This document shows positions 1 to 49,374 of a stretch of DNA of 49,374 bases, in pieces (within the stretch, counting starts at the first letter, position 1; each line of letters begins with the position of its first letter). The notes below the pieces were generated by a model. That model saw nothing but the letters and a program-made list of their open reading frames with translations. It was not told where the DNA came from and ran no database searches. Made by a program: the position numbers and the translations under genes. This DNA comes from Girardia tigrina (Eukaryota), in contig MQRK01232013.1 of NCBI GenBank assembly GCA_001938485.1, forward strand, positions 1-49,374, written 5' to 3'.

Positions 1-126
1 TCGTCTTGTGGGGAGAATCCCCATTTTTCCCCTACTAAACATGTAGGATGCGGCAGGGACTACAAAATTCCTTCGTTATAACGAGAATTTCGTTATAACG
101 GTGTTCGTTATAACGGGGTTGCACTG
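1..126. mobile_element. Right end of a pogo/Tigger-like element or MITE (rest outside window)
   Basis: Three TTCGTTATAAC subterminal repeats, then ...GGGGTTGCACTG followed by TA, a typical CAGTG-type terminus. Confidence 0.6.
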
Positions 127-459
127 TATTACAAATCTACTACTTACCATAGAAAATTAAGGTAAGAAATTTATTTATATATTTCATAAGCACACAAATT
201 TTCTTAAACTTAGTTTAAAATACTAGTAGTCTTCATATTTTATATTGATGACAAAAAGTATATCACCGACCTTTACCTTTAAAGAAATTTTAGAAAGATA
301 TATACGAATAACATTTTGCAAATATTTTAAGTTAATCAAACTAATTTCGTTATAAACAACAACGACTTAAAGCAATAAAAACACACGAGTTTATTAGAAC
401 CAATAATTGAAATGAAATATTTCATGAACATTTATTAATTATTTTTGAAACGTAATCCA

Positions 460-1126
460 TTTTTATCATTTTTGGCTCTTTCATTATGAGTTTTGAGATT
501 CTTAAAATGTTCTTGAAAAACTGGAGGAATGTAGGGTAGTAAACACAAAATATCTTTATGCTTTTCCTCCGTTATTAATTTAGTGGTCGTGCATCATGGA
601 AATGTAATATTTCTGTATGTTTTTGGTCTTCCTCTGTTAGGTGAAAGATCCAAAACATAGAATTCAGAATCAGCCGAAGAAGTTTTATAGAACATCTTAT
701 AAGGTTCATTTTTCAAGAATCTCATCCATTGAAGTTGCAGCCAAGCGACAGATACACCCGCGGGATATTTTACTCTTTTTGACGTTGACCCTTCTAGTGG
801 TTTTGTTGAAATAAAATCCGACTGCGACATTCGTTGTACCGACAATATATTTCTTCCTCTACACTGTTCTATCAATTCATAATAATACTGAGAGTTGTAT
901 AAGTAATTTGTTTTTTGTTTTGATTTCTGTCAACCCAAAATCTCGGTCATTCGATAAAAAGGAATGACTAGATACCAAAAACTTGTGATCTATAGTTTTC
1001 AATATTATTATTTGAAGACTGAGCAATTTTCATTTATGTCAATGTTACTTTAATGTTAGGGTTTTGGGCAGAACAAGGATCACTGTAAGCTAATAGTTGT
1101 TTTTGAGTAGTTACATCCTTCATATG
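460..1126 (-). pseudogene. Degraded DDE DNA transposase C-terminal half, Sola-like
   Basis: Minus-strand pieces LLAYSDPCSAQNPNIK, DHKFLVSSHSFLSNDRDFG, WLQLQWMRF..FYK and KDILCLLPYIPPVF, with stops and frameshifts; includes ORF 594-875. Confidence 0.65.
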
Positions 1127-1973
1127 TGTTACGGGTTTTTGGTGAAATTTTAATTTTTGAATAATTAATTTGTAATATCATATTTATTATTAAATAAGTT
1201 CAAATAATTTATTTACATAAGTTTTTTTTAAAAAAAAATAAATACTTCGGATTAAAATTGAATTTTTAATTTATTACACAAAAAACTTTTTAAAAAATAA
1301 ATATTCCGGAGTAACAAAAATTGTAATTAAAATTAAGTTGTAAAATAATAAATCATAATGTTTTATGGAAATTAATTATAAACTGGGAGTTAGATTAAAA
1401 AAATAATTTATAATTGAATGTTTTAAAAATTAACGAAGAATAAAAATATATTTAGGAATTTAATTTTAACAGTAGATGTACCATTCAAATATACTAACGA
1501 TCTAAAATTATATTTAAGTTAAATAGTTTTTAAAAAAATAATATTGGAATTAAAACATCAAAATAATTCTAAATTAATAGAAATCGTTGTAATTTAACTA
1601 AAATACGTTTTTAAAAATGCTATTAAATAAAAAATGAAATTATGTAGATTTTATAATGTTTTTAAAGAAATTTTATAAAATATTAAAATGTTAATCCATA
1701 ACATTAATGTAATCAAAAAAAATAATAAATTCAATTTTAAATTAACGTTTTAATAAATAACTTATCCCTATTTATAATCCAGTATTTTTATGTATAATTA
1801 ATCTGGTCAAAAGAAAACAAAAGAAAATTTCCTTGAATAACATTCTTTAAATAATTGTAATTGTGATAGAAATAAAATTTTGTCCTGATGAATTCTATTC
1901 TTGATCAGGCATCTTCCCATAACGATCACTTCCAGTTGTTTAAGCATTCTGAGCACGAATTAACAACCCTACA
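1127..1973 (+). mobile_element. Possible solo LTR
   Basis: TGTTACGGG...CCCTACA termini, TATA-like motif near 1768, AATAAA near 1871; truncates the Sola-like remnant; no TSD found. Confidence 0.3.
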
Positions 1974-2330
1974 GAAATTTTAAAGGTAACTAAAAAACAC
2001 TTCCTGCAAACAGACACTTCCCAATTATTAATTCTTCAAAGGAAATATTTGTAGCTGCATTTTCTCATAGGTCTTTCAGAAGTTCTGAACCGACTATATT
2101 TAATGAATTGTTTAAGAAATTCTGGGTTTTTAACTCTTTTAGGTTCCAAAAATTATCAAAATTGGATTTTCTATGCGATCTAAATATTTTTTTGAGTAAA
2201 AGCTATCCAAATATTATATATCTGCAAATCACATCATATCCGCATGATTAACATATTTACATAATAAGTACGTTGCCATTAACCTACCTGAAACTCTATC
2301 TGTTGACATCGTGGTAAAATATATAAATTA

Positions 2331-2360
2331 CTAGAAAAAGACGCGTCATATATGACGAGT
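2331..2360 (-). mobile_element. Helitron-type 3' terminus
   Basis: Palindrome CGTCATATATGACG (2344-2357) lies about 10 nt before a terminal CTAG|T on the minus strand. Confidence 0.5.
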
Positions 2361-2901
2361 GAACTGAATTTTCAACTTTGAAAGTTTCTGTTTTAATTTT
2401 TAAATCGTAATTATTATACTTTATTATTAATTGTTTCGAATTCTGCGTTGATTTAACAGTCAGTCAATTAAATTGGCGTAGAATTATAAAATAAAACGCG
2501 AAGGTTAATATGTCGAAATATAGAGTGGCTAAAGCCTTTTAAAGAATGGGGGTGTGAAGATAATTAATTTGTTATATTGATATTTATAGTAAATAATCAT
2601 AATCATATTATAAATTATTTTAAGGATCCAGTTTAATTTTATGAAATTCCTGATTTGTTTAAATAATCAGAATTGAGCAATTTTTTGAATTTAAATAAAT
2701 TTTGATAAACGAATTTTGTTTTTATTAGAAATGGAACATTCTTACAGATATTATTGAAAAAAATTTATCAGATTATCAGAACTTGATATTTTAATTGAAA
2801 ATTACTAAATTATCTTTTTTTGTTTGACTTTGATTTATGGAAACTATCATTTTTTAGATTTCAGTAATTTTTTTTGTATTTTCCATTCTTTTTATTAGAT
2901 T

Positions 2902-2936
<35 letters not shown>

Positions 2937-2942
<6 letters not shown>

Positions 2943-3143
2943 AAAAGGAAGGCCATTTTTGAATATTAAATTTATTCGCAATACATACGCGTTTCATCAT
3001 TTCAGCATCTTCAGTGCAATGAAATAAAGAGATTTAGTACTATTTATATAGCCGAAAACTATTACATCATTCGTCTCCAAAACATGCTTTTTTTCTTATT
3101 TTTTAAAAAAAAAGTATTTTAATGATATTTAAAAATATTTAAA
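2937..3143 (-). repeat. Left arm of a Penelope pLTR-like inverted repeat
   Basis: About 200-bp imperfect reverse complement of 4808-5014; reads TATA, hammerhead, AATAAA outward; partial tandem copy at about 3165-3235. Confidence 0.75.
2982..3018 (-). ncRNA. Minimal type I hammerhead ribozyme motif with weak stem II
   Basis: UGCA-CUGAAGA-U-GCUGAAAUGAU-GAAA-CGC-GUA-UGUA; stem I UGCA/UGUA, palindromic stem III ACGCGU. Confidence 0.6.
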
Positions 3144-3273
3144 TAGTAATTATGCTTTAAAGGATTAATTACTATTTATATAGTTGAAAAACTATTACAT
3201 CATACGTCTCAAAAACATGCTTTTTTTCTTTTTTAAGTTTGCCTAAACGTGCAAGGTGATTCATCTAATCATA

Positions 3274-4795
3274 TACTGGTCGTCAAAATGATTAACGCAA
3301 ACAACTTTTTTGTGATAATTATTTTTCCTTTGAAATATTTTTATTCTGCCAATATAAATTATTTTCCTTATTCAAGTACTTATTATTATATTAATANNNN
3401 NNNNNNNNNNNNNNNNNNNNNNNNNNNNNNNNNNNNNNNNNNNNNNNNNNGGCGGTTTTTTAAAACGTCAAAATGAATAACGCAAATTTATTTATTTAAT
3501 TATTTCATTGAAATTTGTTAATTCTATTAAAGTTTATATATTATTTAGGTGATACATTTTTTTAGATAAAAATATGAAACCAAAAGAAATTAAGGATATT
3601 GCTAAATCGTTACGTGAGACTGGAAAAACCTATAACGAAATCGGAAATATTTTAAATGTTACTCGACATGCTGCTCGTGGTTTATGTGTTAATATAGCAA
3701 GGTCTTATCCTAAGAAAACTGGTAGAAAAGAATTATTACAAAAAAGACAAATTGAAGATAAAACGATGCGTTTCAAGATTAATTGATGAAAAAACGAAAG
3801 TAAATTCCTCAAAAATTAAACAAGAATGCGAACTAAATGTATCTACGTCTACAGTACAACGTTGTATGAGAAAGATAGGTTATAGATATAACAAGGCGAA
3901 AACACAAATTGTTTTATCTGCGATGCATAAAAGAAAGAGAGCTGAATACATAACCAATTGGATTTCCAATAATCACCCATGGGAAATCACTGTATTTTCC
4001 GACGAAAAGAGATTCTGTATTGATGCTCCTGATTGCTGGTACTCATATAGCATAGATTCAGTCACATTGATTAGACCTAAGAGACAATGCGGGGGTGGAA
4101 GTTTAATGTTGTGGCTGATGGTCCTCACGAAAGGATTATTATCATATAGGGTTATTGAAGGAATTTTTAAAGCTAAGACTTACGAAGCCTTATTATGTGA
4201 CATGATTGTACCCATAATTAAGTTAAACCTAGGCTCGAATTACTATTTTCAAGAGGACAATTGTTCAATCCACAAATCAAATGCAATTAAGGCCTTTATG
4301 ATAAATAGTGATATACAAGTTCTAGAATGGCCATCAAAAAGTCCCGATATTAACATTGTAGAGGACATATGGAAAATGATTTCTGATACGGTTTATGACG
4401 GCGCATCCTTTAGAAATAAATCTGAATTACTGAGTGTCATTAATAAATGTATTTTTGAGTTAAATTCAAGTAAAAGGGATATAATAAAAAAGTTATATGA
4501 AACATTTCGAAAACGTTTAGCCATCATATTGTGTAAAAACGGTGCATTGTACAATAAAATGTAGCTTATGTTAATAAAATTAGTTTGCGTTATTCATTTT
4601 GACGTTTAAAAAAACCGCCTAAGTGATAAATATTCAAATATTATTTAAACAAATCATATAATATTAATAAAATATTAATATAATAATAAGTACTTGAATA
4701 AGGAAAATAATTTATATTGGCAGAATAAAAATATTTCAAAGGAAAAATAATTATCACAAAAAAGTTGTTTGCGTTAATCATTTTGACGACCAGTA
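3274..4795 (+). mobile_element. Tc1-family DD34E transposon, IR/DR type, near intact
   Basis: TA flanks; about 215-bp TIRs TACTGGTCGTCAAAATG, each with two CGTCAAAATGA(T/A)TAACGCAAA direct repeats. Confidence 0.95.
3574..4564 (+). CDS. Tc1 transposase with one frameshift near 3740-3752
   Basis: HTH N-terminus (ORF 3574) plus FSDEKRF, FQEDN and WPSKSPDINIVE (D-34-E) in ORF 3752-4564. Confidence 0.9.
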
Positions 4796-4807
4796 TATTA
4801 AAGTTTT

Positions 4808-5014
4808 TTAAATATTTTTAAATATCATTAAAATACTTCTTTTTTTAAAAAAAAAGAAAAAAAGCATGTTTTTGAGACGTATGATGTAATAGTTTTCAGC
4901 TATATAAATAGTAATTAATATCTTTATTTCATTGCACTGAAGATACCGAAATGGTGAAACGCGTTTGTATTGCGAATAAATTTAATATTCAAAAATCGTC
5001 TTTCTTTTCATTAT
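4808..5014 (+). repeat. Right arm of the Penelope pLTR-like inverted repeat
   Basis: Inverted copy of 2937-3143; TATATAAATA 4901-4910, hammerhead, AATAAA 4975-4980. Confidence 0.75.
4933..4969 (+). ncRNA. Minimal type I hammerhead ribozyme motif
   Basis: UGCA-CUGAAGA-U-ACC(GAAAU)GGU-GAAA-CGC-GUU-UGUA; intact core and stems I and II, palindromic stem III. Confidence 0.7.
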
Positions 5015-5894
5015 TATTAAAAATGCCATTATCAGTTCTATATATATTTATGTGTATATCCATGGAATTTAGAAACCTGTTTTTGAAGGCTTTTTACTCA
5101 ATCGATTTTCTTCAAACTTTGCACACTTACTCATTCTCGATGACAATAAATGATTATGTAAAAGTTTGATCGAAAAAAACTTTTTAAGATCCCAAAATGG
5201 GAAAAAACGAAAAAATCGGAGTTCCCGAACAATATTAATTGCAACATATCTGCAACAACTACTTATAAATTATAAATGGTTTATATTGTTTTTTTAATTA
5301 AAATTTTTTAAATTTTAATAACTTTGTTGGCAAAGTAGAGTTCTGTCTGCATAAAGAATGGATATAAAAAAATTAATTTTTTGATTAACTAGTTTGTAAT
5401 AAGTTTTTAACTATAATAACTATAACTATATAATTATTTTTATTAATTTTCATTTCTGTGAAACTGAATTGTAAACGGTATAGTTTTAAGTAAAAGTAAA
5501 TTACATTTTTAATTTTTTGAATAATTTTAGAGATTTAAGTAAAATTAATTACAATTTAATTTTTTTGGTTTTTGTGATTATGTTTTTAATATATATGATT
5601 ATTGGAAGTGACAATTTTTAAATTTTTAATTTTAATAAATGATCATTTAAATTTTTATTTTATTAATTTAAATGTCATTTAGTTGATGTTTGGTTATTAG
5701 GAAACTGATATTTTTTAGATTTAAATAAAAGACAATATTATTATAAAAATATTATTATATTAAATATTTAGAATTAAAATACGAAGGATCCCAAATTTGA
5801 TCGTCAAATCTTCATTTAAAATTGATAAAATAATGTAATTTCAATCAGAAATATAAGTAAAAATATAATAATAAATTTATCAAAATATTATTTA

Positions 5895-6149
<255 letters not shown>

Positions 6150-6190
6150 TTATCCTTTAATTATTTATGAATGCATTATCGAAATTTTAC

Positions 6191-6340
6191 CAAGACTTCT
6201 TATATAATTGTCCATAACTGTCGGATCCACTTGTTGAGGATCTCTTTCAGATCGAGCAACATTTCGCAGATAATTTAACATTGTGGAATATTCACTCTGA
6301 ATTTGGGAAATTGATTTTGATTTAACATATTCAATAAATC
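6191..6340 (-). CDS. PIK3C3: Vps34 exon 17
   Basis: GFIEYVKS...VMDNYIRSL; in phase with neighbours; 51-nt intron follows. Confidence 0.95.
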
Positions 6341-6515
6341 CTAAACAAATTAAGTATCACAACCATAATGCTCCACATAAATATTTACTATTAAATTTAG
6401 GACACTCTTAATTATTAGAAAAATTGGTTTTCAATGATCTATTCAACAAAATAAAATCGAAATATAAAATTTCTTTCATTTATCTTTTAATGTTTAAATA
6501 TGTTTTGACAAAATA

Positions 6516-8118
6516 CAATAGCGTGCAAAAGTATGTGGACAGTAAAAAAATCGCAATTTTCCAAATTAAGCCATGAGTTTATAAGGTGATAAGCTTAAAT
6601 TTTGACCAGATATGTAATTTTTTATAAGCTTTTACGCTAAATAAATCTATTTAAATTTTGTTAATATTTTTATAACGAACATTCAATTTTCAAGTTTTAA
6701 CCCTTGCAAAAGTCTGTGGACAATTCATAAAATACATTTTTTAAATAAAGTTAAATGCTAATTAAATTTAAGTATTAATTTAAATATTAATTTAAGTATT
6801 AATTTTAAGTATTAATCAAATAAAATAATATTTAGGATGACCTTAGTCCGGGAAATGTCAGAAGATATCAAGAAATTGATTGTTGATGCTTATCTTATAG
6901 GAAAAAAATCTTATAGAGAAATTGCATCGCTTTATAATGTTAGCAAATCTGCAGTTGGTAGTCTTGTCAAGAGATACAATCAGCGTCATGCCATAAACAA
7001 CAAGTCACGCAGTGGAAGGCCGAGAGTAACATCACAAAAAGATGATAGAATTTTTACAAGATTATTGAAATCGGACCCTCGAAAGAATGATGTTGAATGG
7101 AATGAAATAATGAAAAAGGACTATAATGTTAAGTGTAGTGTTGATACTACAAAACGTCGTCTTCGGAAAGCAAATTTATTTGGTCGTTGACCAGCAAAAA
7201 ACCTTTAATCTTGGTAAAGAATCGCAAGGCCCGAGTCAAGTGACAAATGAAAGTCTTAACTGGACGTCTAAAGAATGGTCAAAGGTTCTTTTTTCTGATG
7301 AATTGAAGTTTATGGTCTTCGAGAGTGATGGAATTAAGTATGTAAGACGACCTGTTGGTAAAATATCTGCTACCTACGGTAAAACATGGAGGTGTTAATG
7401 TGTTGGTTTATGGTGCGTTTAGCCGTGAGATGGTTGACCCAATAAATCGCATAGAGAGCATAATGGATCAATATATGTACAAGAATATAATCGGTACTAA
7501 AATGTTAACTTTTGCAAAAGATAAAATGCCTCGAGATTTGGTATTTCAACAGGATAATGATCCAAAGCACACAGCCAAAACAGTACAAGATTTTTTCAAA
7601 GCCAATAAATTACGTGTTTTGAAGTAGCCATCGCAAAGTCCAGACTTAAATCCTATTCAGCATATTTGGGAATACATTGATCGTCATTTGAAAGGCAATA
7701 AGCCCAAAAATAAGAACGAGCTCTACGAAAAAAAATCAAGATATTTGGAGCAGCATTCCTTTGCATGTGATTAACAAATTAGTAGACTCAATGCCTGATC
7801 GTTGTAAAGCAGTTGTAGCTTCAAAAGGTTATGCTACAAAATATTAATAAAATTTACAATTTTTATTAATTTTTGTCAAAAATATTTTCTTTTTTAATAA
7901 AATTTTGAATTGTCCACAGAATTTTGCACGGGTTAAAAGTTTAAAATTGAATGTTCGTTATAAAAATATTAACAAAATTTTAAAAAAAGATTTAGTTAGC
8001 GTAAAAGCTTATAAAAAGTTTATATCTGGTCAAAATTAAGGCTTGCTACCTTATAAACTCATGGCTTAATTGGAAAAATTGTGATTTGCTACAGTTCACA
8101 GACTTTTGCAAGCTACTG
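6516..8118 (+). mobile_element. Tc1-family IR/DR transposon with degraded transposase (about 6837-7847)
   Basis: TA flanks, about 210-bp TIRs with GCAAAAGT(A/C)TGTGGACA repeats; RSGRPR, FSDE, KHGG, FQQDNDPKH and SPDLNPI motifs broken by stops and frameshifts. Confidence 0.93.
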
Positions 8119-8329
8119 TAGATTTTAATTTTTTAAAAATAATTTTTAACAATTAATTATTTATAATGATCAAAATATAAAATTACTAATCAAGACCCGA
8201 AAATCACTCTCCTTTACCATCTTGTGAGTTCCATAACAGCTCCTAATGTGATCTAAAATAGAGCTTTTTCTACTTGATTGGGCATGTTCAGGACATATGT
8301 TCTGAAGATTAGAGAAGCAGGATCTTGTT

Positions 8330-10260
8330 GAAAAGGTACCAAAAAAGTAATTACCAAATTTATAGAACAAGAAAGTGAAAGGACCACCACTGAAAGACAA
8401 CTGGCTAAGTACTTCTTAAAACCGAGTTATATAATTTCATTAACATAGGAAATCACGAAAGGATGAAATGGGTATTGCACCCTTCCAGGAGAATCTACAA
8501 AGATTGAGAGATTCAGGTAATAAAGTTTCAAATAGTATCAACAGATGGAAAAGGGAAAGAATGATTAACCTCAGCGATGATATTGAGAATAGTTTGAACG
8601 CAGGAGTTTTTAAAAGAAAGGGACAGTTTATTTGGAACTCCGTTTACTGGTAATTCTGAGACTAAGGTGCGTACACTTATTACAACTCGTAATAAGTGTA
8701 CGCACGATTTAAAATGATCATCTGGCAAGTCATTATCAAAAGCTTTTCAAAGTTCGCCCACTCATTGAATGAACTGAAATGACTGGATATTCTAGTGTAA
8801 GCTGCATCAATGTATAATCTCCAAGCGAGGATGAGATGCGGCTCGCTATATCTCAACTGGGAAGGCACTCGAATCGAATTGAGTGATTGCGGAGGTTTTA
8901 AAATTTGGAGGAAACCACTCATTTAAAAACTGAGGCTTGATTTTGAGATGATATGGAACGGAGATTAGAGCCAGTTCCCAGCAAAATGGAGAAGTACAAA
9001 AGTAGTAACTTTTCAAGAAAAAGGTTTAATATCTAATACAAATAATTATAGGGGTATATTCCTTATGAAGTAGCTGGCAAAATTTTGCACGAATTCTCGT
9101 AAATATAATCATGCCACTGATGGAAGAAAGACAAGATCCCAGGCACTTCGGTATCCGGACTAAAAGAGACACTCTACAGGTCATAAGTATACTTAGAAAG
9201 ATACAGGAGGCAGGTCGATATAGAAACCAGAAAGTACATGAGATCTTCATCTATCAAATCCTTTTGATAGTGTCCCACTTGAAGTCCTGGAGGTCAGCCT
9301 GAAGAGATTTGGTTTAACTAACAAAGTTCTTTGTTTCTGTTTGAAGTAGTGTTTTTTTCATGAAAGAGGGGACTTTGTTTATTTGACCTGATTTTTGATG
9401 AAGTCATTAAAATAGATATATGGTTTCGAGGGTTGGGGTAACTCTCATTGACGATAGTGATGCTGAAATGTAAGCCAATAGATTGGCATACACAGATAAT
9501 TTGGTATCATTGATTCATATATAGATCGTGCCTGTAGAAATCTGAATATACTGAGGAACACATTTTCCGAATTTGGATTTACTATAAATGCGACTAAGAC
9601 AAAAGTCATTGGCCTTACAAACGATTTGGTACGGGAATATCGCAAGTTAAGTATAGTGAGACCGTCATAGAATTGGTGAACGAATTCTGTTATCTTGGCA
9701 ATATATTGGCCACTAGTGATAGCTGCCGCCGAGATATTAGTCAACGTATATATACTGTGGAATGCGGAATCTTAAAGAGTTGCAACCCACAATTCAGTGA
9801 TATGGTGTTCTAATGCTATTGAAAAGGAAACTAGTCGAATCGAACATTTTCCAAACAGTCTATTATGGAAATGAATGTTGGAAAATGTCTGAAAATGTTG
9901 CACGGGTAAAAAGCTTGCCATAACAGTTGTACACGTACAGCCCGTAGAAAAACCAAGCTTGATAAAATTCATAATAGGGAATTATCGATTAGTTGGACTC
10001 AGGCAAGAGTAAGTCGAGTCAAGAGATGTATTGTATTTTGAGTACAATAAGAGAAAGGGGTGAACGAAGTCAAAAAATTTTAAACTCTGAACTGGTTTCG
10101 GTTAACCATAAAGTCGGTGACCGTAAAAAGCAACTGATGACAGAGCGTATTACTCGTAACATGCTCTGGATCTTCAACAATTAAGATGACTTGGCAGTAT
10201 ATAGACAGCGCTAAAATTCGAAATGGCTCCTTGACAAAGATAAGGAATTCAAATACCTGC
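8330..10260 (+). mobile_element. Degraded RTE-like LINE (endonuclease/RT remnants)
   Basis: Fragments GFTINATKTKVI, IELVNEFCYLGNIL...DISQRI, a QxGFR-like motif and an RTE-like C-terminal region; many stops. Confidence 0.7.
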
Positions 10261-11886
10261 TTAAAGGCCTTGTAATTGAAAAACTAAAAGAGGCTGTTGA
10301 ACAAGGAAATGAATATCCGTAGATGCTTCAACCGTATACAAGAGAGTAAGCTCTACATTCCTTCCTTGCAATGAAGAATTCACTGAGAATAAAGAATTAA
10401 AAAGACATAAAGAATTTACATCTGGACATGACTCATCAGCGACAGATGGGTGGTGGTTCTTAAATATGCCCAATATAGAACTGCTCCAAAGTTATAAAAC
10501 TAGAGCATGGTTGCATTAGCATATTTTAGTTGATCATTGAATAAATGTTAATAAAACTAATAATACCATCAATGCATGTAACGCCTCAGAAAAAAGACAT
10601 ACAGATACTTTGAATCCAAAAGTCAATATTGATGTGACAGTGTCTGTCGGTACTGATGACGAGAGCGATCAAGAAGTGGTTTTAGCTTTTCGATTGAATA
10701 ATATAACGCATAGAGGGATATTCGAATGTCCCTTTATCCGCTGCCCTAAGTGCGTTTTTACAGCCAAAGCCATATATAAAAGCATGATATAATGGATCAT
10801 GATTAGTTCTTTTTAGATGCAAACCGCAATGTGTCTGTGCACTGAAGACTCGTACTCTTTCATCCAAAGATATTTGAGAGGATCCGAAACTCTTGTATGT
10901 TTTGAGGTTTCCACCTAATACAGAATCTATGATTCACTGCATGTGCACCAATGCTGAGTATTGTAGTTTTCTATGCATACACAGTTATCCGTCACAGTTA
11001 GGAGAGGCTTATTATTAAAATATATAATTTGAAAATATTTCTCGTAATAATAATTTTTATTTTAATTAATTTGGCCGCAAAAAAATTCAATTTTGGTCAC
11101 TAAAGTACCAAAGATAGGTTGCAAAACTTTCGAACCTTTATAATCTCTACACACTTCATTTCATCCTACTCTGTTTCGTTCAAATGAAATCTTTCAAACA
11201 TATGCTAAAAGCATTAAAATTCACAAACAAACGACCTAAACAACTTACATAAATAACCAAATATTTCCTTATTTAAATCTGTAATTGTTCAAGATTTTTA
11301 ATTTCATTTCCAGAAGCACTGAAAGCCTAATATACAATGACATGATAATTAAAAAGTAGCAGAAACTTAATGGCTGAGGTAGAAAATGTTAGGAAATTGT
11401 CTGAAAGCTACAATTAAAAATTCAGCAGAGTAGACGAGACTTTTCGCTTCAGATTGTTTTTGAAGTCGATTAAATCTTCTTTCTTTAAGCATTTTTAAGT
11501 ACCTTTAACATAATTAATATTAATTAATCTTTCATATTTAGCCGACTTAATATATATTAATTTAATTAAAATGATACTGAAAGTTTTAAAACGTTGTTAA
11601 ATTTCCGAGACAGTCTTAAAATTTCATCGCAAGCCTTATCATTGGAAAAGTTTCATATCTAAAATTCGTTCTAAAACATGATCTTAAAACTTTTCGCATT
11701 TACCTAATTACTCCACGTTCATTTTTTCTCGGAGTGTTTCTAAAATGGTAAATTAATTCACATCTTAATTTCGATCCTTTCAAGTTAGTTGTAAAACTGA
11801 TTTTGTATATGATTGATAAAATACGATATTTTCTATTTAATCAAACACATAAAATAGGAAAATTGTTAATGTGAAAATAGTTATAC

Positions 11887-11956
11887 CTGAACGAGTGCTC
11901 GTTGCCAGAACTCGGTACGGTGTCAGTTTTAAATCGAAATTCTCTCGCCGTAAAAT
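11887..11956 (-). CDS. PIK3C3: Vps34 exon 16
   Basis: ILRRENFDLKLTPYRVLATSTRSG; AAG acceptor, GT donor. Confidence 0.95.
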
Positions 11957-12002
11957 CTTAAATTAATTCAAATATTTCTTTTGCTATTCGAAAATATTTT
12001 AC

Positions 12003-12131
12003 TTCATCCATAAAATTAATCATTTGTAATACAATTTGATCCTGGCGTAAATCGTCTCCATCTTTAAAAATAACGTCGTATTTCGAACCATCGTCAGATA
12101 GAAGGACCAACTTAATCGGAGCCAAACTGCT
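12003..12131 (-). CDS. PIK3C3: Vps34 exon 15 (catalytic Lys region)
   Basis: SSLAPIKL...YDVIFKDGDDLRQDQIVLQMINFMDE. Confidence 0.96.
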
Positions 12132-13045
12132 CTGAATTATTTTATTAATAATAATTTTAAAATTGATTTAATTCATATTACATGTTATTATAATTAATAA
12201 AATACTAATTTTATTTGTTTATTATTTTTATTATTAATTTTAAATAACTTAAACATGTTTAATTTTATTTGATTTAATTTTTTTTAATTGCTATCGAATG
12301 TAAAATGGTATTAATCTCAATTTTTGAAAATCGTTTTAGTGAAATACTAAAGACAACGACAAGAAAGTCAAGATAGATAAGTTTATTTTTATTAATAAAT
12401 AAACCCTACTGTAAATACCACTTCAAAATAGCGGTTTTAAAAGTTTAAAACTCAACTCAATGCTTCAGTAATTCTTTTAAAATCGCATATTATGTTTGGA
12501 ATAATTTAGAGTAATTTTACATATTAAATACTAATGTTTTGGAAGTCCGTGAATTGCCCCCAGAGAACTGCCGAATTTAAGAATCTCTAATAGAGTGCAG
12601 TTGTAATGTTAATTTTGGGATCTAAAAATTTGTAATATATAATGCTCTACATGTCACTCTCAATAATTCTTAAATTGAGTGTTTAGAATTTCAAAGTCTT
12701 GAATATTTCTGTCCCCTTTACAATATTTTAAGCTCAGTAATATTACTCCTACCTTTATTACGACCGAGTTCATTGATTCTCTTACATATATGACGTAAAG
12801 TCTCTCTTATGTATGTGACATCACACATTTTATATTAAATGAAATCCAACCACAATTCTTACAATTTGGAAATTTAATGTCGAGTATTCATGGCGGTCCA
12901 AAAAATTTCGAAAAAAACGTTTCTTTATATAAAAGGCGAAATAGTAAGTTTTGTCTGGTAAATCTAAATCTTATAACAACCGTTTTTTATCTCAATTAAC
13001 AGATCAAGAAAAATGTAACAAAATGTAATAAGCAAACAGAGAGTA

Positions 13046-13935
13046 AACTAGTAAATCAAAAAGTTTTTTCATATCCATTCTTTATGCGGACAGAACTCTA
13101 CTTGGCCAAGAGAATTTTTTATCTTTTGTAGAAGGGAAAAATACTATTACATTTACTTTTTAGCGCAATTTCCATACTGACAATTGCGATTATTAATTGG
13201 TTATTTCTGTCTGGATTGATGGATGGATGTGTGTCCGCAGCTTTAAGTCATATCTCCTCCTCAACGAAGCAATATCGAGGGCTAGTTCCAAAAGCAAATA
13301 TGTTAAGCAAGTTCGGAGGATGATTGTGGTCCAAAAAAATTCCCGGAATTCCTTCCTGGATTTCCCGGAAAAGCCAAAAAACCTCGAAAAAATGCAGTTT
13401 TTGGCCTATATCTCGGCAACCAGACCACTTNNNNNNNNNNNNNNNNNNNNNNNNNNNNNNNNNNNNNNNNNNNNNNNNNNNNNNNNNNNNNNNNNNNNNN
13501 NNNNNNNNNNNNNNNNNNNNNNNNNNNGTTCGGTCACAAAAAATTAATCATAGTCAAATACTGATATAAACGTTTTAATATTTGGGCACCGAATAACATA
13601 AGGAAATTGAGCTTAAATTGTCACTAGACTTTTTATTAACTTGTTTATTTTTACTTTTTTTGCATAATATAAACTATTTATAATTTATAAGTAGATCACT
13701 TTCAATTAATATTGTTCTGAAACTCCGATTTGGCCGTTTTTTTTTCATTCTTGGACCTAAGAAAATGTTTTTTTTATCAAATTTTCACATTATCATTTAT
13801 TGTCATCGAAAATGAGTAAGTGTGCAAAATTTGGAGAAAATTGATTGAGTAAAAAGCCTTCAAAAATAGATTCCTAAATTCCATTGATACATATATGTGT
13901 ATATAGAAAATTAGGTAATAAAAAGAATGGAAAAA
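13046..13935 (-). mobile_element. HINE-like family A, copy 2 (contains a family B insert)
   Basis: AACTAG...TCCATTCTTT at left, AAAGAATGGAAAAA at right; shared body with other A copies. Confidence 0.65.
13157..13645 (+). mobile_element. DINE-1/HINE-like family B, copy 1
   Basis: Sub-terminal inverted repeats GCGCAATTTCC / GGAAATTGAGC, short GGAT microsatellite, 3' end CTTGTT, inserted in a T-run; near-identical inverse copy at 34733-35148. Confidence 0.7.
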
Positions 13936-14123
13936 TAGTCATACTGCATGAGTACGCAAGCCAATATCAATAAGAAACGACAGATTTTGTCAGTTTACTT
14001 ACTATGTCTTAACAGTTCAAAAGTAGAGGGAGAGAGACATCATTACAAGTGGAAAGAAGTAAAGTTTGGCCAAAATGAAACCGCCAGCCATCACCTTTTT
14101 CAATCAAAGTAATGTATATTAAC

Positions 14124-15229
14124 TAGAGATGTGCCGGAATCAGGCTCAAATCCGACCGGAGCCGGTTTTCGGCCTTTTTTATAAATCCGGCTCCGGTTCC
14201 GGCCATAATTTCGCCACGTTGTGTCGGATTTTGTAAGGGTATAGAGATGTACAAACAAGTATAAAAACAAAATTTAGAAAAAAATAAAAAAAGTCGGTAC
14301 ATTTTAGAAAAAAAATGAAAAAATCAAGTAAAATTTAGAAAAAAAAATAAAGTCAATTTTAGAAAATTTTCAGTTTTTTTCTAAAATTTACTGGAATTTT
14401 TCATTTTCTCTAAATTTTACTTCAATTTTTTGAGTCATTAGGCATATTTACATATATATTTCCTAAATTTAGTCAACACTAATAAAGAAATAAACAATTC
14501 AGGTACACCGATTAATTTTTTTTCAATAAACTATATTGTATTTCAAAGAATAACAATTGAATTTCAAAATCGTAAATTGCATTTTGTCCAATATGACGGC
14601 TGTAAATGCCAGTGTACTGCTTTCTTTTAATACTATTGAGAATGTTCATTCAACAAGTTATACATTGAATTCCTGCTCTAACACCACATCAACGGAGTCT
14701 CTTAAACCACCAACTAAGAAATCACAAGTTAAGAGCTCTATACTTTGGGACTGTGTTGATGAGATCGTCCAGTCAACATCCACTGAGCAACAGCACATAT
14801 ATGCAGGCATCGAGTCAGAATTATGCCAGTACGTGTTTGAACCCGTGGTCTCACGGACAGAAGATCCACTGAAATGGTGGAAATATAATAAAGAGTGATT
14901 TTCTAGTTCAGCTAAAGTAGCTCGAGTGTACCTGGGATCACGTCCGACTAATGCACCATCTGAACGATTATTTAGTGTGGCAAAGTGAAGTAATCAGTGA
15001 TCACAGCAGTAGACCCATTCTAGAAAATGCTTCAAGACTATTTTTTTGAAGTAAAATTTTGATTTAATAAAAAAATTTAATAAAATATTTCAAATAATTA
15101 TTGGTACTTATTTATTATTTGCAATTCATTTTTCTAGTAGGTACAATTTCCAGCTATTCTTAAAAATTTTCTTTAATTTAGCATAAGTAGCTACTTACTT
15201 AAACTCGTCACAAATCCGGCACATCCCTA
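14124..15229 (+). mobile_element. hAT deletion derivative
   Basis: TIRs TAGAGATGTGCCGGA / TCCGGCACATCCCTA, perfect 8-bp TSD ATATTAAC, dimerisation-domain remnant DPLKWWK...PSERLFS (about 14800-15000). Confidence 0.93.
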
Positions 15230-15416
15230 ATATTAACCGATCATTATAAAAATATGCATACCGTCAGTTAGTCATCAAAATTAAATTTTTCAAACAATTT
15301 AATTCAAAGTTCAAAAGTGATCAAATCAAAAATATAATTTAATTCATAATAATTGACTGAAATAAACATACAACGGAAAGTATAAAGATATAATTTCAAA
15401 ATAAAAATATGTTTAC

Positions 15417-15551
15417 TTTTAGAACTGAGGAAGATTCAATGTCTATTTTGGAAACAAAAAAATCATCTTTTAATGGAAAAGAGAATTTCGGATCGATGTT
15501 GGTAAGATGTCCGTATTTGTTGGAAAACAACTCGGCTTTCAGAATCTCAGC
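15417..15551 (-). CDS. PIK3C3: Vps34 exon 14
   Basis: AEILKAELF...FPLKDDFFVSKIDIESSSVLK, phase 0/0, joins SSLAP. Confidence 0.9.
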
Positions 15552-15597
15552 CTGTGGATCTTTATTCATTTCATAATTCAATCAAAAAATATTTCAC

Positions 15598-15714
15598 CTT
15601 TTGAAGTGCTCTCTGACATTTCGGTGAAATGTTTCTAACAAGCCGAGTTAGATCATTAACAAAGTTGATTTGTGAAGTAATGTTCGCACTGTTTTCGCGG
15701 GATTTTATATCACC
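15598..15714 (-). CDS. PIK3C3: Vps34 exon 13
   Basis: GDIKSRENSANITSQINFVNDLTRLV...LQK, phase 0/0. Confidence 0.88.
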
Positions 15715-15844
15715 CTAAAAAGAATATTTTGATTATATTCTCTTAAGATTTGAGAGATAATATATTCATGCATAAAAGTTGATAGAAAAAAATAAAGCCA
15801 TTTTAACCACATAGAAAGAAAAAAAAGAAAATCATTTTATTTAC

Positions 15845-16012
15845 ATGTTCCATAGCCAATTTAAATCTTTCATAAACATGACGAAACATCGACATGATAT
15901 CATTTCTTGATGGAAGATCGTCCTCCAATTCCAATTTCAAAAACCAGTAAAAATATGAAGATAATTTTCGATTATCTTTACAACGACGAATCAAGAAAGT
16001 AGCCAGATCCTC
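15845..16012 (-). CDS. PIK3C3: Vps34 exon 12 (helical domain)
   Basis: EDLATFLIRRCKDNRKLSSYFYWFLKLE. Confidence 0.93.
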
Positions 16013-16133
16013 CTGAAGAAATTAAAAATAAACTTTTAACTATCAACAATTATTAAAATGCATTTTTTATAAAATTTATTATTTATTTAATAAATGTTGC
16101 AGAATGTAATGTGCTATTTTTATTTCATCGTTG

Positions 16134-17460
16134 ACTAGTAAATCAAAAAAAAATTTTAATCCATTTTTATGCAACTAGAACTCTATTTGGCCAACAAGAT
16201 TTTTTTGTAATCTTTTGTAGAAGGGTAAATTACTATTACATTTTTTAATAAATTTTATATGTTATTAGTAGATATTTAAATCTTTTGTAGAAGGGAAAAA
16301 TGCCTTCAAAAATAGGTTTCTAAATTCCATGTTATATTATTATTAAGAATATTATTAAGAACATTTATATATTATTAAGAACATTTAGACAAGTCTCGTT
16401 TGAATTTTTATTACAATGACATTTAGAGTCATTAAGACTCTTAGAAAGTTTTTCATCGTTTGTCATAATTCTAATTGGTTTTCTTATTTCAATTTTTAAT
16501 CCTGATTATTCGAACAATTTTTCTAAGTCATTTTTTTAAAATATTTAACTTCTAAAAAATATTAATTAAAAATAATAATTTTAACCATTTCTCAATAAAA
16601 CTCAAAATAATAAAAATGTTATCAAATTATTAAAAATGCATTTAATTTAAATTTTACTAAAAAATATTAAACTTAATTTTAATTGTTAAATTAAAATATG
16701 AACTTATCAAATGATTATTTAATTATGTTCGAATAGTCAATCACTTTAAATTTAATAAAAAAAAATACCAATTTCCATCTGGGTGGGAGAATCACCATTC
16801 TAAATTCAATATACTTAAATCAACATACAGCATCCATACATTTACACGTTCAAACAATTTAAAATATTCCTCATATATATATATATATATNNNNNNNNNN
16901 NNNNNNNNNNNNNNNNNNNNNNNNNNNNNNNNNNNNNNNNNNNNNNNNNNNNNNNNNNNNNNNNNNNNNNNNNNNNNNNNNNNNNNNNNNNNNNNNNNNN
17001 NNNNNNNNNNNNNNNNNNNNNNNNNNNNNNNNNNNNNNNNNNNNNNNNNNNNNNNNNNNNNNNNNNNNNNNNNNNNNNNNNNNNNNNNNNNNNNNNNNNN
17101 NNNNNNNNNNNNNNNNNNNNNNNNNNNNNNNNNNNNNNNNNNNNNNNNNNNNNNNNNNNNNNNNNNNNNNNNNNNNNNNNNNNNNNNNNNNNNNNNNNNN
17201 NNNNNNNNNNNNNNNNNNNNNNNNNNNNNNNNNNNNNNNNNNNNNNNNNNNNNNNNNNNNNNNNNNNNNNNNNNNNNNNNNNNNNNNNNNNNNNNNNNNN
17301 NNNNNNNNNNNNNNNNNNNNNNNNNNNNNNNNNNNNNNNNNNNNNNNNNNNNNNNNNNNNNNNNNNNNNNNNNNNNNNNNNNNNNNNNNNNNNNNNNNNN
17401 NNNNNNNNTATATATATATATATATATATAGAAAGTAAGTTAATAAAAAGAATGGAAAAA
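16134..17460 (-). mobile_element. HINE-like family A, copy 3 (interrupted, with (TA)n gap)
   Basis: ACTAGTAAATC... left end; (TA)n and AAAAGAATGGAAAAA right end. Confidence 0.55.
16370..16870. repeat. Unclassified ~500-bp dispersed repeat, copy 1
   Basis: Same-orientation homologue at about 36126-36633 (shared CCAATTTCCATCTGGGTGGGAGAATCACCATTC). Confidence 0.8.
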
Positions 17461-18546
17461 TAAGAAAATTTAAGAAAAATAACATTTTTTGTTTGATAAT
17501 ATTTGCCCCATATTACGATTTATTAAACAAGGATTTCGAAATTATTCCCCGGGTAAAAATAATTTTTCTGAACCGATTTTCAAACCCTTCAATTAAAGCT
17601 TATACAATCTCAGTAGATATTGAATCTTGTTTGCGAATAATGGCCTGTTTCAAGTAAAAAAAGAGATGCTGGAGCATTCTTGAAAACATTATCCTTAAAA
17701 AAAATCAAAGAAAGAAATCGCAAAACGAAAATCAATGATAACATTTTTAAAATTGTTACTTTTAATTTTTTATGTATTTTTTCAACTTTATTATTCATTT
17801 ATAACGATTTAAATTTGATTTAAATTAGTCCATTTAAAAAAAACAGAGAATCTTCAAGCACCAATAACATAGAATCTTTAAATTAGCATAATTAAAAAGT
17901 GTTTCAAAAACGATAGAAAAAAAACGTCAGAGAAAATACCAAGACGGTTAGAACGGACGAAAATAAGAAAAAGTGTCGGTAGATCTTCGAATCGCAGCTC
18001 TTAACATTTAATCGAAAATTATTGAAGTGATTGACCATAAATGACCTGTTTTAGCAACTTTGATCTGAAGTTTACGGTTTATTTATATCCAACAGCCGCT
18101 CTCGAACCTGCATGAAATTATTAAAATCAATAGGAGCTGTTAGGATGGTCTTCACCAGTTGACTCCTGAGTAAGTGCATAAGCTTGTTGAACTCTGCAGA
18201 CAATTTCTCGCACATCCTTGGGATTTCCGTTTTGTGAAGCAAATAGCGACATGCAACGAATAATGGATTTATTTTTTTAATCCAAATATAGAAAATCTAT
18301 AGTTACATCCTGGTCAACCAGTTGTACCTGTTTCAGAACGTGACTAGTTTGATAACAAGATCATGTTTTGTGTTTGGTGGAACTTTGAAGGTTGGATGCA
18401 TTTTGAGTTATTTTATTTCGTATTTTCAACGGTTGTAAAGTATGCATGATGTTAAGAGCAAGCGATATATAGCAATGATTAATCGAAAACGAGTCTTATT
18501 ACAGCAAAACAATGCTTCTTCGCACACTACGGCTTAACAAAACTAA

Positions 18547-19825
18547 AACTAGTAAATCAAAAAAAATTTATATCCATTCTTTTTGCTGGGAGAACTAAAT
18601 CTTTTCCAAGAGAATTTTTTATGTTCTTTTGTAGAAGGCAAAATTACTATTACATTTATTAATATTTATTAATACTTTTTATAGGGTTTTTCGATCTTTC
18701 ATAAAATTCTTGCAACCATTAATAAAACTGATGCAATCATCAATAAAACTGTTGCAATCATTAATAATATTATTTTAATCATTAATAAACTTTGCAATTA
18801 CTTTTCAAATTACTCGATAATAAATAATAATAAAAATAATAAATAATTAAAGAACACATTTCTTGCATATGTTTTTAATGCACACTTGTTTTTTTAGTGA
18901 AACAGAAGATGATATAAAATATAAATATATAAAATACAATGAAAAGTAAAAATATGAAACATAAAAGACAAGAGAAAAAGCAATATTTATCACATAAAAT
19001 TTATGCCAGGGGATGGAATATCCATAGACATACATTTTGCCTTGATATCAAGAAGGCATAACTTAAAATTTTCTCCAGTTACAGCAAAATCGAATATTCT
19101 GTTATATATCATGCGATATTTGTTCCTTGCTGCCACAACCGAAATATTTCTGCTTCTTGCAACTGGAACAGATACATATGAAGAGTTTCCAATCAATGAA
19201 CTACATTCATTCGGACAATGAATTACAGCAAAACCCATTTTGTAAAGAAAAATAAATATTTTGTATTCCAAGATCGATTCTAATTCTTGAAATCTAGCTG
19301 CATATATCTTTTTTCTTTTGTTGTCTCTCTGTTTCTTATTTCTGGGATGGGTAACAAGCATTTTAAAGAATATATAATTTTGTTTACTAATTGTTTGTAG
19401 TTTCACATTTTTATTCAATTTTCTATCATGATGAATTATTTATTATCGAGTATTTTGAAAATTAATTGTTGAAATGATTAAAATAATTTTATTAAAGATC
19501 GCAACAGTTTTATTAATTTTTGCAAAACTTTTATTAAAGATCGAAAAACCCTATATCTTTACTTTTTTGTGTAATATAAACTACTTATAATTTAAAGGTA
19601 GATCTTTTTCAATTAATATTGCTCGGGAACTCCGAATTTTCCGCTTTTTCCTATTTTGGGACCTTAAAAAGTTTTTTTTTCGATCAAATTTTCACATAAT
19701 CATTTATTGTCATCAAAAATGAGTAAGTGTGCAAAGTTTGAAGAAAATTGATTGAGTAGAAGGCCTTCAAAAACAGGTTTCTAAATTCCATGGATACATA
19801 TATCGAATAAAAAGAATGGAAAAAA
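18547..19825 (-). mobile_element. HINE-like family A, copy 4 (contains the IS630-like insert)
   Basis: Both termini present; body resumes near 19557. Confidence 0.65.
18684..19551 (-). mobile_element. IS630/Tc1-superfamily deletion derivative
   Basis: TA flanks, long TIRs GGGTTTTTCGATCTTT; ORF 18990-19418 with MGFAV..G..VPVARSRNISVVAA motif reminiscent of IS630-like DDE transposases. Confidence 0.75.
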
Positions 19826-20094
19826 TAAGATCTGGCATTTGATATGTTGCCCGACTCCACTTATAATTCCCCCTTGCTCCGTCAGATTTTTATTTGTTTT
19901 GATCAATGATTCACTTTTGGCGTGGTTGAAACTTTTGAACAGCTGATAATGTTGAAATTAGATGTAGATATTTCTTTGTTTCCAAAGATCAGGCCTCGTA
20001 TCCCATTGGGATAGAAGAGAGAAATCATACTTTGTCGAATAAATAAATAATTTTACGTTTATTGAATGTCAACTTAATTAGCTTGATTGAATCA

Positions 20095-21390
20095 TTAGGT
20101 TGAGGAATAAGTTCCCGCCGTTTTTTGAATTTTTAATCAATTTAATATTTAAATCAAATTTTTTGATGTAATGTTATATGTTATTTGAAAGTTATTATTT
20201 TGCTCTAAAAAATGGTGTATTTTGTTTTTTTATTCAGATAAATTTTTGTCGATTTTTAGACCATTGAAATGGAGTGTCAAGTCGACAAAAATGAGCATTT
20301 CCGACACCATCTATTCTTTGCATATAATCGAGGCGCCAAAGCCGCAGACGCTGCCCGAGAGCTTTGTGCTGTATACGGAGAAGGTGCTATAGCTGATAGA
20401 ACTGCTCGTGATTGGTTCGCAAAATTTAAAATTGGTAATTTTGACCTCAAGGATGCACCTCGTTCAGGACGACCAAATGAATTCGATGAAGAGCGTTTGA
20501 ACAAACTTTTGCATGAAGACGCGCGTCAAACCACTCGAGAATTGGCGGAACAAATGGATTGTGATCAAAAAAACTGTCGTGAACCACCTGAAATCAATGG
20601 GAAAAGTTCAAAAATGGGAGCTTGGGTCCCACATCTTTTGACCGAAAACAACAAAAACCAGCGATCCACAATTTCGGCGAGTTTGCTTGTCCGTCATCGC
20701 TCTACTCACGGCCATAAGCAACAATTTCTTTATCGCATTGTAACGGGTGATGAAAAATGGTGCCTGTACGTCAACATAAAATAGCGCAAAGAATGGCGTA
20801 GCCGAGAAGAACAATCGACACCGCGAGCAAAACAGGATTTTCATCCACGATAGACAATGCTATGCGTTTAGTGGGGTTGGGAAGGGATTATTCATTATGA
20901 ATTGCTTCCTCGAAACCAAACAGTGAACGCAGAACTTTATGTTCAACAGCTGCATAGACTCAACGCCGCTATAAGACAAAAACATCCGGATCGATAATAT
21001 GGCGTTATTTTGCAACACGATAATGCACGTCCTCATATTGCCAGAATGACAAAAGAAGCCATTCAAACGCTTGGTTGGGAAGTGTTACCGCACCCTCCGT
21101 ATTCACCTGACTTGGCTCCATCTGATTTTCATCTTTTCCGTTCNNNNNNNNNNNNNNNNNNNNNNNNNNNGTTCAACAATGATGGAGAACTGCAAGTTTG
21201 GTTGGCTGAATTCTTCGAGTCAAGACCGGGCGATTTCTACCAAAGAGGCATTGAAAAACTCGTTGAACGTTGGAAAGAAGTCGTGAACAATGGCAGAGAT
21301 TATATTTGTGATTAATTTGTAGTAACTTTTTTGTTAAAAAATAAAATTTTAATTTTTCAAAAAACGGCGGGAACTTATTCCTCAACCCAA
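20095..21390 (+). mobile_element. Full-length mariner (DD34D), transposase pseudogene 20269-21315
   Basis: About 30-bp TIRs TT(A/G)GGTTGAGGAATAAGTTCCCGCCG; [20 protein letters not shown] and [13 protein letters not shown]; frameshift and stops. Confidence 0.95.
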
Positions 21391-21643
21391 TAGTTGTTAT
21401 TGTTTCATGATGTAAATATAATATCAATATTACTCATAATGTGCATTAAGATCGGACAAAAAATATTGAACTTACTATTAGTCAATAATAATTTCTTAAA
21501 AATATCTCATCGAATTAATAGTGAAAAATAATAATTTGCAATTAAAATTTTCTCCTGAATAATTAGTAATTAAATTAGTGGAACCCATTTGCAGGGATTA
21601 TTAAACTAATTACAAAAATAAAATAATAACCAAAATAACTAAC

Positions 21644-21871
21644 TCCAATATGCAAGCTATATTTATTAGAGGATATGGACGCATGAAATGATTTGGGAGC
21701 CACCATCGAATACATGGACTCTTCAAGATTCGTTTGTAATGTTTGCAAATCCCCCATGATACCCGATTGGTCAATAAATTGTTTTTCATCTCCAGGTTCA
21801 ACACAAAAGATCTCCTCAAAACATTCATATCGAAGAGCTTGAACCAATTGAAACAGATAGAGGAACAATTC
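21644..21871 (-). CDS. PIK3C3: Vps34 exon 11
   Basis: ELFLYLFQLVQALRYE plus variable insert; donor at 21643 gives phase 0 (3' boundary less certain). Confidence 0.88.
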
Positions 21872-21927
21872 CTATTAAAAAATTAAAACATTATTGGGAA
21901 TGATAAAAAGAAAGTTCAAATTTTCAC

Positions 21928-22113
21928 ATCATCTGTCGCCATATTTAACTTTTTAACGGCATATTTACGAACGATTTGACTAAGAAAATGAGATGTAAGC
22001 AGTTCCATCAAATACTCGGGATGAAGAGCCGGCCATTTCATAAGAATGTCATTCACTTGGTCAGTGTGGCCCTGGTACTCCCATTTCACTGCCCTCATTA
22101 CCTTTGATAAGGC
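21928..22113 (-). CDS. PIK3C3: Vps34 exon 10 (helical domain)
   Basis: ALSKVMRAVKW...ELLTSHFLSQIVRKYAVKKLNMATDD. Confidence 0.93.
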
Positions 22114-22158
22114 CTAAAAAGTTACATAACATTACTAAATTTAAATTATCCAAAGTAC

Positions 22159-22254
22159 AGTCGGAGCCATATCCGAAACATAGTATCGATATTTCCATAT
22201 GAGATCACTTTCGTTTTCTGTCATCACGGTTATTGGAGATTGCTTTAAGATTTT
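22159..22254 (-). CDS. PIK3C3: Vps34 exon 9
   Basis: KILKQSPITVMTENESDLIWKYRYYV. Confidence 0.92.
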
Positions 22255-22645
22255 CTGGGAACAGAAAAAATAAATTTTAATGTAGAAATATATATTTTAG
22301 AATAAAATAAATAATCTCATAAAAAAGATAATGGAAATAAGGTTACTAAAACATTTGAAAACATCTGAAAGAATATTGAAAAGTTGTTTATAAAAAAATC
22401 GGGGCGCTATTTATCAAATATAACTAATTTTATCAATATTGATAGGGTCATCTCCATACAGACCTAACATAATTACTTTGATATTTAAGTTGTAAAACTA
22501 ATGTTATAATCAATAATGTCATTAGGTCATATTTGAAAGCGCTAAGTAAAGAAGTAGAGTGTGAAGTAGGAAAACTATTTTACTTATCAATTTTTCTATT
22601 TAAAATTAATTTAAAAACAGGCATGAGTTGTTTTACTGTAATTTA

Positions 22646-23889
22646 TAGGGATGCACCGGTTTCCTTTTTTAAAATCCGGCCGGTTCCGGAGCCGGTGCCG
22701 GTTTTGCAAAAAAAGAAAATAGTTGAACATTTAAAACAAACGATAATTAAATACAATACGATATACGAAACATAATGATGATGAGAAACGTATTAAATCT
22801 AAAAAATCGATAGGCTAAAAAGAAGCTTGTTTCAAAATTTTAATTTAACAGTTCATCAATCAGGCAAATGCGAATTAAATTTGAAAAACATGAGTTTTAC
22901 TGCATTTTCTTGATATAGTCGAGATCGTTGTATACGTGTTAAACACTGTTTCAGAGTTTGTTTAACTTTGGTATGTTTTCTGTCATTATTAGTAGTAGAT
23001 AAATGTGAGTAGCACTCTTGTTTATTTTCCTGGAGGCTAGCAAACTCTTGAATATTTAGGGCAAAGATGTGCCAAAATCATTTGCCTTGTATCCTGATTG
23101 TCAAAGAGCAATGTTGGTGTACATACTTTACAGATTGTGAATTGTGTCTCGGTAGGCTGTATATCAAAAAAGGTTCCACACTGGACTAGCATTTCTCTTT
23201 GGTGAATTTATAGTAATTACTGATAAAAACTGTTATGGGTCCCTATTAATTTAAGAACATAAATGCGTGAAGAAAAATGAAATATTAGTAAAACACTCCA
23301 ATATTTGAATGTTTATCGAAGGAATAAAAATGAAACAAAAAAGGATAATTTGTTTGAGTAATTTATTCGAAATGTGGTACCATTGAATCAGAGAAAATAT
23401 GTTGAAGCGGATCATTCAATCGGTGCGTTTAAACAATGCAAAATAAAAATCTAACAATAAAATTTCCTTTATAATACTATATTATAAATATATATTTACA
23501 AATTTTAACTTTGTTTCATTTAATTAATGTAATTAGAGGTTTACATAATTGTTAAATAATTGTATAAATCGATTTACTTTTATGGAAAATAATTTATTTT
23601 ATAACAAAATTAATTCAAAATGGTATCAAAATCACTGTAAGATGTCGTTTCCATAATAAAATCTGTATAACTGCATATGTAAACGCATCATTTTTGAGAT
23701 CTTATTTACCATCACTTGTTTTTTTATAATTGCATTATTAATGAGAGTTTATAATTCTTGTAAACATTGAACAAAAAACTGGCATCAAAACCGGTAGAAT
23801 TTTACCGGAGCCGAAGCCGGTATCGGAGTTGAAAAAATCACCGGATAGCCGGTTTTCCGGAGCCGGAGCCGAAAACCTGTGCATCCCTA
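22646..23889. mobile_element. Non-autonomous hAT element
   Basis: TIRs TAGGGATGCAC / GTGCATCCCTA, CCGG-rich subtermini, TSD GTAATTTA / GTAATTTG (7 of 8). Confidence 0.88.
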
Positions 23890-25088
23890 GTAATTTGTAA
23901 TTATAAATAATTTTTAGATTTCTCATGAATGGTAATAATATTCAAATACCTTACAGTCATAGACGTTACCAAAATATATAGAATGAAAAAGAAAACATCT
24001 CATAAAACTTGTTTTTTTACAGATAACCTACTTATTGCAGAGGCAGCAAAGATGTTAAATATCAAATACTAGGGGAACCCATTTCGCCAGGTCTAACGAA
24101 TTTTAAACGAATCACTTTAATCATCGGGAAATTCACACAGACAGAAATCATAATTCTATTATAGTATTAATTAGTTAAATATATTAAGAATATCTGGAAA
24201 AACGGAAAGACTTCCGATCTGCTCCCACACAAATTTAAATTAAAATTTAATTATTAAAAAATTTTCAAGTTATTTTTTTATTTATTATTATTAAAAAAAT
24301 TATTTTGAAACATTAAAATAAATCAAAAGCATTTTTAATTTTAAATAATCGTACGAAAATTCAATTTTAAAAAAATATTACTATGAGGAGATAATTAATT
24401 TTGATTTGCTGATCAAAATTTATATAGTTTTTTAAAAAAGATTATTTTGAATTAAAATCAAATTGAAAATTTTAAAAATTAATTAAGTATCTTAAATATG
24501 AATTTAAAAAACATTCTTTATTAAAATTTTTTATTAATGTTTGTAAAATATATATTTTCTAATTTTGAATTATTTTAATGATATGATTAATTAATTTAAT
24601 TATATGACTAAAAGATTAAGTATTAAATATAACGTATTTTCGAAATTTCTAAAATAATAAAATATTAAAAATGGTTTTTAAAAAAAACAATGCAAAATAA
24701 AAAAAACAGTATATAAGATTTCAGTTGAAAAACAAAATTATAAAAACAGTATAAAAGATTAAAGTAAAAAAACATATTTAAACATCAAATATTTTTTTAA
24801 AAAAATTTTAATATATTTAAAATCATTTCGATAAATATTTTTGTTTAAAAACTTTAAAAAGTTGAATGTTGTTTTGACTTGATTAGAATTATAAAGGATG
24901 AAAAATTAATTGAAAATAGAGATCAGCGGATTAATTATTAATTAGGAAAATAGTTGGAAATTATGTTTGAAAGTTGTTTTATAATAAAGATATAATTTGA
25001 GTAAAATGAATTCTGATATTGACGTCACAAATAATTCTCACAATTATAATCATAAAAAAATATTTTCTTATTTTTTTCTTTTTTTTCA

Positions 25089-25665
25089 AAAATATTTAAA
25101 TAAAAATTTATACTAATTATTAAAAAAAATAGAAACTTTTTGTTAAAATGATCTTTTACTGTTGCTATTTTTTTAATTATTTTGTAAATAATATTAAAAA
25201 AATTAATTATAAAACATAGGAAAAGCATTTATTAAATTTTTAATGCAAAAAATTTTGAAAGTTGTTTTTTTTAATTATTTTTTTAAAAAATTAAAATAAT
25301 TCAATAACAATTTTTAAATTTAAATAAATCGTACACAAAAATTTAATTTTAGAAAATTTCAAATAAAAATTATTTTAATTATTAGAAAATAGAAATTTTT
25401 TTCAAAATGATTTTTTATTGTAATTAATTTTTTAAATTATTTTTTAATAATATTAAAAAATAAAAATAAATAATGGCACAAAAAATTTAAATAAAAATAA
25501 AATCAATTATAAAAAATGTAAAAAAAACTTTTAAAAAATTTTAATGCAAAAATTTTGAAAGTAGTTTTTTTTAATTATTTTTTAAAAAAATTAAAATAAA
25601 TCAAAAATTTTTTTTAATTTAAATAATCGTACAGAAAAATTCAATTTAAAAAAAATTTTCAAATA
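25089..25665. repeat. AT-rich tandem duplication, unit about 270-300 bp; partial third copy near 24260-24375
   Basis: Repeated ...TTTTAATGCAAAAA(A)TTTTGAAAGT...AATCGTAC... blocks. Confidence 0.7.
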
Positions 25666-26641
25666 AAAATTTATGTAATTCATTTATAGATTTACTAAAT
25701 GAATTAATACTTTTATTACCGAATTCACCAACTTCTACTTCTCTAAACGGCGGCGGAGCAAGATTTTCGGACTTCTCTAGTCGACTGGTTTAGGATCAAT
25801 CGATTTTTCATCCAAATTTATCATATTTCCTTCTTTGGGCTTCGTATTGTTGATATTGATTTTTTTTGTATTTATGTTAACCCTTTTCATAGTTGAACAC
25901 CTCATCGCGTAGATTCCAGATCAATCAGTTGTTTTGTCATTTTTAAAAGTAATTAAATTTGTTTTACATGAACTCCAGGAACTTCACACAGTCAGAAATC
26001 ATAATTCTATTATAGTATTTAATGCAAACAAAAAATTATTAAGAAATATGAAATGAACAATCAAGCAGAAAAAGTATAAAAACATATTTTAACAAAAAAA
26101 AATTGTTATTAAAATAGAGGAAATTGTTTCCTCTCAACCAGTGAGTTGAATTTGAATATATTCAGAATTGCAATACGAGAGTCGAAAATAGCACAATGAA
26201 ACAATAAATTGCAAAAAAATGAATTTTTGAACAGAAGCATGAGGCAAGTTCTTACTTGGATAATCGGATGGATTTTTTTGTTTGATACAGCGATATATAT
26301 ATATATATATAATAAAAATTCTAAACGACCTGAATTAGTAAACTCAGAAATATAAAATATAAATTTTTAATGTACCATTTGTGAAGTGCTTTCAAAATTT
26401 TAATTACTTAATTATAAAGTGATAGAGTGATGATTGTTTACTTTTGAATTCATTGATGTTTATATTTGAGAATGTAATTAGCAATGTTAAGACGTGCATC
26501 TGAATATCAAATTCATTCTCATAATATGTTATGCATTCAGTATATTGTGTATTCAGTACACTAATACATTAAATATATTTAGATAATGATATAAATGAAC
26601 ATTTTAATAATCTCATAACAAACTTTGAAATAAACGATGTA

Positions 26642-27818
26642 TTAGGGTGAACCAAAAGTCTTTTCGTATTTTTTATTAAAAATTTAAACATAATTTTACA
26701 ACAAATAAAAAACATTTAAGTTTCAAAATAAAGGCCATTTGAATCTATAGCTTGAACCCATCTATGGGCAAGTTGTGCGATCCCACTACGGTACAAATCC
26801 TTGCTCTTAGAAGCGAAGAACTGGTGACACCCGTTTTCGACCTCGGCCAGATTATTGAAGTTGCGACCACGAAGAAAGTGTGCCATACAGCGGAAAAGGT
26901 GGTAGTCGGATGACGCAAGATCCGGACTATACGCTGGGTGTGGAAGAAGTTCAACAGCGTCGAAATTTTTGATTTTTTCCTTTGTTTGTTTGGTGGTGTG
27001 CGGTTTTGCATTGTCCTGTTGTAGAAGAATTCGCTTTCGTTTGATCAGAGCGGGGTATTTCTCGCCAAGTGCCGCATACATTCGGTCCAGTTGGGCGCAG
27101 TAAATGTCAGCGTCGTTGGTACGACCATTTGGAACCAGCTCGAAGTGAATCACACCTTCGAAATTACACCAAACACACAAAAGTGCCTTCCTTAAGAAAC
27201 GATCTCGTTTCGCTACCGATTTCGCCATTTGTCCGGGGTCCAACCATTGATTTTGTTGGTCTGGATTACTGAAGTAAACCCACTTTTCATCGCAAGTTAC
27301 AATTCGACGGATGAAACGNNNNNNNNNNNNNNNNNNNNNNNNNNNNNNNNNNNNNNNNNNNNNNNNNNNNNNNNNNNNNNNNNNNNNNNNNNNNNNNNNN
27401 NNNNNNNNNNNNNNNNNNNNNNNNNNNNNNNNNNNNNNNNNNNNNNNNNNNNNGTGCATTGTCTCCGAGGTCAATGTCGCCTTCGTTGAACCTTTTGAAC
27501 CAATTTTGTGCAGTACGATTTGAGACCACATTATCGCCTTCAACTTCGCATATCTTCTTTGTTGCTGTAGTTCCGTTTAAGCCCTGTTTCCAGTAATGGC
27601 GTAAAAGAACACGAATTTCAAAATTTTCTATGATTTTTCTGAAAGATCATAAAAATTATATTAACGATTAATTAGAAGTTTTAATATATATTGAGATAGA
27701 GCAGTTCAAGAGCTTTAAAAACATATAACACATGTATATAAAATATCTTTATTTGGTAATAAGAAACAACTGAACAAATAGACGTAGAAAATACGAAAAG
27801 ACTTTTGATTCACCCTAA
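26642..27818 (-). mobile_element. Mariner (DD34D) with assembly gap
   Basis: TA flanks, TIRs TTAGGGTGAA(C/T)CAAAAGTCTTTTCGTATTT; TCDEKW, QQDNAKPH and YSPDLASSDYHLF; start codon appears mutated to ATA. Confidence 0.95.
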
Positions 27819-29372
27819 TATTAGAAATTTTTTATCATCGTAATAACATATTTAATATTATTTTTTACTTTAATACAGTATTTATTTTAGTTTCGTAAGT
27901 AGGAGCTGATGTATGTTTTAGCCTTTAAATGGATGCGACTAATACATGGAGATTTTTACACGGAAACAATGTTAACATACTTATGCTTTTTTGCAAGAAC
28001 CCCTTGTTTACGAAACCTCAAAATCTGTACGGTCTATGTTCATGTGTGGTTTTATTAAGCGAAGATACGATAAGTAATTTCAATTGCATAAATTTAGTGT
28101 AAGAGATTAGATAACCGAGTAGAGCATTCCAACTATCCAGTTCAAAATCATATTACAATGAACACAAAAATGTAAGTTCTAAGCGAAACTCTTCAGCAAG
28201 ATTTAATGACAGTTTGTAATAAAAATTAAGAAATAAAAGATGCAAGTTTTTCAGAAAAAGTTTATTGTCCAAAACATGTTTCCCATTAAGGTATCATCAT
28301 TTGTGAAGAGTAGTAACAAATATGTCATAGGCTATTGAGTAATTTATCGATTGTAAAACACTTAGGGGCTGTTCATTTAATACGTAATTCAAAAAATCGG
28401 AATTTTCGATCCCCCATCCCCCATGCCACCAATCGTTAGAATGTCTTGTCAGATGGAGGTTTTATTCAAAACTTCTTCCTACATTTGCGTTGAAAAAATA
28501 TAACAGATTGTAAGGAATGATATTTCAAAACAATATAAATCCTTTGCTGCGTTGTCAACATTCTAAAACGACAATATTAATTATGATTGTGAGAAGTGGT
28601 TGCAACCTCAATATCAGGATTCATTTTTTTAAACACCAAACTTTATTTATATAAAAAATCACATCTTTAAAACAAATTTTCCTGTTAATTTAATTTAATT
28701 ATCTCGACCCAAATTAATCTATTAAATTCTTTTCGTTTTAATTTTTAAAATCCTGAAAATTTATTTCGAAAATTTATTTCAAAAATTATTTAAACTTTAT
28801 TTTCAAAATCAATTTTTAAAATTGCTTATTAAAAATATTTTTATTTATAAATAANNNNNNNNNNNNNNNNNNNNNNNNNNNNNNNNNNNNNNNNNNNNNN
28901 NNNNACATTTTTAATTTTAAGATATTTAATAGATACATTAAAAGATATTTTTTATTTTTAAATAGATATTTTATTTTTTATGATTTTCTTTTATTATATC
29001 ATTTTTAATTTTTCTAAAATATTTAAAAATACATTAAAAAATATTTTATTTTTAAAAACGTTTTTGATTTTTTAATAGTTGTTTTATTTTATCATTTTTA
29101 ATTTTAAAATATTGAATAAGCATATTAACATAAAAATATTTTACCATTTAAATTAAAAAAATAATAAATTATTCAGGCGAGATAAAAATTTAAATTAACC
29201 CCTCATAATGATGAATAAACAAAAATCACTTTATATGCATGTAACAAAAATTCGCATTGTGAGTAATATTTTAACGTTTAACATCAAATCGCAAAGTTGT
29301 TTTGTGTGTTTGTATGTCAATATATAATCATGGAGGGACTTATTGAACATCTTTTTTATAATTAAAACGAAC

Positions 29373-29477
29373 TTTAATTTCAGCCAAATCTTCGTTATTC
29401 GGTCTTCTCGCTCGATCCGTATTTATGGCCCGCGTATTTCTTGTCATTATGTAATGTTTTTTTTCAACAGGATTTGT
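29373..29477 (-). CDS. PIK3C3: Vps34 exon 8 (C2-helical linker)
   Basis: TNPVEKKHYIMTRNTRAINTDRARRPNNEDLAEIK matches the ENLVESKHHKLARS..DLKPN motif; phase 0/0. Confidence 0.9.
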
Positions 29478-29525
29478 CTACACAAATCATAGTTTATACG
29501 TTTTTAGTATTTTGTAATATCTTAC

Positions 29526-29561
29526 ATTTGTCATTGTCCGCGATATATTCATTGGTAAAAT
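29526..29561 (-). CDS. PIK3C3: Probable 36-nt Vps34 exon 7
   Basis: CAG|ILPMNISRTMTN|GTAAG, phase 0/0, 48-nt intron to exon 8; no recognisable motif. Confidence 0.6.
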
Positions 29562-29749
29562 CTGAACCAATAATTTATTTTATAAACAAATTATTAAATT
29601 ATAATAGGTATATGTATCATATGTTGAAGCTTAAGAAACTTCACGGGACCGCAAAAAACACAAAAAAAATTTTAACCAAGGTCCTTTATAAAAAAGTTTC
29701 ATACAGGATTTAATAGGAATAATCGCTTAAATAAAATTCAATCATTTGG

Positions 29750-30420
29750 TCATGTTTTCAGATGTTTTTATGTCAACAGTGTGGACTTCTTCCTATGCAG
29801 GTATTACTTCTTTTACTGATCCATCACTCGAAGCTGATATTGCTTCTGATCCTAATCATTCGTATGAGTGCTACTTCTTGTTATGTAATTTTGGTGACGA
29901 TATAAATACTTGTAACGGTTTGATTTGCATTCATAAGGTGTTAACCGATTCCTTTTCACCACATATAAACGCCAGAAGCCCATTAACATACATATGATAT
30001 CAGAAAACCTTCTGGTTTTCACAGAGACAAAATTTCCCAGTGGCTTTGATTTTAATAAGTGCAGAATCCACTATGACTCACTTAAGATAAATTTTATCTC
30101 CATTTACAACAAAAGTTTGAACTATGCTGTACTTAGTCTCAACAAGTACATTATCATCGGAAGCACAAGTGCTACCAGTTCCCCTGAAATGTACAACAGC
30201 TGGCCCATGAATTTCTTCATCTTAGTCCGTCCAATAGTACATCATGGTTGAAAAGATGCTTCAAAAGTTGAAATAGTATCGAAGCGCAGGGTGTGCTGAG
30301 AATGCAGTGAACCATAATCTAATACATATTTTTACAACGAAAACAACACAATCCTTACTACCGCTTCTTTGTGGTTTGAATATAAATCCTGATGTTAAAA
30401 TAGCACGATATTCAATTACA
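29750..30420 (-). pseudogene. Degraded DNA transposase fragment, hATm-like
   Basis: CVVFVVKICIRLWFTA and KKFMGQLLYISGELVAL resemble the W-F-T-A-P and HLWYLSEELVAL motifs. Confidence 0.45.
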
Positions 30421-30899
30421 ATGAATAACGATAATCATCGTTGCATAAAAATTGGGTGTCTGAAAATTTTTGCCTCATAATTCGTCCCCGTGATGACAAG
30501 TGTTTAATTAATAATGAAAATTACAATAAGTCACAAAATTACAATCAGTACACAAAAACATGGCGAATCCGATAAAATAATAATTATTTGGATTCATTAC
30601 AATACTTTTGTGTTAGGACGCATTAAACTTTGTAATGTTTTTTGTCGCACCTTGTATACACTGTAAAAGTTAAATCATTTTTATATTAATATGACACATT
30701 AAAAATAATAAATAAAATAATAATTAATGCTAGAAATAAAATCAAAATTAATGAGGATTATTTTATAAAATTTATTGATCCACATTAGATTCTTTTAAAT
30801 TAGAAGTTAAGATTAAGAGCAATACCTCTAAGATACTCAATATTATTACGCGTATCATGATCACAAAAAAATTGAGTGAATTAATTTCGAAATTTTTTT

Positions 30900-31392
30900 T
30901 GATATTTTTATTTCTTGTAGTGGAAGGAATTTTGAATTTAGCTAAAAGCGATAATATTGATGTAAACTTTGTTGTTTTATGAGACCTTCGATGAATTTAA
31001 ATATATTTTGGCAAACTGTACCACACAACTCTACGAATCCCTTTACGAAGATCTTCATTTCATTATCGCTGGTATTGATTACACATCTCTATTTCGAGAA
31101 TAGGTGATCTACGCCTAGTGCGCACCTTTTTTTATCAATGTATGTGTTTTGCAAAAATAAAGCTATTGGAAGTACTTCAATAGGGAATTCGTCACAGTAT
31201 AGTTATTCTTCAAAGACATCTAGAACATCAGATGGTAGACTAAATGCAAGACACAGAATCATTTTGATCATTTTCAATCATATCAAAATAAATAAATTTT
31301 TGTGTAAATAATTTTTCTAAATTTTTTGAAAAGAAATACATTTTCTAAAAATTCATGGGGACAAATTTTCCAGAGATAAATTTTCTGGATCC
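30900..31392 (+). mobile_element. Possible Mutator-like remnant
   Basis: YWKYFNREF and RT-like decayed motifs; terminus GGGGACAAATTTTCCAGAGATAAATTTTCTGGATCC. Confidence 0.3.
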
Positions 31393-31469
31393 TTATTAAA
31401 CTTATTGGAGAAGATTGAAAAATGAAAATCAATAAATTAAAAAATCATATTCTTGCAAAAACATACTCC

Positions 31470-31990
31470 AGTGAACCAATACATATGGTTTCTCTTTTGA
31501 ATATTTTCAAGCCATGAGAGTGGTTAGTAATCTGTTTGTTCAATAAATTTCCGACTATAAATATAATAATTAAATTGTTCGATTACATGCATAACAGCGT
31601 AAAGTTCATTTACAATAGCGGACCCCCTTTGTAAGTCTATCAAATTCTTTAATCTGGACGCTAATAGATTTTCCTTCTCATCGTGGACTTCAACTAAAAC
31701 TGCTCCTACTACGTAATTAGATGGATTTGTTTGTATATAAAGGGGCTTCTCATGATCGGTAATTTTCAGTGCAGAAAACGCTGTAATTATTTTCTACAAT
31801 TTTGAAAACCTATTTCTCATCTGCTCAACCATATTAATTTATCAGTCTTATTTTAGCAGATCAGTTAATTGAGCACTGATTTCGGAAATATTTGGTATGT
31901 GACTTCTGTACTAATTAATTAGTCCGAGAAATTCTCTTATTTGTCTTTTAGTTTTGGGTTTTTCAGATTTAATGTTTTCGGAATTTCAAA
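31470..31990 (-). mobile_element. Ty3/Gypsy pol remnant (RT end to RNase H)
   Basis: PKTKRQIREFLGLIN*YRSHIPNISEISAQLTDLLK, QTNPSNYVVGAVL, ELYAVM, RKFIEQTDY*PLSWL. Confidence 0.85.
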
Positions 31991-33006
31991 ATTAAAATCT
32001 TTATTTATAATTTTGTATTACTATTTATATTCAAATGTTCCCCTTTCCTGTCCCAGAGACAGTTTTTCAAATCAAAATCAAATAGCTTATCTTTTTTAAA
32101 ATCTTTAAGGACTCAATTCCATTTTATTTTATTAATTTCGAATGTCACTATCGCTGAATTGTCTTCGCTTGATTGATGTGATATGCATACAATTAAATAT
32201 GTATATAATTATTAAAAATAATTTTTATAATTAAATTAAATTAAATAATAAAAAAAACATTATTATTTTGAATTTAAATCCAATCTGGATTTGAGTATTG
32301 ATCGAGTATGCCGAGTTGAGTATGTCAGAATTTTAGCGACATGTTTTTTACGAATCTGTGTGCCGAATCAACAAAAATTATTGAAATCTAAATGTCAAAC
32401 GACTCGATCTGATTGGTTAGCCAATCAGAGCGAATGGTCAGTTATTTCATTTTTAAATGATTGTTTTGTTGAAATTCTGCTTTTCATTGCTATTTGGTAA
32501 AGTTAAAATAGTTTGCTACTGATTGTTACTTGACAAATTTTCACCATTTCATTGTTTTGTGAGACATATTGTATCAAATATCAAATTATTTAAATTACGA
32601 AATTTCGTTTTCTTTATTATTTTTTATATCCGAATATAGAAAACATCCACTTTTGATTACTGGTCATAACTCTTACCATGAAGAAAACTTAAAGATTTCA
32701 TATGATAGGTTGATACAAGTAGCGGAAAAAATTATTATTATATGTGGAAACATTACGTTTAGGTATAATTGATTGATATATAGTTCATCGAATAGGCACA
32801 AGAAGTTCATCATCAACTTCAGTTGGCTGCCAAATATTTAATTATCGACATGAGAAAATAAAACGAAGTTTCCATTGTTAATAATAATAACAATAGTTAG
32901 TCTTAACGTAATATAATTAAGGAAGAAATCATACATAGATTATATCATATTCAATATTATTTTTTCTTGGTTAGATATTATTTTAAAAATTTCACAATTA
33001 AAATAC

Positions 33007-33186
33007 CTTTCTTGTTAACACAATTGGTAGAGAGATTTGAATATCTCTGGAAAATCTGAATTCGACACTTAGAAAAAGTCTTTTGCTTTTATTTTTCAAG
33101 TCATTAATTCTCTGTTCAACCTTCGATAATGAAACCTTTTCCATCGGTACACTAGGCAATTGACCTCGCAATTTTTTTCTCATAAT
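33007..33186 (-). CDS. PIK3C3: Vps34 exon 6
   Basis: IMRKKLRGQLPSVPMEKVSLSKVE...LFLSVEFR, aligns by eye with the C2 helical hairpin and LMVEFR. Confidence 0.85.
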
Positions 33187-33235
33187 CTACGAAAAGAAAC
33201 TCTTCAATGTTATTTATTGTCACTCGAATTCAAAC

Positions 33236-33386
33236 CTTTTGCAACATGTTTAATTCGGGAATAGATTTCGGTTTGCCGTTAAATTCTGGTATATGAGTCA
33301 CTCTTTCTAAAATTATCGCCAGTGATGTATAAATATTTTCATCCAATGGATGAAGTTCAATTTCGTAAATTCCGCGACGGAAGACA
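33236..33386 (-). CDS. PIK3C3: Vps34 exon 5
   Basis: VFRRGIYEIELHP...ELNMLQK (cf. MFRQGMHDLKVWP); AAG acceptor. Confidence 0.85.
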
Positions 33387-34732
33387 CTTAAAATTTGAAA
33401 TATTTTATGAAAATAATTTATTTATATAATAATTAAGATAATATTGAAGAAAAAGGATGTTTATAAAAGTAATATGACATAACCCTTGCAAATATTTAAA
33501 ATGACAGCTCAAGCGGATTTATTTACGACTAGAATACAATCCCAGTTAAGTATTTTTTTAAAAAGGCTTCAAATTTTCATAAAAAGAGTGCATTTTAATA
33601 TCTACATAATCGTCAGTATCTTTTTCAAAAACCAGCACTGGGAAAATGTAAATTAGATGTACCCAATATGTTCTAATTAGATTCTAAAGGAGCCCACATA
33701 ACATTATTTCTTAAACATTGACTCAACTTAATAAAAAAACTAGTAATATATACGAATTAAACATCAGAAATGACATAGTGTCAAAATACACACATTTTAA
33801 AATTTCTATAATATTAAAATCCTTTATAATTATAAATTTTAAAAACATGAAGAATAAGTAAAATTAAAATCAAGACGACCTTTTTAAAAATTTATTTACG
33901 TAATTAATTTTGGCGGATTGACCAGCCCAATGTTCAAACTAATTTAATATTAGTTTCACAGCTTATTATATAATGAAGTAATGATTGGGCAATCAGAAAT
34001 GCTCTATTTGGAAATATTTAACAGAGAAGCTGAGTGTAATGATTTGATATTAATAAGGTCTCACGTTACTCTTTAAGTAATTTTTAAATCGATTACACAG
34101 CATTTGAAATTTAGTTTCTTCAAATTTCTTTTAAGAAGTTAAATTATGCGCAGCAATATTACTCCCATTATCCAATCTTCTACACTTTAAGATGCGTTTG
34201 CAGAAATGAAGAGAAGTCTCTTAATGCATGTAATGTAATATTTATTACAAGTATGTCGCAATTAAACGAGATCGTAACACAAACTGAAAGGTGTAAGATA
34301 TGTATTACTAAATATTTGGCTCATTGTATAATGAGAAATAATTATTAAATTCATTGTATTTTGAATTACATTTTACAAAATGGATGATTTTTAAGTTTTA
34401 TACCCTCTGAATAAGGAACTTGTAAAATATACCTTGATAATTAAATATTTTATTATATACTGGATAAGCAAACTTTTCAATATTTATTAGTTTATTAATA
34501 TAGTCAACAGTCATGTGATGACGAAAGAGACAAGGATTGATACATTAAATACTATTGCTTATATAATCATTACTTCGCTATATATGTTGTGAAACTTATA
34601 TTAATTTTGTCTGATAGGCAATCCACCGAAATTAATTACAGAGATACATTTTAAAAAATTGCATTTTTATAGCTATTTAACTTTTTATGTAGTAGAATTG
34701 TTTTCTAAAAAAAGACTAATAAAAAGAAAGTT

Positions 34733-35148
34733 AAACAAGTTAATAAAATGTCTAGTGACAATTTAAGCGCAATTTCCTTATGTTATTCGGTGCCCAAATA
34801 TTAAAACGTTTTTTTTGTTTTTTTTTCGGCAATATTGTTCTAAATTATTGCAGGAATCGATTGGTAAATGTTTCAAGTTGCTAAGTGGTCTGGTTGCCGA
34901 GATATAGGCCAAAAACTGCATTTTTTCGAGGTTTTTTGGCTTTTCCGGGAAATCCATGAAGGAATTCCGGGAATTTTTTTGGCCCACAATCATCCTCCGA
35001 ACTTGCTTAACATATTTGCTTTTGGAACTAGCCCTCGATATTGCTTCATTGAGGAGGAGATACGACTTAAAGCTGCGGACACACATCCATCCACACAGAA
35101 ATAACCAATTAATAATCGCAATTGCCAGTATGGAAATTGCGTTAAAAA
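34733..35148 (-). mobile_element. DINE-1/HINE-like family B, copy 2
   Basis: Near-identical reverse complement of 13157-13645 with both subTIRs and CTTGTT end. Confidence 0.75.
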
Positions 35149-36125
35149 GTCATTTTAGTACTTTTGAAAAAATAACAAACATAATTCAATAAATTTTATT
35201 TGAGTCTACCTTAAGAATCAGTAACCACTCCGGATGAAGGAAAAAAATTATTAAACTAAATTTTTAGTAGAGTATACTAAAAACAAAAATTTTTATTGTG
35301 ATTGATTTTTAGTAAAGAGCGATGAAAAGATTTACCAATACTATGTGGATAATTAAACAAAAGAATTTGGTATACAGGATAGCTAGGAAGTAACCTTACC
35401 AAAAATTAATCAAAACTAAAAACAATAGATATATGGGCCATTTATTTTAAAATTGGCCTAAATCTAGTTGTCAATTATTTCCAGTTTGCAGTGGTTACAG
35501 GTAAAACTTCAATGTTATTTATCAAAAAAAGCCTTTCAGGTTCCTTATATTGAAAATAATTTCTTCCCTGTAGATACTTGTAATTATGGACACCAGTTTG
35601 CAGAGTATGTATATTTTCAATTAGATTGAAACAAAAACATTTAAATATCTCAATTTAAGTATAAATGAACTTATGTCACTTTCAAAATAAAGAGATCATA
35701 TAATTAACATTTAAACATGATAATTGTGAACATAAAAATAAAATAAACTAATATAAGTTTTTTAATGACACTTTTCGGTTCCAAGATACTTAGGACATCT
35801 TCAAAATTAAATGTGTAATTATTCTGTATAAATCTTGAGTTATTAATTGCTATAAATGTGGAATTTTATAGCAATATAGTGTTACTTGTACACCCGTTCT
35901 TTTATTACATTTGATATGGAGAAATCTCATTAGTTTAGGTTCTGTCGCAATTCAACTGTTCCTCCTCTACCAATCCACTCTTTAAATTTTATTTTATTAT
36001 TCTGGTTAAGATTAATCTTGAAAGCAAACCTGTAGAATTCTAAAGAGGATAGATTAGTAATATTAGTAATTTCCTTGTACTAATTTATTAGTAATATTAA
36101 TAATTTATTGTTTTATATTGTTATT

Positions 36126-36633
36126 GTTAAGAACAATTAGACATTTTTCATTTGAATTTTTATTATTATCACATTTAGAGTCATTACAAGTCTCTGAAGA
36201 TCGTTCACTGTTTGATATCTCTCTAATTGGTTTTGTTATTTCTATTTTTAATCACGATTATCCGAACTATTTTTCTAAATCTTTTTAAACTATTTAATTT
36301 CTAAAAATATTAATTAAAAATAATAATTTTAACCATTTCTTAATGAAAACTCAAAATAATAAAAATTTTATAAAATTGTTAAAAATGACTTTAATTTAAA
36401 TCTAATTAAATGATTTTCTTTTTTTTAAAAAAATATTAAACTTAATTTTATTTGTTAATTTTAAAAATATACACTCATCAAATTATTATTTTAATTATGT
36501 TCGAATAGTCAATCACTAAATATAAAAAATACCAATTTCCATCTGGGTGGGAGAATCACCATTCTAAGTTCAACATACTCAAATAAATATACAACATCCA
36601 TACATTCACACATTCATTCAATTTAAAATATTC
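36126..36633. repeat. Unclassified ~500-bp dispersed repeat, copy 2
   Basis: Homologous to 16370-16870. Confidence 0.8.
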
Positions 36634-36865
36634 ATCACAGTTATTACAATAAAGGGATAATCAGACAGAATCATACTATTAATAAAATAAAATTACAAAG
36701 TTAGAAATTATCTCAATATTTGTCAATTTATAAACATTTTATGTATTAAACTTAAAAGAAGTTAATCAAATAATAAAAGTATAATACAAAATCATTCATC
36801 ATTTTATTCTCGACAAAAATTATAGTGTACCGTTTTCTATAACAATTATATTGAAATTAAATACT

Positions 36866-38120
36866 TAGGCTGTCCCAAAAGTCCTCAGGTGACCTTTAAA
36901 AACACACTAATATTTTATTAAATTTAACCAAATTTGGACTGAATATTATTCAGACTGTCATAAATACTGTGTTAAAATTTCAAAGCATAAAATTTGAAAC
37001 TTACCAAAAAAATAATATTATTAACCAACAAAATTAGATGCAGCGAATTTAAAAATTTATTTTAAAAATTTCATAAGCAACATATTCACCATTGTTGTCA
37101 ATAACCAACTGACAATAGTTAAAAAGTTTATCTAGTTGATTTTTTAATGTTTCTGTTGATAAAGAATTAAAAAAGAATTTACAAGCTTCTTCAATTTCTT
37201 CATGTGATTTGAAAACATGATTTTTACAACTTTTCTTCATTTTTGAAAACAAGAATCTGTCACACAGATTAAAATCTGGACTATAGGGCGATTGATAAAT
37301 TTTTTCAATTTTTCTTCTTTCAAAAAAGAGTTGTTTCTTTGCTAGAATGAGGTCTTGCATTATCATGCCACCACTTAAGTTCATTTAGCTTGATGCTGTT
37401 AGATCTAAGTTTCCCCCATTTTTCACCGGTGTCATGAACAAAGTTCACATACGCCTCGGAATCAATCTTGGTACCATATAGCAGTGCCTTTACACTAAAA
37501 CGTTTGTTGCAGGTAAAGGTTACGAAAACAAGAGATTTTTTATCAGTCATTGACGATGGCTTTATCACTTTTGGTGAACAGCATTAGAATGAATCCAAAC
37601 TTTGTGATCTTCTTTCTTTCCTCTACCTTGGAAAAAGACCCATGTCTCATCCTCGATCGCTATGTTGGAATATGCTTCATCACCCATCTGTGAAATTACA
37701 TAGTGTATATGCTTTGCAGTGTTAATGCGTTGTTGTTTATTAGCAGCAGAAAGTTCGTGAGGGACCCAAACAGAGCAAACATTTTTGTAATGAAGTTTTT
37801 TACGCAAAATTTTGTGGACTGTATTTTTGCCTAAAGAAATAAAGAACGCAAAGACGCATTTGGAGCTTCATCAATCACTTTTTGACTGCTTTAATCTTTT
37901 TATCGTCTATTAATGACGGCCCGCCACTTCTTGATGAATCGTCGAAGGACGTCCGCTTTTCTTTATTTTTAAAATCAGTCAACCATTGTTGAATAGTTTT
38001 CAGTGCTGAGTGATTTGCGTCTTCCCATGCCTGCTGAAGTTGCTGAAGAATTTCTGAAGCAGAGAATCATCTTTTACTTTGAGTTAGAACAAAAAAACGT
38101 TGTTAGACATAAATAGACAT
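36866..38120 (-). mobile_element. Mariner-like transposase pseudogene, one TIR only
   Basis: WVPHEL, EDETW, WHDNARPH and QSPYSPDFNLCDRFLF over three frames; partner TIR not found. Confidence 0.85.
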
Positions 38121-38169
38121 AATTTATCTCTAATAGACATAATAAATAAATATCCCTATTTATGTCCCT

Positions 38170-38680
38170 TCTTACAGCCCTGAAAGGGACATCTGAGCTC
38201 TCTACTTGTAGTTAGATTTGGAATCCTAAAAGTCAGATGTGTTTCTTCAGTACTTATTGCTTCCTCCACCGCCGTCGAGATAGTCAGTCACGAATTGAAT
38301 CTGGTTGCCTGGGATGTTGAGGTTTTCTACGACTCTTTCTTATGTGTTATTTGTTGTACTTGTTTGTGCTGGTGTCATTGTCGGTTCTCCAGTTTCTTCT
38401 GTCTCCTCCAATTTAAGATCCCGGTTTTCTATGACTTTTGACATAGTGTACATGGGAATGGTAATTGCTGTTGTTGTGTCTCGTTGGGCTGATCAGGATT
38501 AGCGGAAGCGGACACCGCATGGTCCCTTTTGATGTGTCTGTTTAACTTCTTCTTTTCAGCCAATTCCTTGTAGCATCTTTCTACTGGACATTGGTGACGT
38601 TTTCTCTCTCGTTGATCGGCTTCGGCACAGTTTTTCTTGTCCTATTGAGTCTTCCTGATCGAATTAAGGAGTTTATGTAC
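38170..38680 (-). mobile_element. Possible RTE-like LINE linker fragment
   Basis: Higher GC, purine-rich minus strand, decayed coding-like segment truncating the mariner. Confidence 0.35.
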
Positions 38681-39257
38681 ACAAGATTATCTTTTACTAA
38701 ATTTTCAGTTTTGAATTTCACTATAATATAATTTCTTATTTTTGATGTTACGAACACTATCTTAACATGGATATTTTAATAAATATTATTCTTAAATCTT
38801 CTGAAACATTTTGAATAAGGATTTTTTATAATTTCAGCGCGTACCCCTTCACCCTCCTTGGTCTTGTTAAAGTGGATTCAATGTAGCATCAATTTTATAT
38901 TTCTTTTTTATTTGTTTATTCGGGTGAATATTAATATGTAAACTTTGTATGAAACGCAAAGTCCGTCGCATGTACTTGCAAAGACTGAAGAAAGATTAAA
39001 TATTCTATAAATTAAACATTTGATCATAATATCGTTGTATCTCTTCTCACAGTAAATTTTTATGTTGTATAAAGTCATGTATCTGTTACCTTTCCGTACC
39101 AATCTGTTTCATTTTTACAATTTATTCATTATATATAATAAATATTAAAAATAATTAATAATAAATAAAATAATATTCTTAATATTATCCAATAAAATTA
39201 TAAGTATATCAATGAGTAAACGAAAATCATTAAATGAGTTTTAAATTTTTTTCTCAC

Positions 39258-39413
39258 TCGTGACTGTTGAACAATGTCAGATAGCCAGCATTGAGGTATT
39301 TCTCTTCGACGGTTCCATTCGCAGATATAAAATACGACGATAACACAAAAAGTATCTGACAATATTCCGTCAATTCGCTATAAGGAATGTTTAATTCGAC
39401 TTCTTCATTGAAA
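39258..39413 (-). CDS. PIK3C3: Vps34 exon 4 (C2 core)
   Basis: FNEEVELNIPYSELTEYCQILFVL...LTLFNSH (cf. WNEWLKLPVKYPDLP...VSLF); phase 2/2 fits both neighbours. Confidence 0.88.
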
Positions 39414-39460
39414 CTTTAATCGAAATTAAATCACATTTTAAAAATCGCATAATGACAAAC

Positions 39461-39643
39461 ATTTTCCCGTCGATCGGAATATTATTATTGACATTCCAAT
39501 TATTGACCGAAGGAATTTCATTGAGATAGCTCTGTGATTGCGAAACGATGTAATAAATCTTGGGCTCGGCTATCGCATTTAAATGATTGTAATTATTATT
39601 GATTAATTTATATTTATCGGGATCGAAACCGTGTAAAGACATT
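39461..39643 (-). CDS. PIK3C3: Vps34 exon 3
   Basis: MSLHG (cf. GSLEG)...PIDGK; phase 2/2; 47-nt intron to exon 4. Confidence 0.75.
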
Positions 39644-39729
39644 CTAATTATTTTTTTAAAAAATAGAAATATTCAATTAAAAAATTAATATTATATACAA
39701 ATTGGTATAATTGCCAAATTCAGGAACTA

Positions 39730-42400
39730 TGCAAACAATTTGGGTATACTTCCGTACAGACCCAAGCAAAAAAATAGAACAAAATATAAAAATTATCAAA
39801 ATTCCAGGAAAAATATTTTAAAAATTTATATAAAATGTTATTTAGGTCACAAAATCTCAAGGTAAAATATGAGTGGATTATGTAATCACTGGCTTCACTG
39901 ACTTATTCTAGAAAATATTCGACTTAATTTAGAAAATATTTGTACCACGATTTCAGAATGAAATAAATGTTTAATAATTTGATTCATATTTTTAGGTATG
40001 CTTAATATATTTTATAAATAATTTTTTATATTTAAAATTGAATATTTTTTGGATTTTCTGTTTTTTTAAATTATTTTCAGTTAATTTTTCTATGCAAAAA
40101 TATGATAAAATAAAAGTTTTAAAAAATGACACAAAAAATATACAGTGAAACCTCTCCATAAGGTACACCCCATATAATATACGGAAATAATTTTTTGTAT
40201 TTCACTGCATAAAATGACTTGGAATCTTCTCCACGTTGGGTACATTACCATAAGGTACAGTTTTAATAAGAAAATCAGAAAATTTTTGTTATTATAACCC
40301 TTGTTTTTTATTTTAAAAATCGTTTTAAATCATTTGTTTAAATAATATTTATTTAAAAGCATTTTTTAATTTTAAAAATATCCGGGGGTCACACGGAAGA
40401 TTGGCCTTTTTAACATCCATAAAAATGAGCAATTCCTCGAAAACGATTGAAAGAAAAAAGATAGATTTGACAACAAAGATAAAAATCATATAATTTGTCG
40501 AGAAAAGAAACAGTATAAGGTTTGCTGTAAATGAATTCGCTGTGTCGAAAGGCACAGTTCAAAAAGCATTGGAAAAGAAAGAAATTATAATGGCAGAGCT
40601 AGAGTCGGGAAGGTCGCTAAAAATAGCAAGAATAATTAAACAAAGCGACGTGAGCATTATTTTATGGATATGGTTTGCCAATGCTAGATCATTGGGTTAT
40701 CCAATAAGTGGTCCTATTTTACAAGAAGACTCGCTAAAAATAGCGAAAAAAATGATAGTGAAGACGGGACATTTATGGCATTTGAAGAGTGGCTTCAAAA
40801 GTGGAATTTAGGAATAATATTAAAAGTTAAAAAAATTGCGGGGAATCTGGTGCAGCTGATATTAAAACTGCTATAGAAGGGAAATCAAATTTAATGTTGT
40901 TTTATGAAGATTATGATTTTGCCGACATATTCAATATGGATGAAAGTGAATATATATTTAGATTCTTACCGGATACGACATTGTCTAGATCTAGAGATAT
41001 TTGTAAAGGTGGAAAACATGCTAAAGACAGATTAAAAATTGTTTTAACGTGTTCCGTATTGGGTGAAAAACTCCCTCCAATAATAGGGAAATCAAAATTA
41101 CCTAGATGTCTAAGAAATATTGATTTGTCTAAGCTAAACGTTAAGTATTGGTGAAATTCAAAAGCCAGGATGACTACAACCTTATTTAATTCGTATCTTA
41201 GAGAATTGAACTACAATTTAACCAATGTGTTACAACCACTTGATGCTGGGATCATAAGGAGTTTAAAGGCATATTGCAGAAAGTATCAGATTTTAACTTT
41301 ATTAAAAAAATTCAAGATAAAGTGCATGTATCTGAACTCGTAAAGAAAATGAATATTTTTGATCCGATTTAATTTTGTCTAATGCTTGGAATGATATAAA
41401 GCCTGAAACTAAACAGAAGTGCTTTGAAATTGTGGATTTTCAAAAAATACTGATATCGCTAAATTTGATTTATATGAAATAGAAAATCAAGTGAATGAAC
41501 TTTACGAAATAGCAGAAAATATTGGGATACAGGGTAAAAATTTGATATTCGAAGAAACTATACCAGAATTTGAAATGCCGGCGGTTGAAGATTTACGAGA
41601 CGCTATAATTGAAGAGTTTTATGATGATTATCCTATTGAAGAAGATGATGTGATCGAACCGGAGAATGTGGAAATAAATAATAATATCAATGGAATTCTA
41701 ATATCTAATGACGAGGCAATAAATTGTTTGACGAAATTAATAACTTATGCAAAAGAAAAACATATGTATGAAGTGGAACTAAATTTGTTAAAAATGAAAC
41801 AGGATGTTATTTCTCAACAAACGAAGAATTTGAAACAAAAAATCAATTACATATTTATTATAAAAAAAATAAATGTTGATTGATGCTTTAATTATTCCAT
41901 TTTATTTTAAAATTTTACATCTTTTCTCTAAACATTTTTTAAAAAAAATTATATTACTATCATTTGGTGAAATCTATTTATATTCCAAAAAAATATCAAT
42001 TGATTTTCTTGTAAAATTTAATAATAAGTAAATATAATATTTTTGATCTATAATTTAATTTAACATTGCTTTTTAATTCTAGAAAAAATTGCACCAAAAA
42101 CTTTATGTTACATTCTATATAAGGTACACCAATTCATAAGGTACATTTTTGAAATATTTTCTTGACAAATAAGGTATACCTTATGGAGAGGTTTCGCTGC
42201 ATATAAAATAAGTCGGAGAAGCTAGTTATTACATAACCAATATGGGTATTTTTCATTAAGGTTAGGTTACTTAAAAAAAATTTAAATTAATTTTTAAAAA
42301 AATTTAAATTATTTTTCCTGGAATGCTGATAATTTTTTATATGTTGTCATATTTTTATTTTCGCTTGTACCCGTATATATGTATGCTCTAAAATCGTTTT
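39730..42400. mobile_element. Old long-TIR foldback/MITE containing the pogo element
   Basis: About 39730-39910 is a diverged inverse of about 42205-42400 (ATTCCAGGAAAAATA; TTATGTAAT-ACT-GCTTC--GACTTATT). Confidence 0.55.
40143..42199 (+). mobile_element. pogo/Tigger-like transposon with degraded transposase (about 40425-41883)
   Basis: TIRs CAG(T/C)GAAACCTCTCCATAAGGTA; CENP-B-like GYPISGPILQE, IFNMDES, KGGKHAKDRL, IGKSKLPRC and LQPLDAGII. Confidence 0.93.
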
Positions 42401-42686
42401 GAAAGTCATCAAAATCAATTTGCAATCCAATAAAATTATTTTAAAAAACAGTAAAATTATAAAAATTCAAAATATTTTTAAAATATTGTCATTCTTGCTT
42501 TAAAACGTTGAGGCACCTTCATTCATTGTGCATCCATCAACCATCACCTTTTTTACCACAAGAAATTAATTAAGAATTTGGTAAAATGAAAAATTTAATT
42601 ATCGAAAATCTGTTTGTAATATCAACATTTTTGTGTTATGAATTAAGAACTTGCTGATGATTAAAATTGCATAAACGCGACGAATA

Positions 42687-42872
42687 TTCTCAATTTAATT
42701 TTAAAAATTCACAATTTAATATGAAAAAAACTCAATTTAATATGAAAGTTTTTCATTTAATATAAAATATTTACAGTTTGATTTTAAAAATTCTCAATTT
42801 AATATGAAAAATAATTTATTTAGTATAAGAAATTATAAATTTAATAAAGAATTCTTCATTTCAATTAAAAAT
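42687..42872. repeat. Degenerate ~21-bp minisatellite
   Basis: About 8-9 units like TTCTCAATTTAATATGAAAAA. Confidence 0.6.
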
Positions 42873-43945
42873 TCTAATAAAAAGTAAATATTCATGAATT
42901 CGGCAATTGCACATATAAACTGTAAGAAATAACACGAACATCTTGAAATATGGTTTAATGATGTTGCCTCTAATTACCGATTTCAGAAGGCATGATTTGT
43001 AATAATTGGCGGTCACTTTACTCATTTTTTAAAATTTGGAATTTTAATTCATTCTTTCAAAATTGTGTAATTTAGAGTTAATATTAAAACAAAAAATGTA
43101 AATTGAAGAATCGTTTTTTTTTTATAAATCACTTCAAGATTTAGGAACAATTTAATTAAAACTGTATAATAAGATACAAAAGTTAATATTTCTAAAAAAA
43201 ATTTTAATTTATTTTACTATTTGTTTTAAAGGTTACGTTTAACAAAAAAAACTTGAAAAAATCCATTTTTTACTGTTAACTAGACCCATTTTAGGATATT
43301 TAGAGAAACTTATGTCTTCTAAAAATATATATTCTATTAAATGTTTATTTTTTATACTTGGAATTTAATATTTTTAATATATTTTTTAATATATTTTTAC
43401 CTTATTTACTGTTATAGTTATTCAAGTAACTTCTGCTTTTTAACAAGTTGATAAATATCTTAAAAATAAATCATGTTTTAATAATTCTGAAGTTTTGAAT
43501 TGAATTCTCAATAATAACTTCCGTAACCAAAATTACTCAACTTCTTATTTTTATTCCTCTTCAACTTAACTTTTTTATAATACTAATGTTCAGCAAAATA
43601 TGGTAATTTGAACCCGGACGGAAAAAATTTGCATATATATGTTGGCGTATCTATGTGATTTATAAATTATGTCACGACCCTCTCGAGCATAAACATTTTT
43701 GAAAGCTCTTGAGCCCCCAGTGGCTATTAAGGCTCAGTCACAACCCAGCGTCTGTTTTTATATTCATTTGTATTTATTTATATAATGGGTCGGACGTCTC
43801 TTCTCGCTCGACATCTGCTTGGCAGTGCCGAGTTTGAAGGACCTTCGGGTTCTGAGAAAGACGGGATGGGCTATGGGCCCCCCACCAAGCTGAGCGTCGC
43901 TCGGGGATGATATATCAATTACCCTTATTTTCACTTATGTCTATG

Positions 43946-44722
43946 TGTTGGGTTTTTAAAATTATCTTTAATCTCAATAATCACTTTTTAAAACACAAAT
44001 CTTAAATCTTTATCTTTAATCGTAAATCTCTATTATTTATTCTTAAATCAATAATCTTTAATCAATAATTCTTAATCAATAATATTTAATCTTTGATCTG
44101 ACTCCAATTAATCAGAAGGGACTTCCAACATAAATATATGAATAATGAACACAAATTCTTTGATGAAACTTTATTTCAAATAACAAAATTAACAAGTCAA
44201 AAATAATAATAATAATAATTCAATTCTTGATGACAGAATACAAACACAAACAATATTTCGTACGAGTTATTAGATTACAGTAAAGACTGTGAATCTCCCA
44301 AAACGAACGATATTGTACTCTTTAAATTAAACCCTCTTTTCCAATACGGGGTACTTAAGGTTTAACAATATTTTAAAAGAATAAAATAAAAATGAAATAA
44401 GTTTTGTATTTACTTTACTTGTTGAAGCGACTTCTTCTTGATTAATTCTCTTGCAGATATTTTTGGGCAGACTAAAACTAAATTTGCTGCTGTTTATATA
44501 GCAGTTTTTATCAGCCTAGAAAATTGATGAAATAAAACAAAGACTAAAATATTTATAATTTTTGATGAAGTAAAACAAACATTTATAATTTTTAATTCCA
44601 AATTTTGTTAAACTAAATATTATTTTGTTTGAAATTAATAATTTTACTAAAAGAATTATTTAAAAATTTCCTATATAAAATTTTATCAAAAGTGTTCACA
44701 TGTATTTTTCGAAACCCTAACA
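43946..44722 (-). mobile_element. Solo LTR, copy 1
   Basis: TGTTGGG...CCCTAACA termini, 4-bp TSD TATG, minus-strand TATA near 44495, internal ~13-bp AATCAATAAT repeats. Confidence 0.8.
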
Positions 44723-47458
44723 TATGTTCAATATTTAAAATAGGGAAACTTGTTGCACTGTTAAGTATGAATGCGAACTTGTTTCTCCGTATGCTATGTT
44801 TTAATAACTTATGGCAATGTATTATTCATTCGCGAAACCGTCGTCTGTCTGAAGAAAATTATTAAATTCATTATGTCATGTCTTATCAGGACCTTTGCTA
44901 GGAGTCATTGTCTAAAATCTAAATGTTAACTATTATCATTACCAGACGTAGACAGTCCACAGCAACCTTAATCAATTCCATTTAACTTTTATCGTCTTTA
45001 TAAGCATATCGATCTTATCGATTCCAACCTATTTATTATTTGCCTCAGTCCGCATTATAAAAATTAGCCTTAACTCTATTCAATTTATTAAAAAATCACT
45101 TAAATCGTAAAATTCACTCGTAATTTTGATGCAAAATTCATTTATAAATAATTTCTCATCTTTATCGAAAATTAACACCGCATTGGATTCCCAAAATAAA
45201 TCATTCTGTCAAATAATGAAAATTTATAAAATTCAAATAATAAGTAAAATAACCTCATAAACTTAAATACAATTAATTATATATACTTTGAATAAATTCC
45301 TGCTAATTTACTTAAAATATTCGCCTATCGAGAAAATCGATTATTCCTAATGTCGGTGAAACGATCACGAAAATATTGACAAAATTTGATTGTTTAAACA
45401 ATCGAAGTTTCACCTTCGATTTACGGTACGAAATTGAATCTCATCGAGAGTTATGATTATAAACTAAATTATATCGTAAAAATCGTATTTTTAAATTGCA
45501 AAGAACGTTCACTGTTCGTAACTAAGACAGGTAATTCTCTCTATCTAATTTTCTTTTTGATGAATCTCGTTTTTATATCTAATTCTACTATCTATCGCTT
45601 GACCTATCTATAAACATAATAGTAATCACTTACTCAAATGTCTATAATGGGGAAATTGAACATTCGTTGAATAAAATTAGAAACACTGTTCGATAATATT
45701 TATTAAATTATTAAGAAATGGTTACTATCTCGCAAGTGTGATAATATTAATCGTTATTTTACTGACACGGAGTTCGCTAGATCGTCCATTGCATATGAAC
45801 TGGCGGCTCTAATTCGTCGAGGATCGATACTACACGATCGCTGTCGACAAAGGACTCGATGGTTATCGACCTCACGTCGATGATTATGGGGATTGCGTAC
45901 TTCTCCTCGTTTACTGATGATACAATCGACCGTAACTCAATTTGATAGATTTCCATCGAGGGGCAACGGCGGCGGCGACGACTGTTAGTGGAAAACTTTG
46001 AGACTTAAACTGAAATGTTGCTAAAACTCTGTAAACTAATTAACAAAATATAGATTCGAATACATTTATTTTAATCATTGACAAATAATTAAACTATTGA
46101 TAACACAATTATACTGAGATAAAATATAAAAATTAAATTTACAGTGATGATGTAGGTGCCCGGAGGTCCGTTCTGTGAGTCACTCTTTGGTAAGTTGTGT
46201 ATAGTGCTTCGCTCGTCGGCGCGTCGTTCGGGTCGAAACGCCTGTGAATTTCTCGTCAACAAGTCGGAAAAGTTCTGTTGCGATCCTAATTCGTCGAACT
46301 GCTAGTTCGTCATATTCTTCTTCGGTAAACACAGCGTCGGAATTCTCGTCGGATTTCTTCTCGTCGGGTCGATTTTGAAATATATCGCAATAAGTGGCTT
46401 CGCGGTGTCGTCTCAGAATTTCTCAATAATGTTCGAATGGTTCGTCTTTTAATGTGTGATAATGTTCGATAATGTTCTTTAATGTTCAATAGGTTCTAAC
46501 AAATGACGATATGATCGTTGGTTATATAGGGTTGAAGAGACACCCTTTCATTCTCTCTTAACCAACCAGTCTCTGCCAGCCGACTGTCTGGACTCTTCCG
46601 CGATGTTGATTGGTCAATCCTGGTAAGTGTGTCTTCGTAAAAAGTTTTAAAATTTGAACATTTTTCTTATATTATAGGAATCTTGCCTGTGTCGTGGCAC
46701 ACTCTGAACATTTTTGGAGTTTGCAAGCGACCGAGTCATCGGTGACTCAGAAGAATTGTCAGCCGACTTATAATATTGAATTTTTCGGGTGATTCATGGT
46801 AATTTTTAATTAACTTTTGTCTTTTAATTAATTTCTAGTTCTTTACAGGGTTATAACTTCCTTCAGGGGCGTGCCGTAGGCTTGCTGATTTCGGTCATGG
46901 ATGTGACTCGGCAAGAGCTCCAAGTGAAGGTTCGGTGGGTCTCTTAATTCTTTTAGGAAGGCTCGGTAGGCGATTTTTCTATTTTTTGGGTCCGTTACTT
47001 AATTATCTTATCTTTTTTCAGGGTCTATAACTTCTTTCGTCGGATCTTCGAACTCCAACAAGATATTTTCGGGGATGCATCTCATCTCGCTCTACCTGAG
47101 GTGGGTTGATTATTCGATTTCCGTCAACGGGTAGGTTTTTATTTGATCTTATCTGCTATTCTTTATGTCGCGTTTAGTTTCAATGTGGTATCTTTGCTAT
47201 TGTGTCAATCCACGGGATATCAAAAACGGTCTCGTGAGGATATTCGAGGACAATTTCGAGTTTCAGCTCAATATAGCTTTGTTGGGACTTTTAAATATAT
47301 GTATTGAACGACATCACCTTCTTCTTCTCTTTGTCTTATGAATTATGTTTTGCTAATTATATATAATGTAATGTATGAATTTCCGACTGCAACAATTAAC
47401 ACGAAAATCAAAAGATTAAGAAGTTCTTTAAAATAGTATTTATTAATAATCAAAATAT

Positions 47459-48266
47459 TGTTGGGGTTTTAATTATTAAAAATTATCTTTAATTCAATTA
47501 TTCACTTTTTAAAACACAAATCTTAAATCTCTATCTTTAATCGTAAATCTCTTTTCTTTATTCTTTAATCAATAATATTTAATCAATAATTCTCAATCAA
47601 TAATCTTAAATCAATAATTCTCAATCAATAATCTTTTATCTTTTGATCTGACTCCAATTATTCAGAAAGGTCTTCCAACATAAATATATGAATAATGAAC
47701 ACAAATTCTTTTANNNNNNNNNNNNNNNNNNNNNNNNNNNNNNNNNNNNNNNNNNNNNNNNNNNNNNNNNNNNNNNNNNNNNTACAAATACAATCAATAT
47801 TTCGTGCGAGTTAACAGATTACAGTAAAAACTGTGAATCTCCCAAAACGAACGATGCTTTGATTTAAACTTAAAACTTTTCTATAAACCTTGTTCTCCCA
47901 TCAGGGTACTACAGGTTTTATTCAACTTTGAAAAATATAAAGTAAATATTAATAATAACTCTACTTACGAACAATTCTCTTCAGTTAAAATTTCTTGCAA
48001 ATATTTTTGGGCAAACTAAAACTGAATTTGATGTTGTTTATATAGTAATTTTCCTCAGCCTTGAAAATTGATNNNNNNNNNNNNNNNNNNNNNTATTTAT
48101 AATTTTTGATGAAGTAAAACAAATATTTATAATTTTAATTCCAAGTTTTGTTAGACTAAATATTATTTTATTTGAAGTTACTAATTTTACTAAAAGAATT
48201 ATTTAAAAATTTCCTATATAAATTTTTTTCAAAAGTGTTCACATGTATTTTTTCAGAACCCTAACA
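47459..48266 (-). mobile_element. LTR of the same family, copy 2
   Basis: Diverged direct copy of 43946-44722 with the same termini; flanks ATAT / GATC do not match. Confidence 0.75.
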
Positions 48267-48356
48267 GATCTCCCCTAACGGAAAAATATCGTCCTCGATA
48301 TTCAGACGATAGTCAAAAATATTAAAAAAAATTATAAATATAAATTGTAAATTTAC

Positions 48357-48431
48357 ATGACTTTTTACAGGGCTTTGGCTCCTGTTATTTATGTCTTTAT
48401 TGTGGTTCAATAGAACATAATATAATTTTTC
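48357..48431 (-). CDS. PIK3C3: Putative Vps34 exon 2
   Basis: TAG|EKLYYVLLNHNKDIN...PVK (cf. EKFHYIYSCDLDINV); ends one nt out of phase with exon 3. Confidence 0.55.
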
Positions 48432-48523
48432 CTACATCTCATTTTTTTTTAAAATTTACTTTAATCGTTCTGAAGCAATAAAGAATTATAATTTCGTTCG
48501 TTTAATAATTCTTTTATTTTTAC

Positions 48524-48529
48524 CGACAT
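48524..48529 (-). CDS. PIK3C3: Putative Vps34 first coding exon (Met-Ser)
   Basis: GCA ATG TCG|GTAAAA; 92-nt intron gives MSEKLYYV. Confidence 0.5.
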
Positions 48530-49374
48530 TGCGATTCCAACCCCTTGCCGTGATTGTTTTAATAAAAAAATGAACAGATTTGTATATTTTAACAAATATG
48601 ACTAAATTAATTAAAATATTTTAAAATTTTAATAATTGTTTCTTAAATTGTTATTTTTTTCTTTTATAAACATCTCTTATTTTAATTTAATATTTAATAT
48701 TAAATTTAATATTTAATATATTTATTTAATTTTAATATTGTGTTTCCAACAATCCACAATCGTGGGAAAAATAAATAACAACCGTGAGAATATAAAAACT
48801 TCTCTCTTCACCATAGTAGTAACAAAACCATATTTTGAATGGCGACGTCAAAGTCGCGGCCTACTTGAATATTTAATGGGAAATTCCCATTCATTGTTAA
48901 AATAAATTTTAATAGAATTCTAATTTGAATTCTAATTCTAATTCACAAAAGGGATTGGATGAGGCTATTTTAAAGTAGCAATCTCAAAATATAATTATAT
49001 AAACAGTAAGAAAAAATTTATTATTTTTAATTGATCAATAATTTTATATTTCAACTTGAATAAAAATAATTAAGGATATTTTGTCGTTTTATTATTTTTA
49101 ATTTCTATTTTAGAATCATTTGACACAATTTCAATGAACATATTTTCCAAATCACTAATCGTCGTTGTACAACAGGTGATACTAGAATGGATAAAATCAT
49201 TAATTCAAAATTTTTCGACACGGAACGCAATACCAAAACAAGGATGAAGGGTACAAATGATTGAAAAATGATTTTATAACAAAATAAGTTTTTTTTCATA
49301 TATATATTTTTTGTGTATTAATGATAATAATAATAATGAATGATAATAATAATACATTTATATATATATATATA

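Follow-up and report, generated by a model that had tools for sequence, protein, structure and literature searches.

Head-to-head repeats with opposed hammerhead motifs beside a planarian Vps34 exon: a probable inverted remnant of a Penelope-like retroelement

The insert, its target site and the resident Tc1

The stretch of planarian DNA analysed here (the window, 49,374 nt) is AT-rich and crowded with transposon remnants, many of them of the Tc1/mariner type. The minus strand holds exons of Vps34 (PIK3C3) between 43025 and 5895 that cover aa 1-805 of 880; aa 806-880 were not found in the window. The exon at 5895-6149 has its best relative, with 98% identity, in a protein that bears the name Dugesia japonica Vps34. 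Judged from its position, the element described below sits in the Vps34 intron that follows this exon, provided that the gene continues left of the window. The features that define the insert and its surroundings are the following.

2876..2938 (+): left piece of host repeat X, closed by the target site, a (TA)n tract at 2906-2938
2937..3143 (-): left arm, a pLTR-like copy reading leftward, with 92.3% identity to the right arm (208 nt aligned)
3140..3178 (no strand): junction inverted repeat with 13-bp arms and a 13-nt loop, where the left arm meets the partial copy
3164..3234 (-): partial copy, from the A-tract to just past the TATA box, ribozyme-free
3235..3275 (+): spacer of 41 nt, unique, with no second copy within the window
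3276..4793 (+): Tc1-family DD34E transposon with a TA target, its ends placed to within 2 nt
4807..5014 (+): right arm, a pLTR-like copy reading rightward, aligned to the left arm
5015..5038 (+): tail, a 24-nt extension of the right arm only
5039..5287 (+): right piece of host repeat X, which resumes here with the first letters TATATATA
5895..6149 (-): Vps34 (PIK3C3) exon, a PI3-kinase exon and the last one found in the window

The boundaries of the insert follow from the host repeat. The left piece of repeat X is unrelated to the insert and resembles the ends of those X copies that lie around 13.9k, 17.4k and 19.8k; against each of two X copies, 0 of 2000 shuffles reached its score. Aligned to the emptied site, an uninterrupted X copy at 13934-13666 shows 79.5% identity over 288 nt, the junction included. 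Since the two halves of X flank the insert and an intact copy spans the emptied site, we place the insert at approximately 2939-5038, within the (TA)n tract of repeat X, which is an AT-rich, microsatellite target. A clean target duplication of 8-10 bp was not readable at this site, where TA repeats on both sides would hide one.

An initial annotation of this locus had described a Tc1-free element of ~550 bp without a long ORF. The absence of a long ORF held, as the longest stop-free frame is 57 codons, but the length had to be raised to ~580 bp because the right end lies 24 nt further out. The arms are indeed inverted copies of each other, with 16 differences over the aligned 208 nt, and the partial copy claimed at 3165-3235 is present at 3164-3234 on the minus strand. 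Each arm shows the same order of features, namely an A-tract, TATATAAA, one strand of stem I, CUGAAGA-U, stem II, GAAACGCGU-H and the other strand of stem I. The ends of the insertion are asymmetric, with 24 nt beyond 5014 on the right side only. This tail is absent from the left arm and resembles neither the left flank nor repeat X (shuffles scored as high in 1737 and 1849 of 2000 cases), and on these scores we rejected it both as a target duplication and as a piece of repeat X.

The one-sided extension argues for a Penelope tail and against a MITE or foldback DNA transposon that would have ~208-bp TIRs and carry the ribozyme as a passenger. Long inverted ends, a TA-rich target, the lack of an ORF and the many Tc1/mariner remnants in the window would all suit such a transposon, but its inverted arms do not match the insertion ends, given the 24 extra nt on the right. 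Moreover, a partial direct copy and a junction palindrome are not MITE features, and the arms and the resident Tc1 have dissimilar ends. We consider this origin extremely unlikely.

That a Tc1 element splits the unit, as had been proposed, was borne out by Pfam matches to DDE_3 and HTH_Tnp_Tc3_2, by a DD34E signature and by the TA target. Its transposase is split over two frames (3553-3783 and 3698-4561), and its TIRs of ~225 nt, N run included, have 0 differences in the outer 123 nt and are ~90% identical in their inner parts. The Tc1 is the later insertion, and its identical outer TIRs fit a younger age than that of the arms. A run of 54 N (3397-3450) lies inside the left TIR, and a wrong join at this run could in principle have created the inverted layout as an assembly artefact. 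The run lies between the arms, the outer TIRs are 100% identical as against ~90% for the inner parts, and PLE inversions are said to trouble short-read assemblies (PMC8557442). Against such an artefact, the 54 N match 53 nt opposite in the right TIR, the halves of X flank the unit in register, and the 16 arm differences mean that the arms are not one collapsed copy. A misassembly therefore seems scarcely credible to us.

The hammerhead motifs and their predicted folding

Each arm holds one minimal hammerhead motif.

4923..4980 (+): right minimal type I hammerhead, core start 4937, cut predicted after 4965 (GUU)
2971..3028 (-): left minimal type I hammerhead, core start 3014, cut predicted after 2986 (GUA)

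Both cores consist of CUGAAGA-U, a 3-bp stem II, a 5-nt loop and GAAACGCGU-H, and include the palindrome ACGCGU. The predicted cut positions agree with those of the initial annotation on either strand. The two ribozymes are not the twins that it had described, however, since the left stem II is broken (G-U, a C.A mismatch and U-G). The left core is intact; on the right, stem II is A-U, C-G, C-G and stem I is an interrupted helix of 13 bp. The G10.1-C11.1 pair of the >80% consensus is absent from both ribozymes, with A10.1-U11.1 in the right and G10.1-U11.1 in the left one.

We searched the window with a descriptor modelled on the published minimal hammerhead, using 300 dinucleotide shuffles of the window as a control. 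Under strict pairing the core at 4937 was the sole match in the window (shuffles 0/300), and with one stem II mismatch allowed both 4937 and 3014 were found (shuffles 1/300). The covariance-model check that had been suggested gave no hammerhead match at either arm: Rfam cmscan of 2000-6000, of 4900-5010 and of the whole window returned just chance matches below the gathering score. The hammerhead models of Rfam call for a fuller helix III. Prokaryotic genomes, as expected, gave 0 matches to a degenerate core pattern. The AATAAA reported for the arms is present at 4975-4980, but a poly(A) signal is not needed to account for it; the motif is the 3' strand of distal stem I and pairs there.

In the folding model, the left ribozyme formed neither helix in any construct (P(stem I) = P(stem II) = 0.00 in 24/24), and it is probably inactive or decayed. 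When trimmed to 4923-4985, the right ribozyme reached a P(stem I) of 0.78 and a P(stem II) of 0.92; its P(stem I) was ≤0.15 in all 24 constructs that reached 5014 or beyond, and ≤0.01 in RNA starting at the Inr-like motif (4931). The energies of possible dimers, which are approximate as they were modelled without tertiary terms, were -19.5 kcal/mol for a strand-swapped homodimer of the right ribozyme (4.2 above its cofold MFE of -23.7, with two monomers at -14.6), -11.1 kcal/mol for the mixed dimer and -2.7 for the left homodimer, which lies 24.5 above its cofold MFE. Each strand carries one sense ribozyme, so that no dimer can form in cis. In addition, predicted folds of read-through RNA, from either strand and including Vps34 pre-mRNA, had 55-56 of the 58 ribozyme nt paired to the opposite arm.

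The claim that the element makes self-cleaving RNA from both strands thus found no support, because the left ribozyme misfolds and read-through RNA buries each ribozyme, and under the folding model such RNA is unlikely. For the right ribozyme, cutting is conceivable in trans alone, within an RNA that does not contain the opposite arm. Published accounts describe weak cutting of metazoan PLE ribozymes even as dimers, and 8 of 9 Xenopus retrozyme dimers that were tested did not cut. The ribozyme that appears decayed is the one sense to Vps34 pre-mRNA; we considered selection against a ribozyme in this orientation and rejected it, as n = 1 and foldback would hide the ribozyme anyway.

We also compared the ribozymes between the arms. 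Stem I and core have 0 differences in 45 nt as against 16 in 163 elsewhere (Fisher p = 0.026, with a post hoc partition), and the whole ribozyme has 4 in 58 as against 12 in 150 (p = 1.0). Selective conservation of the ribozyme was rejected, since it rests on the post hoc partition.

These results bear on the alternative offered in the initial annotation, a non-autonomous foldback element whose two strands both yield self-cleaving RNA. In the form weighed here, the inverted unit of two arms and partial copy would itself be mobile, as a family that relies on a PLE protein for copying in trans. That pLTRs alone can mobilise intervening sequence in trans has been described for A. vaga, both arms end at the same position, and the post hoc comparison of stem I and core would point in the same direction. 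The whole-ribozyme comparison does not, and the alternative is further opposed by the misfolding of the left ribozyme, by the read-through hairpin that buries each ribozyme, by the asymmetric insertion ends and by the irregular central junctions. No second copy of the unit was found in the 49 kb, which is a weak test of recurrence. Lacking support from folding, read-through pairing or end symmetry, a foldback family is unlikely.

Solo monomers of a non-LTR retrozyme (a short tandem-repeat, circRNA-forming element) in opposite orientations were also weighed. A type I hammerhead, the lack of an ORF and a unit of ~210-230 nt would fit, and such elements are reported to be pLTR-derived and to occur as monomers (PMC7229834; 10.64898/2026.07.22.740005). 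The insert nevertheless has no head-to-tail pair of complete ribozymes, as the partial copy stops before the ribozyme, and such a pair is the working criterion given in 10.64898/2026.07.22.740005. The ends do not fall at the cut site but at fixed distances of 49 and 73 nt beyond it, and the tail and the TATA-Inr layout are pLTR features. Retrozyme monomers are in our view very unlikely, even more so than a foldback family.

Promoter-like signals, candidate ORF start and origin of the insert

The arms carry further signals, of which the following were located.

4901..4933 (+): right promoter-like signals, TATATAAA at 4901-4908, 20 nt, and Inr-like TCATT at 4929-4933 (A = 4931)
3018..3050 (-): left promoter-like signals, TATATAAA at 3050-3043 and Inr-like TCATT at 3022-3018, with putative promoter function
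4951..5038 (+): candidate ORF start, with the ATG in loop II and a frame open through the arm end and the tail

TATA-like sites with such an Inr make up 8 of 213 in the window, and these are divided between the two arms (4) and one (TA)n end (4). The right Inr-like TCATT falls inside the 5' strand of hammerhead stem I. The frame from 4951 stays open for 21 codons within the arm, or for 29 if the tail is counted in (chance openness p ~0.09), and is a candidate for the first ~29 codons of a parent ORF; pLTRs take in the ORF start in PMC3846280 and PMC11167929. Searches with the ORF-start peptide were weak because the query is short: a set of 5.8 billion sequences (40 aa) gave 1 candidate and none with E <= 10, a set of 1.84 billion (30 aa) gave 0 matches, and the ESM Atlas gave none. 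With the Tc1 left out, the spacer frame has 13 open codons that run to a stop at 4799-4801, and these are possibly the last codons of the parent ORF. The sole hint that 3237-3275 encodes its C-terminus is a Leu-Asn motif of PLE endonuclease ends.

Penelope proteins were sought throughout the window. Of the 316 open stretches of at least 45 aa, 255 remained after complexity filtering, and 249 of these were scanned with Pfam, the 6 omitted ones being antisense to Tc1 transposases. None of the 249 matched a Penelope-type RT or GIY-YIG domain, and a regular expression for RT and GIY-YIG motifs had one unconvincing match in the window. The insert of ~580 bp contains no RT/GIY-YIG ORF of the kind that would mark an autonomous EN+ PLE. 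An RNase H of the LTR-element type lies at 31527-31793, 26 kb off, and is unrelated to the insert.

Of the two origins initially offered, an inverted Penelope remnant is favoured by several traits, each of them published for pLTRs: a tail at one end only, insertion into a (TA)n tract, a TATA box 20 nt from an Inr, an ATG over the ribozyme and a layout of two direct copies plus one inverted copy. We conclude that the insert is very probably a heavily 5'-truncated, inverted insertion of an EN-bearing PLE, in the Vps34 intron, of which just pLTR pieces are left. As the window holds no Penelope ORF, we infer PLE membership from these features and assign no family or clade. Points against a PLE origin are this lack of a Penelope ORF, a peptide without relatives, a frame with a p of ~0.09, the missing G10.1-C11.1 pair, the lack of a readable target duplication and the lack of an Rfam match; in addition, a tail of 24 nt falls short of the 30-40 nt that PLE tails usually have.

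The most likely route to such an insertion is the following. A PLE RT/GIY-YIG protein, supplied in trans, would nick the AT-rich (TA)n target, and reverse transcription would start inside the PLE RNA at two sites ~24 nt apart (5014/2937 and 5038). Synthesis would halt after a few hundred nt, with self-priming or template switching giving rise to the head-to-head copy. The Tc1 entered the centre of the insert later. The ribozymes would be inherited pLTR parts, built for dimer cutting through ACGCGU. The element ends 49-73 nt downstream of the predicted cut sites, which indicates that the copied RNA was uncut. The inverted repeat where the left arm meets the partial copy is a possible scar of self-priming or template switching, and palindromes at inverted junctions have been described for Pen2 elements (PMC3846280).

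The number of events can be judged from the three copies. Over ~71 nt, the partial copy has 2 differences from the right arm and 8 from the left arm, and the two arms have 6 differences within the three-way overlap. Because the right arm and the partial copy differ at 2 of 71 sites, the partial copy looks like an inverted copy of the right arm, while the left arm looks as though it had a template of slightly different sequence or belonged to an insertion made before. Private changes in the overlap number 8, and the left arm has 6 of them (p = 0.02 when one copy is specified, ~0.06 when it may be any of the three), which fits a single event poorly, and a review describes a tendency of PLEs to insert into or beside existing copies. 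On balance we lean only slightly towards one event over two successive insertions at the same spot.

The position of the Inr inside stem I suggests a further idea. RNA started at the arm's own promoter would lack most of stem I and stay uncut (P(stem I) from 4931 as given above), and read-through RNA with a full stem I could permit dimer cutting. A dispersed planarian non-autonomous family that is mobilised whole by a PLE protein in trans and has such a promoter-coupled ribozyme switch is, however, improbable. If true, PLE ribozymes would possess an on/off switch, and host introns would be the route by which a hairpin-forming ribozyme element spreads. As an ordinary remnant, the insert matters little by itself, being one more case of a documented PLE insertion pattern, probably from a planarian family of which the literature covered gave no description. 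Its value is that of a clean worked case, in which both ends and the tail can be read off the emptied site. The two putative RT start points are placed downstream of an uncut ribozyme, in agreement with an in vitro result for the Poseidon element PAc (PMC11167929). In addition, the Inr inside stem I offers a testable idea of why PLE hammerheads spare their own mRNA, a function that the literature covered calls unclear.

Comparison with published Penelope systems

The closest parallel is Pen2a_Av, an EN+ Penelope of Adineta vaga with 218-bp pLTRs, two direct and one inverted, a TATA box TATATATA followed by 20 nt and an Inr-like TCACT, and pLTRs that include the first 12 ORF codons, or 22 with the 31-bp tail (PMC3846280). 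In its relatives, inverted pLTRs flank internally deleted derivatives (PMC3846280). Like Pen2a_Av and Pen2_Av, the insert has a pLTR of ~200-220 bp (here 208), two direct copies plus one inverted head-to-head, TATA plus 20 plus Inr, candidate first ORF codons in the pLTR, a one-sided tail, a junction palindrome and an AT-rich target. Unlike Pen2a_Av, it lacks an ORF, its second direct copy stops before the ribozyme, a Tc1 splits it, its tail is 24 nt instead of 31, and a target duplication of 9-10 bp is not readable. In PMC8557442, PLE tails are given as 30-40 bp and often occur at just one end, an inverted 5'-truncated PLE copy yields flanking inverted repeats, and a bias towards insertion into microsatellites is described; a term search of its supplement had no mention of Dugesia or Schmidtea.

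The hammerheads resemble the minimal motifs of metazoan PLEs (Cervera and de la Pena 2014; PMC4209133) in being type I, with a CUGANGA-H bulge and GAAAN-palindrome-NUH, and in forming an opposite-strand pair. Dual motifs ~100-700 bp apart on opposite strands are reported there for Schistosoma (S. mansoni) and ascribed to truncated PLEs. The same paper describes a truncated PLE with a second, opposite-strand motif at its 5' end. It also aligns a PLE-linked CUGAAGAU motif of the planarian S. mediterranea and a C. briggsae motif with GUU, whose stem II of 3 bp and loop of 5 nt are of the size found here. The two ribozymes depart from the consensus in PMC4209133 by A10.1-U11.1 (right) and G10.1-U11.1 (left) in place of G-C, although A-U or G-U at this position occurs in listed PLE motifs, and by a stem I of up to ~13 bp. 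The string GAAACGCGU was not found in the searchable part of the PMC4209133 supplement, where the table sets GAAA apart.

Poseidon PAc of Anolis carolinensis offers a mechanistic parallel: there the hammerhead contains the ORF start, two RT start sites bound the tail, and RNA that has not been cut serves as the main substrate in vitro (PMC11167929). The insert shares with PAc a ribozyme that overlaps the (here candidate) ORF start, ends downstream of the cut site, an AT-rich target and, as we infer for the insert, a tail between two RT start sites. It differs in that its ATG lies in loop II, 14 nt before the cut (in PAc at the stem II start, 26 bp), and in that it ends at codons 21 and 29 of the candidate frame (in PAc at nt 111-118 of the ORF). 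Non-LTR retrozymes (PMC7229834; 10.64898/2026.07.22.740005) are likewise short, non-coding and probably pLTR-derived with a type I hammerhead, but are built as head-to-tail repeats with at least two complete ribozymes on one strand, in contrast to the one per strand, head to head, of the insert. By title and abstract, the literature covered (partial, with Repbase outside its scope) contained no foldback ribozyme family and no Dugesia Penelope family. Altogether, by analogy with these systems, the architecture of the insert is an already documented PLE insertion pattern.

Repeats in and around the host gene

The Vps34/PIK3C3 gene, in a presumed intron of which the probable inverted Penelope-like remnant lies, occupies 5895-43025 on the minus strand (a span of >37 kb); its residues 806-880 fall outside the window, and its introns are filled with transposons. 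The dispersed repeat whose (TA)n tract took the insertion (repeat X) is unclassified, and this tract, near one end of the repeat, varies in length among copies.

Repeats and transposon remnants in the window
5039-5287, 13666-13934, 16297-16331, 17409-17472, 19554-19830: copies of repeat X
6514-8120: second Tc1-like element; terminal inverted repeats (TIRs) of ~235 nt, 85% identity; transposase broken
20260-21315 (+), 26716-27646 (-), 37052-37867 (-), 40494-41340 (+): transposase remnants, mariner/Tc1 and pogo-like, the latter with HTH_Tnp_Tc5 and DDE_1 domains
31527-31793 (-): RNase H fragment, LTR-retrotransposon type (Pfam RT_RNaseH_2, E 2e-11)

Ribozymes and the host transcript

At this single locus, the predicted decayed hammerhead (2971-3028, minus strand) is sense relative to the Vps34 pre-mRNA, and the predicted intact one (4923-4980, plus strand) is antisense. 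Any effect of this pattern would in any case be masked by foldback, in which each ribozyme pairs with the opposite arm of the read-through RNA. In hammerhead stem I, the 5' strand includes the initiator-like TCATT (within 4929-4936), and in folding models this stem cannot form in RNA starting at that motif.

Predicted double-stranded RNA from the element

Read from the minus strand, the arms (2937-5014) should give ~200 bp of predicted double-stranded RNA in the Vps34 pre-mRNA, to which the TIRs of the Tc1 that splits the element should add more. The left of these TIRs contains a run of 54 Ns (3397-3450), opposite which the right TIR has 53 nt; identity between them is 100% on the outer side of the run and ~90% on the inner side. 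The predicted double-stranded RNA is a possible origin of small RNAs or editing.
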